A DNA stretch of 61,169 bases from IMG/VR virus record IMGVR_UViG_3300046758_000288, positions 1 to 61,169 of that record. One strand, 5' to 3'. The DNA is from a virus. Taxonomy: Duplodnaviria; Caudoviricetes. The notes under the pieces are model-generated. The model did not search any database. It saw only the letters and a program-made list of their open reading frames with translations, and was not told the origin of the DNA. Both the position numbers and the translations under genes were made by a program. Shown in pieces: positions 1-61,169 of this stretch (position 1 is its first letter; each line of letters opens with the position of its first letter).

Positions 1-2
1 CA

Positions 3-191
3 ACAACGTGGGTGTTCGTAGGCTTACTTGCAGGTAGAGAACTAGCAATGGCTACTTACTTTGGTAAGCAAAAAACAAAGTCTATCTTTCCACTTGTGGC
101 AAAAGACTTTGGTAAGATGATGGTAGGGTTAGGTGCATCAGTTGCACTGGTACTTGCCATACACTATGTAATCCTACCAAACGGATTATAA
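3..191 (+). CDS. C-terminal part of a membrane protein, possibly phosphate/sulfate permease (PiT-like); truncated by window edge
   Basis: Open frame TTWVFVGLLAGRELAMATYFGK...GLGASVALVLAIHYVILPNGL*, hydrophobic; TTWVFxGLLAGRELA resembles marine permease-like proteins. Confidence 0.5.
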   Translation, partial: TTWVFVGLLAGRELAMATYFGKQKTKSIFPLVAKDFGKMMVGLGASVALVLAIHYVILPNGL

Positions 192-196
192 AATAA

Positions 197-230
197 GGGA
201 GGTGAGGTTCGACGGCTTCACCTTTTCTCT
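197..230 (+). terminator. Intrinsic terminator
   Basis: GGTGAGGTT-cgac-GGCTTCACC hairpin followed by TTTTCTCTT. Confidence 0.6.
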
Positions 231-258
231 TGACAAAAGTATCAAAGTCATATATACT
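230..258 (+). promoter_or_regulatory. sigma70-type promoter
   Basis: TTGACA-N17-TATACT upstream of prs. Confidence 0.8.
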
Positions 259-298
259 CTAACAATAATATAACTTTTAACCTAGAAGGGACCACCGT

Positions 299-1258
299 TT
301 GAAAATGAAAATAATAACAGGAAATGCTAATCCTCAATTAGCGCAAGAGATTGCCGAGCATTGCTTCGCAACTCTAGTTCCAGCAACAGTATCAACTTTT
401 GCTGATGGCGAGTCGAGTGTAGAGTTTAATGAAAACATACGTGGCGAAGATGTGTTTATTGTGCAGAGTACAGCAACTCCTGTTAATGACAGTTTAATGG
501 AACTGTTGATTATGATTGATGCGGCACGTAGATCAAGTGCAAGTCGTATCACAGCAGTTATTCCTTACTTTGGTTACGCAAGACAAGATCGTAAGAGTGC
601 AAGTCGTACTCCTATTACAGCAAAGTTGGTTGCTAATTTGTTGGTAACAGCAGGTGCAGATAGAATTCTTACAATGGATCTACACGCAGGACAGATACAG
701 GGTTTCTTTGACATCCCAGTGGATGATTTAACAAGCCGTGTAGTGTTTGCTAAAGACATTAGACGTTCAATTGGGATTATTGATGACCCAGATGTTGAGC
801 AACAAGGTACAGTGTTTGTATCACCAGATGCAGGTGGCGCAGTTCGTGCTAGAAAGTTTGCTGATATGTTTAATGGCGACATTGCTATTGTTGACAAGAT
901 GCGTCCTGAAGCAGGCAAGAGCGAAGTTATGAACTTGATCGGCGATGTTGAAGGTAAACACGCCATTCTAGTTGATGACATTATTGATAGCGGAGGTACA
1001 TTGTGTAAAGCCGCAGAAGCAATTATGAAAGCAGGTGCTCTTTCAGTTCGTGCATATATTACACACGGAGTACTGTCAGGCGAAGCATGTCAAAAAGTTG
1101 AGAAGAGTGTTCTAGATGAATTAGTAGTAACTGATTCAATTGCCGATCGCTGTCCTAAGAATTGCAAAAAGACACGACAGGTTAGTGTCGCGCCTTTGTT
1201 TGGTGAAGCAATTAGACGAGTTACAAACGAAGAGTCTGTGTCTAGTCTATTTGTTTAA
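299..1258 (+). CDS. prs: Ribose-phosphate pyrophosphokinase (PRPP synthetase)
   Basis: FADGE, PYFGYARQDR, DLHAGQIQGFF, VSPDAG, VDDIIDSGGTL motifs. Confidence 0.95.
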   Translation: MKMKIITGNANPQLAQEIAEHCFATLVPATVSTFADGESSVEFNENIRGEDVFIVQSTATPVNDSLMELLIMIDAARRSSASRITAVIPYFGYARQDRKSASRTPITAKLVANLLVTAGADRILTMDLHAGQIQGFFDIPVDDLTSRVVFAKDIRRSIGIIDDPDVEQQGTVFVSPDAGGAVRARKFADMFNGDIAIVDKMRPEAGKSEVMNLIGDVEGKHAILVDDIIDSGGTLCKAAEAIMKAGALSVRAYITHGVLSGEACQKVEKSVLDELVVTDSIADRCPKNCKKTRQVSVAPLFGEAIRRVTNEESVSSLFV

Positions 1259-2003
1259 TATGTTTAATGTACTCAGTCATTGAATGATCACCAAAGCTAT
1301 CTATCTTACCTTGCTTTAGGCCCATCCATATACCACGCCACTTGTCCTTAAAGCGTTGCCAACCAGTAGGCTTTCTATACTTGCCATAGGCATTTAGATA
1401 GTGTTCATTGCCGCAGTGTCTGTAACCCATAACAGTAAGAGGAACAGTAGTGACAATGTCATTATTGTTCTTCCAACGATGATGCACAGTACCAAAGCTC
1501 TTAACATATGTTGGCCAACCTACTCTTGGACTACCATAAGTATAAAGCTCTTCTGGGTCATTTAGATTACTATCACACTCGCAACGATTAGCCATAATAG
1601 TCGCCATTGCCGCTCCTAAACTATGACCACACATCCATAACTTCTTGCCTAAGTTTACTTTACGATTGATGTCTTCACATATCATAGGCCAAAGATCATC
1701 TACTTCGTCTTTGAATCCTCTATGGACTCTGCTTACAGTTTCGGCAATAACAGGAAATGCTTTTAAGTCTGCTTTAATATCATTAAACTCTGCAGGTTGG
1801 GTTCCGCGACACGCTATGACTAAATCTTCTTTGTTCATAAAGCGATATGCCTGGGCACCTTCCTTATTATAAAATTCAATTGTTGTAAAACCTAACTTTT
1901 TTGCTTGCTTTTTAACATCAGATGTGTTATTATTATAAGCTAATGCACTTAGTTCGGCAAACAACAAGGAACGCTGTTTAAAATTCATGTTTGTAATTGA
2001 CAT
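1242..2003 (-). CDS. Lipase class 3 family alpha/beta hydrolase
   Basis: CRGT, VHRGF, GHSLGAAMA nucleophile elbow, YTYGSPRVG, DIV, DHSM. Confidence 0.85.
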   Translation of the reverse strand: MSITNMNFKQRSLLFAELSALAYNNNTSDVKKQAKKLGFTTIEFYNKEGAQAYRFMNKEDLVIACRGTQPAEFNDIKADLKAFPVIAETVSRVHRGFKDEVDDLWPMICEDINRKVNLGKKLWMCGHSLGAAMATIMANRCECDSNLNDPEELYTYGSPRVGWPTYVKSFGTVHHRWKNNNDIVTTVPLTVMGYRHCGNEHYLNAYGKYRKPTGWQRFKDKWRGIWMGLKQGKIDSFGDHSMTEYIKHIKQID

Positions 2004-2089
2004 AATACTCCCTCATATAGTACAAGTTAACTCATGTACTGCAATATTTATTAATTTGAACGCTAAATAGTAATACGGAGAGTAGAGAT

Positions 2090-2353
2090 ATGAGAAAACG
2101 TACTAGAAGCATACTTGAAGAACTGAACAATTTAGATCGTTCTCGTAGAAGTCAAGACCATTTGATAGAAGCAAGTGGAAGCAACATCATTGAAAGTGCT
2201 ATTAATCTTTTAAATAAGATTTCAAAAACTTATGATGCAGATACAGCAAGTGAATTAGAAAGACGTTTTCTAAATAGTATTAGAACAGGCGATCCACGTA
2301 AATTTAAACGTAGTATTACAAAAGTAATTGAGAACAAACACAATGACCAATAA
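2090..2353 (+). CDS. Hypothetical protein (late)
   Basis: ORF with GGAG RBS, TAAATA at 2064. Confidence 0.7.
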   Translation: MRKRTRSILEELNNLDRSRRSQDHLIEASGSNIIESAINLLNKISKTYDADTASELERRFLNSIRTGDPRKFKRSITKVIENKHNDQ

Positions 2354-3248
2354 ATTGCTAGAAGGCGGATCTATGCCTAATGTAGGACCAATTCATATAG
2401 ATGAAATTAATCCTACTCTTGACGCACTAGAAAAAGATTTAGGTATTGACCTAAAGAACAATGTTCTAGGTAGTGTTGGAAAGAAAGAATTCAGCGGCGA
2501 CATTGATGTTGCCATACAAGTTGCACCAGAAGATATTCCAGAACTAATTAAAAAGTTAGAAGCTAGTTCATTAATTAAAGCTCTTCAAAAAACTAGTATT
2601 ATAATGACAAGTGTTGATATTATTGGGTTTGATCCTAACAAACAAAGTGATGATCCAAAACACGGCGAGCGAACAGGCACAGTACAGGTAGACTTTATGC
2701 CAGGCGACCCAGGTTGGATGAAAACTTATTACCACTCACCAAGTGCCGACGAAAGCAAATACAAAGGTGTGTTCCGTAACATTATGATTGCTACTATTTG
2801 TGCAATTTACCAACGTGATGCATCAGAAGAAAAGATTGACGATGGTCGTCCTGTAGAAGTAGAGCGTTGGATGTGGGCACCAGACAAAGGCTTAGTAAGA
2901 ATTAAACGTGTACCAAAACCTAAAGCAAAGGGCGACGGGTATACAAAAGCAAATTTAAACACAGTAATTGGGAATCCAATTCAAACAGCACCAGAAATTG
3001 CAAAAGCATTAGGTCTTAACGGACCAGAAGATTTAAACTCATACGAAAGTTTAAAAGCCGCAATTGAAAAAAATTATGCACCGGAGATGGTTGAAAAGAT
3101 TTTAGATAGTTTTGCAGATAATAAACAAGTGCAAGACATTGGCGTGCCAGATGATTTAGTTAAACAAGAAAGTTTAGCTGATGTACAACTTGAGCGTATT
3201 AAAGAACTAAGTGGTACCTTGTTAAACAGTACAAGGATGATTTGTTAA
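2343..3248 (+). CDS. Pol-beta superfamily nucleotidyltransferase-like protein
   Basis: LGSVGKKEFSGDIDVA (GS..DxD) and VQVDFM third Asp. Confidence 0.7.
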   Translation: MTNKLLEGGSMPNVGPIHIDEINPTLDALEKDLGIDLKNNVLGSVGKKEFSGDIDVAIQVAPEDIPELIKKLEASSLIKALQKTSIIMTSVDIIGFDPNKQSDDPKHGERTGTVQVDFMPGDPGWMKTYYHSPSADESKYKGVFRNIMIATICAIYQRDASEEKIDDGRPVEVERWMWAPDKGLVRIKRVPKPKAKGDGYTKANLNTVIGNPIQTAPEIAKALGLNGPEDLNSYESLKAAIEKNYAPEMVEKILDSFADNKQVQDIGVPDDLVKQESLADVQLERIKELSGTLLNSTRMIC

Positions 3249-4480
3249 TGAGATACACAGATTTTAAACTTGTAGAACGTAAGCAAAAAACTGGCAGTGC
3301 AGGACAAGCCAAAGGCAAAGATCCAATGCCAAAAGCAACACCAGGACGTAAAAAGCATCCACTACAAGATAAACTAGTAGGCGAAGCAATAGTCAACGAA
3401 GCAGAAGCTCGTATACAACACATGGAAGACTTAGTTTTCCGTGAAGGATCGCAAGGTGCAGTACGTGCTATTGAAAGTTTAAAAAGTTTAGAACAAGGTT
3501 CACATAAAGATGTAACAATTAAATGGGACGGCTCACCGGCTGTAATATTTGGACGTGACGCAGATGGTAACTTTGTTTTTACAGATAAGTCAGGCTTCAG
3601 TGCAAAAGGATACGATGGCAAAGCCAAATCAGCAAAAGAACTAGCACAGATGTTAAAGAACCGTCCAGGCTATGCAAAGAATCCAGAAGGGTATGGCCCA
3701 TTCATTGCTAACATGGTAGACGTGTACGACGAGTATGAAAAAGCAGTTCCTAAAGACTACAGAGGATTCTTTAAAGGTGACTTGTTATATTTTAACACAC
3801 CTGAAATACAAGACGGGCATTATGTGTTTACGCCAAACATTGTAACTTATTCAGTAAAACAAGACAGTGACATTGGCAAGCGTATTGGAATGAGCAAGAC
3901 TGGAATTGTTATACATAGAGAAGCAGACATATCAGGTGCTGAAGGACCATTAAGAGATACAAACATATTTCAAGGTAATGAAGTATTAGTGTTGCCACCG
4001 GTAGTAGCACAAGAACCGCCAAGTGTTGACGACTCACAACTTAAAACATTACAAGCAATGGTAACAAAGCACGGTCCTTCAATTGATGCTATACTTGAAA
4101 AGAGACAAGGACTATCAGACTTGTCACAAATATTTTATACCTATATGAATTCAAGAGTTGATTCAGGTATTAAAAACTTAGCACAAGACTTTGCAGGTTG
4201 GCTTGCAACATCTAAAGTCAGTAAGCCTAAACAACAAAAGGTTATTGAGATAATTAATAACAATGTTGAAGGGTTTAATGCTATGTGGGATCTAGTACAT
4301 GGAATAATGAAAGTTAAAGACAACATTATTAATCAACTAGAAGATCAAGAAGCTGATATTACGGCTACTATCAAAGGTGAAAAGGGCGGCGAAGGCTATG
4401 TACTTGCACATCCAGGGGGCGATATTAAACTTGTTCCTAGAGAATTTTTTACAAAACACAACAGAGCAGTGGAGAGATAA
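3248..4480 (+). CDS. Ligase-fold nucleotidyltransferase (DUF6267-like), probably virion-associated
   Basis: HMEDLVF, TIKWDGSPA (KxDG motif I), FKGDLL, GEGYVL (motif IV), IKLV (motif V). Confidence 0.6.
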   Translation: MRYTDFKLVERKQKTGSAGQAKGKDPMPKATPGRKKHPLQDKLVGEAIVNEAEARIQHMEDLVFREGSQGAVRAIESLKSLEQGSHKDVTIKWDGSPAVIFGRDADGNFVFTDKSGFSAKGYDGKAKSAKELAQMLKNRPGYAKNPEGYGPFIANMVDVYDEYEKAVPKDYRGFFKGDLLYFNTPEIQDGHYVFTPNIVTYSVKQDSDIGKRIGMSKTGIVIHREADISGAEGPLRDTNIFQGNEVLVLPPVVAQEPPSVDDSQLKTLQAMVTKHGPSIDAILEKRQGLSDLSQIFYTYMNSRVDSGIKNLAQDFAGWLATSKVSKPKQQKVIEIINNNVEGFNAMWDLVHGIMKVKDNIINQLEDQEADITATIKGEKGGEGYVLAHPGGDIKLVPREFFTKHNRAVER

Positions 4481-4915
4481 ATGAAAAACTACATGAAAGA
4501 ATATGAAGCACATCTTAATGATATTACTAAAGATGTACTTGACGAAGGCTTTGAATCTTCGCCATTAGAAAAGAAATTAGCCAAGTACGGCAGAATACTA
4601 ATGGACCAGGCAGTGACACAAAAAGATGATGCACTATCAAACTTAATGTCAAAAGTTGGTGATCAACTTACAAACTATGGCACAACTTATGGTGCAAGCA
4701 GTTTGGAAGATCTAGTAAAGAAAACTGGAGCAACACCAAATGTAATTAAAAAGATGTTAGCATTTGCTGAGAAGATTGCACAAACTACCGGCGACTTCAA
4801 AGCAGATCATAAAGATGGCGGACTAGATGACGAAGGCGATGATGATTTTACATCAGGTGCTGACGACGAAATGGATGCAATGGCAGCAGATCAAGCGGCA
4901 AGAGACAAAATGTAA
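4481..4915 (+). CDS. Hypothetical protein, acidic C-terminus
   Basis: ORF in coupled cluster, GGAG RBS. Confidence 0.7.
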   Translation: MKNYMKEYEAHLNDITKDVLDEGFESSPLEKKLAKYGRILMDQAVTQKDDALSNLMSKVGDQLTNYGTTYGASSLEDLVKKTGATPNVIKKMLAFAEKIAQTTGDFKADHKDGGLDDEGDDDFTSGADDEMDAMAADQAARDKM

Positions 4916-5268
4916 TGGAGTTTATCCAAGCTATAGAAAACGGTTCAGAAATACTTCTAGACGATGACATCAAACAAATGATTGAAAGTTTAGACTTAGA
5001 AAACCTTGACGAAGATGCGTTAGATAGAATTGAACAACGTGTAAGTCAGCGTGAAATTGCTCTGTACGGTTTCCTTGTAGGCAAGTCTAATGCATTAAAA
5101 GCTAAACTTGCAGTTGATAAGATACAAGCAGGCCAAACTGTGCCAACTAATATAGCAAATGGATACAAACCAGCTGTTGAAATGATACATGATATTGTAA
5201 AAGCAGGTCCTGGATACATAAATCTACTAAAAAGCCTACATCAACGAGCCAAAAGAGCATCTAATTAG
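4915..5268 (+). CDS. Hypothetical protein
   Basis: TAATG overlap with upstream gene. Confidence 0.7.
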   Translation: MEFIQAIENGSEILLDDDIKQMIESLDLENLDEDALDRIEQRVSQREIALYGFLVGKSNALKAKLAVDKIQAGQTVPTNIANGYKPAVEMIHDIVKAGPGYINLLKSLHQRAKRASN

Positions 5269-5353
5269 GGTATTTTTTGTCTAAATGGTAAATACATATG
5301 TATAACTTTACAGAGAGTAGAGTTGACCATTTAGAGAAAACAGGAGAAATAAA

Positions 5354-5605
5354 ATGGCAGTAGTATCAAACCCAAATGCGGCAGTAGTTGCAAAGAGTGG
5401 CATTGGCCCAACAACATACATCTATGCAGTAGCAACTGGAACAATTACAGTAGCGGCAGCATGTGATTCAATCACTACAACATACGGCGGAACAATCGCT
5501 GGTGTTGAAGGTACAGCAGACGGCAACCACGTTGCAGTACAAGGTGGGCCAGGTGGCGCAGAAGCAGTTAGTGGAATTTCACTAGTAGCAACATTTGCCG
5601 CTTAA
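5354..5605 (+). CDS. Small Ala/Gly/Thr-rich protein, probably structural
   Basis: AGGAG RBS, TAAATA upstream, own terminator. Confidence 0.65.
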   Translation: MAVVSNPNAAVVAKSGIGPTTYIYAVATGTITVAAACDSITTTYGGTIAGVEGTADGNHVAVQGGPGGAEAVSGISLVATFAA

Positions 5606-5626
5606 TTAACCTAATACCTTAGGACT

Positions 5627-5658
5627 AAAGGGTTCAGTTTTTACTGGACCCTTTTTTT
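5627..5658 (+). terminator. Intrinsic terminator
   Basis: AAAGGGTTCAGT/ACTGGACCCTTT hairpin + T run. Confidence 0.8.
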
Positions 5659-5675
5659 ATGACTGTAAATACAGT

Positions 5676-6068
5676 ATGAAATTTACTATCCAAACATTGA
5701 TAGACGTTACTAAGACAGATGTACGTAGACACGAGCATCCTAAACTTGTCAATCAACAAGCAAACTTTAATACCTTATACAATACACTTGGATTAAGAAC
5801 TAATCCAGATAGATTTACTGTTACTAATGAAAAAGTTGCAGTAGCAAATTTAGGATTCGGAAGTGAGTACAAAAACAAGCAAATGGTTTGGACCGTTGAC
5901 TTTGAAGTTGAACAGATAGATTCAACTAATACTGATTTAATGATTGAAGATTTTCATATGGTTCCGATTATTGCAGGTTTAGACGAAACTATTAAATTAA
6001 AGAATAAGATGTTTGTCACATTAGATAATAAATTTACTAATATATTATTTGAGCGTACGGATAAATAA
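5676..6068 (+). CDS. Hypothetical protein (leaderless late gene candidate)
   Basis: TAAATA-N4-ATG. Confidence 0.7.
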   Translation: MKFTIQTLIDVTKTDVRRHEHPKLVNQQANFNTLYNTLGLRTNPDRFTVTNEKVAVANLGFGSEYKNKQMVWTVDFEVEQIDSTNTDLMIEDFHMVPIIAGLDETIKLKNKMFVTLDNKFTNILFERTDK

Positions 6069-6148
6069 CAGTGTACAAGGCAACTAATATAATACAACTT
6101 TAGGCATATGAAGGGCAACGTAGGAGTTTACTTTAACGGAGGAGTATT

Positions 6149-6388
6149 ATGGCGGATTTGCCAACTACAGATTTAGAAAGACAAAGTTTAGAAGCACACG
6201 TAGACTTATGCGCTTTGCGTTATGCCGCGTTGGATAAGCGTCTTATCACAGTCGAAGAAAAGATGGAACACATCCATCAAGATATTATTAACGGTCAATC
6301 ATCAATGACAAAAGTCTTAATTGGTACAGCAGGTACTATTATTGCAGGACTTTTATCTACTGTAATCGTAATAGTAATGCAGATGTAA
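6149..6388 (+). CDS. Small coiled-coil protein with C-terminal TM helix
   Basis: GGAGGAG RBS; LEAHVDLCALRY...hydrophobic tail. Confidence 0.7.
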   Translation: MADLPTTDLERQSLEAHVDLCALRYAALDKRLITVEEKMEHIHQDIINGQSSMTKVLIGTAGTIIAGLLSTVIVIVMQM

Positions 6389-6409
6389 TACTTGGAGCTA
6401 AATAGAAAC

Positions 6410-6697
6410 ATGCTATTAAGAGAGTTTTATACACAACCAACCCAAATAGACGAGAAACAAGTGTGGGCACGTTCAGGAAAGAACGTGGTGCGCAAGTATC
6501 GTTGTACTAGTGGCCGTAGAAAAGGTCGTGTAGTAGCAAAAATGTCACAGTGCTTTGCCGCTCCAAACATGAAACAAAGCAAAGTACTAAAAGTTATGAA
6601 AGCAAGACTTGGACCTAGACTAGCTAAAAAGATTAAACGTACAAAACGAATTAATCCTGCTAGTAAAAGAGTACAAGCATTGAACAAAAGAAGATAA
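6410..6697 (+). CDS. Basic hypothetical protein, likely virion
   Basis: MLLREF N-terminus; K/R rich; TAAATA-N5-ATG. Confidence 0.7.
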   Translation: MLLREFYTQPTQIDEKQVWARSGKNVVRKYRCTSGRRKGRVVAKMSQCFAAPNMKQSKVLKVMKARLGPRLAKKIKRTKRINPASKRVQALNKRR

Positions 6698-6699
6698 AA

Positions 6700-6942
6700 A
6701 TGAAAGTTTTCGAAGTCACACAAGCAAAGGTAAGCAGAGCACAGGGCAACGAAGTTGAGTTAGATCATGGTGATGGAACCAAGACCGTAATTGATACTAA
6801 GAAAAATCCTCAAGCAATCCAGCGTGACCAACAAGGAAAACTTAAAGTTACCAAGCCAAGCAACAGCTCAATGAAGCAAGGTAACAACAACCAACCCCGA
6901 ACACCTCGCCCAGGCGAGAAAATAGATATAGAAACTGATTAG
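6700..6942 (+). CDS. Hypothetical protein
   Basis: MKVFEV N-terminus, packed cluster. Confidence 0.65.
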   Translation: MKVFEVTQAKVSRAQGNEVELDHGDGTKTVIDTKKNPQAIQRDQQGKLKVTKPSNSSMKQGNNNQPRTPRPGEKIDIETD

Positions 6943-6944
6943 TA

Positions 6945-7154
6945 ATGAAGATCAACGAACTAATAAATTCGTTTGAAATTTTTATTACGAATGAAGAGCG
7001 AAGTATTTACGAAACTATGAACGAGAAATCGGCATTAGCTCAGTTTAATGAGAGAGAACAATTCATTATTCAGAACCTAATAAGAAAGAGTTTAGTAAGT
7101 AAAGTTATATCTAACGGACAGGTACTGGTTGTAAAAAATGATCACAAAATCTAA
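6945..7154 (+). CDS. Hypothetical protein
   Basis: MKINELI N-terminus. Confidence 0.65.
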   Translation: MKINELINSFEIFITNEERSIYETMNEKSALAQFNEREQFIIQNLIRKSLVSKVISNGQVLVVKNDHKI

Positions 7155-7572
7155 GAATCTTCTTAGCGATTTAGAAAAAATCGTTAATGCGTCTATTGAT
7201 CCTTCGATGTTTCCTTATAAAAAAGGCAACTCGATAAGAATAGGAAAGTACGCAATACGAACAACAAAGTACGGACATAAAGTATTTGACTGTGAACTAA
7301 ACTGTATGATAGCAGAAACGTTCTCAAAAACTGCGGCAGTAGCACTAGCAAAGTATACATCGCAACACGAAGAAGACAGATCAGCACATGAATGTATTCT
7401 TAGGATAGATCGAAAGGTTGAAAAATGGTATAATGATTGTATGTTTTATCGCAATACTATACAACAAACAGATGATCCAATAAAAGCAGATGTTGCACAT
7501 ACTAGATATGATATTGCTAAAACAGAAACGGAACATGCCCGGAGTCAATTAGATAAATACATTTATAGCTAA
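7138..7572 (+). CDS. Hypothetical protein
   Basis: Overlapping ORF in cluster. Confidence 0.65.
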   Translation: MITKSKNLLSDLEKIVNASIDPSMFPYKKGNSIRIGKYAIRTTKYGHKVFDCELNCMIAETFSKTAAVALAKYTSQHEEDRSAHECILRIDRKVEKWYNDCMFYRNTIQQTDDPIKADVAHTRYDIAKTETEHARSQLDKYIYS

Positions 7573-7626
7573 AGTAGTTAAAAAGGCTAAATAAATTATA
7601 AAGCATAATACATTAGGAAGAATGTA

Positions 7627-8640
7627 ATGAACATAAGAGAAATTTCAAAACCAGTTACAGCAAAGAGCTTGAACGAAAGCCTTGCGAAGAAGTTTGGCCA
7701 GAAGCTAAACTTAGAAGCATATACGATAGAACAATTAGAAGACGTAAGAAATAAAATGCGTACTAAGATTTTCAATGTTGAAACAAATGAAAGTTTTGAC
7801 AGTGTACGAAATGAAGCATATCAAAAGTCAAAACTCTTCCTAGACGTATTGAATGCAGAAATAGCAGAGCGTGAGGAGCGCAACGTAAACGAAGCCAAAG
7901 CGGGATATTGTTCCGATGATTGCTGTGGTGCAGACGTAAAAGCAGAAGATTGCACATGTAAACCAACATGTGAAAGTTGCGATTGCAATTCAGTAAAAGA
8001 ATCAGCTAAGCCTGATTACATCGATATTGACAAAGATGGCGACAAGAAAGAGCCTATGAAGAAAGCAGTAAAAGACGCCAAAAAAGATAAGAAAACAGAC
8101 GAAGGCGCATACGGCAAGAAAAAGAAAAAAGTAAAAGAAGGCAAAGAAGACGAAGCAGAACTAGTAATGGCAGCCAAAGACATGGTAGACCGTGTTACAG
8201 GTTGGATGGAAGACACAGCAGAAATGCAAACTGAATCCATGCTAGAACTAGCAGACGCTATTCGTGACGAACATGGTCAAGAAAAAGCAGATCAGTTTTC
8301 GCAATCAGTTAAACCGTCGCTAGAAGGCATGTATGAAGCAATGGAAGCATGTCGTGGCACATTAACTGCTGGCGTACAAATACTAACTGGTGAAGGCGCA
8401 GGCGATATGATGATGGGCGATGAACCAGCAATGGACATGGAGCCAACTACTGATGATGACACAGTCGGCGGCGACTTAGACTTAGCTCTAGATAACGATG
8501 ACGAGTTTGCGGCAGCGGCACCAGCCGCAGGTGGCGAAGATGAAGCAGGTCGTGCTAAGAGAGAATCAAAACTACATAAGAAAAAATCCATTGTAGAGAG
8601 AAGTCGCAAATTAGGTACCATTCTTTCAAAAAAAAAATAA
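7627..8640 (+). CDS. Acidic late protein (prohead core/scaffold-like); probable -1 frameshift extension to 9011
   Basis: TAAATA and AGGA upstream; many xxE sites; ends TCA AAA AAA AAA TAA. Confidence 0.7.
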   Translation: MNIREISKPVTAKSLNESLAKKFGQKLNLEAYTIEQLEDVRNKMRTKIFNVETNESFDSVRNEAYQKSKLFLDVLNAEIAEREERNVNEAKAGYCSDDCCGADVKAEDCTCKPTCESCDCNSVKESAKPDYIDIDKDGDKKEPMKKAVKDAKKDKKTDEGAYGKKKKKVKEGKEDEAELVMAAKDMVDRVTGWMEDTAEMQTESMLELADAIRDEHGQEKADQFSQSVKPSLEGMYEAMEACRGTLTAGVQILTGEGAGDMMMGDEPAMDMEPTTDDDTVGGDLDLALDNDDEFAAAAPAAGGEDEAGRAKRESKLHKKKSIVERSRKLGTILSKKK

Positions 8641-9011
8641 GTGAGAATATTGACTCGCAGAAGTTGATACAAGTCTTGCGAACAGTAATAGGCAGTGCGG
8701 ATACTACTAAACAATCTGTCTTTTTACACTTCAATACTCCAACTACAAATACCAAATCTGGTATGAAGAACTTAGATCTAAACAAACTAATGCAAAATGT
8801 AGGCGCAGAGCAATTTGACTACGAAACATTTAAGTCAGCATACGACAGCGATCCAAGAATTAAAACAATGGTCAAAGACTTTAATCAAGATGGCATTGAA
8901 CCAATGACTGCTATGAATAAAAGTCACCGCGATCCAAGTAAGCCAGATACAGGTGCTGACCCAGTTAGTACAATGGCTAAACGTGCTACAGACGTAGGCG
9001 CCAAACTTTAA
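8637..9011 (+). CDS. -1 frame ORF, likely the C-terminal part of a frameshift fusion with 7627
   Basis: Frame open from the A10 run; only a weak TTG start at 8664, no clear SD. Confidence 0.6.
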   Translation: MSENIDSQKLIQVLRTVIGSADTTKQSVFLHFNTPTTNTKSGMKNLDLNKLMQNVGAEQFDYETFKSAYDSDPRIKTMVKDFNQDGIEPMTAMNKSHRDPSKPDTGADPVSTMAKRATDVGAKL

Positions 9012-9022
9012 TCAATAACTAC

Positions 9023-9051
9023 TTGACAAAATTACAACTTTAGTATATACT
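9023..9051 (+). promoter_or_regulatory. sigma70-type promoter
   Basis: TTGACA-N17-TATACT. Confidence 0.8.
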
Positions 9052-9074
9052 ATAAGTTGAATGAGGAATTTATA

Positions 9075-9755
9075 TTGACTTTAATTATTGACAAGTACGA
9101 CTACAAACCAATTAATCGAAAACAAGTAAACGGAAAACGATTATATCAAACTCCGGACGGCAATGCTGTTGCGAGTGTTACAACTATTTTAGATGCTACT
9201 AAAGATAAAACGCATCTTATTGCTTGGAGAAAGCGTGTTGGAGAACAAAAGGCACAAGAGATTGTAACAGAAGCCGCAAGTGTAGGCACAAGGATGCACA
9301 AGTATCTTGAAGACTATGTTGAGTTTGGTGAATGGCCACAGCCAGGGTCCAACCCATATGCACAGCAAGCTCATATGATGGCAACTCAAATTAAAGAGAA
9401 AGCCATGAATGATGTTGATGAGATATGGGGTAGTGAAGTTAACTTGTATATGCCCAATATGTATGCAGGAACTACTGACCTTGTAGGTACTTATAAAGGT
9501 CAGCCTGCAATTATGGACTTCAAGCAAACAAACAAGCCCAAAAAACTAGAATGGGTAGTAGATTACTTCCTACAGTTAACAGCATATGCTGAAGCACACA
9601 ACGAAATCTATGGTACTAACATCCGTGAAGGACACATCTTTATGTGTAGCCGTGCAGGCGAGTATCAACAGTTTGATATTTGGCCAGATGAATATGACGA
9701 ATGGCGCAATGAATGGTACGATAGAGTCTACACATATTACGAGAAGTTCGCATAA
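9075..9755 (+). CDS. PD-(D/E)xK exonuclease (Cas4/MGME1-like)
   Basis: SVTTIL, GTRMHKYLE, YAGTTDLVG, IMDFKQT, QLTAYA; TTG start after GAGGA. Confidence 0.85.
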   Translation: MTLIIDKYDYKPINRKQVNGKRLYQTPDGNAVASVTTILDATKDKTHLIAWRKRVGEQKAQEIVTEAASVGTRMHKYLEDYVEFGEWPQPGSNPYAQQAHMMATQIKEKAMNDVDEIWGSEVNLYMPNMYAGTTDLVGTYKGQPAIMDFKQTNKPKKLEWVVDYFLQLTAYAEAHNEIYGTNIREGHIFMCSRAGEYQQFDIWPDEYDEWRNEWYDRVYTYYEKFA

Positions 9756-9785
9756 ATACAATAATAATGCGTATAGGAGACACTC

Positions 9786-11669
9786 GTGGCAGTAGTACAA
9801 ATATCGAAAATACAAATAAGACGAGGTAGGAAAAATACCGGTAGTGGACTACCGCAACTATCCTCAGGTGAACTTGGGTGGGCAATTGACTCACAGGAAC
9901 TTTATATAGGTAATGGTGCAGTAGCAGAAGGCGCACCTACAGTAGGTAATACAAAGATTCTAACTGAAGAAGATGACTTATTTGAGATTGCAAAAAACTA
10001 CACATACAGAGAAGGCGACGGATCTATTGTTACAGGTCCAGACGCAACTAATCCTATTGTTAGAACTTTACAAGAAAGATTAGATGACAATGTTAATATT
10101 AGGTCTTTTGGTACTACAGGACAAATTACTCAAGACGCAACTGTACTTTTACAAAGAGCTATAGATCAATTATATCTAAACAATGGTGTAGAAGCGTCTG
10201 TAAACAATAGAGTTAAATTAGAACTTGCCGCTGGTATATATAAAATTACAGACACTATCTATGTTCCGCCACACGCTACAATTATTGGTGCAGGATCTGG
10301 CAAAACTGTTATTCAACAAGAAACAGCTGGCAAAAGTGTTTTCACTACAGTAAGCGACTCAAGTACTCCTGGTAACTATGTACTAGACGGAGAGTACAAC
10401 ACACAAGCAAGAAACATTCGTTTGCAAGGATTGACACTAAAATGTACGGTAAAAGCAAACGGACTTGTACTACAAAGTTGTAGAGATAGTTACTTCCAAG
10501 ATGTGCAGATTGCAGGCAGTTGGACAAGTACAGACGGAATCGACCTTGATAGTTCTACATCAACTAGTATTGGACTAGGAATAAACAGCAAGAACGGTGG
10601 AGTTGAAACTGTTCGAAACGAATTCACTAACTGTCACATTGACGGCTTTATGTACGGCATTGTATCTAATTGGGATACAAACGATAACGTATGGACAACA
10701 TCAAACTTTACTAATTTAGGTTATGGATTTACATTTGGTAAAGATATGCTAATTGACGGTAATAATGCAAATGGCACTTCAGTAGGTCCAACTAACAATA
10801 TTATTTCAGACTGTGTATTCACAAACGTATATAGAGAAGCTATACTTGTTGACGAAGGAACTTATAACGTAAGTCGTAACAATAAATTTAATACTTGTGG
10901 TAACGACGGTGCATCAGATGCGTCACCTCTTTATCCTATTATTAGATATACAAGACTAGGTAATACTAGTGATGGAGACTTCTTTAGTAGAACAAAAGTG
11001 TTATCATATACACAAGGTACTATTATTACAGCAAGTTCTACAATTACAGCAGGACAATCAACTATTACAGTTACAGATGCTTCAAACTTAGTAGCAGGAC
11101 AAATTGTTACTGTTGATAGCGGTATTGGAGAACTAGGTGCGGCAACTGTAGTCATTACTGATGTTGATCAACCAACTAACACAGTTACAGTTAACTTGCC
11201 ACATTTGACAAGCGGCTTAATTAATTTTAGTGTACTATCACCAATTATTACAAGTATTTCTTATATTCCTGAAGTAGACGGACCATGTCACTTTGTTTGG
11301 GGTTTTGAACACGAAATAACAATTAGAGACGGTCTAAACCAAACACTATTTAGACTTCCAAAACTTGCTAATCAAAGTTTTGATATTGACTATGTTGCAA
11401 AAGGAGCAACAGGTTACACAGGTATGCGATCAGGAAATATGCGAATAACGATGGATAACCAAGCCAACGTTACTGTTTCAGATGAATTTGATTTTGTTGG
11501 AGACGAAATATATGTTGACAACATTGCATTTGATGCTATAATAAGTGATATAGACGGAGACAGTACTGTTGACACAATCCTTGTAAAAGGTAATGTTAGT
11601 GGTTCACTTCCGGCAAATGCAACAACGAAGTTAAAGTTCAAAGTGAAAACAAAACAGATAAGCATATAA
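9786..11669 (+). CDS. Virion structural protein (tail fibre/baseplate, beta-helix domain)
   Basis: VQISKIQIRRG..LPQLSSGELGWAIDSQELYIGNG N-terminal module; pectate-lyase-like repeats; TAAATA upstream. Confidence 0.75.
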   Translation: MAVVQISKIQIRRGRKNTGSGLPQLSSGELGWAIDSQELYIGNGAVAEGAPTVGNTKILTEEDDLFEIAKNYTYREGDGSIVTGPDATNPIVRTLQERLDDNVNIRSFGTTGQITQDATVLLQRAIDQLYLNNGVEASVNNRVKLELAAGIYKITDTIYVPPHATIIGAGSGKTVIQQETAGKSVFTTVSDSSTPGNYVLDGEYNTQARNIRLQGLTLKCTVKANGLVLQSCRDSYFQDVQIAGSWTSTDGIDLDSSTSTSIGLGINSKNGGVETVRNEFTNCHIDGFMYGIVSNWDTNDNVWTTSNFTNLGYGFTFGKDMLIDGNNANGTSVGPTNNIISDCVFTNVYREAILVDEGTYNVSRNNKFNTCGNDGASDASPLYPIIRYTRLGNTSDGDFFSRTKVLSYTQGTIITASSTITAGQSTITVTDASNLVAGQIVTVDSGIGELGAATVVITDVDQPTNTVTVNLPHLTSGLINFSVLSPIITSISYIPEVDGPCHFVWGFEHEITIRDGLNQTLFRLPKLANQSFDIDYVAKGATGYTGMRSGNMRITMDNQANVTVSDEFDFVGDEIYVDNIAFDAIISDIDGDSTVDTILVKGNVSGSLPANATTKLKFKVKTKQISI

Positions 11670-12089
11670 ATGTTCAATAAAAAATATGAAGATCGGCTGG
11701 CCGCCTGGAGTGATTTTAGAAACACACTTGAAACAACAGACAACCCTTATCAAGATGTAATTGACTTTTATCAACAAGCACCTCTAGTTTCAATTCACAC
11801 TGACCCATTTGATCAAGCACAATGGCCTACGCCTTGGGAGTTAATTCAAGAGAACCAGTATTGTGAGTTCGCTCGTGTACTAGGATACTGCTTTTCTTTA
11901 CAGTTAACCGAACGCTTTTCAGGGGCCAATTTTGAGATACATATCGTTACAAGCAGAGAGAAATCGTACTTATATCTCTTAATAATCGACAGTAAAATTG
12001 TGCTAGGATATGATGAAACTTCACCAGTGTCATATCTTGATATCCAGTCAGATTTACAATCGCAAGTTATATACAGTATGGAAAATTAA
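11670..12089 (+). CDS. Hypothetical protein
   Basis: ORF with WPTPWELI motif. Confidence 0.7.
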   Translation: MFNKKYEDRLAAWSDFRNTLETTDNPYQDVIDFYQQAPLVSIHTDPFDQAQWPTPWELIQENQYCEFARVLGYCFSLQLTERFSGANFEIHIVTSREKSYLYLLIIDSKIVLGYDETSPVSYLDIQSDLQSQVIYSMEN

Positions 12090-12122
12090 AATAAATATTT
12101 CATTAATGAAAGAGGAAAAAAG

Positions 12123-14423
12123 ATGATTCAAGTTACCAAGCGAGACGGGCGTAAAGAGCCACTAGATATAGAAAAATTACACAAAGTAGTTTTTCATGCA
12201 TGTGAAAATATAACAGGAGTTAGCCCAAGCGAGGTAGAGATAAAAAGTCAAATTAGTTTTGCAAACGGTATGACTACTAAAGAAATTCAAGAAACTTTAA
12301 TTAAGGCTGCCGCTGATCTTATCAGTGAAGAAACACCAAACTATCAGTTCGTTGGTGGTAGGCTAATTAATTATGCATTACGCAAAGAAGTATACGGTAA
12401 CTATACACCTTGCACAGTGAAAGAACTTGTTGAAAGGAATATAGATTTAGGCTTTTATGATCCTGACCTCATTTCATATTATAACGACGAAGAGTGGCAA
12501 CGAATCAATAGTTTTGTTAAACACGAACGCGACGAAAACTTAACCTATGTAGCAATGGAACAGCTACGTGGCAAGTACCTATGTCAAAACAGAGTAAACG
12601 GAGAGATCTTTGAAACACCTCAAATGTGCTATGTACTAATTGCGGCAACATTATTCCAAAGTTATCCAACAGAAACTCGACTACACTGGATTAAAGAATA
12701 TTATGATGCTATTAGTTTACACGATATTAGTTTGCCTACTCCTGTTATGGCTGGTGTTAGAACTCCACAGCGACAATTCAGTAGTTGCGTCCTTATTGAA
12801 AGTGACGACAGTCTTGATAGTATTAATGCTACTGCATCAAGTATTGTTAAGTACGTAAGTCAAAAAGCAGGCATTGGAATTGGCGGCGGCAAGATTCGTG
12901 CTATTGGTTCGCCAGTACGTAAAGGTGATGCTTATCACACAGGTATTATCCCGTTTTATAAACTATTTCAAAGTGCAGTAAAATCGTGCTCGCAGGGCGG
13001 AGTTAGAGGCGGAGCCGCTACAGTATATTACCCAGCCTGGCATTTAGAAGTTGAAGAAATGTTAGTGCTAAAGAACAACAAAGGTACAGAAGATAATCGT
13101 GTACGCCATATGGACTACGGTGTGCAGTTTAATAAACTAATGTATGAAAGACTTATTGCGGGCGCCGATATAACTCTTTTCTCGCCTAGTGATGTACCAG
13201 GACTGTATGAAGCATTTTATGCAGACCAAGACAAGTTTAAAGAATTATATGAAACAGCAGAACGCAATACAAAGTTGCGTAAGAAAACTATTCCAGCTAT
13301 TCAATTGTTTAGTACATTTATGGAAGAGCGTAAGAATACAGGACGCATTTATCTACAGAACGTAGACAATGCTAATGAGCATGGGTCATTCCTTCCTGAG
13401 GTTGCACCTATTCGTCAATCAAACCTATGTGCAGAGATTGACTTACCAACAAAGCCACTAAAAGATCTTAATGACCCTGAAGGTGAGATTTCCCTATGTA
13501 CACTTAGCGCAATCAATTGGGGCAACATTAAATCAGTTAGTGATTTTGAAAGAGTATGTCGACTTGCAGTTCGTGGACTTGATGCACTATTAAGTTATCA
13601 AGACTATCCAATACTAGCCGCACAGTTATCTACAGAAAAGCGTAGACCTTTAGGCGTTGGCATTATTAATTTTGCATATTGGATGGCAAAGAACGGACTC
13701 GACTATCAGAATATTGATGCAGAAGGACTAGAACTAATTGACGAATGGGCCGAAGCATGGAGTTACTATCTAATTAAAGCGAGTGCTGACCTAGCCGCAG
13801 AGCAAGGAGCACCAAGTGGCAACATGGAAACAAAATACGGACATGGTATTACACCTAATCAAACATATTCAAAAGCCCTTGACGAGATTGTTCCTCACAA
13901 AGAACGTATGCCTTGGGATAAATTACGTGAACAACTTAAAGAAACAGGCATTCGTAATTCAACACTAATGGCACTTATGCCAAGTGAAACAAGTGCGCAA
14001 ATTGCAAATGCAACTAACGGAATTGAGCCGCCACGTTCGCTTATATCTATTAAACAAAGCAAGCACGGTGTACTTAAACAAGTTGTGCCTGAATATAAAA
14101 GGCTTAAAAACAAATATGATTTACTATGGGAGCACCGCTCACCTGAAGGGTATATTAAAATTGTGTCTGTACTACAGAAATACATTGATCAAGGTGTAAG
14201 CGTAAACACAAGCTACAACCCAACATATTTTGACGATGAAAAAATTCCGCTAAGTACAATGCTACAACATTTATTGTTGTTTTATAAACTAGGCGGCAAA
14301 CAATTATACTATTTCAATACATATGATGGCCAGGGCGAATTAGATGTCAACAAAATGTTTGAAACAGAACTAGCACCAACTGAAATTGAAGACGACGAAT
14401 ATTGTGAATCATGCACAATATAG
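12123..14423 (+). CDS. nrdA: Ribonucleotide reductase class Ia alpha subunit
   Basis: ATP cone VTKRDG, QFSSC, SNLCAEI, MPSETS, LYY, C-terminal CESC. Confidence 0.97.
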   Translation: MIQVTKRDGRKEPLDIEKLHKVVFHACENITGVSPSEVEIKSQISFANGMTTKEIQETLIKAAADLISEETPNYQFVGGRLINYALRKEVYGNYTPCTVKELVERNIDLGFYDPDLISYYNDEEWQRINSFVKHERDENLTYVAMEQLRGKYLCQNRVNGEIFETPQMCYVLIAATLFQSYPTETRLHWIKEYYDAISLHDISLPTPVMAGVRTPQRQFSSCVLIESDDSLDSINATASSIVKYVSQKAGIGIGGGKIRAIGSPVRKGDAYHTGIIPFYKLFQSAVKSCSQGGVRGGAATVYYPAWHLEVEEMLVLKNNKGTEDNRVRHMDYGVQFNKLMYERLIAGADITLFSPSDVPGLYEAFYADQDKFKELYETAERNTKLRKKTIPAIQLFSTFMEERKNTGRIYLQNVDNANEHGSFLPEVAPIRQSNLCAEIDLPTKPLKDLNDPEGEISLCTLSAINWGNIKSVSDFERVCRLAVRGLDALLSYQDYPILAAQLSTEKRRPLGVGIINFAYWMAKNGLDYQNIDAEGLELIDEWAEAWSYYLIKASADLAAEQGAPSGNMETKYGHGITPNQTYSKALDEIVPHKERMPWDKLREQLKETGIRNSTLMALMPSETSAQIANATNGIEPPRSLISIKQSKHGVLKQVVPEYKRLKNKYDLLWEHRSPEGYIKIVSVLQKYIDQGVSVNTSYNPTYFDDEKIPLSTMLQHLLLFYKLGGKQLYYFNTYDGQGELDVNKMFETELAPTEIEDDEYCESCTI

Positions 14424-14452
14424 TTGACAACAGAGCAATAACGTGTTAATAT
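14424..14452 (+). promoter_or_regulatory. sigma70-type promoter
   Basis: TTGACA-N17-TAATAT with TG extension. Confidence 0.65.
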
Positions 14453-14489
14453 ACATAGACACGCAGAGACATAAAGGAAGTAAAATATA

Positions 14490-15617
14490 ATGGGCGTATT
14501 TGACGTAGATAACAGAGTCGATCATACTAAAGTAAAAGCATTTTTAGATCCATCAGGCGGTCCTACTATACAACGATATGATAATCTAAAGTATAAACAG
14601 TTTGACGGGTTAACTGACAAACAGTTAGGATTCTTTTGGAGACCTGAAGAAGTTGATATCTATAAGGATTCGGCTGACTTCAAGTCACTTACTGAACACG
14701 AACAGCATATCTTTACTTCTAATTTGAAGAGACAAATTCTATTAGATAGTGTTCAAGGTCGTGCACCTGCAGAAAGTTTTGGTTCTATTGTTTCTTTACC
14801 AGAACTTGAAAATTGGATCATTACTTGGACCTTTAGTGAAACTATCCATTCACGTAGTTACACACATATTATTCGTAATGTATATTCAAATCCAAGTAAA
14901 GTATTTGATGAACTTATGGATGTAGGTGAAATTGTTGATTGTGCAGATAGTATATCTAAACACTATGACGATCTTATTGAAACTAGTATGTATTACAACC
15001 TGTTAGGTGCAGGAACACACACAGTTAATGGCAATAAAGTAGAAGTAGATATGTACGAGCTAAAGAAAAAACTTTGGCTTGCGTTAATGAGTGTAAACAT
15101 TCTTGAAGGTGTTCGCTTCTATGTGTCTTTTGCATGTAGTTGGGCATTTGCAGAACTTAAAAAGATGGAAGGCAATGCTAAGATTATTAAACTTATTGCT
15201 AGAGATGAAAACTTGCATCTTGCATCAACACAAGCACTATTGAAAGTGTTAAAAACTGACGACAAAGACTTTGCAAAAATTGCAAAAGAAACAGAAGCTG
15301 AATGTATTCAGATGTTTGTAGAAGCAGTTGATCAAGAAAAAGAATGGGCTAACTATTTGTTCAAAGACGGATCAATGATTGGACTAAACACAGAATTGTT
15401 AAGCCAGTACATTGAATTTATTTGTACACGTAGAATGACAAACGTAGGTCTTAAAAGTCCATACAACCAAAAACAAAACCCATTGCCGTGGACACAGAAA
15501 TGGATCTCAGGAGCCGAAGTTCAGGTGGCACCACAAGAGACTGAGATAACTAGTTATGTTCAAGGCGGCACTAAACAAGATGTGTCAGCTGACACATTTA
15601 AAGGATTTAGTTTATGA
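14490..15617 (+). CDS. nrdB: Ribonucleotide reductase class Ia beta subunit
   Basis: FFWRPEEV, ETIHSRSY, LEGVRFYVSF, RDENLH, VAPQETE. Confidence 0.97.
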   Translation: MGVFDVDNRVDHTKVKAFLDPSGGPTIQRYDNLKYKQFDGLTDKQLGFFWRPEEVDIYKDSADFKSLTEHEQHIFTSNLKRQILLDSVQGRAPAESFGSIVSLPELENWIITWTFSETIHSRSYTHIIRNVYSNPSKVFDELMDVGEIVDCADSISKHYDDLIETSMYYNLLGAGTHTVNGNKVEVDMYELKKKLWLALMSVNILEGVRFYVSFACSWAFAELKKMEGNAKIIKLIARDENLHLASTQALLKVLKTDDKDFAKIAKETEAECIQMFVEAVDQEKEWANYLFKDGSMIGLNTELLSQYIEFICTRRMTNVGLKSPYNQKQNPLPWTQKWISGAEVQVAPQETEITSYVQGGTKQDVSADTFKGFSL

Positions 15618-15868
15618 CAATTGAAATTTGGGGCAAGCCAGCTTGTCCATCATGCACAAAGGCAAAACAGTTTTGCGAAAGCAGATCGCTTCCTTATGTG
15701 TACAAAGAACTAGGTAAAGACTTTGACAGAGAAGAAGTGTTTGAAGTATTTCCTACAGCAAGGACATTCCCACAAATTATCGTTGGTGGTAATAAAGTTG
15801 GTGGGTATGAAAGTTTATTAGAATATGTTGATAACACAGGTTACAACGGCACAGGACATACATTATAA
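15614..15868 (+). CDS. grx: Glutaredoxin
   Basis: CPSC, TFPQI, GGY. Confidence 0.9.
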   Translation: MTIEIWGKPACPSCTKAKQFCESRSLPYVYKELGKDFDREEVFEVFPTARTFPQIIVGGNKVGGYESLLEYVDNTGYNGTGHTL

Positions 15869-16155
15869 TGTTAATCGAAGCACCATATAAAATTGGAGAT
15901 ACCGTATCTCTAAAACTAACTTCAGGCGAAGAAATCATTGCACGTTTAGATGCAGAAGATTCTAACACCTATACACTTAAAAAGCCTATGGTGCTTATAG
16001 CACAATCAGAAGGCTTAGGACTTGCTCCTTTCATGTTTTCAGTGTCTCCGGACGGAAAATTTGTAATGAAAGCAAGTGCAGTAAGTTGTTTAGCAGTCAC
16101 ACAAGACGAAATTTCCAAGCAATATACACAACAAACTACCGGTATTGTTACTTAA
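15868..16155 (+). CDS. Hypothetical protein (Sm-like fold possible)
   Basis: KLTSGEEIIA motif common in T4-like phage proteins. Confidence 0.65.
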   Translation: MLIEAPYKIGDTVSLKLTSGEEIIARLDAEDSNTYTLKKPMVLIAQSEGLGLAPFMFSVSPDGKFVMKASAVSCLAVTQDEISKQYTQQTTGIVT

Positions 16156-16170
16156 ATTTGTAAATATCGG

Positions 16171-16199
16171 TTGACAAGCCCGCACGAGTATTGTATAAT
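16171..16199 (+). promoter_or_regulatory. sigma70-type promoter
   Basis: TTGACA-N17-TATAAT. Confidence 0.85.
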
Positions 16200-16205
16200 A
16201 CTAGT

Positions 16206-16829
16206 ATGAATAAGGCAAAAAGAAAAGGCAATAAATTGTATAAAGTAATACTCACAGACGCTGATGGCGTACTATTGAACTGGGAATATGCATTTACATG
16301 TTGGATGGAACAACATGGACATACGAAAGTAGAAAATGCAAATTTCATTTATGACATTGGCGAACGTTTTGGAATAACCAAAGAACAAGGCAAACAATTA
16401 GTTAAGATTTTTAACGAAAGTGCCGCAATTGGTTTCCTTCCAGCACTACGTGACGCAATGTATTATGTAAAAAGATTACACGAAGAACACGGATATGTTT
16501 TCCGTTGCATTACAAGTCTAAGTTTAGACAAAAATGCATACAAACTTCGTAAGATGAATTTGGAGAAACTGTTTGGAAAAACAGCTTTTGAAGAATTAGT
16601 TTGTTTAGATACAGGTGCAGACAAAGATGAAGCTCTTGAACAATATAGAGATTCAGGTTTGTATTGGATTGAAGACAAACTATCTAATGCACAACTTGGT
16701 TTAGACTTAGGTTTAAAATCAATACTCATCGAGCATGGATTTAATATGAACGATGATATTCCAGAAGGTATGACTAAAGTAACTAACTGGAAAGAAATAT
16801 ACGAAAACATTACAGGAGAAAACGCATGA
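16206..16829 (+). CDS. HAD-superfamily phosphatase/nucleotidase
   Basis: TDADGVL, ITS, WIEDK; start 16206 or TTG 16236. Confidence 0.8.
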   Translation: MNKAKRKGNKLYKVILTDADGVLLNWEYAFTCWMEQHGHTKVENANFIYDIGERFGITKEQGKQLVKIFNESAAIGFLPALRDAMYYVKRLHEEHGYVFRCITSLSLDKNAYKLRKMNLEKLFGKTAFEELVCLDTGADKDEALEQYRDSGLYWIEDKLSNAQLGLDLGLKSILIEHGFNMNDDIPEGMTKVTNWKEIYENITGENA

Positions 16830-17002
16830 CATTACATGACGAAATCGTACAAGCATTTAATAATTACTTGGCAGAGTCTGAAACATTTGAAGACAAAAGT
16901 GTCAAGGCAGCGGCCGCAAGAGCTCGTAAAGCATTGGGTGACCTAGGCAAACTTACAAAAGATCGCCGTAAAGAAATCCAAGACAAAAAGAACGCAATGT
17001 AA
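16826..17002 (+). CDS. Histone H1-like nucleoid protein (Hc1 family-like), 58 aa, not in ORF track
   Basis: MTLHDEIVQAFNNYLAESETFEDKSVKAAAARARKALGDLGKLTKDRRKEIQDKKNAM; AGGAG RBS. Confidence 0.7.
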   Translation: MTLHDEIVQAFNNYLAESETFEDKSVKAAAARARKALGDLGKLTKDRRKEIQDKKNAM

Positions 17003-17211
17003 TGAGTGGGCAGAGACGCTGGCTCAAATTATGGGCTAGGACAGTTGGAATGCCCATAGGTATTACAGACGACGATAAGCCAGAATTCCTTCCTATATCA
17101 CAAGAAGATGTAAGAAGGGCACTGGCTTTTCGCACCTTTTGGATCGCGTTACACATTGTAACATGTGCTATGATCATCACAGGAAACGGCAGAACTTTGG
17201 GTTGGTGGTAA
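17002..17211 (+). CDS. Small membrane protein
   Basis: TAATG coupling; hydrophobic C-terminus. Confidence 0.6.
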   Translation: MSGQRRWLKLWARTVGMPIGITDDDKPEFLPISQEDVRRALAFRTFWIALHIVTCAMIITGNGRTLGWW

Positions 17212-17249
17212 ACTACGCATTTAACTAAATACTTGTAACAGACAAGGAG

Positions 17250-17495
17250 ATGTTAGTTATGATGTGGGTCGACTACAATATTGACCAAATAGGTGAAAAC
17301 TTCAAAGTCAAAGGAGACTATGAAGGAGAAGTAATGGGTGTTTGTAGAGATGGCACACCTAGAGACCATTGGTTGTATAAACCAGGCGATGTTTTTGTTG
17401 TTAACGAACACGGTTGGTTAGTTAAAACAGACGAAGTAAGTGCTTTAATGCTAAAACACGAAAGTAATAAAAATGAACGTAAACAAGGGCGATAA
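17250..17495 (+). CDS. Hypothetical protein
   Basis: AAGGAG RBS, TAAATA upstream. Confidence 0.6.
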   Translation: MLVMMWVDYNIDQIGENFKVKGDYEGEVMGVCRDGTPRDHWLYKPGDVFVVNEHGWLVKTDEVSALMLKHESNKNERKQGR

Positions 17496-17772
17496 AGCAA
17501 TAATTGTTTTTTCAATTAATCCTAGTAATATAGGACGCATTGTTAACGTATCAGAATACATTGGCAAGTTTGAGCAAAACGAACAGTTCGAAGCATTTGG
17601 TATGAAGTGTCATTGTGCTGTTCACGATCATTACTGGTGGATTGAAGGTGACGACATTGATATACAACTTGGACCAAGTCCTAAAGCATATATTGCTGAC
17701 AGTTGGTTGCGAAAAATACCAACTACTAAAAAGAGCAAAAAACTACAAAAAGAACTTGACATTCTAGCATAA
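17473..17772 (+). CDS. Hypothetical protein
   Basis: ORF. Confidence 0.6.
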   Translation: MNVNKGDKAIIVFSINPSNIGRIVNVSEYIGKFEQNEQFEAFGMKCHCAVHDHYWWIEGDDIDIQLGPSPKAYIADSWLRKIPTTKKSKKLQKELDILA

Positions 17773-17786
17773 GAGTGTTATAAATA
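17756..17786 (+). promoter_or_regulatory. Composite sigma70 + late promoter of tmRNA
   Basis: TTGACA (17756), TG-extended -10 overlapping exact TATAAATA (17779-17786). Confidence 0.7.
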
Positions 17787-17790
17787 TACT

Positions 17791-18075
17791 CGTAACGTTG
17801 AAGCAATTCAAACGCTATACAGGACCCGGGGGCGGTACCCGGCGACTCCACCAAAAATACATTCTGCTTACTGTATAGCAGAAGCAACAGGCTGATAAAC
17901 TGGGAATGTATTTTTGATGGGGTCGAAATAGGATCGACTGGTAGTTAATAGGAGAGTGGAGTTGCCCGGATGTAAGCTCGGTTAACGCGAACAAACTTAA
18001 TAATTGCAAACGCAAATTATTCATTAGCGGCTTAGGCTGTTACGAGGTAGTTAGGCCTTGTTACCAAACATAGCA
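17791..18075 (+). ncRNA. ssrA: Two-piece (circularly permuted) tmRNA; tag ANANYSLAA
   Basis: T-arm/acceptor CCGGGGGCGGTACCCGG-CGACTCC-A-CCA ends 17853; intervening hairpin; 5' end GGGGTCGAAATAGGATCGAC at 17919 with G3:U70; tag ORF 18006-18035; outer ends approximate. Confidence 0.92.
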
Positions 18076-18077
18076 TT

Positions 18078-18111
18078 AAAGAGTGTTGTTTTTTAGCAAC
18101 ACTCTTTTTTT
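18078..18111 (+). terminator. Intrinsic terminator after tmRNA
   Basis: AAAGAGTGTTG/CAACACTCTTT + T run. Confidence 0.85.
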
Positions 18112-18229
18112 ATACCTGCTCGTTTTTGCACTAAAAGAGTGCGATAATGATAACTAATAGTGTGAACAACAAATTCCCACCCCAAAGTTCACACTAAAAA
18201 TTTAATAATAATAAAAAAAGGAAATAACA

Positions 18230-19030
18230 ATGCGTATTCTCGCGACAGCATTTGTGGCCGCAATGGCCGCAACAACAGCAATGGCTGATACACTAATAGT
18301 TAGTGAAGCACCTGCGCCAATCCTAAGTGGTGAAGTTTCTTTAGACTTCGCTGAAAAGGCAAACGAAAACTATGGCGGCACAATGGGTGTCGAACTAGAT
18401 ATCAATGCAGGAGAAATTGCAACTGTTGATTTAGGTTTTAAAGCAACAGACGGCAATGCTCTAACATTAGACACATGGACAGTAGGTACAGAAGTTAATG
18501 GTTTAGGTCTTGCATTTGGTGATGACAATGGCGTTATGCCAGAAGCTGAAAAGTCAGCATATAGCACACTAGCAACACCGGCAATGACTGAATCATTAGC
18601 ACTATCTATAGGCGATGCAACAGTTGCAATCGGACTAACTGATTGGACCGCAGATGTGTCTGATCTAAGCAACGTACAAGGTGCATATAGTTTTAATATG
18701 AATATGATAGATGTTACTGCTATGCTAGACTATAATTTAGATTCAGAAAATACTGTACTAGGTGCAGAAGTTGAAGGTTTAGATTTAGGTATGGTTGCAC
18801 TTGGTGGCGTAATGACATATGACACTGATGCAGAATCAATTGGCTACGAAGGTAATGCAAATGTTAACGGTATTACAGCGTATGTCAACGGTGACGATGC
18901 AAATAAACTACAGCATGTAGGTGCTGAAGTTGAAAGAACATTTGCCGAAGCTACATGGACAGCTGGCGTCAACTATGATACTGATGCAGAAGAATTTGCA
19001 CCAACAGCCGGTGTAAGTTTTAACTTCTAA
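18230..19030 (+). CDS. Outer-membrane porin-like beta-barrel
   Basis: Signal peptide AMA-D, amphipathic strands, C-terminal GVSFNF. Confidence 0.75.
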   Translation: MRILATAFVAAMAATTAMADTLIVSEAPAPILSGEVSLDFAEKANENYGGTMGVELDINAGEIATVDLGFKATDGNALTLDTWTVGTEVNGLGLAFGDDNGVMPEAEKSAYSTLATPAMTESLALSIGDATVAIGLTDWTADVSDLSNVQGAYSFNMNMIDVTAMLDYNLDSENTVLGAEVEGLDLGMVALGGVMTYDTDAESIGYEGNANVNGITAYVNGDDANKLQHVGAEVERTFAEATWTAGVNYDTDAEEFAPTAGVSFNF

Positions 19031-19049
19031 GTTAAAAACATAACAAACA

Positions 19050-19087
19050 AAAAAGGGTTGCTTTCTTGAATTGCAACCCTTTTTTTA
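19050..19087 (+). terminator. Intrinsic terminator
   Basis: AAAAGGGTTGC/GCAACCCTTTT + T run. Confidence 0.85.
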
Positions 19088-19123
19088 TGACTAAATAATG
19101 TTAGCATATAAAGGGCAGGGCAA

Positions 19124-19465
19124 ATGCGAGAAAAATTACGCAAATGGTTTAACGTCGATAATGTTATCGACGCAAGTGTTGACCTGTTTTTAATATTGTT
19201 TGATGTGCTTAGTTCGCCTATCCTAATTGTAATGAGGTTGGCACGTTTTGTAATAGGAAACTATTTACTGGGCGGCGTAAAGAACAAAATTAAGCGAGTA
19301 GCACATTGGACAGAAGGCAAGCATCCATTACTACAAATTTGGGTATGGACACTTATAGTATGCGTAGGAGTAGTAATTCTTACATTAATGTGGCTCTTTG
19401 GAACAGCGTTTGGAGAGTTCATAATGGAAGAATGGGGCGATCAAGCATTAAACTTAGATGAATAA
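19124..19465 (+). CDS. Membrane protein
   Basis: Two hydrophobic segments. Confidence 0.6.
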   Translation: MREKLRKWFNVDNVIDASVDLFLILFDVLSSPILIVMRLARFVIGNYLLGGVKNKIKRVAHWTEGKHPLLQIWVWTLIVCVGVVILTLMWLFGTAFGEFIMEEWGDQALNLDE

Positions 19466-19477
19466 GAGGGAAATAAA

Positions 19478-19969
19478 ATGCAACAAAATGAATATGATGT
19501 AAAAGTTATAAAAGTAGTAGACGGTGATACAGTAGATGTAGATATCGATCTAGGATTTGGAGTAACACTAACAGACGAACGTGTAAGAATTATGGGCATT
19601 GATACACCTGAGTCACGCACGAGAGACAAAGTAGAAGACTTGTTTGGTGAAGCGGCTAAAGCACGATTGAAGGAACTTATGGAAGACGGTGGTAAACTTA
19701 TTACTACTGAAAACCGTAAAGGAGAAGATATGAAAGGCAAGTTCGGACGTATCTTAGGAGACTTCAAAGTAGAACGTTTTGAAAACGGTGAGCCAGAACT
19801 TGTAACAGATATTCTAATAGAAGAAGGACATGCAGTAGCATATTTTGGTGGAAGCAAAGAAGAAATACAGCTAAAACACGAAGCAAATAGGCAGAAATTG
19901 CTACGTGAAGGCGTGATCAAACAAGAAGATTACGATGCGGCTGTTAAATTAATGGAAGAAAAAGGTTGA
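19478..19969 (+). CDS. Thermonuclease (SNase-like) family protein
   Basis: VVDGDTVD, RVRIMGIDTPE, GKFGRILG. Confidence 0.9.
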   Translation: MQQNEYDVKVIKVVDGDTVDVDIDLGFGVTLTDERVRIMGIDTPESRTRDKVEDLFGEAAKARLKELMEDGGKLITTENRKGEDMKGKFGRILGDFKVERFENGEPELVTDILIEEGHAVAYFGGSKEEIQLKHEANRQKLLREGVIKQEDYDAAVKLMEEKG

Positions 19970-20052
19970 CAAGATCTTAAAAGGTGCTATAATATACAAA
20001 TACTAAGGAATTAGTATGTTTTTTTAAACCTATATTTGGAGGCATAAACATT

Positions 20053-20298
20053 ATGGCATTTACTAAAATTAAAACAAACCAAAAGACCTTTTTAGAATCA
20101 TATCTTAGAGGCACCGGCAAATCATTGACTTCGGCAGACGCTAAAGCAAGATTTGGCATTCAGCAACTACCAGCAAGAATGAGTGAACTCAAAGCGGCTG
20201 GCTTGAATGTAAAAACATCAGTTGCAACTACTGGTAAAACACGTTATTCAATTACATCACGTGACGTTACTGGTTCAAGAGCAAAAATGTTTGCATAA
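20053..20298 (+). CDS. Small winged-helix DNA-binding protein
   Basis: LTSADAKARFGIQQLPARMSELKAAG; own sigma70 promoter at 19966. Confidence 0.7.
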   Translation: MAFTKIKTNQKTFLESYLRGTGKSLTSADAKARFGIQQLPARMSELKAAGLNVKTSVATTGKTRYSITSRDVTGSRAKMFA

Positions 20299-20304
20299 AA
20301 CTGG

Positions 20305-20368
20305 TTGACAACCTACTAAACTCCTGCTATAATAGTTTTACTATTAACAGAATAGCAGGAGTTTTTTT
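20305..20368 (+). promoter_or_regulatory. sigma70 promoter embedded in a 13-bp inverted repeat/terminator
   Basis: TTGACA-N17-TATAAT; AAACTCCTGCTAT / ATAGCAGGAGTTT + T run. Confidence 0.75.
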
Positions 20369-20803
20369 ATGACTATGTCACTAGCCCGTGGGCTATCAAC
20401 TATCAATACAAAAAAGCCTAAACAGAAAAAACTAACACAGGCAAAACTAGACAAACTTAGAATTCAATGGCGTCAATATAATAAAGATATGCGGCGCAAG
20501 CATTTACATAGTCTTCAATATGATAACTTTGACGACTATGTAGCATACACACAAGGTACTGCAAAGCCTAGAAAGCAACAGTCTCGTGGCGTGTATGATC
20601 CAAACAAACACGGTCCTTACGTAAGAAAGTCACCAGATATTCCTAGCATGGGTGACGGTGTAGGTAGCTATGCACCTAGAAAAGAATCACAAAAGTATAC
20701 AGGCGACCTTATTGTAGGTATCGCAACTATGCATAAATCAAATGCAGTACCAGTAATGCGAGGCACAACACAGGCCAAAGACATTGCTAGTATGCGTCGA
20801 TAA
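20369..20803 (+). CDS. Conserved phage hypothetical protein
   Basis: YTGDLIVGIATMHKSNAVPV motif. Confidence 0.7.
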   Translation: MTMSLARGLSTINTKKPKQKKLTQAKLDKLRIQWRQYNKDMRRKHLHSLQYDNFDDYVAYTQGTAKPRKQQSRGVYDPNKHGPYVRKSPDIPSMGDGVGSYAPRKESQKYTGDLIVGIATMHKSNAVPVMRGTTQAKDIASMRR

Positions 20804-20822
20804 ATAGAGCGAGGGTAAATCA

Positions 20823-21344
20823 ATGCATAAACTAATTATTTGTGCCGCATTATTTGTGGCGACTATCTCTTCAACGTCATCTCTAGATGCAAAAGGATTG
20901 TTCACTTCGGAAGAACGAGCTGAAATGTGGTGCTTGGCACAGAACATTTATTATGAAGCACGTGGCAGTAATAGAGCAGACAGAGTAGCAGTAGCAGATG
21001 TAGTTCTTAATCGTGTAGAAGATACACGTTATCCAAATACAATCTGCGAAGTAGTAAAACAAGGCAAACAAAAGCCTAGTTGGAAAGATCCTACTGTGAT
21101 GGTAATGGTGCGTAATGCATGTCAGTTCTCATGGTATTGTGATGGCAAAGCAGATGATCCAAAGGATTTAGATTCTTGGGTTGATTCACAACAGATTGCA
21201 TATAATATTATAACATGGAATGACGGTCGAGGCTTAACAGAAGGATCAACACATTATCATGCAGATTATGTAAAACCGGAATGGGCCCGTGAGATGCAAT
21301 TGGTCGGACGCATAGGTGTTCATATATTTTATAGGTGGGAGTAA
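20823..21344 (+). CDS. Cell-wall hydrolase, SleB/Hydrolase_2 family
   Basis: CLAQNIYYEARG, VVLNRV, CQFSWYCDG, THYHADYV, IGVHIFY. Confidence 0.9.
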   Translation: MHKLIICAALFVATISSTSSLDAKGLFTSEERAEMWCLAQNIYYEARGSNRADRVAVADVVLNRVEDTRYPNTICEVVKQGKQKPSWKDPTVMVMVRNACQFSWYCDGKADDPKDLDSWVDSQQIAYNIITWNDGRGLTEGSTHYHADYVKPEWAREMQLVGRIGVHIFYRWE

Positions 21345-21386
21345 TCCGCTTAGTTAATTTACCATAGAAAAAGGCTTAAATACTAG

Positions 21387-23558
21387 ATGTTCTTAGCAAT
21401 TTTAACACTCATCACAGCATTGTGTATCAGTGCTGTGGCAATATATTACTCGGTCGCAGGATTGGTTGCAATCTTTGCGGCTGCCGCAATACCCATTATG
21501 ATTATGGGCGGTGTACTTGAAGTAGGTAAACTAGTTACCGCAGTATGGTTACACAAATATTGGAAACAAGCAACATGGTGGCTTAGAAGCTATCTAAGTA
21601 TCGCTGTTGTTGTTTTAATGCTTATTACATCAATGGGCATTTTTGGCTTCCTATCAAAAGCACACATTGAACAAACTAGTGCAAGCGAAGAAAGTATTGC
21701 TAGAATAGAATCTATTGATACTGAGACTGCAAGATTAATGTCAGTTATTGGTAGAGCCGAAAACAAGATACGTGATTTAGAAAACAGTGGTATGGGTGCA
21801 GATGCAAATATCCAATCACAAATTGACAAAGAACAAGAACGTATTGACAAAGCGTTTGAACGTATTCAACCTGCTATCCAACAACAGAATCAAATTATTA
21901 CAGATGCAAGAGCTTCTGATAACAATCGTACTAAACCGTATGAAGATCAACTTGCAAGTATTACAGCAGAGATCTTACGTTTAGAAACTAGTGCAAAAGA
22001 ATACGAAACTAAGATTGAAAATTTAGATACAGACTCAAGCGGTGTAGAACCTCTACTAGCACAGATAGCACAACTAGAAGAGGAAATTATACGTGTCACA
22101 AATCAACTCAACTCAAAAGAACAACAACAAATTAGAGCAGGTCAAGCAATCATTGGTGTCACAAGTGATGGGCTGTTTGGTGGCAACACTAGAACTGCTC
22201 TCGCTAAATGGGTTCAAGGACAAAGAGACAGAATTACACAAATCCAAGGCGAAGTCGCACAAGTACGCAAAGATGCAACAGCACAAGTAGATGCTGAAAG
22301 AGTAAGACTAGCAGACGTAGTTAAAGATATTCGCACAGTGCAAATACCTGCACTGAAAGATCGCGAACTTACTATGTTAGGTAAGATTGATGAAGTGCGT
22401 CAAACTGAATCTCCAGTTATACAAACAGCAAGAGACGAAATACAAAGACTACGTGAGAGTGCAGAATCGCAAGTTGCACAGTCACAAGCTCTTATAGAAA
22501 GATTACAACAACAATTAGCAAATAGAGATAACGCAGACGAAGTTCAAACGGCCATAGACGAACAACTAGAACGTGTTCGAACAGCGTCATTTGAAATTGA
22601 AACATTAACTGATGAGAAGTATGAGCTAGAAGCAGAGTACAGAAAATTAGAAGCAGAAGTAGGCCCTGTAAAATATATTGCAGAGTTTGTTTACGGTGAG
22701 GCCGCAGATAGTAATATGCTTGAAGAAGCAGTACGTTGGGTAATTATTATCATTATCTTTGTATTTGATCCACTAGCAGTCTTACTATTGATAGCAAGCC
22801 AATATACCTTTGAGTTTAGACGTAAACAACTTGAAGATGACGGCGGTGAACGTCTTCGGCTCGAGAGAGAAGAATACGAACGAGCAAGAGCACAACGCAT
22901 AATTGACAACCCTGGCTTTGATATTGATGATTCTGCGCCACCTGCGGAACAAAAGGAAGAAATAGATGACAGAAACGGAATCGAAACCGGAGGAACGGTT
23001 GAAGGCCCTATTGTGTCACCTACCGCTGGAACCGGAGATAGCGGAGGAGACGCTTCCGAGGGAGTGGCTTTGGCCGGAGAAAACAAAGGAGTACAGTTAG
23101 ATGGAGCAATGGATCAATCTACAGATGGCAATATACAAGATGACAATGTGGAATCTAATGAACGAGATAGAGAAGCCAATGATGAGGAAAGTCTATCAGG
23201 ACGGAGCGATGTGGAATCTGACGAAGAACAAGTTCCTAACAGTAGCGAAGCCCAAGAAAGAACTACTACCGAGCAGGACACCAGAGGAAGTGCTACAGCA
23301 TCTGAAGAGGTAGCTGTTAGAGAACTTGAGTATGCAGAAAAAGAAAAAGATGAAACCTACCAAATAAACAAAGAACAATGGAAACAGGATCATCCTAACG
23401 AAACTATTAAATTACAAAAAGCATTATATATTGAAGGCAAGATAGATAAATTGCCTTGGGAATCAGAAGAACCTTTAATCAAACAAGAAACAGGATATAT
23501 ACAGAACGAAGAACAAAATTCAGATAAACTGTGGAATAAGATTAAAGACAATGACTGA
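21387..23558 (+). CDS. Large membrane-anchored coiled-coil protein
   Basis: N-terminal TM helices (SMGIFGFLSKAH), long heptads, EVGPVKYIA, TM FVFDPLAV, acidic tail. Confidence 0.75.
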   Translation: MFLAILTLITALCISAVAIYYSVAGLVAIFAAAAIPIMIMGGVLEVGKLVTAVWLHKYWKQATWWLRSYLSIAVVVLMLITSMGIFGFLSKAHIEQTSASEESIARIESIDTETARLMSVIGRAENKIRDLENSGMGADANIQSQIDKEQERIDKAFERIQPAIQQQNQIITDARASDNNRTKPYEDQLASITAEILRLETSAKEYETKIENLDTDSSGVEPLLAQIAQLEEEIIRVTNQLNSKEQQQIRAGQAIIGVTSDGLFGGNTRTALAKWVQGQRDRITQIQGEVAQVRKDATAQVDAERVRLADVVKDIRTVQIPALKDRELTMLGKIDEVRQTESPVIQTARDEIQRLRESAESQVAQSQALIERLQQQLANRDNADEVQTAIDEQLERVRTASFEIETLTDEKYELEAEYRKLEAEVGPVKYIAEFVYGEAADSNMLEEAVRWVIIIIIFVFDPLAVLLLIASQYTFEFRRKQLEDDGGERLRLEREEYERARAQRIIDNPGFDIDDSAPPAEQKEEIDDRNGIETGGTVEGPIVSPTAGTGDSGGDASEGVALAGENKGVQLDGAMDQSTDGNIQDDNVESNERDREANDEESLSGRSDVESDEEQVPNSSEAQERTTTEQDTRGSATASEEVAVRELEYAEKEKDETYQINKEQWKQDHPNETIKLQKALYIEGKIDKLPWESEEPLIKQETGYIQNEEQNSDKLWNKIKDND

Positions 23559-23949
23559 TATCAAATTAATTACACCACCTGATAGACTCTACACGAACGA
23601 AGCAAGTGTACTTGCTATATACCCAAGTAAGTTTGTAAAAGAAGAATTACAAACAGTGCTTCTAGATGTTGATGTTCCTATTCATTTATACTTGTATGAT
23701 CAAAAGGAAGACGATGACCAATACGAATGGTTAATTGATGTCTTTCAACAAGTTGATTATGTAATATTAGATATTGATAACTGTCCTTCAAATATTAGAG
23801 ATATGGCAAGCTATTTTATGTCAAGAGATAAAACTTTCTGGTTGACAAAAGGAGAGAACCTATTGTATAATATAATAAGTAAGAACCGGGTTTATTCATT
23901 AGAGTTTTTACCAATGCTGTTAGGAGGCAAATTTGAGACAGAACAATAA
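23551..23949 (+). CDS. Hypothetical protein
   Basis: Overlapping ORF. Confidence 0.65.
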   Translation: MTDIKLITPPDRLYTNEASVLAIYPSKFVKEELQTVLLDVDVPIHLYLYDQKEDDDQYEWLIDVFQQVDYVILDIDNCPSNIRDMASYFMSRDKTFWLTKGENLLYNIISKNRVYSLEFLPMLLGGKFETEQ

Positions 23950-24181
23950 AAGAAAAAATTACCAAAAAGGTACACAACCAGACGGTCTAACTGTTGAAGT
24001 ACGTAATGGTGATTTTAATGGTGCAATGCGTAGATTTAAAAAGAAAGTACAAGAAGCAGGCATCATCCAAGAAGTACGTGAAAGACAATTTTATGAAAAG
24101 CCTAGTGCTAAACGTAAGAAAGCAAAAGCCGCAGGCAGAGCCCGTTGGCTTAAAAAACAACGCAAATTAAACGAACTGTAA
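23933..24181 (+). CDS. rpsU: 30S ribosomal protein bS21
   Basis: VEVRNGDFNGAMRRFKKKVQEAGIIQEVRERQFYEKPSAKRK. Confidence 0.9.
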   Translation: MRQNNKRKNYQKGTQPDGLTVEVRNGDFNGAMRRFKKKVQEAGIIQEVRERQFYEKPSAKRKKAKAAGRARWLKKQRKLNEL

Positions 24182-24192
24182 GGTAACGCAAC

Positions 24193-24771
24193 ATGGCAAT
24201 GAATGCAGAACCTTGGTTTCCTAGTGTTATATGGAACGCTAACACACAAGGACTTGATAACAGTGTTTTAAAATCTTATGCATACGAACGTAAAAAAACT
24301 GATGTTGGCCGCAGTATTAGTAATTACGGCGGTTGGCAAAGTAGTGATGTTCGTCCCGGTGATTGTGCTGAACTAGATAAACTTGTTGAATATTTAGAAG
24401 CTGAACTAAATGAAATAGCAACTGGTGTTGGACTAAAACCAATTACTGTTTATAACTTATGGATAAACATTAATCCACCCGGTAGTTATAATGTTGAACA
24501 CAATCATATGAATTCTGTTTTAAGTGGAGTTTATTATATCGATGCACACGAGTCTCAAGGCAATATCAATTTTATGAGAAATGACGGTGCTGAATATCAT
24601 TTGCAAGATAATATAGTTGAGCAAGTTCATCACTTTAATTCTTCCAAAACAACATATCCTGCAAAGACCGGAGCATTGTATGTTTTTCCCGGATGGTTAA
24701 AACACAGTGTAGACGGTAACAGTACTGATAAAGACAGAATTAGTATATCGTTTAACACAGGTGTTAAATGA
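24193..24771 (+). CDS. 2OG-Fe(II) oxygenase-like (TIGR02466-type)
   Basis: WININ, HNH, SGVYY, FPGWLKHSV, RISISFN. Confidence 0.85.
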   Translation: MAMNAEPWFPSVIWNANTQGLDNSVLKSYAYERKKTDVGRSISNYGGWQSSDVRPGDCAELDKLVEYLEAELNEIATGVGLKPITVYNLWININPPGSYNVEHNHMNSVLSGVYYIDAHESQGNINFMRNDGAEYHLQDNIVEQVHHFNSSKTTYPAKTGALYVFPGWLKHSVDGNSTDKDRISISFNTGVK

Positions 24772-24986
24772 GTGACGTAGCGGCAATATCACCAATCAAT
24801 GTTATAAGTGCATATACTAGGGTAACACCGACAGGTCCACATGAAACAGTAACACATGTTAAACACACACAGCAAGATGGCGGATCAGTCAAAGTACAAT
24901 CGATAAGTTATACAACTTACAATGTTAGAGGTGAACTACAAGCACCTCAAAAGCCAGTAGGCTCAAACTTAGATATAATGATATAA
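24768..24986 (+). CDS. Hypothetical protein
   Basis: Overlapping ORF. Confidence 0.55.
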
Positions 24987-24997
24987 AGGTAAAAAAA

Positions 24998-26149
24998 ATG
25001 CGTATTGAAGAAGATATGAAACTTGACTACAAGGATGTTCTTATTCGTCCTAAGCGAAGCACACTAGGTAGTCGTAAGGAAGTAGATCTTGAACGTGGAT
25101 TTACATTTCGTAATTACAAACCAGAGTTTCCAGATAACGCAGTATACAGACACTATCGTGGTGTTCCTATTATGGCTTCTAATATGGATGGTGTCGGCAC
25201 ATTTGAAATGGCTGATACACTTGCTAAACAAAAGATTATGACTTGTTTAGTTAAGACATATGCAGTAAATGAGTTAGTTAATTTTTTCGATAGTGTGATG
25301 CACGAGCGTACAGAATATGTTGCAATGAGCATTGGTATTACAGATGCAGATCATCTAAAGTTTAGAAATGTATACGAACAAACAGGCAATCAATTGAAGT
25401 ATGTTTGTATTGATGTAGCAAATGGTTATTCCGAGAGATTTGCTACGTTTGTAAAAGAATTTAGAAACCAGTATCCTAACATCGTTATTATTGCAGGTAA
25501 TGTAGTTACTGGTGAAATGACAGAGGAGTTAATTCTAAGTGGAGCAGATATTGTTAAAGTTGGTATTGGCCCTGGGAGTGTTTGCACTACTCGTATCCAA
25601 ACTGGCGTTGGTTACCCTCAGCTTTCTGCTGTTATCGAATGTGCAGACGCCGCTCACGGCCTTGGCGGTCACGTTATCGCTGATGGTGGCTGTACTTGTC
25701 CTGGTGATGTGGCTAAAGCATTTGCTGGAGGTGCTGATTTCGTTATGCTAGGAGGCATGCTTGCTGGGCACGATGAAGGCGGTGGCGAAGTAATCACTAG
25801 ACATTATGTAACAAATGAAATAGAATATGAAGTTGGCAATCATTTAGATAATCGCAAACAAAAAGTAGAAGAAAAAAAGTTTGTACAGTTCTACGGAATG
25901 TCAAGTGAAAGCGCAAATGACAAGCACTTTGGTGGCTTGAAGGAGTATAGAAGCAGTGAAGGAAGAACGGTTCTTGTGCCTTACAGAGGCTCAGTGGAAA
26001 CCACTACTCAAAATATATTGGGTGGTGTGCGTAGTACTTGTACTTATGCTGGCGCAGTGCGATTGAAACACCTAATGAGATGTGCAACATTTGTACGTTG
26101 TACACAAACTCACAATGGCGTTTATGAAAAATCAACAATAGGTAACTGA
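24998..26149 (+). CDS. guaC: GMP reductase
   Basis: [45 protein letters not shown]. Confidence 0.95.
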
Positions 26150-26823
26150 TGATTTATTATGAACCTGTTCCAATAGAAGAACACAGTAATCTTATTGGTG
26201 ATAATTTTAGCAAAAGATTCGCAGAAGAAATGTATGAATACTATCGTCCTTTTATTAAAAAAGGTAGGACTATTCAACTTGCAAAAGAAACTTGGGAGTA
26301 TGCTGTTGCTGATAGTATTGATAGCGGAGAGTGGGTTGGCGCAGGAAAAAACATTATTGATGTAAAAGCACCTAACCTTGACATTGATGTTAAAGGTTTG
26401 AGTTGCGGGCATATTGCTGGCACTACTACAGAAGCAAGTATTTTACAAAACAATAAATTAGAAAACGATAACTTTGCAACTTTGTTTGAAAACAAAGACT
26501 TTCAGAGTTTAAAGGATATGTTTGTTGATCCGTTTGTTGAAAAAATAAAAGGAACAACTAATTTACACATACTTTGTGCAGTAAGAGAAAAGAAAGCACA
26601 CAAGGTACACTATTGTTTGTTAAAAGTTGTAGAAAAGCCTAACAAAAACTTTGTGAAAGAAATGTATATGGATGCAAAACGCAGTGTAAGCGTACCAATG
26701 ATAGATCCTAAGTATGGCCGAACATACTTATATATTCCTAAAAGAAGGTTAGAGATTAGACTAAAAATGGACGAAATGTCTAAGTTTAGTGTCTTTTCAC
26801 ATTCAATAGATTTAGAAGAATAG
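26149..26823 (+). CDS. Hypothetical protein, possible restriction-endonuclease-like fold
   Basis: WEY..D, IIDV, DIDVKG pattern. Confidence 0.45.
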   Translation: MIYYEPVPIEEHSNLIGDNFSKRFAEEMYEYYRPFIKKGRTIQLAKETWEYAVADSIDSGEWVGAGKNIIDVKAPNLDIDVKGLSCGHIAGTTTEASILQNNKLENDNFATLFENKDFQSLKDMFVDPFVEKIKGTTNLHILCAVREKKAHKVHYCLLKVVEKPNKNFVKEMYMDAKRSVSVPMIDPKYGRTYLYIPKRRLEIRLKMDEMSKFSVFSHSIDLEE

Positions 26824-26861
26824 CATGGTAAATAATTTTATAAACAAGGAGATAGAGATAC

Positions 26862-28514
26862 ATGTCTGAAGCAGACTTAACTTCAAAAATGGTACGGTTT
26901 GGTGAAGAGAATCGTACTGCTTTATTAGAAGGTGTTAACATACTTTCAAACGCTGTTAGGACTACACTAGGTCCTAAAGGTCGTAATGTAATTATTCAAG
27001 TACCGTTGAAACAACCAGTAGTTACAAAAGACGGTGTTACAGTAGCTCAAGAAGTTATGTTAGACGACCCATTAGAAAACATGGGCGCACAAATGGTATT
27101 AGAAGCCGCAAGAAGAACTAATACTGATGCTGGTGATGGCACTACTACAGCTACAGTTTTAACACAAGCAATTATCACTGAAGGATTAAAACTTGTAACA
27201 GCTGGTATGAATCCTATGGATTTAAAAAGAGGTATTGATGCAACTGTAGAAGTTATTGCTGATAACTTAGATAAGCAATCACAACCTTGCACATCTAAAG
27301 AAGATTTAGAAAATGTCGCTAGTTTATCTGCAAACTCTGATAGAGCCATTGGTGAAAAAATTGCTGATGCTTTAATGAAAGTCGGAACTAATGGTGCAGT
27401 ATCAGTTGATATACACGCTGATAGAAAAGACCATGTTGAAATTGTTAAAGGTTGTAGATTTGACAGAGGCTATATGAGTCCTTATTTTTCTAACAACTTA
27501 GAAGATATGACTATTGTTCATGAAAATGCATTAATATTATTATACGATAAAAAGATTACTACTCTTAATCCTTTAATTAAATTATTTGAACAAGTAGCAA
27601 CTACAGGATTAGCATTGATAATCATTGCAGAAGATATTGAACCTGATGCATTAAATGTTTTAGTACAAAATCATACGAGTGGTGCATTTAAGGTAGCCGC
27701 AGTTGTTGCTCCAGGATATGCTGATAGAAGACTTCCGATACTAGAAGACATTGCAACACTTACAGGTGGTAATGTTATTTCAGATGAACTTAATCGAAGT
27801 TTAGAAGATGCACAAGTTACTGACTTAGGTAAAGCAGAACGAGTTGAAATTGGTAATCTGTTTACTACAATTATCGGTGGCCGTGGTGATCCAGAAAAAA
27901 TAAAAGAACGTATAACACTTATTAAAAATCATTTATTTTCAGCATCAAATGATCATAACGCAAACAAATTAAAAGAAAGACTATCATCAATGGATGGCGG
28001 AGTTGCAATTATTAAAGCAGGCGGCTCATCAAAAATAGAAGCCATGGAAAAGAAAGATAGATATGTAGATTCATTACATGCGACAAGTGCGGCAAGAGAA
28101 CAGGGCATTGTACCTGGCGGTGGTGTTGCACTACTTAACGCAGTAAAGGATATCCAAGTAAGTGATCTTAACTTAGTAAACTTGGATCAAGAAGCAGGTG
28201 CTAAAATTGTACTAAAAGCAGTTGAAGCACCTATTCGACAAATAACTAGCAATGCTGGCGGAGCGCCTGATGTAGTAGTTGATAGTATATTTAAATCAAC
28301 AGAAAATACATTTGGCTATGATGCGGCAACTGATAGTTATGGTAACATGTACGACTTAGGAATTATTGATCCTGTTAAAGTAACACGAAGTGCATTACTA
28401 AATGCATCTAGTGTAGCAGGCTTGTTAATAACTTCTGAGTGCAGTCTTACTGACATTATGCCTGTACATGAACGTCTCGGAAGAATAAAAAACGAAAAGA
28501 CGGTTGTTCTCTGA
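26862..28514 (+). CDS. groEL: Group I chaperonin
   Basis: TLGPKGRNV, TKDGVTVA, AGDGTTTAT, FDRGYMSPYF, GIVPGGG, GIIDPVKV. Confidence 0.95.
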   Translation: MSEADLTSKMVRFGEENRTALLEGVNILSNAVRTTLGPKGRNVIIQVPLKQPVVTKDGVTVAQEVMLDDPLENMGAQMVLEAARRTNTDAGDGTTTATVLTQAIITEGLKLVTAGMNPMDLKRGIDATVEVIADNLDKQSQPCTSKEDLENVASLSANSDRAIGEKIADALMKVGTNGAVSVDIHADRKDHVEIVKGCRFDRGYMSPYFSNNLEDMTIVHENALILLYDKKITTLNPLIKLFEQVATTGLALIIIAEDIEPDALNVLVQNHTSGAFKVAAVVAPGYADRRLPILEDIATLTGGNVISDELNRSLEDAQVTDLGKAERVEIGNLFTTIIGGRGDPEKIKERITLIKNHLFSASNDHNANKLKERLSSMDGGVAIIKAGGSSKIEAMEKKDRYVDSLHATSAAREQGIVPGGGVALLNAVKDIQVSDLNLVNLDQEAGAKIVLKAVEAPIRQITSNAGGAPDVVVDSIFKSTENTFGYDAATDSYGNMYDLGIIDPVKVTRSALLNASSVAGLLITSECSLTDIMPVHERLGRIKNEKTVVL

Positions 28515-28525
28515 GATAAATAAAG

Positions 28526-28554
28526 TTGACATTATAGTAAAAAGAGTTTATTAT
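28526..28554 (+). promoter_or_regulatory. sigma70-type promoter of hsp20
   Basis: TTGACA-N17-TATTAT. Confidence 0.7.
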
Positions 28555-28558
28555 AATG

Positions 28559-28615
28559 TTGTAGTGCCGAAAGGGCTACAAATTAAATCTTGCTTAATTA
28601 AGGAGAAAAAATATG
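28559..28615 (+). promoter_or_regulatory. ROSE-like RNA thermometer
   Basis: TCTTGCTT-AATT-AAGGAGA: U(U/C)GCU with bulged G opposite the SD; upstream GAAA-loop hairpin. Confidence 0.75.
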
Positions 28616-29071
28616 ACAAGACTAACAACTCTAGACCTACCCAACTTTAACAGAGCTACTATTGGCTTTGATAGACTATTTAATGAACTTGAAAGAGGTT
28701 TTGCAAATAGCCCAAACGGAAACGGGTATCCTCCATACAACATTGCACAAATTGACGAAGATGAGTATATGATCTCATTGGCTGTTGCCGGCTTTGGTAT
28801 GGACAATCTTTCAATTGAAAAAGATGGAAACACTTTAAAGATTGAAGGTACTGCTCCTAAAGGAGACGATGATGTCAATTACCTACACAAAGGTATTGGC
28901 GGACGCAACTTCCGCAGAGAGTTTACACTTGCAGATCACGTAGATGTAGTTACTGCAAACTTAGAACTAGGTATGCTAAATGTACACCTAAAGCGTGAGC
29001 TTCCAGAAGAGCTACAACCTAAGAAAATTAAGATCAATGACGGTCTTACAATCGAGGGAGAAAGCAAGTAA
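28613..29071 (+). CDS. ibpA: Small heat-shock protein (Hsp20/IbpA)
   Basis: IGFDRLF, YPPYNI, LAVAGF, YLHKGI, FTLAD, GMLNV. Confidence 0.95.
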   Translation: MTRLTTLDLPNFNRATIGFDRLFNELERGFANSPNGNGYPPYNIAQIDEDEYMISLAVAGFGMDNLSIEKDGNTLKIEGTAPKGDDDVNYLHKGIGGRNFRREFTLADHVDVVTANLELGMLNVHLKRELPEELQPKKIKINDGLTIEGESK

Positions 29072-29079
29072 AGCGTCTA

Positions 29080-29104
29080 GGGGGGTGGTAACGCCCCCCA
29101 TTTA
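29080..29104 (+). terminator. Probable terminator
   Basis: GGGGGG..CCCCCC hairpin, weak U-tail. Confidence 0.5.
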
Positions 29105-29118
29105 CTTAGGAGAAACAA

Positions 29119-29433
29119 ATGACAGACATAGACCTAGAAGAAGTTATTAAGATCGATGAAAAGATTGAAGAAAAGATTACTGAGCCTTTAAAGCACAAAG
29201 TAGTATTTTTGAATGATGATCAAACTCCAATGGAATGGGTAATTGATGTATTAACTAACATTTTCAATCACTCGCAAGAAACTGCTGAAAAGATTACACT
29301 TCAGATTCATGCAGAAGGTTCCGGTGTTGCAGGTATATACAGTTACGAGATAGCTGAACACAAGGCTATTGAAACTGTAAATGCTAGTAGAGACAAAGGG
29401 TTTCCGCTAAATGTGAGGATTGAACAAGAATAA
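29119..29433 (+). CDS. clpS: Clp protease adaptor ClpS
   Basis: VVFLNDDQTPMEWV, IHAEGSGVAGIY, FPL. Confidence 0.92.
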   Translation: MTDIDLEEVIKIDEKIEEKITEPLKHKVVFLNDDQTPMEWVIDVLTNIFNHSQETAEKITLQIHAEGSGVAGIYSYEIAEHKAIETVNASRDKGFPLNVRIEQE

Positions 29434-29434
29434 C

Positions 29435-30001
29435 ATGAGTAATTTAAAAGAACTAACCTGGGAACATCATAAGAATGCAGAAAGGCAAGAATTTGCTAGT
29501 TTAATGATGTCTGGTAAAATTAATCCAGACTTGTATGCTACATACTTGTGGAACCAACATAAAAAATACGATCTACTTGAAGCTATTGCGGCACCTATGG
29601 GATTGTTTTCAACACTAGGTGACATTCGTCGTAAACTTTTAATTGAAGAAGATTTTAGAGAACTTTGGAAACATACTGAAGAGCCTATTATTACTCAAAG
29701 TACACACGAATATATAATGCATATGCGAGACCTTATTGGCAATGCTGACAAACTAACTGCTCATATGTATGTATTATACATGGGTGACCTTAGTGGTGGC
29801 CAGATGATTAAGAAACGTATACCGGGTGCAGGTAAAATGTATGACTTTGAAGGCGATACAAAAGCTATCAAAGAAAGCATTAGAGCAATGTGCAATGACG
29901 ATATGGCAGAAGAAGCAAAATATGTGTTTGACTCTGCAACAAAATTATTTCAAGAATTGATGGAGTTAAATATTGAGCCTTATATGGAACAAACTAATTG
30001 A
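29435..30001 (+). CDS. Heme oxygenase
   Basis: LKELTWEHHKNAE, AHMYVLYMGDLSGGQMI, EEAKYVF. Confidence 0.9.
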   Translation: MSNLKELTWEHHKNAERQEFASLMMSGKINPDLYATYLWNQHKKYDLLEAIAAPMGLFSTLGDIRRKLLIEEDFRELWKHTEEPIITQSTHEYIMHMRDLIGNADKLTAHMYVLYMGDLSGGQMIKKRIPGAGKMYDFEGDTKAIKESIRAMCNDDMAEEAKYVFDSATKLFQELMELNIEPYMEQTN

Positions 30002-30665
30002 ATGTCAAAATGAGATTATTTCAATCTTTGACGAGCAAGCTAAAGAAATTAATGAACCCGGACTTGATTATTTTAACCGCCCCGATGGTGGTTGGGTTAA
30101 CCGCGTTTGGGCTAATGATAATGTTAGACGAGCTCACATTGATGTAGTCGATGCACGTGAGTCTAAAGGCTTGTGGATGATGCATGTATGCATCTTTCCA
30201 ACACTAGACAATCCAGCACCTATTTACGGCTTTGATGTCATTGCCGGCAAGAACAAAATGACTGGAGCCTTCCACGACTTTAGTGCAAGTGCTGATCCTA
30301 ATCATCCTATGATACAAGGTTACTTTGAAAGTGTAGAACATTTTGTTCCTAAGAAAAGACGTGAACTACCAGAATGGGCTACAAATATTTTTACAGAAAA
30401 AATGCTTGCCGCTAGTAATGTAAACACAGACGAAGAAGCAACAGAAATTATTCGTATTGCACTAGATAACTTGCGAGCATACTTTGATGAAGTAGGATTA
30501 TCAAAAGGCGAAGGCGATAGAGCAATAGTTGCCGCAAGTCAAGACTATTACTGTCATAACCAGCAACAGAATCCGCATACTCCTAATGTAATGAAGTCAT
30601 TAGGTCTCAACGAAGATGATGTAGACAAGTTCTGCACAGACATGTTGTTTCCTAAACTTGCATAA
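29973..30665 (+). CDS. Ferredoxin-dependent bilin reductase (PcyA/PcyX-like)
   Basis: RRAHIDVVD, MMHVCIFP, PIYGFDVIAG, RELPEWA, QQQNPHT, LFP. Confidence 0.88.
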   Translation: MSLIWNKLIECQNEIISIFDEQAKEINEPGLDYFNRPDGGWVNRVWANDNVRRAHIDVVDARESKGLWMMHVCIFPTLDNPAPIYGFDVIAGKNKMTGAFHDFSASADPNHPMIQGYFESVEHFVPKKRRELPEWATNIFTEKMLAASNVNTDEEATEIIRIALDNLRAYFDEVGLSKGEGDRAIVAASQDYYCHNQQQNPHTPNVMKSLGLNEDDVDKFCTDMLFPKLA

Positions 30666-30688
30666 ATACATTAACGGGAGTAGATAAA

Positions 30689-32341
30689 ATGCGTTTCAAT
30701 GACTTTAAACTAGTAGAATCAAAAAAATTATACGAAACGGCTAATGCTGGGCTTGAAGCTCAACATGCCATTCATGATATTGAAGCTATTAGTGATGCTG
30801 TACCTGCAATGGATCCACAGTTGAAAGCAAGCATTTTATCTAACTTACAAAATCTTGCTTCAAAGGTTGGAGATTTTGTTGCTAAGAATATAAAGCAAAC
30901 TCAACCTACTCAACAAGCACAACCACAAGCACAGCCTAACGATCCAAATGCTACAGTAGAAGAAGCAGTAGCAGAAGTAAACAGTGAAGATCAAGAAGCA
31001 CAAGCGGCACTTGCAAAACTAAAAGCTGACATTGCCGCAATTGAATCAAGTAACATTGATGACAGTATCAAAGCAAGTTTCTTAGCAAGTCTAAATGAAA
31101 CACTAGATAAACTTACACAAGCATCAGAAAGAATAACTGCTTCACGTGATACAGCACGTAGCGAACGTGACGAAGCAATTAACTTTGTTAAAGAAGTTAC
31201 AGGAGTACTTGTAACACTAGGTAACAAGGTACAAGGCTTCCAAGAAGACACTGATACAGAATCAATGACAGCCAAAGATAGAGCATCATTTAAAAAGATG
31301 GCTGTTAATGCAGAGAAGTTTACTAAAACACTAAAGCAAGCTCTGTTTGGTAAAATACTTGACATGCAAGAAGGCAGTGATGTTACTGGACAAGAAATAA
31401 AAGAATTTTTAGAAGCATGTGTACGTGGCGATGTAATTAACATGCTACAAGTTATTGGCACAAGCCAAGGTAATATTAAAGATCATGTTAATCCAAAATA
31501 TCAAAAAGTGTTTGATGTATTTGTAGAAGAAAACATCTTTAGTTATGCGCCAGGCACAACATCAGGTGCTATTGGTCCAGGCGAAATGGCTCTGTCAATG
31601 ATGGGTAACCCTGCTGAAAAAGGCAAGAAGGGCGACTTGAAGATTGGTGACGAAGAAGTTGAAATCAAAGCGAGTGCAAAAACAGGTGGACGCTTTAACA
31701 GTAAAGCTATTGCTAAAGCAACTACAGGTTGGCAAACTTGGGCTCAAAAGATTAACGACATAATGACTCAAGCACCAGAAGATGCAACTATATCAGTTAC
31801 ACAAAAAGATGGTTCAGAAAAACTTATTCCTGCACGTGAGTACAATGGTAACAGACACAATGTAATCAAAGGCAAAGCCAAAGAAGGTAGCAAGTACAAT
31901 TGGAATGCATCAGGCTTTAAAGCTCTAAACATTGAAGTATTACAACCTTACTCAAACTTACGACAAACGTTTGACTTGTTTGAATCTACTATACGAGCTC
32001 TTGTACAGAACTATGACAAACTAAGTAAACCACAACAAGGTAATTCACATCACAAGCCATTTAATCCAGGTGACTTGATTGAAGCCGCTATCAACGATGA
32101 CGGCACAGTTGATATGAAGAAAATGAATATTGCGTATTCTAAAATTGCATATGCAAGTTATCACTTAGCAGATGGTATTACAACTGTTATGCTTCTAAGA
32201 ACTGATAACTTAGAGTACACTATATTTAGAAACGCAGACGAACTAGTTGATCAAATGAACAGCGACAGTATTATTACTGGCGGTGGATTTAACTGGAATG
32301 ACGATCAACAAACACCTACTCCAGGTTATATAGCTTCCTAA
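30689..32341 (+). CDS. Putative head-packaged protein with coiled coil and nuclease-like C-domain
   Basis: MRFNDFKLVE N-terminus; GPGE..KGDLKIGDEEVEIK; TAAATA upstream. Confidence 0.6.
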   Translation: MRFNDFKLVESKKLYETANAGLEAQHAIHDIEAISDAVPAMDPQLKASILSNLQNLASKVGDFVAKNIKQTQPTQQAQPQAQPNDPNATVEEAVAEVNSEDQEAQAALAKLKADIAAIESSNIDDSIKASFLASLNETLDKLTQASERITASRDTARSERDEAINFVKEVTGVLVTLGNKVQGFQEDTDTESMTAKDRASFKKMAVNAEKFTKTLKQALFGKILDMQEGSDVTGQEIKEFLEACVRGDVINMLQVIGTSQGNIKDHVNPKYQKVFDVFVEENIFSYAPGTTSGAIGPGEMALSMMGNPAEKGKKGDLKIGDEEVEIKASAKTGGRFNSKAIAKATTGWQTWAQKINDIMTQAPEDATISVTQKDGSEKLIPAREYNGNRHNVIKGKAKEGSKYNWNASGFKALNIEVLQPYSNLRQTFDLFESTIRALVQNYDKLSKPQQGNSHHKPFNPGDLIEAAINDDGTVDMKKMNIAYSKIAYASYHLADGITTVMLLRTDNLEYTIFRNADELVDQMNSDSIITGGGFNWNDDQQTPTPGYIAS

Positions 32342-32421
32342 CTTTTTATATCTAAACCCATACTTTTGCTAGGTTGTATTCTCACGACTCTAATGCTATA
32401 TTAGTACAAAGGAGAAACTCT

Positions 32422-32508
32422 ATGGAACTATTAATAATGATTATAGTAATTGGTTTAACTATCCCGTTTGTAGGATTGCTTTGGATGTTCTATGATATGT
32501 TCAAGTAA
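32422..32508 (+). CDS. 28-aa single-TM peptide
   Basis: AAGGAG RBS; MELLIMIIVIGLTIPFVGLLWMFYDMFK. Confidence 0.5.
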   Translation: MELLIMIIVIGLTIPFVGLLWMFYDMFK

Positions 32509-32761
32509 CGCTAGGAAATCCGTACTTTTTCATTTTAGCAATTAAATTGGTTCTGCCTATCTTTAATAGTTTGGCAGCCTTAGTTTGATTGCCTTCAGAT
32601 CTTGCAAGTGCATCACTAATTCTATCACGTTCAAGCATTTCAACTTCATCAGGTAATGCAGTTTCAAATTTAAGTTGCTCGTGATATTCGGCAAGTTCTC
32701 CGCATATGTTCCAAAGTGCTTCTTGTTCTTCTCGGTATTTTTGAGTTTCTAAATCATTCAT
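32501..32761 (-). CDS. Stand-alone Fis/NtrC-type helix-turn-helix protein
   Basis: LERDRISDALARSEGNQTKAAKLLKIGRTNLIAKMKKY. Confidence 0.85.
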   Translation of the reverse strand: MNDLETQKYREEQEALWNICGELAEYHEQLKFETALPDEVEMLERDRISDALARSEGNQTKAAKLLKIGRTNLIAKMKKYGFPSVT

Positions 32762-32805
32762 ATTGTATTTATTACTGTATAATTTTTGGTGTAGTTATTA
32801 TGTAG

Positions 32806-32823
32806 GTGTAAAAATATTTACAC
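32806..32823. promoter_or_regulatory. Palindromic operator candidate (TGT-N10-ACA)
   Basis: GTGTAAA-AATA-TTTACAC between two divergent TAAATA promoters. Confidence 0.5.
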
Positions 32824-32878
32824 TTAACGCTAAATACAAACGCAGGGCACAGAATAATAAATACAAACGGAGGATCTT

Positions 32879-33337
32879 ATGAAAAGATTATTATTATTAG
32901 CGGCTATATTTATTACCTTTGCTCCCAACATTGCGGCTAGCGAACTAAATTGGGGTTTCAAAAATCCTAGTTTTAGTGGACAAGGCTATTCATCGCACGT
33001 ATTAAGTGCTGAACAGCTACAGTTTAATCGCAAGCAAGACATTGAAAAAGAGGCAGAAGCAGAGGCAAGAAGAATAGAACGCGAACTAGAAAACAGTACT
33101 CTTAATAAGTTTTTAAAGAACGTAGAGAGTAGAATATATGCACAAATATCCAAACAGATGGTTGATGCAATGTTTGCAGATTGTACAGATACGTGTTCTA
33201 ACACAGGCACAGCAGAGATTGAAGGTTCAACAATAACTTGGATAAAAGCAGACGGGATGATAACTTTGACTATTGTAGGTGAAGACGGTACAGTAACAGA
33301 GATAGCAATACCGGCAGATGGAGATTTTAGCTTTTAA
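32879..33337 (+). CDS. csgF: Curli assembly protein CsgF-like
   Basis: Signal peptide then SELNWGFKNPSFSGQG; adjacent to csgG. Confidence 0.8.
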   Translation: MKRLLLLAAIFITFAPNIAASELNWGFKNPSFSGQGYSSHVLSAEQLQFNRKQDIEKEAEAEARRIERELENSTLNKFLKNVESRIYAQISKQMVDAMFADCTDTCSNTGTAEIEGSTITWIKADGMITLTIVGEDGTVTEIAIPADGDFSF

Positions 33338-33338
33338 C

Positions 33339-34346
33339 ATGAAAGTACTCATTGCCCTATTATCACTAGCATTGCTAGGCGGGTGTGCTATGAATCCTAG
33401 TTTACAAACGTTAAGAGATTCAGAGACGTCACCTGTAGTACAGGAATCACCAATCGCAGAACGATTAGAAGATGTACCTGTAATTGATGGACCCAAGATT
33501 ACAATAGCTGTTTATAGTTTTAGTGATAAAACAGGACAGCGAAAACCAAGCGATGCTGTATCAAATTTGAGTTCAGCAGTAACACAAGGTGGTGAAGTTT
33601 GGGTAATCAAAGCTCTGCAAGATATAGGAAACGAAGGGTGGTTCGAAGTAGTTGAACGAGTAGGGATGGATAATCTCATTAAAGAAAGACAACTTATTCG
33701 ACAAACACGTGAGCAGTACGAAGGCAAAGAAGCTACTAATTTACAGCCGTTGTTATTCGCAGGGCTTATTTTAGAGGGAGGCATAATTGGGTATGACAGC
33801 AATGTTGCTGTTGGAGGTGCAGGCGCAAGATGGCTAGGCGTTGGTTCTCAAACTCAATACAGAATAGATACCGTTACTATAGCATTAAGAATTGTTAGTG
33901 TAAGTACGGGGAAGGTGCTTTTAAGCATAGCAACTGAAAAAACGATTGCAAGCCATCAGTCCGGAGCGGACATATTTAAGTTCCTAGATATGGGGACTAG
34001 ATTGTTAGAAACTGAGATAGGATTTTCAGTTAACGAACCGGTAAACTACGCTACAAGGGCTGCCATCGAGCAGGCAGTAGTTGAGTTAGTTTACGAAGGA
34101 GAAAAAAAGGGACTTTGGAAGTTTAAAGATAGAACATACACAGGAACATTACCTGCAACTAGACCATTAAAACTAAGCGAAGCATTAGAAAAATGGCCAG
34201 ATCAAAGATTGTATTGTGATGCAACTGATATGTGTTATCCGGCAACGGCTAAAGATAACAACCAAATGAGGGATAATAATGAAGTTAAAGATGTTAACAT
34301 TGTCGTTGATGACACTGCTAATGACGACTCCGGCTCTGGCGAATGA
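33339..34346 (+). CDS. csgG: Curli secretion channel CsgG (lipoprotein)
   Basis: LGGC lipobox; AVYSFSDKTGQRK, SSAVTQG, WFEVVER, LIKERQLIR, EGGIIGYDSN, NEP. Confidence 0.92.
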   Translation: MKVLIALLSLALLGGCAMNPSLQTLRDSETSPVVQESPIAERLEDVPVIDGPKITIAVYSFSDKTGQRKPSDAVSNLSSAVTQGGEVWVIKALQDIGNEGWFEVVERVGMDNLIKERQLIRQTREQYEGKEATNLQPLLFAGLILEGGIIGYDSNVAVGGAGARWLGVGSQTQYRIDTVTIALRIVSVSTGKVLLSIATEKTIASHQSGADIFKFLDMGTRLLETEIGFSVNEPVNYATRAAIEQAVVELVYEGEKKGLWKFKDRTYTGTLPATRPLKLSEALEKWPDQRLYCDATDMCYPATAKDNNQMRDNNEVKDVNIVVDDTANDDSGSGE

Positions 34347-35031
34347 TATCTATATTACACAAGTAGGTGATAATTTAGATTTAGACATTACACAAGACGG
34401 GTCTGATAACCAGTTTGGTGATAGCACTACCGGTGTTTCACTAGCAGGTGACGGCATGGTGTTCTCAATTACACAAACGGGCGACAGCAATGATATTGCG
34501 GCAGTTATTAATGGTGATTCATATACTGGTACATGGGTATTTACTGGTAACACAAACGTAGTAGATTTTAAATGTGACAGTCTAGGTACCGCAGGTGCAG
34601 GCAACTGTGAATCTGTTGATCTTGATATTACTACTACAGGTGATGACAATACTTTTAAATTTTATATAGGCGAAAACTCAGACGCTGAAGGGGCTGATGT
34701 AACATTTACTGTTACTGGCGACGACAACGTAGTTGATGCTGATATAGATGGTATAGATTCAACTGTAACCGTTGTAGTAAACAACAGTACTAGTTTACAC
34801 TCTGGTGGTGCTACTAGTGCAACTGACAATACCTTAAGTTCAACTAATGCAGGTAACATTATTGATATAGACGTAGATGGTGCTGGTGATGCAAACGGAC
34901 ACTTGATAGACTTAACAGTCACAGGTGGAGGTAATGTATTCACTATTACACAAAGCGGCACAGGCGATAACGTAATTGATGCAACTTTTACAACTGAAGG
35001 TAGTACAGTAGACATTACGCAGAGCGATTAG
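34279..35031 (+). CDS. Curlin-like secreted beta-repeat protein 1
   Basis: Signal peptide; repeats ITQxGDxN / VTGDDN. Confidence 0.75.
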   Translation: MKLKMLTLSLMTLLMTTPALANDIYITQVGDNLDLDITQDGSDNQFGDSTTGVSLAGDGMVFSITQTGDSNDIAAVINGDSYTGTWVFTGNTNVVDFKCDSLGTAGAGNCESVDLDITTTGDDNTFKFYIGENSDAEGADVTFTVTGDDNVVDADIDGIDSTVTVVVNNSTSLHSGGATSATDNTLSSTNAGNIIDIDVDGAGDANGHLIDLTVTGGGNVFTITQSGTGDNVIDATFTTEGSTVDITQSD

Positions 35032-35032
35032 T

Positions 35033-36169
35033 ATGAAAATACTAATTCTCGTTTTATCCGTTTTTCTGGCTAGTTCAACGTTGGCGAATGCCCAAATAGG
35101 CACCGTAACAGAACTTAACGGAGTTGGACAGATAAAACGTGACAAGGATATAATAGGCAACGACACAGGCACGTCTGTTGAACAAATGGACGAAGCAATT
35201 ACAGAAAAGGGCAGGATGCGTATTGACTTTGTTGATGACACACGATTAGATGTTGTTGATCATAGCAGAGTAGTTATTGACGAATTTATATACGATCCTG
35301 CTACAGGCACAGGGAAACTAGATATTAGAGCAAGCATTGGTGCTGTTCGATATGCTAGTGGACAGATTGCCAAAAACTCAAGACAGCAAGTAAGATTAAG
35401 AACTCCAACAGCAACTATTTCTGTACGTGGCACAGACTTTGCTATGATTGTAAATGAAATTGGCGAAAGTTATGTAACATTACTACCTAGTTGCGAATAT
35501 GACGGAATGGGCAACGAGCTCGAATGTGTAACCGGAGAAATTAAAGTAGAAAATGACGGCGGCTATGTTATTATGAATCAAGCATTTCAAATGACTCGTG
35601 TTAATAGTTACAGCCAGCGTCCTAGTCCTCCTGTTATTGTTGACCTTACCGAACCACAGATTACAGGTATGCTTATAGTAAGACGCAAAGATCCTATTAC
35701 TACAGCACAAGAAAAAGTATATCTAGAACAAAGAAAAACAGACATATTAAGTTTTGATTTTTTAAAGTTTGACGAATTAGAACAAGATGAACTTGTAGAC
35801 AGCATCAAAGACATATGGGTAACAGAGTTAGATAGAGGTGCTGACTATTATCTACGTGAACAGTTGCTAAATATGATTGACGAGTTAAACAAGGCCTTAT
35901 TAAAAAGTTTTCAAGATGAGCTACAAAAACAAAACGAAGAATTTTTTAAAGATAGAGCGTTAGGCTACGATGAAGATACAGGCATGTTTATAGATTTTGA
36001 AGATCCGATGTGGCACATACGCAGACAGGATGTTAGTATAGAGAATACAATAGACATATATCTACACAACGAGTATGGATATAAACTTAATATAGAGCAG
36101 GGTGATGAAGCAGTATACGATTATATGCTTGGCGTTGGCAACAACAATATTAATATCAAACAACGCTAG
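35033..36169 (+). CDS. FecR-domain periplasmic protein
   Basis: Signal peptide; IDFVDDT, IDEFIYDP, TPTATISVRGTDF. Confidence 0.85.
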   Translation: MKILILVLSVFLASSTLANAQIGTVTELNGVGQIKRDKDIIGNDTGTSVEQMDEAITEKGRMRIDFVDDTRLDVVDHSRVVIDEFIYDPATGTGKLDIRASIGAVRYASGQIAKNSRQQVRLRTPTATISVRGTDFAMIVNEIGESYVTLLPSCEYDGMGNELECVTGEIKVENDGGYVIMNQAFQMTRVNSYSQRPSPPVIVDLTEPQITGMLIVRRKDPITTAQEKVYLEQRKTDILSFDFLKFDELEQDELVDSIKDIWVTELDRGADYYLREQLLNMIDELNKALLKSFQDELQKQNEEFFKDRALGYDEDTGMFIDFEDPMWHIRRQDVSIENTIDIYLHNEYGYKLNIEQGDEAVYDYMLGVGNNNINIKQR

Positions 36170-36818
36170 GGCAAATGACATTTATATCAACCAAGTAGGT
36201 GACAACTTGGAAATGCAAGTTATACAAGATGGCGATAACAACTATTTCCAGTATTGTACAAACGGCAATGATTCAAATTGTAAAGATGTAAACGGCAACG
36301 CACACGGTCGGGCAGACGGATTTACTAGTGACGATGCTATAGTGAATAGTGGTACAGTTGGCAACGATAATAAAGTTGTTGTAGCACACGCTACTGGAAC
36401 AGGCAATAATAACATCAATGAAACAAACATTGGAATCATAGGTGATCGCAACAAAGTACAAAACTTCTTTTCAAACCACAGTAGTGGAAGCCACAATTAT
36501 AGTAATCAAGATTGGGGCGGTACTAAAGAAACTAATATTATGATTACAGGCGATGACAATTATGTAAAGGTTGACAGCGATAGTTATGGAGAAGTATATA
36601 GTGAGATTGAAGTAACTGGTGATGACAACAGTGTAATACTATGGCAAAGGTCAATGAATAATAGTGCTTCAATAGACGTAACCAATGCAGGCGGCCCTAG
36701 TACTGTTACTGTTCATCAACTTGGTAGTAGTTACCAAGACACAGGATTAAACACATACGGTATTTCACAGACATGCGCTAATGCCAATGGTTGTTCAGTC
36801 ACTGTGACGCAAAACTAA
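36105..36818 (+). CDS. Curlin-like secreted beta-repeat protein 2
   Basis: ANDIYINQVGDNL; GDDN repeats; ends CSVTVTQN. Confidence 0.7.
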   Translation: MKQYTIICLALATTILISNNARANDIYINQVGDNLEMQVIQDGDNNYFQYCTNGNDSNCKDVNGNAHGRADGFTSDDAIVNSGTVGNDNKVVVAHATGTGNNNINETNIGIIGDRNKVQNFFSNHSSGSHNYSNQDWGGTKETNIMITGDDNYVKVDSDSYGEVYSEIEVTGDDNSVILWQRSMNNSASIDVTNAGGPSTVTVHQLGSSYQDTGLNTYGISQTCANANGCSVTVTQN

Positions 36819-36864
36819 ATAAATACTACTGACAGAGGGCAATACTGTCAGAAAGTAGGGCGTA

Positions 36865-37347
36865 GTGATAGATCCAATTACAGCGATTGCTGGAGCAACC
36901 GCGGCGTTCAACACAATAAAGCAAGGCTTTGCAGTTGGACGTGACATAGAATCAATGGCTGGCGATCTCGGAAGATGGATGGGAGCAGTCAGTGATATCA
37001 AAAAAGCAGAGGAACTCAATAAAAAACCTCCGCTATTCAAAAAACTTTTCCAAGCAGGTAGTGTTGAAGAAGAAGCAATGCAAATCTTTATGGCTAAAAA
37101 GAAAGCCCAAGATATGCGAGAAGAACTGAAACAGATTATTAGTTTTACTAGAGGTCCAAGTGCTTGGGAAGAACTTCTAAAAACAGAAGCAGACATCCGT
37201 AAGAAAAGACAAAAAGCAATATACGATCAAGAAGAAAGACAAAGAGCATTTATTGAAGGAACTGCCATTGTTATAGGACTTTTGATATTAGTTGGAGGAG
37301 TATTAGCGTTATTTTGGTTTGTAGCAAAAGCGAGGGGCATGATATAG
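36865..37347 (+). CDS. Conserved phage protein with C-terminal TM helix
   Basis: MIDPITAIAGATAAF..GRDIESMAGDLGRW. Confidence 0.7.
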   Translation: MIDPITAIAGATAAFNTIKQGFAVGRDIESMAGDLGRWMGAVSDIKKAEELNKKPPLFKKLFQAGSVEEEAMQIFMAKKKAQDMREELKQIISFTRGPSAWEELLKTEADIRKKRQKAIYDQEERQRAFIEGTAIVIGLLILVGGVLALFWFVAKARGMI

Positions 37348-37350
37348 ATA

Positions 37351-37572
37351 ATGGTATACAAATACCAAGACTACATATACGTACACGATTATGGTCGCGG
37401 CAAACTTTACAAAGGAGATCATTTACTTTTTAAAGGAAATGCTTGGAGCGGCATTATAGAGTTTCTCAATGCTACAAACAATGCTTCAGAAGTAAGAGAA
37501 ATGTTCAAAGCTCAACTTGAACAGCGCGAAGTAGTAAAATTTAGACAACATCAAGGAAACATAGAAAAATGA
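37351..37572 (+). CDS. Hypothetical protein
   Basis: ORF. Confidence 0.55.
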   Translation: MVYKYQDYIYVHDYGRGKLYKGDHLLFKGNAWSGIIEFLNATNNASEVREMFKAQLEQREVVKFRQHQGNIEK

Positions 37573-37787
37573 TACACGCATTTATGCTAGTAGTACTATT
37601 AGGTGGTGAGATACAACCGAGCCCTATGTATTTTAGAAGTATTGATGTTTGTCAATATTATGCTAAACGTATACCGAGACAGTATGGTAACTACGGATCA
37701 AAGTATCTAATACCGGCAGAGCATAGAATTACAGCATATTGTAAGCCTGTAAAGGTTCAAGATGGTCCATACATATACGATCACTAA
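37569..37787 (+). CDS. Small exported Cys-pair protein
   Basis: MIHAFMLVVLL..C..YC. Confidence 0.6.
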   Translation: MIHAFMLVVLLGGEIQPSPMYFRSIDVCQYYAKRIPRQYGNYGSKYLIPAEHRITAYCKPVKVQDGPYIYDH

Positions 37788-37827
37788 TAAATAGAGTTAT
37801 AAAACAAAAGTTAATAGGAATTTAAAA

Positions 37828-39882
37828 ATGAAAAGATTACTAAGCCCTTGGTGGGCATTATTAACACTAGGGGTATTAGTATATGCGTTTGCAAATCCTA
37901 ATAATTTTTTGCAAAGTATCAAACTAAATTACTTTGATCAACTGATTATTAATCAAGAACCAACGCAAAACAATATCTTTGTAGCAGAAATTGACGATGC
38001 TACTATAGACAAGTTTGGACAATATCCTTTTCCAAGACACATATACTCAAACATTATTATTGACTTATATGACAAAGGAGCAGGGCTAGTTGTATGGAAT
38101 ATAATGATGCCCGAAGCAGACCGATTAGGTGGTGACGCTGATCTTGCAACAACAATGAGTCAGCTACCAGTTATACTAGCAAGTCGTCCCAGCGACAAAA
38201 CAAAGAACGAACCTATAAATCCTGGGGCCGCAATATTACAAGCACAGTTTTTAGATCGCATATTACCATACGGCGGTATTATTGCAAATATTCCAGAACT
38301 TGAAAATAATAGTGTTGGGGCAGGAATCGTTTCAACTGAGCCGGAGATAGATGGTGTTGTAAGACGCATGCCAACTGTCGCTGTCGTAGACGGTACACTA
38401 TATCCTAGCCTAGCATTAGAAACTCTACGTGTTATTGCAGGCGATCCTAATTTCCAAATTAAACTTAATCAGTTTGGTATTGAAAAAATGCGTATACCAA
38501 ACTTTGGTCCAATACCTACTGACTCAGAAGGGCGTGTATGGATAGACTGGAGTCAACGTTCTAATCGTATAAGCGTAACTGACTTATATAAAGAAGATGG
38601 TATAATGTCATTTCAAGGTGCAATAGTAATAGTAGATGTTACAGCAACAGGTGTAGCAAACCCTGTTCCAACAGCAATAGGCGCACAATATGCAGGAACT
38701 ACACAAGCGGCTGTACTAGGTACAATGTTTAATGGTACAAATATACAGCGTCCTGATTGGGCACCTGATGCAGAACTGTTAGCACTAGCTATAGGTGGGT
38801 TATTGCTTATACTACTCAGCCGTTGGATGTGGTTAGGTCTTGTTACAACAGTTGTAATGATAGGCGGAGTTGTACCTTACAGCATATATGCGTACACAAC
38901 AGAAAAGTTTCTTTTAGATGTTACAGCACCTGTTATAGTATTTGTAATAATTGCATTGCAAGTATATGGTATCAAATTTGTACGAGAATTCTTAGAAAAG
39001 CAAGCAATAAAGAAACAGTTCGCAGGATACGCATCACCTACTGTAGTACGCTTATTACAGGAAAATCCGGCACTTATTAAAGACGGTATGAAACGAGAAG
39101 TAAGCATACTGTTCTCAGACTTGCGTGGCTTTACTCCACTAGGTGAATCATTTGGTGATGACGTAAAAGGACTTACCAAAATAATGAATGGCTATATGGA
39201 TGCGATTACACAACCGGTGCTAGACGCAGACGGAATGATAATCAAGTATATTGGTGATGCTAGTATGCACATACACAACGCACCTATAGATGATCCTCAT
39301 CATCCACGAACCGCAGTGGAGACAGGATTATTAATGTTAAAAGCGGTGGAGAAGTTTAATGATAAAATTACAGCAGAAGGACGACCACCTGTCGGTATGG
39401 GTGCGGGAATCAATACAGGACTGGGCTATCTTGGAGAAATGGGTAGCACCGCAAGACATTCGTACGATGTACTTGGAGACGCAGTCAGTACCGCCGCAAG
39501 AATCGAAAGCAAATGTAAAGAATACGGATGTCTACTCTTAGTTGGAGATGCAACTTATCAACAAACTAAAGACAACTTCTTTTACTTAAAGGTAGATGAC
39601 TTGCAAGTAAAAGGTAAAAGTGTAGGATTAAGTATATACACTGTACTTGATGTTAAAGGAACACACGCCCAAAAGAAAAGTCAAGAAATGCACGAGCGTA
39701 TGCACGATGCATATAGATCACAGAAGTTTGATGAAGCAATATATATTTGCGAAAGATTAAAACGTCATTTTGATGGCAAGATGGAAGGCTATTATGACAT
39801 GTGGATTGAACGTTGTGAGTTCCAAAAAACTCAAGATTTACCGTCTGATTGGAATGGTGTGTTTATTGCTACAAGTAAGTAG
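37828..39882 (+). CDS. CHASE2-domain class III adenylate cyclase
   Basis: CHASE2 (EIDD..GQYPFPR, EIDGVVRR, PSLALE), 3 TM, FSDLRGFT, KYIGDA, GINTG, YDVLGDAV, VKGK. Confidence 0.92.
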   Translation: MKRLLSPWWALLTLGVLVYAFANPNNFLQSIKLNYFDQLIINQEPTQNNIFVAEIDDATIDKFGQYPFPRHIYSNIIIDLYDKGAGLVVWNIMMPEADRLGGDADLATTMSQLPVILASRPSDKTKNEPINPGAAILQAQFLDRILPYGGIIANIPELENNSVGAGIVSTEPEIDGVVRRMPTVAVVDGTLYPSLALETLRVIAGDPNFQIKLNQFGIEKMRIPNFGPIPTDSEGRVWIDWSQRSNRISVTDLYKEDGIMSFQGAIVIVDVTATGVANPVPTAIGAQYAGTTQAAVLGTMFNGTNIQRPDWAPDAELLALAIGGLLLILLSRWMWLGLVTTVVMIGGVVPYSIYAYTTEKFLLDVTAPVIVFVIIALQVYGIKFVREFLEKQAIKKQFAGYASPTVVRLLQENPALIKDGMKREVSILFSDLRGFTPLGESFGDDVKGLTKIMNGYMDAITQPVLDADGMIIKYIGDASMHIHNAPIDDPHHPRTAVETGLLMLKAVEKFNDKITAEGRPPVGMGAGINTGLGYLGEMGSTARHSYDVLGDAVSTAARIESKCKEYGCLLLVGDATYQQTKDNFFYLKVDDLQVKGKSVGLSIYTVLDVKGTHAQKKSQEMHERMHDAYRSQKFDEAIYICERLKRHFDGKMEGYYDMWIERCEFQKTQDLPSDWNGVFIATSK

Positions 39883-40019
39883 TAGCAAGACACACAGTGG
39901 TTGCTAATAAACTTAGTATCAACGCACCAATACCAATACCACACACCCAATCACTATTGGCCCGTACCATTTCGCTAATAGTTTCCAAGGCACTGTTGAC
40001 CGGTGTGGGTAATTGTAAA

Positions 40020-40385
40020 TTACTTTTTTCCACTTTTATTCCCCGTAGAGTTGAAGGTGTCATTATCTAAATCAGTGTATTTTTGAACTATTTCTTCTAA
40101 CTCTTTTCGTTTCTCTTTGTTAAGTTTTGCTTCATTTTCTAAAACCATACTTAACTTGGTATTCATTCTTATCATGTCATTGTCTAACATACGCACACGA
40201 TCAACAAGTTTGATTAATGTACCCATTGTTTCTCCTATAACAGGATCAATTACAGTTGTTACCCATTGCCAGATAAAGTAGATAAAATAACCCATGCCTA
40301 TAGCGGCAATAATAGGAAATCCATAGTCACTTACCATTGAACCAATTGTGGTTCCTTGTTCTATAACTACTGTTGGATTTTCCAT
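40020..40385 (-). CDS. Small membrane protein (holin-like), paralog of 40386
   Basis: GFPIIAAIGMGYFIYFIW; DRVRMLDNDMIR. Confidence 0.7.
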   Translation of the reverse strand: MENPTVVIEQGTTIGSMVSDYGFPIIAAIGMGYFIYFIWQWVTTVIDPVIGETMGTLIKLVDRVRMLDNDMIRMNTKLSMVLENEAKLNKEKRKELEEIVQKYTDLDNDTFNSTGNKSGKK

Positions 40386-40670
40386 CTAGTCTCTCCTAGC
40401 ATCGTCTTTACCTTCATTGGCAGCGATTCTATCTACATTAGGTTTAATGTCTAAAGCATGGCTTAGGAGAGCATCAATTTTTACTAAATCATTATTCATA
40501 GTCTGTACTCGGTTGTCGAGTTGACCTATAATGTTTTTTAATGTTGTTACTGAGTCGGTTACACCTGCTAGGATAAATTTTAGGGTTAGAAAAACAAACC
40601 CACCTGCGGCTAGTGCTCCTGCTATAGGAAAACCGACTTCCCCAACAAGTGTTAGAAAGTCCATATTCAA
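40386..40670 (-). CDS. Small membrane protein (holin-like), paralog of 40020
   Basis: GFPIAGALAAGGFVF; NRVQTMNNDLVK. Confidence 0.7.
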   Translation of the reverse strand: MNMDFLTLVGEVGFPIAGALAAGGFVFLTLKFILAGVTDSVTTLKNIIGQLDNRVQTMNNDLVKIDALLSHALDIKPNVDRIAANEGKDDARRD

Positions 40671-40721
40671 ACGCCCTCACGCTTTGCTTATATAACAGTA
40701 TTTATGTTAGATAAATATTTT

Positions 40722-41300
40722 ATGAAGCACACTTATACATTTTTTTTCACAATATTATTCACTGGATGCAGTACATATCTACTTTCCGATCCTACTACAG
40801 AAGCCGCAACAATAGAAGTTAATAAAAATAATCCTTTAATACAAGCAAATGACTATTTAGGTTATCATGAAGATACGCACCGAGCTGAAATAGAAGAATT
40901 TACAGGAGTTGATCCTGTTTATACTCAATGGTGTGCGGCATTTGTAAATGCCGTACTAGAAGAAAGTAACTTAGCAAGTCTAAACACTCCCGGTGCTAGT
41001 CATTGTCAAAGTTGCAAGGAAAATTTACCACACCCTTATCCTTTGACTGCACGAAGTTTTTTGCACTACGGTATTTCTATATCTAAAGAAGATGTAATGC
41101 CCGGCGACCTAGTTATATTTCCTAGAGGTAATGAAGTATGGAAGGGACATGTTGGATTTTATTTACGTACAGTAGAAGTAAACGGAGTTGAATACTATTG
41201 GATACTAGGTGGAAATCAAAGTAACAAAGTTAGTGTAGTATTATATAGATCTTCAAAAGCCTTAGGTATTAGACGCCCAGTAAAATTAATTAATGGTTGA
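40722..41300 (+). CDS. NlpC/P60-CHAP-type peptidoglycan hydrolase (TIGR02594-like)
   Basis: WCAAFVNAVL, ARSF, GHVGF, LGGNQSNKV; possible lipobox FTGC. Confidence 0.85.
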   Translation: MKHTYTFFFTILFTGCSTYLLSDPTTEAATIEVNKNNPLIQANDYLGYHEDTHRAEIEEFTGVDPVYTQWCAAFVNAVLEESNLASLNTPGASHCQSCKENLPHPYPLTARSFLHYGISISKEDVMPGDLVIFPRGNEVWKGHVGFYLRTVEVNGVEYYWILGGNQSNKVSVVLYRSSKALGIRRPVKLING

Positions 41301-41351
41301 CATATCTCTAAAAAGGTGTTAGTATATACATATTGACTAAGGAGAATATAT

Positions 41352-41900
41352 ATGATCGAAGGTTTTAAGTTACCTCAGGTAACATTTAAAACACGGGTCC
41401 GAGATGATAGTATTGACGGCCCAAACCCTTTCCGTTGGGAAGACAAAACTACTGATGATTATTTTAAAGGAAAACGAGTAGTACTTTTCAGTTTACCAGG
41501 TGCATTTACACCTACCTGCTCAACATATCAATTACCAGGTTTTGAAGAAAACTACAATAAGATTAAATCTTTTGGAGTTGACGAAATCTATTGTATGAGT
41601 GTTAATGATGCATTTGTTATGAATGCATGGGCAAAAGCACAGTGTATTGAACGTGTGAAAGTTATTCCAGATGGCTCAGGAAACTTTACAAGATTCATGG
41701 GTATGCTTATTGGTAAAAACCATTTAGGCTTTGGTTTACGCAGTTGGCGATACATGGCAATTATCAACGATGGTGTTGTAGAGAAATGGTGGCAAGAGCC
41801 AGGCATCAACAACGATGGGGTTGACGATGATCCGTATGTGGCATCAACACCTGAAAACTGTATTACATATTTAGATAACGAAGAAATAACAATTGACTAG
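41352..41900 (+). CDS. Peroxiredoxin (Prx5-like)
   Basis: PGAFTPTCS, SVNDAFVMNAW, DGSG, RSWRY; sigma70 promoter at 41297. Confidence 0.93.
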   Translation: MIEGFKLPQVTFKTRVRDDSIDGPNPFRWEDKTTDDYFKGKRVVLFSLPGAFTPTCSTYQLPGFEENYNKIKSFGVDEIYCMSVNDAFVMNAWAKAQCIERVKVIPDGSGNFTRFMGMLIGKNHLGFGLRSWRYMAIINDGVVEKWWQEPGINNDGVDDDPYVASTPENCITYLDNEEITID

Positions 41901-42435
41901 TTATCGGTATTATGATTGGAGTGCGCTCATTAACAATGACTCAAGAGAGCATTGTGCTAGAGACATTAAGGATACTGTTGCTCAAGGTAGATTTTGGCAT
42001 AACAGTCCTCCCTATCAGACTAACATAAACATTTTTACTTTGCCAGGACAGCACTGGACTAATTTAAAAATGAGTTTTATTTGGAGTTGTTTTGCATATA
42101 TGCAAAAAGAAGTTCAAATACGAGCTGTTAAGAGCTGGGGATATATGACATCACTTCAACGTGCTGAAAATAGAGATAAACTTTGGCACAATCATATACG
42201 TCCTGATGCACAAGTGTTAAGTGGTGTATTCTACTTGTATATGCCACCTAACATTAACTTGGATACAGCAGGAACAGAATTTGCACCTAACGGTGTAAAT
42301 GATCCAGATAGTTTTCACTTTGCACCTGCAAAGATAGGACACTGGATAATATGGCCGGGTAAGGAATGGCACCGCCCGGGTATCTTACAATCAGAAAAAG
42401 ATCGGTTCATTGTGGCAGCCGATATGGAGTATTAA
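41893..42435 (+). CDS. 2OG-Fe(II) oxygenase-like protein
   Basis: WHNH, SGVFYL, GTEF, WHRP, R. Confidence 0.65.
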   Translation: MTSYRYYDWSALINNDSREHCARDIKDTVAQGRFWHNSPPYQTNINIFTLPGQHWTNLKMSFIWSCFAYMQKEVQIRAVKSWGYMTSLQRAENRDKLWHNHIRPDAQVLSGVFYLYMPPNINLDTAGTEFAPNGVNDPDSFHFAPAKIGHWIIWPGKEWHRPGILQSEKDRFIVAADMEY

Positions 42436-42436
42436 A

Positions 42437-43168
42437 ATGGCAACAACTGAAGAAAAAACAGAACTAGTAGAAACTCTCAAAGGTCCTCGCTTTTATCGAC
42501 TTTCAGTAAATGGGTACGGCGGCGAAGGTGCATACATTAATATTTCAAAAGAAGCACACGACTTTTGGAACAACCATATTGATGAAAATGGTGATGGAGA
42601 CTTTGTACAGTATCTAGTAAACGATGATCCTGATGATATTGAATACGAAGATCTCGACGAAGTTCCGCCAGAAGCAGATTTCTTAAAAGTAAAAGGCGAA
42701 GACTACAAACAACAGTGGTTTGAAGCAGAGGATGAGTTTTGTCACCAGTACGGTGTTGAATACGGAAGTGCTTGGTTGACTGTTGACGAAGTTGCTTCGG
42801 ACGATTATTCAGCGGCACATATTGCTGACGTTATCGAAAGTAAAAATGTTTCTGAGCTAATTGATGAAATTGGTGAAGAAACAGACTGGGAAGTTGAATT
42901 ACAAGATAGTACCGAAGACGACTGGTATGAGAAACAAGGTGACTATGTATGTCAAATGTATTCGAGTGAAAAAGGTTCTTTTATTGATGCTGTAATCGAA
43001 ACAGTAGGCGACTTTGATCCTAAAAAACTAAAGTTTTATATTACTGAATATCCAAACGGTGAAGACATTATCGATAGTATATCTTACGACGGCGAAGAAT
43101 TAGAAAACAACGGCGGTGATACTAACGGTAAAGGATACTATGGACATGTTTGGAGCAATGTAGAGTAA
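42437..43168 (+). CDS. Acidic hypothetical protein
   Basis: GYGGE, SSEKG; GGAG RBS. Confidence 0.7.
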   Translation: MATTEEKTELVETLKGPRFYRLSVNGYGGEGAYINISKEAHDFWNNHIDENGDGDFVQYLVNDDPDDIEYEDLDEVPPEADFLKVKGEDYKQQWFEAEDEFCHQYGVEYGSAWLTVDEVASDDYSAAHIADVIESKNVSELIDEIGEETDWEVELQDSTEDDWYEKQGDYVCQMYSSEKGSFIDAVIETVGDFDPKKLKFYITEYPNGEDIIDSISYDGEELENNGGDTNGKGYYGHVWSNVE

Positions 43169-43175
43169 ATACAAT

Positions 43176-43367
43176 ATGGATGATAAACCACTAATTTTTA
43201 AAGCAGAAGAAATCTTCACAGATATACCCGGTGATGACAAAAACATCAATATGAAAATACCTGATGAAATAATGGAGTCACAAGGATGGAAACCAGGCGA
43301 TACTATTAAAGTAGAGATCGGAGACCAGGGTACTATCATTATAACTAAAGTAGACGAAAAGGAGTAA
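43176..43367 (+). CDS. AbrB/MazE-like small DNA-binding protein
   Basis: [17 protein letters not shown]. Confidence 0.65.
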
Positions 43368-43369
43368 CA

Positions 43370-43588
43370 TTGGCAAAGAATTCAGACTTACTAGAAGTCG
43401 AAGGTATAATAGTAGACGTTTTACCTAATCAAATGTTCAAAGTAAAGATACATAATGAACATATCATAACTTGTTATACAGGTGGCAAAATGCGCCAGTT
43501 TAGAATTAGACTAATATTAGGCGACAAAGTACGAATAGAAATGACACCATATGATCTCACAAAAGGACGTATAACATATAGACTTTAA
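43370..43588 (+). CDS. infA: Translation initiation factor IF-1
   Basis: [38 protein letters not shown]. Confidence 0.95.
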
Positions 43589-43684
43589 TTTGTAAGTCAT
43601 TGATTTTGCTAATCTTTTAGTTCTTGACAATCTTGCCTTTTGAGTGTATTATATACATATACACTAAAAAAGCAGAGGCACAAT

Positions 43685-44158
43685 ATGAACATTACTATTA
43701 AAGGCGGTTCAGCAACACAAAAGAAATACACAAAAAGTATCGTAGAATTTTGTGTGAAAAAAATGATGCCTCGCATGAATGACTTAGATATCATTATACG
43801 ATTAAAAAATATCAAAGAAAATGCATACGGATATTGTCATGCTGATCCCGAAGGTGGCGCAGAGAGACTAGATCGTCCTCGTGAATTTGAGTTAGAAATC
43901 CACAACAAAATGAAGTTACGTAAGTTATTACTAACTGTTGCACACGAAATGGTACATGTAAAGCAATATGCTCGTGGCGAGTTGTATCAAGGTACACGCA
44001 TAGCTAAACATCGCTGGCAGGGTAAGTGGGTAAGTAATAATTTAGATTATTGGGATCAGCCGTGGGAAATTGAAGCGGCAGGTCGCGAAGTAGGATTATT
44101 TGTACAGTGGGCAGAAAAGAATAAAATTGGCCACTTGAAATGGACTCATGACGAATAA
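43685..44158 (+). CDS. Zinc metallopeptidase-like (HExxH) protein
   Basis: AHEMVHVKQY, PWEIEA; sigma70 promoter at 43624. Confidence 0.75.
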   Translation: MNITIKGGSATQKKYTKSIVEFCVKKMMPRMNDLDIIIRLKNIKENAYGYCHADPEGGAERLDRPREFELEIHNKMKLRKLLLTVAHEMVHVKQYARGELYQGTRIAKHRWQGKWVSNNLDYWDQPWEIEAAGREVGLFVQWAEKNKIGHLKWTHDE

Positions 44159-44235
44159 TTTAAAAAAGTGGTTGACACTTAACTTAAAGTAGTGTATAGT
44201 ATAACTATAATGAACTTAAGGCTTAGGAGGCACTT

Positions 44236-44757
44236 ATGAAAAGGCAACTAATACTAGCAACAATCGGAGCAATCGCACTTAGTGGTTGTTCATCAATGAA
44301 CCCATGGTCTGCCAATAGAATGGTAGAACTTGATAAAATTGAAGCAGAAGACGGCTTCAAAGTACCTAAGTATATTACTGAACCACAAGACGATGATATT
44401 GGTGTAGGCATTGGTAGAGCTACCGATCCAGAAGCAAGTATCAACATGGCAACTCACTATGCTATTGTAGACTTGTGTCGTAAACTTTCACAAGAAGCAA
44501 AAAGTAAGACTAGATCTACTGCAACACAAAACTCTAAAGGTGGTAGTAGTTTAACATCAGTTACTGGTGCGATTGTGTCTGAAACATCTTGTTCAGCTAG
44601 AGTAGGTACACCTAAAGAACTTAACAAAGATATGTTTCAAAAAGGTAACGAGTTTGTTACATTTGTAAGACTTGAATCGTCTAATGTTGAGCAAAGCCTA
44701 ACTAACCAGTTTAGTTCCGCTGACCAAAATATTGCTGACTCTTTGGATGTAAACTAA
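44236..44757 (+). CDS. Lipoprotein
   Basis: LSGC lipobox; sigma70 promoter at 44172. Confidence 0.75.
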   Translation: MKRQLILATIGAIALSGCSSMNPWSANRMVELDKIEAEDGFKVPKYITEPQDDDIGVGIGRATDPEASINMATHYAIVDLCRKLSQEAKSKTRSTATQNSKGGSSLTSVTGAIVSETSCSARVGTPKELNKDMFQKGNEFVTFVRLESSNVEQSLTNQFSSADQNIADSLDVN

Positions 44758-44960
44758 TGTTTGGTCAAGGAGTCGCAACAGGATTCTTTATCGCGGTAAT
44801 CGGTTTGCTTTTTTTAGCACCCGAGAGTGAAGAAAAAATCGTTGAGGTACTACCAGAAGAGTACTTTATGGAAACAAACATTCAAGACACTGTATGTATG
44901 GGTCCATTTCGTACTGAGGTAGTTGGCAGTCACATACAAAGTAGACGAATCACAAATTAA
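44757..44960 (+). CDS. Small membrane protein
   Basis: TAATG coupling, N-terminal TM. Confidence 0.55.
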   Translation: MFGQGVATGFFIAVIGLLFLAPESEEKIVEVLPEEYFMETNIQDTVCMGPFRTEVVGSHIQSRRITN

Positions 44961-45050
44961 AGGTTGACATCTACCTTAAAGATGTTATATTAAAAGTACA
45001 GCTGAAAATAGAAGTAGGCTAATGTTGAAATTAAGTAAACGGAGTACAAC

Positions 45051-46214
45051 ATGATAAAGACGAAAGTCAACAAGAAACAAGCCATTCGAGCATTTGTTTC
45101 AAAATTCAAAACTCAATTTGATATGAAGGATGATGCTATTGATCTACGGACAATGGCTGATAACTATGACAACGGTATTATTCCGTTAGAGGATATTCAT
45201 CAAGCAATTCTAACAGTACTAGGTCCTAACTTTGAACCACAGGCGTTTGATTACGATCCGAGTGACGGAGTAGAAATTGTAATGGGCAACGGAACAGCCC
45301 GAAATCCAAAATTCACATACATTGATTGGAGCCAGGCATATCTTTGGCCTATCTTCCAACGTGATGTAGCACCAAATCACACTAGCAAAATTTATTCAGA
45401 TTTTGATCCTACATGTGTAATTGTACCTTGTGCAATTAAATTTACAATTAAAGGCAAAGAATATTATTGTATCTGGGACGGACACCATACTATCCAAGTA
45501 TGCCGCTTAAAAGGATATAATAAGTTTCCTGTATGGTTTATTGATACAGATATTATTGAAGACGATGCTATTGCAAAAGCAGGGTTTGATCCTAAAACAG
45601 AACGAATTGAATACGGTTGTTGGCTTGCAGGGCACAACATGATCCGTATTAACTCTAAGAACAAGCGTAAACTTTCTCCGTATGATGAGTTTATGATCAA
45701 ACTAGAAACTCGTGATGCAGACGCTGTTGCTATGATGAACATTTTACGCAAAAGCAACTGTACGCCTAAGCGTCATGCAACTATGGCAGGTGCGTTTACA
45801 CAGATTAAAAGTGGGCAAGAGTGTTTTGAACTTGCTGACACATATGGCAACAAAGGACAGTATTGGGATCGTGCATTAAACTTCCATCGCACAGTATGGC
45901 CTAAGGCTCCGCTAGAGTTGGAGGTGTTTCGTCCGTTAAGTATCTTGTATCACAAAGCGGCAACACAAGGACTTGCATTAGATGCTAACTTTGATAAAGA
46001 GCTAGAATCATTGTTAGTTGATACATACGGCGATCCAACAACTGTACAAGAAACTATCAAGGAAAGCTACTGGGATGCCTACTACAATAGCAAAGGCACA
46101 GGCCGTCCTGCAGAACACGACAAGACTCGTGTTGTTGACGGGTTAGTTAACTTGTACAATCAAAAAGTTAATCGTGCTACACTTCCGCCGGCAGACTATG
46201 TTTGGAAAGTATAA
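45051..46214 (+). CDS. ParB/Srx-like N-terminal domain protein
   Basis: FQRDV..H, IWDGHHT; sigma70 promoter at 44964. Confidence 0.6.
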   Translation: MIKTKVNKKQAIRAFVSKFKTQFDMKDDAIDLRTMADNYDNGIIPLEDIHQAILTVLGPNFEPQAFDYDPSDGVEIVMGNGTARNPKFTYIDWSQAYLWPIFQRDVAPNHTSKIYSDFDPTCVIVPCAIKFTIKGKEYYCIWDGHHTIQVCRLKGYNKFPVWFIDTDIIEDDAIAKAGFDPKTERIEYGCWLAGHNMIRINSKNKRKLSPYDEFMIKLETRDADAVAMMNILRKSNCTPKRHATMAGAFTQIKSGQECFELADTYGNKGQYWDRALNFHRTVWPKAPLELEVFRPLSILYHKAATQGLALDANFDKELESLLVDTYGDPTTVQETIKESYWDAYYNSKGTGRPAEHDKTRVVDGLVNLYNQKVNRATLPPADYVWKV

Positions 46215-46603
46215 TGCATTTACTATACATCTTCCAAGATCCGCTTGGCGCAGATGATAGCAAAGCAGGTAAAACAAGTCACCCAGATGTACGTTTGGGT
46301 GTCTATCAAAACAGTTACTCTGCTCGCAGTCATTTAGCACAATTTGACTATGCGTTTTATGGTTCAAAGAAAGCTGTGGATAACTTAGAAAAAGCAATCA
46401 AAACAGACTTTGACTGGGATATTGAACAAGACGGACGAGGCTTTTCGGAATGGATCGGGCATCATACTAGTGCGCAAGTACTTGAAAAAGTTGAGGATAT
46501 CATTGATGGATATCGTTCTAAAGTAACTAAAGTACCAGATGAGTTCTTACCGTTAAACATCAATAACTTACAAGCATTTAAAGAATGGTTGACAAATCAG
46601 TAG
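46214..46603 (+). CDS. GIY-YIG/T5orf172-like protein
   Basis: LYIF, KAGKT..RLGVYQ, LEKAIK, SEW. Confidence 0.55.
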   Translation: MHLLYIFQDPLGADDSKAGKTSHPDVRLGVYQNSYSARSHLAQFDYAFYGSKKAVDNLEKAIKTDFDWDIEQDGRGFSEWIGHHTSAQVLEKVEDIIDGYRSKVTKVPDEFLPLNINNLQAFKEWLTNQ

Positions 46604-46651
46604 TAGATGCTATAATAGTTATAATAATTAGGCAAATGAGAGGCACAGAAT

Positions 46652-47392
46652 ATGACAACAACAATTTATAATCCAATTGGTTGGGCAAATAGAGTAAACA
46701 AGGATATAGTTCCTTTGAAAACAGTATCTACACAAGAAGCACTTGCAGTGGCTTGCGCCGCACAACGTATCAATGGTGGCTACATCAAGGACACCAGACG
46801 CTTTTCAGAGCCCGATAATAAAACACAATTTAGTAACAAAGACATTGTAAAGTTTGCATATCACGGTGACCCTGATTACTTGCCTATGGACTATGTGGCT
46901 CCTATTCCAACAGAAGAGGACTATGAGCAAGTTGCTGAAATACAAAAGTGGATGCGTCGATATGTAATGCTAGGACTTGCTGACTTAGACGGCTTCAAAC
47001 GTGATATGATTAACAGCGTATCAGCAGATGTTGTGCCAGTAAACAACCTAGGCCGTGTTGCGTTTATACCTGAGTTTGTAAAACGTGATCAGCATGAAAC
47101 AGGACTTACAAAAGAGATTCGTGTAGAGTATCGTGACAGTCAATACCTAGGCAAAGAGAAAGATGTTGTTGAAGGTGTTATTAAGATACTAGACAAGCGT
47201 TACAGCACACAGTGGGAGAGCTATAACTACACAGCAGTTATGGACGGCAACCTTTTGTCGTTTATGAACAAGTTCGAACACGAAGTAGGTACTATGAAAC
47301 GTATCAAAGCAAAAGTAAAAGCACAAGGCAAGAATAAACTGTTTAGTGCAAACGAAACACGTCTTAACTACGTAAAACTATATAAGGTGTAA
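46652..47392 (+). CDS. Hypothetical protein, C-terminal OB-fold-like
   Basis: sigma70 promoter at 46589; ends ETRLNYVK. Confidence 0.65.
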   Translation: MTTTIYNPIGWANRVNKDIVPLKTVSTQEALAVACAAQRINGGYIKDTRRFSEPDNKTQFSNKDIVKFAYHGDPDYLPMDYVAPIPTEEDYEQVAEIQKWMRRYVMLGLADLDGFKRDMINSVSADVVPVNNLGRVAFIPEFVKRDQHETGLTKEIRVEYRDSQYLGKEKDVVEGVIKILDKRYSTQWESYNYTAVMDGNLLSFMNKFEHEVGTMKRIKAKVKAQGKNKLFSANETRLNYVKLYKV

Positions 47393-47393
47393 C

Positions 47394-47642
47394 ATGGCTA
47401 AGTTCAAACAATCATATTTCAAACCTGACTTTGACTTTGCACGTGATCTATTTGAAGGTCTAACGTGGAAAGAACCTAACTCAAAAGGCACAGGTACATA
47501 TGACATCACACTAGAGCCTAAAGGCTTTACTTGTGACTGTCCCGGCTTTACCTTTCGTGGTAAATGTAAACACACCTTAAACGTAAACAATCGAATCAAG
47601 GAGGCTGTACATGGCCAAGTCCCCGAATACTACACCCTTTAA
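47394..47642 (+). CDS. SWIM zinc-finger protein
   Basis: FTCDCPGFTFRGKCKH. Confidence 0.8.
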   Translation: MAKFKQSYFKPDFDFARDLFEGLTWKEPNSKGTGTYDITLEPKGFTCDCPGFTFRGKCKHTLNVNNRIKEAVHGQVPEYYTL

Positions 47643-47853
47643 TGGCATTAGTGCTAGTTTCACATATTCATATCCAGATTGGAATAATAGTTTTGCAAAT
47701 GCATTGTTTAATGCGGCAGACAAAGAACGTAATGAAGCCGTTCAGAATGAACTAGCATGGCTTGACTATGTTGAAGATGAATTCATATCAGAAATGACTG
47801 AATATCCAGAAGCAGAACAAATTATAAAAAATATTCTTGATAAAGGAGTGTAA
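47611..47853 (+). CDS. Hypothetical protein
   Basis: AGGAGG RBS. Confidence 0.6.
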   Translation: MAKSPNTTPFNGISASFTYSYPDWNNSFANALFNAADKERNEAVQNELAWLDYVEDEFISEMTEYPEAEQIIKNILDKGV

Positions 47854-47854
47854 T

Positions 47855-48073
47855 ATGGAATTGTTCACAGCAAATACAGGCTGGTTGTTATTTACATATA
47901 TTGTAGGAACAGGAGCAGGACTATACATGGGATACCGGTGGCAGTTACATAATGTTGCTGAATCAGTTATCGACAGTTTAATTGAACAAAAGTATCTTAA
48001 AACTCGTGGGGTTGGACAGAATGTTGAAATCCTAAAGCACACGGAATGGTGCGATGATCAAAATTCAAAATAA
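47855..48073 (+). CDS. Small membrane protein
   Basis: AAGGAG RBS, TM helix. Confidence 0.6.
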   Translation: MELFTANTGWLLFTYIVGTGAGLYMGYRWQLHNVAESVIDSLIEQKYLKTRGVGQNVEILKHTEWCDDQNSK

Positions 48074-48659
48074 ACTTCCTCGCGAAATTTATCTTGCATG
48101 TTCAGGCGGTATTGATAGTATGGCCGCACTTGACTTCTTAAGTAATAATCACGATGTTACAGTTTGCTTTTTTGATCATGAAACTGGTCATAGTAGAGAA
48201 GCATTAGAATTTGTTAGTAAACAAACAAAAAGATACAACTGTGGATTCATATACGGCAAAATAAATCGTAAAAAGCATAATAGAGAAAGCCAAGAAGAAT
48301 TTTGGCGGGCAGAACGATACAAGTTCTTTCACAGTATTAATGCTCCTGTTGTAACAGCACATCATTTAGACGATTGTGTCGAAACTTGGGTATGGTCAAG
48401 TATGCACGGCACCGGCAAAATTATTCCTTATGCTAATAAAAATGTTATTCGTCCGTTCCGTCTAAACAAAAAACGAGAATTAGAGCTTTGGGCAAATTTA
48501 CACGGAGTTGAATATATTGAGGATGACAGCAACGCTGATACGTGTTATACTCGTAACTATATTAGACATGAGATGATGCCAAACGTACTCAGGGTAAATC
48601 CTGGGATTCATAAGACTATTGCTAAGAAGGTAAAAGATGAAAGTTGGATTAAGCCTTAG
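48054..48659 (+). CDS. tilS: tRNA(Ile)-lysidine synthetase, compact PP-loop form
   Basis: SGGIDSM, RAERYKF, TAHHLDDCVET, IRP, EDDSN, YTRNYIRH. Confidence 0.85.
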   Translation: MIKIQNKLPREIYLACSGGIDSMAALDFLSNNHDVTVCFFDHETGHSREALEFVSKQTKRYNCGFIYGKINRKKHNRESQEEFWRAERYKFFHSINAPVVTAHHLDDCVETWVWSSMHGTGKIIPYANKNVIRPFRLNKKRELELWANLHGVEYIEDDSNADTCYTRNYIRHEMMPNVLRVNPGIHKTIAKKVKDESWIKP

Positions 48660-49035
48660 TCGCTGTATGCGAGATATCGTAGAAGCACGGGTAGACTACG
48701 ATGATGTACTAGTAATTATTGCTCGCACAGACTTTGATCCGCACGATGATGCACATTGGGGAGCAATCTGGGACGGATATCGCTACGGTGGAATGAGCAA
48801 TGCCGAGTGGGCAGAAGCGGAGCCTAATGCAACAGACGAAGAAGCAAGCGAAATTTATCGCAACGTAGCTATTCGATTGTACGAAGGCGGCAAGTTTCAT
48901 CAGCCGCGACAGTTTGGAGCTCATCCTCCGCGGATGCCCTACTATTGGTTGGAATGTGTTGTGCCTGAAGAAGAACATAATCCCGCACAACAGAAAGCGT
49001 GGGATAACTATAAGATGATTACAGGACTATCTTAA
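48637..49035 (+). CDS. Hypothetical protein
   Basis: GLSLSRC..IIART..GKFHQPR. Confidence 0.7.
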   Translation: MKVGLSLSRCMRDIVEARVDYDDVLVIIARTDFDPHDDAHWGAIWDGYRYGGMSNAEWAEAEPNATDEEASEIYRNVAIRLYEGGKFHQPRQFGAHPPRMPYYWLECVVPEEEHNPAQQKAWDNYKMITGLS

Positions 49036-49358
49036 TGAGTGAAGAAGATAAAAAGCGTAGCAAGGCACTAGACGGTCTCGCTGACCTCTCACAAGAGATG
49101 GAAAAGTCTCGCAAGATTTACGAGCACGATAATGACACTTGGTGGAACGGCTTAACTGAACAAGAACGTGAAGATGCGTTCTATGCTGTTGTGAAGCGTA
49201 TTCATCAAGCCGAACTGAAAGATAAAGGCTCTTATCGTTATGCATTATATGATGTATTTGGATTCGACCCTGGTATGTACATGAAAGGTATGGATTGCGG
49301 TTATATGGCAATTCACAATGCTATTGTTAATGGTGAAGAAGATGACACTACCAATTGA
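49035..49358 (+). CDS. Hypothetical protein
   Basis: GSYRYALYDVFGF. Confidence 0.7.
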   Translation: MSEEDKKRSKALDGLADLSQEMEKSRKIYEHDNDTWWNGLTEQEREDAFYAVVKRIHQAELKDKGSYRYALYDVFGFDPGMYMKGMDCGYMAIHNAIVNGEEDDTTN

Positions 49359-49548
49359 AAGAACAAATGCAGTTCTAAATGTAGAACAATTTCTAATGGA
49401 TCTAAGTAATCCAAGGAAGACACCGCGAGTACCCAGTGAAGTTCGCAAACAAGCACGTAACCTACTCAGGCACTATCCTCGCAAGTTTGACATGATGGAT
49501 CCTGCGGAAAGTTTTGAACCTATCAAGGAATGGTCATATGAAAGTTAA
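49342..49548 (+). CDS. BPSL0761-family-like small protein
   Basis: MTLPIERTNAV..FL..VRKQARNLLRHYP. Confidence 0.6.
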   Translation: MTLPIERTNAVLNVEQFLMDLSNPRKTPRVPSEVRKQARNLLRHYPRKFDMMDPAESFEPIKEWSYES

Positions 49549-49966
49549 TATCGAAGAATACACAGACAACGGTGAAGATCAAAAAGTAGAAGTGCATATT
49601 GATCCTTGGGACACTTGGAGTATGGATCATACCCTTGCTCCTATTATCTTGCCTATGCTGATTCAACTTAAAAAAGAAACGCACGGTGCTCCTTGTGTTG
49701 ACCTAGAGGATGTTCCAGAAGAGTTGCATCCTACTAATACAGAAGAATGGCAAAAGTTGTACAACGAAGGCGGCGAGACTGACGATAAGTTCTTTAAACG
49801 TTGGGATTGGGTCTTGGACGAAATGATCTATGCTTTTGACTGTAAAGCAAACAAAGATGATGTGATTATGCGATTTGAAGATCGAGAAGAAATACAAAAA
49901 GAACAAGACCGCATTTCGAACGGGTTCCTACTTTTTGGCAAATATTATGAAAACTTATGGGATTAG
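49538..49966 (+). CDS. Conserved phage hypothetical protein
   Basis: IDPWDTWSMDHTLAPII, LFGKYYENLWD. Confidence 0.7.
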   Translation: MKVNIEEYTDNGEDQKVEVHIDPWDTWSMDHTLAPIILPMLIQLKKETHGAPCVDLEDVPEELHPTNTEEWQKLYNEGGETDDKFFKRWDWVLDEMIYAFDCKANKDDVIMRFEDREEIQKEQDRISNGFLLFGKYYENLWD

Positions 49967-49968
49967 AA

Positions 49969-50406
49969 ATGAATATACAACACGAGAATTTATTTGACAT
50001 TGAAAAGGTGACAGCTCACTACACTGAAAAAGACGGTGAGCCTGTACACTATGTTTGCACTACAGACTTGAATGCAAGTGATGTGCCTGTAGACGTTTAC
50101 TATAGAGCTACACCTCATCCTCAGTTTGGCAATCGTTACTTTGGTTTATACCACGATCATGTGCGCGGACACATGATGATTACAAACGCTGATATCGTAG
50201 AGTCACTTGAGTTCGGTATGATCGAAGTAGAAGGTAAGTATTATTATAGTCAATCACACCATGATTATAAAGTTGTAGGTGATAAAATGATTGACGGTGG
50301 AAGAGCATATATTAAAAGTAGTGGTGGTGCCGTTGCAATGCGTATCAAAGACGGCAAATTTTATATCAAAGAGTTGGAGGATATGATAGAACATTATGAA
50401 AAATAA
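49969..50406 (+). CDS. Hypothetical protein
   Basis: MIDGGRAY. Confidence 0.65.
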   Translation: MNIQHENLFDIEKVTAHYTEKDGEPVHYVCTTDLNASDVPVDVYYRATPHPQFGNRYFGLYHDHVRGHMMITNADIVESLEFGMIEVEGKYYYSQSHHDYKVVGDKMIDGGRAYIKSSGGAVAMRIKDGKFYIKELEDMIEHYEK

Positions 50407-50608
50407 AAAAGTTACTTTCGAAGAAACCCTCGACGACGATGATTGGGGTTTAATTATTGACTCAAACGGTAAACTAAAAGGATTGTTTATACCTGACGGC
50501 GCAGACGAAGATGATGTGCCTGAAAGTATTGTTGATCTCTGTGTTGCAGTGTTTGGAATTGATCCGTCAGAATTTGATGAAGACGAAGGACCTAGAGTGT
50601 ATCACTAA
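50396..50608 (+). CDS. Acidic hypothetical protein
   Basis: Coupled ORF. Confidence 0.6.
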   Translation: MKNKKVTFEETLDDDDWGLIIDSNGKLKGLFIPDGADEDDVPESIVDLCVAVFGIDPSEFDEDEGPRVYH

Positions 50609-50844
50609 TGCAACCTATAGAAATTTTTGAATATAAAAAACGTTGGCAACGTAAAGGTGCTCACAGTGTAAGACTACACAGTGACCTAAGACGCCAAGGT
50701 AAAGAATATTGTAAAGTGCAAATGATGCCTCAACAATGGGACATATCAGAATATACTAACGTATATGAAGACACATTTCATTTTGAATACAAACAGGACG
50801 CAGATGCATTTTCTCGTCAATGGCCGGAGTACATAAATCAATGA
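50608..50844 (+). CDS. Hypothetical protein
   Basis: TAATG coupling. Confidence 0.6.
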   Translation: MQPIEIFEYKKRWQRKGAHSVRLHSDLRRQGKEYCKVQMMPQQWDISEYTNVYEDTFHFEYKQDADAFSRQWPEYINQ

Positions 50845-51038
50845 AGTGGGTATTAGTATTAATTTTCATTACTAACGGAGAATCAAACTCAGATTATATT
50901 GGAGAGTTTGATTCTATGTATGACTGCTTTTATGCAAGAGAAGACCTTGCAAGACAAACAGGTTCCGATCGAACTGGATATTTTTTACCCGGAATGCAAG
51001 GAATATGCATAGCAACACAACAAGAGGAGTTGAAGTGA
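50841..51038 (+). CDS. Small exported Cys-pair protein
   Basis: MKWVLVLIFI..C..GIC. Confidence 0.6.
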   Translation: MKWVLVLIFITNGESNSDYIGEFDSMYDCFYAREDLARQTGSDRTGYFLPGMQGICIATQQEELK

Positions 51039-51039
51039 G

Positions 51040-51291
51040 TTGGAACAAGAAGCGAAACTTATTCTTATTACAGACTTTATTGAACAAAAGTTACGTAAAG
51101 AACAAGAACTTGATTTCTATCTAAAAGAATTAGAAGAACTACAACGTAAGATTGGTTGGTTACGTAGAGAAGTTGATCTTACAAATACAATTATTAGTAT
51201 GATAAAAACAGAAACTGTATACGACATAAAAGAAGAAATGATTGCCAATAATGAAAACAGGGTAATTAAATTACCCGAGGATAATAAATGA
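51040..51291 (+). CDS. Coiled-coil hypothetical protein
   Basis: GAGGAG RBS. Confidence 0.6.
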   Translation: MEQEAKLILITDFIEQKLRKEQELDFYLKELEELQRKIGWLRREVDLTNTIISMIKTETVYDIKEEMIANNENRVIKLPEDNK

Positions 51292-51530
51292 GCGATATGT
51301 TTGAAATAACAAACGAAGCAATAGCAAATTTAGTTATGCTTGCTAAAGAAGGTGAAACAATGGATCCTATTGATTGGGGCGATTTAAACATCTCAGAAGA
51401 CCAAGCATACGTAATGATGGCAGCCCATGTTTTAGAAATGGAAAGAAATCACTTGACAGATGGCGCAATTATTGTTAAACTATTAGTAGAGAACTTTGTA
51501 TTAAACCTTAAACTGTTAGGAAAAAAATGA
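51288..51530 (+). CDS. Hypothetical protein
   Basis: GAGGA RBS. Confidence 0.6.
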   Translation: MSDMFEITNEAIANLVMLAKEGETMDPIDWGDLNISEDQAYVMMAAHVLEMERNHLTDGAIIVKLLVENFVLNLKLLGKK

Positions 51531-51757
51531 ATATAATATATGAAAAAACAGCAATGCTAACTAACACACGTAGTGAAGTTGCAGTTGAAGCTGAAGTTGA
51601 TAATATACAAGAACACAAATCACTAGATGCATTTATTGCAACTAATAAGATTCATATGCGTTGGAACGGGAAAGTATATGTGGGCAACGCACACGGCATG
51701 GAGTTTACTACGGCTGGACCAACTCAACGTGTAATTAACAAACAACGAGGTTTTTAA
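51527..51757 (+). CDS. Hypothetical protein
   Basis: Coupled ORF. Confidence 0.6.
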   Translation: MNIIYEKTAMLTNTRSEVAVEAEVDNIQEHKSLDAFIATNKIHMRWNGKVYVGNAHGMEFTTAGPTQRVINKQRGF

Positions 51758-51759
51758 TC

Positions 51760-52479
51760 TTGAAGGTATATTACACTAACGATGAAGCAGTATTGCAAGA
51801 CAGTGTCAATGTCAAGCAAGATATGTCTATGGCATATCTACCGCCAGAGTTGTTAGGTAAACATATACCAGAAAAGATGAAACTAAGTGACTATGTACAA
51901 TGTCCAGCGTTTACTGGCACTATTAGAAATACATATGCACTTAGATTTCCTTTTGATTTTACACTTAAGATAAACACACAAACTTGGAATATAGAATCAA
52001 ATCGACCTGAGTTTGTAAAAACATATCTTACTCCACCTTACGATAATAGCGGAGTGTTACAGTTACACTTAGGAACATTATTTTTTGCAGACAAGTCGTG
52101 TGTAGCAGAGCAAGTACATCCTTATCTACACAGTAATAGCTTAACACAAAACGCAAACGTATTACAAGGTCAATTTGATATAGGAAAATGGTTTAGACCA
52201 ATAAATCTTGCATTTCGTATCAACTCTACAGATAAAGAAGTTGTTATTGATTTTAATCGAGGTGATGTGTACAGTTATTTAAGACTTCATACTAACGAAA
52301 AAGTAAACATGTATGAGTTTGAAAACACACCAGATATAAACACAATAATGGCTCGTTGCGTAAGTTTTAAAAATGCAAAAACACAACCTCTAAAACAAAT
52401 GTATGATAGTTTCTTAAGAAAAAAGTACAATAAGAAATTATTAAAATTAATCCAACAAAATAAAATAGGAGAAATATAA
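51760..52479 (+). CDS. Hypothetical protein
   Basis: [14 protein letters not shown] motifs. Confidence 0.65.
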
Positions 52480-53096
52480 TGCCTTTAATTCCAATGGTAG
52501 TAGAACAGGAGAGTCGAGGCGAACGCTCTTGGGACATTTATAGTCGTCTAATGAAGGACCGCATTATTATGCTTAATGGTCCAGTTGAAGATGTAATGGC
52601 TAATGTAGTCGTTGCACAAATGCTTTATTTGGAGAGTGAAAATCCTGACAAGGATATTAACTTATATATTAATTCACCTGGTGGGCAAGTAACAGCCGGA
52701 CTTGCGATCTATGATACAATGCAATACATCAAATGTGATGTTAAAACTATTGTAATGGGTCAAGCATGTTCAATGGGTTCGTTCCTAGCACAAGCAGGTA
52801 CAGCAGGTAAGCGTATTGTACTGCCCGAAAGTCGTACAATGATTCATAGAGTAAGTTCAGGCACACCAGGTACAAGTGGTAGTGTACATATTCAAGAACT
52901 ACAAATTGAAGACATCAATCGACATTATGAAGAGTCACAAAAAATTAACAAGCGTCTTACAGAATTGTATGTCAAACACAATACCGCAGGTAAGTCCTAT
53001 GAAGAACTGTTTGAAACAATGAAGTTTGATACTTTCTTGACAGCGCAAGAAGCAGTAGAAAATGGACTTGCTGATAAAGTAGTAGAGAAAAGATAA
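52479..53096 (+). CDS. clpP: Clp protease proteolytic subunit
   Basis: [26 protein letters not shown] (Ser), MIH (His), DTFL. Confidence 0.95.
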
Positions 53097-53287
53097 TGGA
53101 AGTAGCAAGTAAAGATCCAGGCAAGTTTCACTTTTATGTGAGTCTTGTAAAAAGTGCAGTACGTATAGCCGCAGGTATTGCATTAATGATAGGCGGCTGG
53201 TACCTTGAAGAGTGGGGTACATGGATTATGGCAAGTGGCGGATTATTAATTGCCGCAGAAGTTTTAGGTATTGTGGAGGAACTATGA
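53096..53287 (+). CDS. Small membrane protein
   Basis: Two TM helices, AEVLGIVEEL. Confidence 0.65.
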   Translation: MEVASKDPGKFHFYVSLVKSAVRIAAGIALMIGGWYLEEWGTWIMASGGLLIAAEVLGIVEEL

Positions 53288-53613
53288 ACCAAGTTGCAGA
53301 TAAAGTTGCCGACCTTAAAGGCATTCCTACTAGAAACGAACTGTTAAAGTTGTTAAAAGAAAACGTGGTGGAAGTTACGTTTACCAAATTAAATGGCGAT
53401 GAGCGTATAATGCCCTGTACGCTTGTCGAATCGTACCTTCCGCCCGCTCGCAAAGACGATGCAATTACTCAAAAGAAAGTTCGAGAGATATCTGATGCTG
53501 TTGTTGCAGTATGGGCTATCGAGTCTAAAGGTTTTCGTAGTTTCCGTTATGATAGAGTCAAAAAAGTTACAGTGTTAGATAACTTTTCAGTTGACAATAA
53601 TACAAAAACGTAG
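53284..53613 (+). CDS. Conserved phage SH3/WYL-like protein
   Basis: VTFTKLNGDERIMPCTL, GFRSFR. Confidence 0.65.
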   Translation: MNQVADKVADLKGIPTRNELLKLLKENVVEVTFTKLNGDERIMPCTLVESYLPPARKDDAITQKKVREISDAVVAVWAIESKGFRSFRYDRVKKVTVLDNFSVDNNTKT

Positions 53614-53619
53614 TAGTAT
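53591..53619 (+). promoter_or_regulatory. sigma70-type promoter of first tRNA cluster
   Basis: TTGACA-N17-TAGTAT. Confidence 0.7.
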
Positions 53620-53631
53620 AAGTAATAAGCT

Positions 53632-53721
53632 GGAAGATTGGCTGAGTGGTTTAAAGCGGCGGATTACTAATCCGTTGTACGTGAGAGCGTACCGTGGGTT
53701 CGAATCCTACATCTTCCGCCA
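53632..53721 (+). tRNA. tRNA-Ser(ACT), unusual anticodon
   Basis: GGAAGAT/ATCTTCC acceptor, G73, CCA, long variable arm; GCGGA-TTACTAA-TCCGT. Confidence 0.88.
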
Positions 53722-53725
53722 AGAA

Positions 53726-53799
53726 GCGGGTGTTGTGTAATGGTAAGACCTTAGCCTTCCAAGCTAATGATAGGAGTTCGATTCTCCTCACCCGCTCCA
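53726..53799 (+). tRNA. tRNA-Gly(TCC)
   Basis: TTAGC-CTTCCAA-GCTAA; U73, CCA. Confidence 0.92.
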
Positions 53800-53817
53800 A
53801 AAGAAAGGAGTCGCATT

Positions 53818-53967
53818 ATGCGACAAACAAAAGAACAACGTGAAGCAATTATTGCAGGTGCAGTAGCTCAGATAAAAGCAAACGTTGAAAAACTAAATAG
53901 TGGACCTATGGAACATACGTTAAAACGTAGAGCCGCACTTGAAAAGAAAGCGAATAAACGCAGATAA
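53818..53967 (+). CDS. Small basic protein
   Basis: AAGGAG RBS; MRQTKEQRE..KKANKRR. Confidence 0.55.
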   Translation: MRQTKEQREAIIAGAVAQIKANVEKLNSGPMEHTLKRRAALEKKANKRR

Positions 53968-53972
53968 AAAAT

Positions 53973-54149
53973 ATGAATAATCCTGTTGTAAAAGTTGTTT
54001 ATAGGCATTGGAAGACTGGTAAAGAATTAGAAGTTACTGGTAAAATAATTCCAATAAACGAGAACAGTGATCGAATAGTAGTATTGTGTGAAAATGGTGT
54101 GTACGAAGATATCATACGTGATACTATAATAAGTCAAACGCCGGCATAG
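53973..54149 (+). CDS. 58-aa hypothetical protein overlapping the tRNA-Thr 5' end
   Basis: MNNPVVKVVYRHWKTGKELEVTG.. Confidence 0.45.
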   Translation: MNNPVVKVVYRHWKTGKELEVTGKIIPINENSDRIVVLCENGVYEDIIRDTIISQTPA

Positions 54150-54215
54150 CTCAGTTGGTAGAGCAACTGATTTGTAATCAGTAGGTCCCGAGTTCGAATC
54201 TTGGTGCCGGCACCA
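54140..54215 (+). tRNA. tRNA-Thr(TGT)
   Basis: ACTGA-TTTGTAA-TCAGT; CCA. Confidence 0.95.
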
Positions 54216-54222
54216 TATTATT

Positions 54223-54307
54223 GCGCCTGTGGTGAAATTGGTAGACACGCTAGATTTAGGTTCTAGTGCTTTACGGCGTGGGGGTTCAAGTCCCTCCAGG
54301 CGCACCA
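54223..54307 (+). tRNA. tRNA-Leu(TAG)
   Basis: CTAGA-TTTAGGT-TCTAG; long variable arm; CCA. Confidence 0.93.
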
Positions 54308-54329
54308 AACAAAAAGAAAGGACCCTAAG

Positions 54330-54635
54330 ATGAGAGAATGGGTATTCAATTGTTGGAATGTAGTAATGGATCATAATATGAATCCGCTGAGTAACATTCC
54401 AGACTTCAGTACACGACATATGATTATGCAAGTCCTTGCATGGATGTGGTGTATTGTATTTGCTATTATTGTAGGTAGTATGTGGGCAGGAGTGTTTAGT
54501 ATGATGCTACATACATTATTACTAGGTGCTATCGCAATCACAGTAGCAACATTCGAAACAGCTAAACGCAATCCAAAAGCATTCCGTAGAGACAACGGTA
54601 TTAATTCACGTGGATACGGTGGTGAACACGAATGA
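54330..54635 (+). CDS. Membrane protein
   Basis: NPLSNIPD..MQVLAWMWC; two TM. Confidence 0.7.
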   Translation: MREWVFNCWNVVMDHNMNPLSNIPDFSTRHMIMQVLAWMWCIVFAIIVGSMWAGVFSMMLHTLLLGAIAITVATFETAKRNPKAFRRDNGINSRGYGGEHE

Positions 54636-54790
54636 GTGAACAAACTAATTATTGTACCACAAAAGGATTGTTACCAGCATTCCTTATCATTGCTTTCTTT
54701 ATTGTAGGCATTCCGTTATTAATGGTAGACAATGCAAAATATTGTAAGCAGAGTATTATTCCTTGTTATCCTTGGGTAACACCGGAGTAG
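54632..54790 (+). CDS. 52-aa membrane peptide
   Basis: ATGA overlap; MSEQTNYCTTKGLLPAFLIIAFFIVGIPLL.. Confidence 0.55.
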   Translation: MSEQTNYCTTKGLLPAFLIIAFFIVGIPLLMVDNAKYCKQSIIPCYPWVTPE

Positions 54791-54806
54791 GCTAAATACT
54801 TTTACA

Positions 54807-54980
54807 ATGTTTAGTGCAGTCAAAGAAATAATTTGGCATTTAACGTGCAAGGGTTGTAGCAATTGGTTTACATATGCTACAATGGAAGATAAGTATTGCA
54901 TTGAACGAACAACATTTCATTGTCCACACTGCGGGAAAAAAGGCAGAGTAGATAAAAAAGATGTTGACATAACAGAATAA
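54807..54980 (+). CDS. 57-aa zinc-ribbon protein
   Basis: CKGC..CPHCG; TAAATA upstream. Confidence 0.6.
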   Translation: MFSAVKEIIWHLTCKGCSNWFTYATMEDKYCIERTTFHCPHCGKKGRVDKKDVDITE

Positions 54981-54997
54981 AGAGTGTATTATAAATA
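54964..54997 (+). promoter_or_regulatory. Composite sigma70 + late promoter of leader/tRNA unit
   Basis: TTGACA-N17-TATTAT overlapping exact TATAAATA (54990-54997). Confidence 0.8.
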
Positions 54998-55023
54998 CAT
55001 AATAAGAAATAAGGAATACTAAC

Positions 55024-55092
55024 GTGTTAAGAACTGTACAACAATCGTCATTACAGAATTGGTGCCCAATACATGGAAGGGGTATGTCTTAA
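55024..55092 (+). CDS. Putative attenuator leader peptide MLRTVQQSSLQNWCPIHGRGMS
   Basis: AAGGA SD 8 nt before GTG; Gln/Trp/Cys codons match downstream tRNAs. Confidence 0.65.
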   Translation: MLRTVQQSSLQNWCPIHGRGMS

Positions 55093-55121
55093 CGCGACTT
55101 TATAAAAAAGTTATTTTAAGC

Positions 55122-55156
55122 AAGCCCCTAGTGTTAATTCATTAGGGGCTTTTTTT
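55122..55156 (+). terminator. Attenuator terminator immediately before tRNA-Trp
   Basis: AAGCCCCTAGTG-TTAATT-CATTAGGGGCTT + T run. Confidence 0.85.
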
Positions 55157-55230
55157 GTCGGTGAAGTGTTATGGTAGCACGGCGGTCTCCAAAACCGCAA
55201 GCGGGGGTTCGACTCCCTCCACCGATGCCA
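55157..55230 (+). tRNA. tRNA-Trp(CCA)
   Basis: GCGGT-CTCCAAA-ACCGC; G73, CCA. Confidence 0.93.
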
Positions 55231-55235
55231 ATTAC

Positions 55236-55310
55236 TGGGGAATAGTCTAGAGGTAGGACGACTGTTTTTGATACAGTAGATCGTAGGTTCGAATCCTACT
55301 TCCCCAGCCA
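55236..55310 (+). tRNA. tRNA-Gln(TTG)
   Basis: ACTGT-TTTTGAT-ACAGT; U1-A72, G73, CCA. Confidence 0.9.
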
Positions 55311-55311
55311 A

Positions 55312-55385
55312 CACTAAGTGGCAGAGTGGCTATGCAACGGACTGCAACTCCGTGTACGCCGGTTCGATTCCGGCCTTAGTGTCCA
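55312..55385 (+). tRNA. tRNA-Cys(GCA)
   Basis: ACGGA-CTGCAAC-TCCGT; U73, CCA. Confidence 0.9.
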
Positions 55386-55392
55386 TTTTCGG

Positions 55393-55421
55393 TTGACATA
55401 GTATCAAATATGTCGTATAAT
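55393..55421 (+). promoter_or_regulatory. sigma70-type promoter
   Basis: TTGACA-N17-TATAAT. Confidence 0.85.
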
Positions 55422-55455
55422 AGTTGTATAATTAGGCACACAAGGGCATAAGGCT

Positions 55456-55974
55456 ATGGCAATATTCGTAATCAGTGACACACACTTTAACCACGCAAAC
55501 ATCCTTGACTTTAAGGATTACGTTGGTAAGCCGTGTAGAGAGTTTGATAGTGTTGATCAAATGAACCAGTGTATGTTAGACAACTGGAACGATACAGTTG
55601 GTCCTAACGACACTGTTATTCACTGTGGTGACGTTCTTTTTGGTATGGACAAAGTTGATTGGTTAACAGCAAACTTTGCAAAGTTGCCTGGTAAGAAAAG
55701 ACTTGTTCTTGGTAACCACGACAATGTAAAGCACCTTGCACCGTTCTTCAAAGATATCCAGTTATGGATTGATATGAGTGATAAAGGTTTAATCTTTACT
55801 CACACACCTTTGCACCCTAGCACACTTGCTGAGAAGCATAGGTTTGGTGACGGCGACTTGTTGAACGTACACGGACATATCCACACTAATCCTTCACCCG
55901 AAGGACCTTACAAGTGTGTTTGTGTTGAGCAGATCAACTTTACTCCGATAGACATAGATAGTTTGAGGGCGTGA
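55456..55974 (+). CDS. Calcineurin-like metallophosphoesterase
   Basis: SDTHF, GDV, GNHD, HTP, HGHIH. Confidence 0.9.
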   Translation: MAIFVISDTHFNHANILDFKDYVGKPCREFDSVDQMNQCMLDNWNDTVGPNDTVIHCGDVLFGMDKVDWLTANFAKLPGKKRLVLGNHDNVKHLAPFFKDIQLWIDMSDKGLIFTHTPLHPSTLAEKHRFGDGDLLNVHGHIHTNPSPEGPYKCVCVEQINFTPIDIDSLRA

Positions 55975-56126
55975 TGGCTAAGAAGGTTAGGCGCCCTCAA
56001 GCACCTAAGGTTAGGAATTGGGTAGCAAAACAAGTTCGTGATTTAGACGGACCTTTTCGTCCAAAGGTAATTAAAAACAAGGTTAAGAAGAAACCTAAGT
56101 ATAACAGAATAGATTGGGATGATTGA
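55974..56126 (+). CDS. 50-aa basic peptide, ArfA-like
   Basis: TGATG coupling; NWVAKQVRDLDGPFRPKVIKNKVKKKPKYNR. Confidence 0.5.
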   Translation: MAKKVRRPQAPKVRNWVAKQVRDLDGPFRPKVIKNKVKKKPKYNRIDWDD

Positions 56127-56313
56127 ACATCGTATGTACGAATTAGAAAAGTGGAAGAACGGTAAAATCGTTGAAAGACATATTGTCCTTGCCACACCCA
56201 AAAAAGCAACGTGGTATGCTTTACAAGGATGGGACGTATTTGATTACCACAAGAACTTAGATATGGAGCCAGAATATTATGAAACTGAAGGACTTTCAAT
56301 TATTGGAAACTGA
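56119..56313 (+). CDS. Hypothetical protein
   Basis: Coupled ORF. Confidence 0.55.
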   Translation: MIEHRMYELEKWKNGKIVERHIVLATPKKATWYALQGWDVFDYHKNLDMEPEYYETEGLSIIGN

Positions 56314-56563
56314 TGTACCAAAAGGTGTACAAGCTATTGTTAACTTTGGTAAGTATGAACTTAGCATCGTTAACAACGAAGCGTCATACGGCAACAAACA
56401 GGGCTTGTTTGAAATTGCTGTATTCAAAGATGGTGAACAAACCGAACTTCCTGGTATTACCCAGCCTGGTGATACAGTAAAAGGCTTCTTGACAAGTGAA
56501 GAAGTTGATGCTATACTAACTAAAATGTACACAATAACAGGCAAAGAAGGCAAACAGATATGA
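56279..56563 (+). CDS. Conserved phage hypothetical protein
   Basis: SYGNKQGLFEIAV, VKGFLT. Confidence 0.65.
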   Translation: MKLKDFQLLETDVPKGVQAIVNFGKYELSIVNNEASYGNKQGLFEIAVFKDGEQTELPGITQPGDTVKGFLTSEEVDAILTKMYTITGKEGKQI

Positions 56564-57867
56564 GAACACAACCACAGGACATTATTGCACGTTTAGAAGC
56601 AGACAATAGTCGACTTGCAAAAGAAGCAATTCTAAAAGAAGCACACGAGGAAGGACTTCCAGAGTTCTTTGAAGGTCTTACAATGGCCCTTGACCCACTT
56701 GTTACATTTGGAGTTAAGCAAGTGCCTGAACGTTCAGATGTACTAAGTGGTCAAGGTCTTGAATGGCCCGTGTTCAAAGAATTGTGCCGTAAGTTACAAG
56801 ACCGTAGCCTTACTGGTCACGCCGCTCGTGATGCAATTATTTTGTGTAAAGATACTGCTACTGAAGAACAATGGAACGGATGGTACCGTAGGATTCTTAT
56901 CAAGGATTTGCGTTGCGGCGTTTCAGAAAAAACTGTAAACAAGATTGCACCAGGTACAGTACCTATGTTTACTTGTAGTCTAGCACATGACTCTGCTAAC
57001 CACGAAAAGAAGATGGTTGGTAAAAAGCAAATTGAAATTAAACTAGACGGTGTTCGTGTACTTACAGTTATTCAAGGTGATAAGGTTGAGATGTTTAGTC
57101 GTAACGGTAAACAGTTTCACAACTTTGGTCACATCATTGCAGAGATTGAAGCAGTAATTAAAGAACACCCTGTGCCTTATCCGCTTGTACTAGACGGAGA
57201 AGTAATGAGTGCTAACTTCCAAGACCTTATGAAGCAAGTGCATCGTAAAGACGGTAAGCAATCAACTGATGCTGTACTACACTTGTTTGATACTATTCCA
57301 TTAGGTTGTTTCAAAGCAGGTAGTTGGGACAAGCCACAGAGCTTTAGGAGCCTTATTACTAACCATTGGGTACGTGATCATCAAGACGCCTTAGCGCACG
57401 TACAAGCGTTGGATTGGGAAGATGTTGACTTGGACACACCCGAAGGTCAAGAACGCTTTGTAGCGTTAAATAAAGCGGCTGTAGACGGTGGTTATGAAGG
57501 TGTTATGATTAAGGACACTGATGCACCATACGAATGTAAGCGTACACACGCTTGGCTAAAGGCAAAACCATTTATAGAAGTAACATTGGAGGTAGTAGAT
57601 GTTGAAGAAGGTACTGGCCGTAATGAAGGCAGACTTGGAGCGATTGTCTGCAACGGAGTCGACGACGGTAAGACTATTAGCGTTAATGTCGGTAGTGGCT
57701 TCACTGATGTTCATAGGGACGACTATTGGAATAATCGTGATGCTCTTATTGGCAATCTTGTAGAGGTGCGAGCAGATGCAATTACACAAAATCAAGACGG
57801 TACTTACTCGCTTCGTTTCCCAAGGTTCAAAACCTTCCGAGGATTCGAAGTTGGTGAAAAAGTCTAA
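56560..57867 (+). CDS. lig: ATP-dependent DNA ligase
   Basis: EIKLDGVR, SRNGK, LDGEV, EGVMIK, WLKAKP, VGSGF, SLRFPRF. Confidence 0.95.
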   Translation: MRTQPQDIIARLEADNSRLAKEAILKEAHEEGLPEFFEGLTMALDPLVTFGVKQVPERSDVLSGQGLEWPVFKELCRKLQDRSLTGHAARDAIILCKDTATEEQWNGWYRRILIKDLRCGVSEKTVNKIAPGTVPMFTCSLAHDSANHEKKMVGKKQIEIKLDGVRVLTVIQGDKVEMFSRNGKQFHNFGHIIAEIEAVIKEHPVPYPLVLDGEVMSANFQDLMKQVHRKDGKQSTDAVLHLFDTIPLGCFKAGSWDKPQSFRSLITNHWVRDHQDALAHVQALDWEDVDLDTPEGQERFVALNKAAVDGGYEGVMIKDTDAPYECKRTHAWLKAKPFIEVTLEVVDVEEGTGRNEGRLGAIVCNGVDDGKTISVNVGSGFTDVHRDDYWNNRDALIGNLVEVRADAITQNQDGTYSLRFPRFKTFRGFEVGEKV

Positions 57868-57929
57868 AATACAAAGATACACCAAGAGCAAGGCAAACGA
57901 AAATGCTCGTTGCGTATGGGACTTAGAGC

Positions 57930-58169
57930 ATGAAGGCTGAATATGTTCTCTACAAGTTTAACATGGCTGATGTAGAAGATCCCGACATCTATGCCGCCGC
58001 ACCATTATACGAATGGCAACAAACACCAGAGGGAAAATGGTGTATGGAATATGCCGAAGATCCTAAGTATCATATTGCTGTAGATGACCACTCATATGGA
58101 TACATAGTTACCGTTACAGGAACACTCAAAGACAAGTACGCAACATACTATGCTCTCAAAAAGCCTTGA
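57930..58169 (+). CDS. Hypothetical protein
   Basis: DVEDPDIYAA. Confidence 0.65.
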   Translation: MKAEYVLYKFNMADVEDPDIYAAAPLYEWQQTPEGKWCMEYAEDPKYHIAVDDHSYGYIVTVTGTLKDKYATYYALKKP

Positions 58170-58229
58170 CTTTTTTAAAACTTGGCTATATACTAAAAAT
58201 AATTGTTAATTGCTGTTAGGAGATAACAA

Positions 58230-59519
58230 ATGGCACTGCCAAAGACAAAACGTAAAAAGCCTAGAGCCGCACCCCGTATTCAACGAGGAGCAAAACTTAC
58301 AGAACCAAGTTGGGAAGGCTGGGAAGAGTGGGACGGACAGACAATTCAACGGCATCGCCGATCTACACATGAATTTTATTACGAACATTTTAAGCCTGCA
58401 GACTTATATGGTTATGTCCCGGAGTGGATGGAAGCAAACGATTATTCAAAAGAAGAAATTTCTGCACTAAAGGCAGCCCCTAATCATGTGTTAAGTATTA
58501 CAGCAAGTATTGTTGCACGTATGGATATGAAAGGTGCGCCTCGTTACAGTAAGAAAGAAGCAGAATACTGGCATTCACTTCCTGGTACATCAGGTGAGCT
58601 AAAAAGTACAACAATATTTTTAGAAAAACGTGTAAAAGAGGCAATCGAAGCAGGTAGAAAAGCCGCACTAGAAAAGAAGGAAGTTGAAGTAGAAAAGAAA
58701 AAAGTATATGTTCCAACTATTCAAGAACGTATACGAGATCAATCAATTGCAATGTCTGAAGGAATTGATGAATGGCTAGAAGGTTGGATAGAAAACCCAA
58801 AGTCATTTGATCCTAAAGGATTTGATATCAAAGCACACTTTAAAAAAGTACAGCCTACACAAGCACACGCTCGTAAGATGCGTACAATGTGGGAAATGGA
58901 ATTAGTAGATTTTGACGATTTAGAGCGTATGCCAACAAAAGGACAGTTGTCTAAAATGAGCGAATTAGATGCTGATTTGTGGGCACAGCTCAAAGAAGGT
59001 TACTCACATCTTAAAAAAGCAGACATCGCTAAAAAGCGAAAAGCAATTGATTCTATAAATGCAGAATTAGACTTTATTATTGAACAAGCAAAGGCAACAC
59101 GTAAGCCACGTAAGCCTAAGCAACGTTCAGCAAGCAAAGTAGTGGAGAAACTAAAGTACAACAAAGCAGATTCTAAATATTCACTTGCATCAATTGATCC
59201 TACACTTATTGTAGGCGCAAACGAGCTTTGGGTGTTTAATGTTAAGACACGTAAACTAGGAAAGTATATTGCAAGTAATATTGATCCTAAAGGTCTGCAA
59301 CGTGATGGTACAGGTCTAAGTGTTAAAGGCACAACTATTATTGGGTTTGACGAAACAGCAAGTATACAAAAAACATTGCGTAAGCCTGCAGACCAGTTAA
59401 AAGACTTTAAATCATCAGGTAAAGTTGCTTTGCGTAAATTCTTAGATGAGATACCTACTACAGACACAAAACTTAATGGTCGATGTAATCCTGACACAGT
59501 ACTTCTCAAGGTAGTCTGA
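58230..59519 (+). CDS. Conserved phage hypothetical protein
   Basis: AGGAG RBS; LWVFNVKTRKL, VKGTTI, KTLRKP. Confidence 0.75.
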   Translation: MALPKTKRKKPRAAPRIQRGAKLTEPSWEGWEEWDGQTIQRHRRSTHEFYYEHFKPADLYGYVPEWMEANDYSKEEISALKAAPNHVLSITASIVARMDMKGAPRYSKKEAEYWHSLPGTSGELKSTTIFLEKRVKEAIEAGRKAALEKKEVEVEKKKVYVPTIQERIRDQSIAMSEGIDEWLEGWIENPKSFDPKGFDIKAHFKKVQPTQAHARKMRTMWEMELVDFDDLERMPTKGQLSKMSELDADLWAQLKEGYSHLKKADIAKKRKAIDSINAELDFIIEQAKATRKPRKPKQRSASKVVEKLKYNKADSKYSLASIDPTLIVGANELWVFNVKTRKLGKYIASNIDPKGLQRDGTGLSVKGTTIIGFDETASIQKTLRKPADQLKDFKSSGKVALRKFLDEIPTTDTKLNGRCNPDTVLLKVV

Positions 59520-59549
59520 TAAATACTGTATAACGAACAGGAACCTCAG

Positions 59550-60638
59550 ATGACCATACGTGATAGTTTAAATAATGTTGCAAATGCAATAGAAGAATTA
59601 CAAAATAAACCTGCACCAAGGGTTGAAATTGCCGATAGAGAACTTAGCGGTAATAAGATACACGGTGGGAGAATCACAAAGTTCTCTAGTCAGGGTATAG
59701 TAGACAATGCTACAGAACAACTTCTTAAAGTTGAAAATGATGGCATCCATATAAGTGTTATACACACTGCTACATTAAAAGGACCTGTAAGCGTTGAAGG
59801 TAATTTAAATGTAACTGGTGAAATACATGCTACAAAGTTGTTTGTTGATGAGATACAAGCAGATGTGCGTAATAAACGTTCTGAGCCGTTGTCATTTACT
59901 ACCGAAGATAATAACGGAGTTGCATATAGTAAGGGGCTTTTATGGCCTGGAGGCGATTATACTAAGCAGTTTGTTTTACAGCAACGTCCGGATAGATTCT
60001 TTTCAACAGAAAGTATCGAAGTTGCCTCAGATAAGTTCTTTATGGTTGGTCAAAATGAAGTACTTAACAGCAACACATTAGGATCTACAGTAGTAAACAG
60101 TAGCCTACGTACTCTTGGTACGTTATCTAAACTAAATGTAGAAGGTCCTCTTAACGTAGATGATTTTGTAATTTATGATGCTAATATGCAACGACTTGGT
60201 ATTGGCACAGACGAACCCAATGGCACACTGTCTATTGAAAATTTTGATAACGAATTTATAATTGACAGTAATAACGAAAATGAATTTGTTATTGGCGCAT
60301 ATACTAACACTTCAGTTAATATTATTACTGATAATACTGAACGTGTAACAGTTACTCAAGCAGGAACTTTGATTGTACGCAACAAAGCATTATTTAAAGG
60401 TAAGATCGGAGTAGGAGTAACAAACTTTGCTGAAGATGCTGATATTACAACAGCTGGACCAGTAAGGTTCCAAAATAAAAAGTTTGAAGTTAATGACAAT
60501 ATACCCGGTAGTGGACAATACCACAAAGGAGATATTGTTTGGAATAGTGACCCATCTCCATCAGGTTACGTTGGTTGGATTTGTATTAAGACCGGCACAC
60601 CAGGAGAATGGAAATCATTTGGTCCAATTTCAGCTTAA
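59550..60638 (+). CDS. Virion structural/fibre-like protein
   Basis: TAAATA upstream; RLGIGTDEP, KIGVG, KGDIVWNS..GWIC..GTPGEW. Confidence 0.7.
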   Translation: MTIRDSLNNVANAIEELQNKPAPRVEIADRELSGNKIHGGRITKFSSQGIVDNATEQLLKVENDGIHISVIHTATLKGPVSVEGNLNVTGEIHATKLFVDEIQADVRNKRSEPLSFTTEDNNGVAYSKGLLWPGGDYTKQFVLQQRPDRFFSTESIEVASDKFFMVGQNEVLNSNTLGSTVVNSSLRTLGTLSKLNVEGPLNVDDFVIYDANMQRLGIGTDEPNGTLSIENFDNEFIIDSNNENEFVIGAYTNTSVNIITDNTERVTVTQAGTLIVRNKALFKGKIGVGVTNFAEDADITTAGPVRFQNKKFEVNDNIPGSGQYHKGDIVWNSDPSPSGYVGWICIKTGTPGEWKSFGPISA

Positions 60639-60738
60639 ATCTGTATATAATAATTTACTAAAAACTCTTAAATACTGTTGTACACTTAGTACAACGGAGT
60701 TTGTCACGAGCCTCCGATAACAAAAGGCAGGAAAAATA

Positions 60739-61065
60739 ATGAACAAAGAACAGGCTGAACAGGCAAAAAAACAACATGACATAGAAGCACAAGTAGAACG
60801 TTGGGATATGTTCGCACGATTAGTTCCAACATTATTCTTACTAATTAACGTAATGCTAGTAGCAACTAACGTAATTGACTTTAAAACAGCATTTTGGACA
60901 GGGCTTGGTCTATTTGCAATGACAGCAGTTACCTGGTGGTTTTGGACCATTTATACTATTAAATTATTAGTAAAAACTTTAACTAGAGCAAGTAAAAACT
61001 TAGGCGAAGTAAGAGAAGAATTTAAAAAAGTTAGTAAGGAAGTTGAGGCATTAAGAAATGAATAA
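60739..61065 (+). CDS. Membrane protein (2 TM + coiled coil)
   Basis: Hydrophobic helices. Confidence 0.65.
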   Translation: MNKEQAEQAKKQHDIEAQVERWDMFARLVPTLFLLINVMLVATNVIDFKTAFWTGLGLFAMTAVTWWFWTIYTIKLLVKTLTRASKNLGEVREEFKKVSKEVEALRNE

Positions 61066-61169
61066 TAGTAGATATAAGATAATAAAGGCGGCTACGAATG
61101 TCGTAAGTGGACTTAGTATGGTAACACTAATTACACTAGGTGTTATGTATATGAGTTTTGACAATGCTT
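61058..61169 (+). CDS. N-terminus of a membrane protein, truncated by window edge
   Basis: MNNSRYKIIKAATNVVSGLSMVTLITLGVMYM.. Confidence 0.5.
   Translation, partial: MNNSRYKIIKAATNVVSGLSMVTLITLGVMYMSFDNA

Follow-up and report, generated by a model that had tools for sequence, protein, structure and literature searches.

A putative leader-peptide attenuator with tRNA-matched codons ahead of a tRNA-Trp-led gene cluster in an uncultured marine phage lineage

Ribosome-mediated transcription attenuation is the mode of control of the trp/his class of leaders, represented in Escherichia coli by trpL, his, leu, thr, ilv, pheA and pheST, and classical attenuators use runs of regulatory codons. In the tna operon, the leader peptide TnaC depends on essential Trp and Pro residues; its nascent chain is the sensor of free tryptophan, and it prevents Rho-dependent termination at its stop codon. 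Phage tRNA genes are usually viewed as constitutive cargo, either compensating for codon usage or replacing tRNAs destroyed in the host, and little has been described of the control of their expression. An attenuation model has been described for pheL (PMC3082878). In an E. coli his-leader reporter (HisL-lux), Pro-Pro motifs relieve attenuation and the level of tRNA-Pro modulates it (PMC8129111). No described case of tRNA genes under leader-peptide attenuation was found in the full-text literature, a scope that excludes the older subscription papers about the tRNA operons of T4, T5 and E. coli. The idea that the E. coli tRNA-Phe genes pheU and pheV might possess attenuator-like leaders was not supported by one study, in which their leaders measure 3–4 nt (PMC7049720), and no claim on it is made here.

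Herein, a leader region was analysed in a stretch of 61,169 nt from a virus record of IMG/VR (IMGVR_UViG_3300046758_000288; Caudoviricetes), the whole of which is referred to as the window. We consider it probable that this leader is a ribosome-mediated attenuator of the trp/his type, with a phage tRNA cluster led by tRNA-Trp as its output. Its novelty is that tRNA genes, and not enzyme genes, stand behind the leader terminator. The promoter, Shine-Dalgarno (SD) motif, 22-codon upstream open reading frame (uORF), strong terminator and genes for tRNA-Trp, tRNA-Gln and tRNA-Cys all lie where an initial annotation, made from the sequence alone, had placed them (Table 1). The 1-nt gap that it had reported between terminator and tRNA-Trp has to be corrected to 0 nt, as the last base of the T-run, 55156, directly adjoins the tRNA. 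The -35 and -10 hexamers of the leader promoter are aligned and conserved among related leaders, and the transcript should start near 55000. Within the uORF, CAA CAA occupies 55039-44 and CAG AAT TGG TGC occupies 55054-65. The switch strand has two either/or sets of partners, namely region 1 together with the P1 5' strand, or the terminator 5' arm together with the spacer. An independent promoter for the tRNAs past the hairpin, which the initial annotation had itself set against its proposal, was not encountered in the window: scanning the plus strand from 54992 to 55393 returned no promoter-like site of at least 9/12. The next promoter marks the boundary of the attenuator-controlled unit proposed here.

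Table 1. Coordinates of the leader, its predicted RNA elements and the flanking features in the window.
Feature	Position	Strand	Basis or detail
Sigma-70-type promoter of the leader	54964-54992	+	TTGACA 54964-54969, TATTAT 54987-54992, 17 nt spacing, 11/12 consensus matches
Shine-Dalgarno AAGGA	55011-55015	+	8 nt upstream of the GTG start at 55024
Start/stop helix P1, 5' strand, includes the GTG start	55023-55032	+	Minimum-energy fold; pairs with 55087-96
Leader uORF, 22 codons plus TAA, MLRTVQQSSLQNWCPIHGRGMS	55024-55092	+	ORF translation
Proposed sensor codons W-5 to W+2 (TCG TCA TTA CAG AAT TGG TGC CCA)	55045-55068	+	Trp codon 55060-55062
Region 1 (GUGCCC, within the Trp-Cys-Pro codons), "protector" strand	55062-55067	+	Pairs with region 2, GGGUAU 55080-85
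Switch strand: region 2 (AGGGGUAU) followed by GUCUUAA, stop codon and P1 3' strand included	55078-55096	+	Alternative pairings in folds
Small A/U hairpin P4 (ACUUU...AAAGU), enclosed by the antiterminator	55097-55111	+	Minimum-energy fold
Antiterminator 3' partner (UUAAG..GCCCCU): spacer and beginning of the terminator 5' arm	55116-55129	+	Nascent-transcript folds
Intrinsic terminator: 12-bp stem, 6-nt loop, U7	55122-55156	+	Hairpin 55122-55151, 6/12 pairs G-C
tRNA-Trp (CCA), first gene of the proposed regulated unit	55157-55230	+	tRNA search
tRNA-Gln (UUG)	55236-55310	+	tRNA search
tRNA-Cys (GCA)	55312-55385	+	tRNA search
Next promoter (TTGACA, 17 nt, TATAAT; 12/12)	55393-55421	+	Serves the phosphoesterase-like ORF 55456-55974

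Related leaders were collected by two routes. Among 80 loci fetched via a neighbouring gene, 36 hold the unit from the -35 hexamer to the U-run, and a further 14 loci carry a diverged version with the same layout and the uORF MNTKYTNNYEWCGCEPPGGVL. Pattern scans enlarged the set to 83 unique cores, giving 80 complete unique leaders from IMG/VR, with downstream sequence available for 78. On these sequences, an uncultured marine phage lineage has kept the whole leader-tRNA unit. The uORF is intact in all 80 complete leaders, spanning 17–22 codons from an ATG (61) or GTG (19) start to a TAA or TGA stop; the other two frames are open in just 35/80 and 23/80 leaders. Given these lengths and the open frame, indels amount to whole codons. 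An AAGGA/AGGA-like SD motif precedes the start in 79/83 unique cores under a strict pattern, the remainder being three cores with a weaker GAG-type motif and one core cut off upstream. In hold-out leaders from metagenome contigs, the uORF is canonical in 63/67 and a short ORF is still present in 66/67; the exceptions are three leaders (two distinct sequences) with a shifted stop and one with a nonsense codon at W-1. The uORF is maintained as a reading frame, and the proposal of a conserved uORF in homologous loci is therefore borne out in both sets, with SD, start, stop and Trp codon kept.

Several traits of the trpL class recur in this leader. It has a promoter-proximal short ORF with an SD, and its proposed regulatory codons lie within RNA segment 1. 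Four segments are predicted to form 1:2, the 2:3 antiterminator and the 3:4 terminator with its U-run, and the stop codon is predicted to sit where a ribosome ending translation would cover segment 2, with termination by default. The short conserved ORF with its ribosome-binding site and the intrinsic terminator with no later promoter are both present, and the regulatory codons match the regulated product, with UGG in 80/80 leaders and tRNA-Trp as the first gene past the terminator in all 78 with downstream sequence (one, L150, judged by eye). In the hold-out leader L311, tRNA-Cys lies ahead of tRNA-Trp, and L076 carries an additional tRNA-Trp that has no leader. Unlike the trpL class, the phage leader would gate tRNAs (tRNA-Trp/Gln/Cys followed by a new promoter in the window) instead of biosynthetic enzymes or aminoacyl-tRNA synthetases, adds a long-range helix that pairs the start codon with sequence past the stop, and resides in a phage. 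It also lacks the tandem or multiple regulatory codons of that class, combining one invariant Trp codon with a varying set of codons, one each, for several amino acids; 71/80 leaders have one Trp codon and 9/80 have two, so the caveat on a single Trp codon raised in the initial annotation stands.

Other known systems resemble the leader in part. As in T-box riboswitches, the supply of charged tRNA would be sensed and a decision between terminator and antiterminator made, both of which are predictions here; the T-box, however, uses a specifier codon and the T-box sequence to bind uncharged tRNA itself, with no translation, whereas the phage leader carries a translated uORF. When 52000-58000 was scanned against Rfam at E up to 10, neither the T-box model nor the Trp, His, Leu or Thr leader families matched, and the only matches on the leader, PyrR (24 bits, E 4.9) and L10_leader (20.7 bits, E 4.4), fall far under gathering scores. 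With TnaC the leader shares a short peptide with Trp and Pro upstream of a transcription control that is here predicted, but it differs in its intrinsic terminator and in its codon-level co-variation with tRNA genes.

This co-variation was quantified by comparing leaders with their tRNA clusters. In phylogenetically independent pairs, presence of a tRNA and of its cognate codon near Trp was concordant in 16.0 and discordant in 0.3, whereas non-cognate codon/tRNA combinations were balanced (66.6 vs 67.7). The summed cognate score was 15.6, compared with -0.07 ± 2.39 (maximum 9.9) under random non-cognate assignment, and none of 11,662 assignments reached it. For 46 new leaders in the hold-out, the cognate values were 10.3 vs 1.3 and 0/11,747 random assignments reached the sum; since all leaders belong to one family, the main and hold-out sets partly sample the same evolutionary events. 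Two assignments were made post hoc, namely tRNA(CAU) reading AUA and the limitation of Gly to codons upstream of Trp, and neither enters these summary statistics.

The signal is carried by several tRNAs. A Cys codon is found in 36/36 leaders with tRNA-Cys in the cluster vs 25/37 without, a Tyr codon in 8/8 with tRNA-Tyr vs 29/65 without, and AUA in 6/6 with tRNA-Ile(UAU) vs 12/67 without. The corresponding values are 12/15 vs 11/58 for Ser(UGA), 2/5 vs 2/68 for Arg(ACG) and, for Gly codons upstream of W, 3/3 vs 0/70. Besides Trp, the sensed codons are mostly single, the exception being AUA, with a mean of 2.5–2.8 where tRNA-Ile(UAU) is present. No co-variation was detected in the leader/cluster comparison for Pro, Glu, Lys, Arg(GCG) or Ser(GCU). 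The Gln signal is weak (0.5 vs 0.1 independent pairs), as Gln codons also occur in relatives lacking tRNA-Gln in the cluster, and the earlier suggestion that the leader in the window senses Gln is left unsupported. Enrichment of cognate codons extends over W-6 to W-1, W+2 and W+3 and is absent at W+4 to W+8, positions that fit the geometry an attenuator requires. General codon usage was rejected as the cause: codon ratios with vs without the tRNA are 0.85–1.16 in neighbouring ORFs, which are thus unshifted, and 1.2–6.4 in the uORF. The sensor codons co-vary specifically with the downstream tRNA cargo, as the initial annotation had anticipated for uORF codons and tRNA identities, and the cognate-specific pattern is repeated in the hold-out.

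The encoded peptides suggest another reading that has to be weighed at this point. There are 68 distinct peptides with a common core, [C]W[C]P[P]..G.S*, and such conservation would suit a self-contained small gene, in which the unit consists of a promoter, a CWPP microprotein of 17–22 residues (or a ~157-nt small RNA with a dual function) and a terminator belonging to it, while the tRNAs are reached by constitutive leaky read-through and uORF translation does not control termination. The unit does have a strong promoter and terminator of its own, the C-W-P-P core is retained in the 16/73 clusters that contain tRNA-Trp only, and a structured insert of 70–131 nt (no Rfam family matched) parts the terminator from the tRNA in 19/78 leaders. 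Such a gene, however, would leave both the tracking of cognate tRNAs by leader codons, with neighbouring ORFs unshifted, and the constant tRNA-Trp downstream unexplained. Furthermore, residues adjoining the Trp codon change freely among the chemically unlike C, Y, N, R, G and D, unlike those of a constrained protein, and the most conserved block of the leader is the switch strand, synonymous sites included (GGT 78/80, TCT 79/80), which points to RNA pairing. A small gene independent of the tRNAs is accordingly judged unlikely. A type I toxin or small hydrophobic peptide gene with 5'-3' pairing does not fit, the peptides being polar (e.g. MSQTNTTYITCWPPSGGMS) and without a hydrophobic stretch.

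The RNA pairings on which an attenuator would depend were examined by folding. The segment 55000-55160 folds at -42.9 kcal/mol (z = -4.27; 0/200 shuffles fold as well), and its minimum-energy structure holds the 10-bp start/stop helix, the protector, the hairpin at 55097-111 and the terminator. When the nascent transcript is cut before the terminator 3' arm, the antiterminator (55078-92 with 55116-29) becomes the minimum-energy structure; this holds for the free RNA and also when the Trp codon is covered by a ribosome footprint, and a footprint over the stop codon excludes it. Folded with and without footprint constraints, this segment is compatible in silico with the mutually exclusive pairings that had been proposed for it.

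Across relatives, RNAalifold on the MAFFT alignment A1 recovered fragments of structure only, the position of the start/stop helix changing with codon indels and a one-base bulge, and per-sequence folds with hand-written structures were used instead. P1 forms with at least 7 pairs in 68/78 folds, and the pair between nucleotide 1 of the start and stop+5 is G-C in 19 and A-U in 61 of 80 leaders, with no mismatch. Pairing between the C-rich strand (region 1) and the G-run occurs in 75/78 folds (consensus pairs C-G in 64–73/78), and the P4 hairpin is present in 70/78, with 95.5% of cells paired. In the OFF-state helices, 91.9% of cells are paired and 54 double-change cells are seen vs 16.3 ± 2.8 in shuffled data (0/500). 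The terminator is found in 78/78 leaders with a median of -19.3 kcal/mol, and at one of its pairs 43 distinct rows have C-G and 27 have U-A.

For the antiterminator, the duplex has a median of -14.95 kcal/mol vs -7.66 kcal/mol for shuffles (median z -2.5), and its 5' strand is the best of all upstream windows for its partner in 78/78 leaders. It forms in 57/78 leaders with the ribosome at the Trp codon, in 64/78 when free and in 0/78 with the stop covered, the last by constraint. Its core is 95.6% paired with three double-change cells, a value equalled by 114/500 shuffles, and this covariation test is uninformative since the G-run and C-run barely vary. In these models, the antiterminator is conserved and the match between its strands exceeds chance, without covariation. 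Compensatory changes, to which the initial annotation had looked, are present in the terminator and in the start/stop helix P1; the antiterminator, whose strands barely vary, does not show them. The antiterminator is also much weaker than the terminator, and its appearance in most free nascent folds implies that default termination would need the earlier-made helices to win kinetically. In 28/78 leaders just 10–13 nt separate the Trp codon from the G-run downstream, so that stalling precisely at UGG may leave part of region 2 under the ribosome in these leaders. Pairing of the P1 5' strand could also be restored behind a stalled ribosome.

These elements can be assembled into a mechanism of the trp/his type. 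Transcription would begin from the promoter at 54964-54992, with a ribosome loading on the uORF as the polymerase proceeds. Fast decoding of the sensor stretch, formed by the invariant UGG and its neighbours from about W-6 to W+3, would bring the ribosome to the stop, where it would cover the switch strand (AGGGGUAUGUCUUAA, 55078-92); the terminator would then form, and transcription would end on the U-run immediately ahead of tRNA-Trp. In the untranslated leader, region 1 and the start/stop helix would hold the switch strand, again permitting the terminator. When a charged tRNA is scarce, the ribosome would stall in the sensor stretch and cover region 1, and the freed switch strand would pair with the spacer and terminator 5' arm (55116-29), allowing the polymerase to enter the tRNA genes. 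The net effect would be negative feedback, with tRNAs produced on demand. We infer that termination and read-through respond to ribosome position, and the direction of feedback is likewise inferred, as is the physiological trigger, for which the initial annotation had suggested anticodon nucleases or starvation. Four metatranscriptome runs contained assembled contigs of relatives (88–95% identity) and tRNA cross-matches, none of which spans 54993-55146, and these contigs neither support nor oppose transcription or termination at the leader.

The uORF might sense the same tRNAs with a different output, namely precursor processing or stability, through access of RNase P/E to the tRNA-Trp 5' end or 3' protection of the leader RNA, the hairpin then being a processing or stability element. 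This possibility accounts for the co-variation equally well, and the U-run does adjoin the mature tRNA-Trp 5' end (0–2 nt) in 41–42/78 leaders. We nevertheless hold it to be quite improbable, given that in 78/78 leaders the hairpin is built in every respect like an intrinsic terminator (12-bp G+C-rich stem, U7), that the switch strand is complementary to the terminator 5' arm beyond chance, and that the hairpin lies 70–131 nt from the tRNA in the 19 leaders with an insert, so that adjacency is not required.

A leader of the arrest-peptide kind, either TnaC/SecM-like or relying on elongation factor P at Pro-Pro, in which W-(C)-P-P stalls on a small molecule such as free tryptophan or on elongation factor P rather than on tRNA supply, would benefit from the near-universal Trp followed by Pro-Pro (W+2 is Pro in 58/73 leaders) and from the ribosome pausing at diproline taken up below, but is very improbable, as it does not predict the co-variation of flanking codons with tRNA cargo, residues around Trp vary widely, and the stop lies 7–10 codons past Trp, unlike the TnaC arrest at the stop codon.

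Under the attenuator reading, the Pro-Pro motif may have a part of its own. Diproline pauses ribosomes and relieves attenuation in the his-leader reporter (PMC8129111), and by analogy Pro-Pro in the phage leader could hold the ribosome on region 1. Diproline pausing and individual tRNA-Pro levels can likewise set attenuator read-through in HisL-lux, a synthetic E. coli his-leader construct (PMC8129111); in the phage, Pro-Pro occurs naturally, comes after the Trp codon and makes up the C-rich strand of region 1 as well.

The distribution of the element was examined in cultured phages and in bacteria. A nucleotide search of 50,697 phage records for cultured relatives matched the tRNAs only, and identity of the DNA ligase ORF to SPO1-like and Lysinibacillus phages does not exceed 34.5%. 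Among genomes of 185,579 bacterial species, one contig matched the leader pattern and was set aside as a chance match, with no tRNA or leader around it. A degenerate tRNA as the origin of the 74-nt start/stop helix domain was also rejected, since no tRNA-model match was obtained and the conserved frame argues against it.

Altogether, we lean towards the view that the leader acts as a programmable multi-tRNA demand sensor, in which gain or loss of a tRNA in the Trp-led island is mirrored by a matching codon beside UGG and the island is turned on only when the host pool fails. A single attenuator would then read the supply of all the tRNAs under its control. Failure of the pool might come from tRNA-cleaving defence systems, from decay of tRNAs in the infected cell or from a mismatch in codons. 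That leader codons and tRNA cargo co-evolve is a rare natural experiment, in which selection is seen to act on individual regulatory codons. If the proposed mechanism is correct, leader-peptide attenuation would here be seen for the first time to control tRNA genes, and the leader would provide a compact natural part for reporting how far chosen tRNAs are charged. The host tRNAs that limit uncultured marine phages would then be readable from the leader sequence alone, and a lead would be gained on whether phages sense tRNA-targeting defences. Textbook leader-peptide attenuation has apparently been turned on the tRNAs themselves, which would give these phages a homeostatic, on-demand tRNA supply during infection.

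The elements that the initial annotation had proposed for the leader were each found at the position given for them (see the feature table). The uORF of the window encodes the peptide MLRTVQQSSLQNWCPIHGRGMS, and the hairpin is followed by a run of seven T that ends at 55156, immediately adjoining tRNA-Trp. An independent promoter behind the hairpin had been named as contrary evidence; the consensus scan found no + strand site of at least 9/12 between the leader promoter and that at 55393-55421. The segment 55000-55160 folds at -42.9 kcal/mol (z = -4.27; equalled by 0 of 200 shuffles) into a 10-bp helix joining the start-codon and stop-codon regions, a GUGCCC/GGGUAU helix, a small A/U hairpin and the terminator.

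Features of the leader and its surroundings in the window
Feature	Position	Strand	Details
Promoter	53591-53619	+	near-perfect sigma-70 consensus
tRNA-Ser	53632-53721		anticodon ACT (A at position 34), ARAGORN
57-residue ORF	54807-54980		two CxxC pairs; zinc-ribbon-like by eye
Leader promoter	54964-54992	+	TTGACA-17-TATTAT; consensus scan, 11/12
uORF	55024-55092	+	GTG start, TAA stop, AAGGA 8 nt upstream
Terminator-like hairpin	55122-55151	+	12 pairs, 6 G-C
tRNA-Trp(CCA)	55157-55230	+	ARAGORN, Rfam tRNA model agrees
tRNA-Gln(UUG)	55236-55310	+	ARAGORN, Rfam tRNA model agrees
tRNA-Cys(GCA)	55312-55385	+	ARAGORN, Rfam tRNA model agrees
Promoter	55393-55421	+	perfect TTGACA-17-TATAAT; drives next ORF
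Promoter	56489-56517	+	near-perfect sigma-70 consensus

The four promoters (10-12/12) lie within 3 kb, each heading a short transcription unit among tRNA genes, a clustering typical for an early region transcribed by unmodified host polymerase. The stop codon of the 57-residue ORF (TAA, 54978-54980) sits in the spacer between the -35 and -10 hexamers of the leader promoter; in the related locus L150, a similar ORF ends ahead of its promoter. The ACT anticodon of tRNA-Ser is unusual for bacteria and their phages, and tRNA-Ser genes at the same place in relatives carry ACT or GCT.

The IMG/VR record containing the window is an estimated 18% complete. A nucleotide search revealed no close cultured phage, matching tRNAs only; for the ligase ORF, identity to SPO1-like phages does not exceed 34.5%. 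Eighty related loci were fetched via the neighbouring ORF 55456-55971 (protein identity 63-95%); many hold a Trp-led tRNA cluster whose remaining members vary. The full unit, from the -35 hexamer through the T-run, was present in 36 of these loci (nhmmer, query 54960-55160), and a diverged unit with its parts in the same order, whose uORF reads MNTKYTNNYEWCGCEPPGG(V/I)L, in 14 more (L054, L058-L070). A pattern scan of IMG/VR with the most conserved block returned at least 118 stretches, and the combined set comprises at least 154 occurrences, at least 83 unique 220-nt cores, and at least 80 complete leaders with at least 68 distinct peptides. The same pattern matched 119 stretches on metagenome contigs, 75 of whose cores were absent from the first set and 68 of which had sufficient upstream sequence; L266, a chance match within a gene, was rejected, leaving 67 hold-out leaders.

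Conservation of the uORF in homologous loci, as anticipated, was confirmed. The frame is open in 80/80 leaders, compared with 35/80 and 23/80 for frames +1 and +2 of the same span, and lengths run from 17 to 22 codons, so that every length change comprises whole codons. The start codon is ATG in 61 and GTG in 19, the stop codon TGA in 61 and TAA in 19, and every uORF contains TGG, single in 71 and double in 9. Upstream of the start, 79/83 cores have an AGGA-like motif; three have a weaker motif, and one is cut off upstream. Synonymous variation occurs at Pro (CCA 89, CCG 31, CCT 11, CCC 3) and Cys codons (TGT 48, TGC 33). The last four codons are almost invariant even synonymously (GGT 78/80, TCT 79/80), which points to RNA constraint on that stretch. 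In the hold-out, 63/67 leaders have a canonical uORF and 38/49 peptides are new to the set. L217/L247 and L277 show a one-base shift with a stop a few codons later (23-24 codons, core retained), and L317 has TAG where TAT is expected at W-1, counting from the Trp codon.

A terminator hairpin of at least 7 pairs was predicted in 78/78 folded leaders (median -19.3 kcal/mol, range -23.0 to -15.0), and the first gene past it is tRNA-Trp in all 78 leaders with downstream sequence. The T-run adjoins the tRNA (0-2 nt) in 41/78 leaders, or 42 with L150, whose tRNA-Trp was missed by ARAGORN and identified by eye; the distance is 6-26 nt in 17/78 and 70-131 nt in 19/78. These last 19 carry an insert (L006:2689-2779, L004:1221-1297, L016:2469-2546 and 16 other leaders). 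Three inserts that were folded (z -3.0 to -4.1) have a long closing stem of 10-19 pairs, with two or three small hairpins inside; against Rfam they were not tRNA and matched no family, and candidate identities for the structured insert are a stable RNA resembling tRNA or an additional regulatory element. The insert at L036:900-975, the same in L038, is unstructured (z 0.0) and holds a second small ORF, MTDSEYWRWMKSQVE, with the SD-like GGAGAAAGG and two Trp codons, ending 7 nt upstream of tRNA-Trp. In the metagenome contig L311, the sole case among the leaders examined in which Trp is not first, tRNA-Cys precedes tRNA-Trp behind leader and insert, about 157 nt past the stop of a uORF (MSQTNTIYITNWPPTGGMS) without a Cys codon. 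In some relatives tRNA-Trp(CCA) measures 84-88 nt and seems to have a long extra arm (L010:2681-2764, L025:2557-2644, L076:2843-2927, L054:133-217); this and the 74-nt form interchange behind otherwise similar leaders. No leader/terminator unit was detected at a second tRNA-Trp of L076 (1317-1401), in another cluster (Asn, Ser, Trp, Gly, Thr, Leu); thus the attenuator does not precede every tRNA-Trp gene in the lineage.

The proposal that uORF codons co-vary with downstream tRNA identities was examined in the 73 leaders for which 600 nt or more of downstream sequence were available, representing 37 cluster compositions. On a tree of leader flanks and tRNA-Trp, with the middle of the uORF excluded, phylogenetically independent pairs differing in the presence of a tRNA in the cluster were scored for the cognate codon within W-5 to W+2. 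Cognate combinations changed in the same direction in 16.0 and in the opposite direction in 0.3 pairs; pooled non-cognate combinations gave 66.6 and 67.7. The cognate same-minus-opposite sum, 15.6, was matched by 0 of 11,662 random non-cognate codon-set assignments (-0.07 +/- 2.39, maximum 9.9), and scoring of the whole uORF rather than the eight-codon window gave a pooled 18.9 versus 0.3. With definitions unchanged, agreement came from those 46 hold-out leaders whose downstream sequence reached at least 600 nt: cognate 10.3 versus 1.3, non-cognate 45.6 versus 59.8, and a sum of 9.0 matched by 0 of 11,747 random assignments (-0.8 +/- 1.9, maximum 6.5), although these leaders belong to the same family and partly re-sample the same evolutionary events.

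Leaders with a given codon, by presence of its tRNA in the cluster (raw counts)
Cognate tRNA	tRNA present	tRNA absent
Cys	36/36	25/37
Ser(UGA)	12/15	11/58
Tyr	8/8	29/65
Ile(UAU), codon AUA	6/6	12/67
Gly, upstream of Trp	3/3	0/70
Arg(ACG)	2/5	2/68
Gln	8/10	16/63

No signal was found for Pro, Glu, Lys, Arg(GCG) or Ser(GCU) in the 73 leaders. Close pairs illustrate the pattern: L003 (Cys, Ile) ..CWCPPQ.. and L004 (Ser, Gln, Cys, Ile) ..CWCPSQ..; L095 (Cys) MSK.. and L123 (Gln, Cys) MSQ..; L036 (Pro, Ser, Cys) ..ITCWPS.. and L090 (Pro, Gly, Ser, Met, Ile) ..IIGWPS..; L109 (Met) ..LNWC.. and L141 (Met, Gly) ..LGWC... Cognate codons are enriched at W-6 to W-1, W+2 and W+3, with no enrichment at W+4 to W+8; their total, 212, was reached in none of 1000 permutations (148.5 +/- 7.2). 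A general shift in codon usage was rejected as the cause, since neighbouring ORFs of the same loci show no tRNA-linked difference (ratios with versus without the tRNA 0.85-1.16; uORF 1.2-6.4), and the co-variation is left unexplained if the unit is taken as a small protein gene alone or as a terminator alone. In nine Trp clusters (L045, L090, L109, L114, L116, L141, L145, L185, L198) a tRNA is called Met(CAT); AUA codons occur in 8/9 of their uORFs versus 10/64 of the others (mean 2.0 versus 0.3), which suggests, post hoc, that these CAT-anticodon tRNAs are lysidine-type tRNA-Ile2 rather than tRNA-Met.

The OFF-state structure comprises the outer start/stop helix, region 1 (the C-rich Cys/Pro-Pro codon stretch) with region 2 (the G-run), the small hairpin and the terminator. 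In the MAFFT leader alignment, 91.9% of its cells are paired; pairing falls to 26-56% when partners are slid. Two-sided changes number 54 cells, against 16.3 +/- 2.8 in shuffles (0/500 as high). The start codon's first base is matched by stop+5 in every leader (G-C 19/80, A-T 61/80), and for one pair of the terminator stem 43 distinct rows have C-G and 27 have U-A. Of 78 leaders folded singly, all form the terminator, 75 pair region 1:2, 70 have the small hairpin and 68 a start/stop helix of at least 7 pairs. The predicted compensatory changes hence stood for the start/stop helix and terminator; the six core pairs of the antiterminator, paired in 95.6% of cells, barely vary and so provide no covariation evidence (3 double-change cells; 114/500 shuffles as high).

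In the nascent transcript of the window, cut ahead of the terminator 3' arm, AGGGGU..GUCUUAA (55078-92) and UUAAG..GCCCCU (55116-29) form a duplex that encloses the small hairpin, both free and under a 30-nt footprint centred on UGG; with the stop codon covered, this antiterminator is unable to form. Across leaders, the 5' arm pairs with the switch zone in 57/78 with a ribosome at UGG, 64/78 free and 0/78 with the stop covered, the last being dictated by the folding constraint itself. Pairing of the last 20 nt through the stop with the spacer and 5' arm yields a median duplex energy of -14.95 kcal/mol, compared with -7.66 when shuffled (median z -2.5), and tops all upstream windows in 78/78. 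The 5' arm is altered in the diverged subgroup (ACCCCCGG), and region 2 there (CCGGGGGU) is perfectly complementary to it over 8 bases. The antiterminator appears in most free folds, so default termination would depend on earlier-transcribed helices forming first. UGG lies 10-13 nt from the G-run in 28/78 leaders, 16 nt in 22/78 and 19 nt in 28/78; at 10-13 nt, stalling exactly at UGG may bring the ribosome into contact with region 2, and those co-varying codons that lie upstream of UGG have the more favourable position.

Altogether, the predicted anatomy matches trp/his-type attenuators in its four segments and adds a helix sequestering the start codon. Because the co-variation is specific and repeated, sequence comparison shows that leader codon identity matters relative to the tRNA genes past the terminator. 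The near-universal Pro-Pro past Trp may both build region 1 and slow the ribosome there, by analogy with the E. coli his leader, where attenuation is relieved by diproline and the effect is sensitive to tRNA-Pro levels (PMC8129111). Rfam leader families and T-box models did not match the phage leader, and no attenuator on tRNA genes of phages or bacteria was found in open PubMed Central and bioRxiv full text, as far as these were sampled. The proposed mode of working is that of classical leader-peptide attenuators, from which the element differs in its phage setting, in its output of tRNA genes and in a sensor combining one fixed codon with a varying set of single codons. The leader would represent a known attenuator mechanism with a tRNA output. 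Candidate natural triggers are host codon mismatch, host tRNA loss during infection and tRNA-cleaving defence. In the most economical reading, the tRNA island would be transcribed when its own codons are decoded slowly, placing it under negative feedback.
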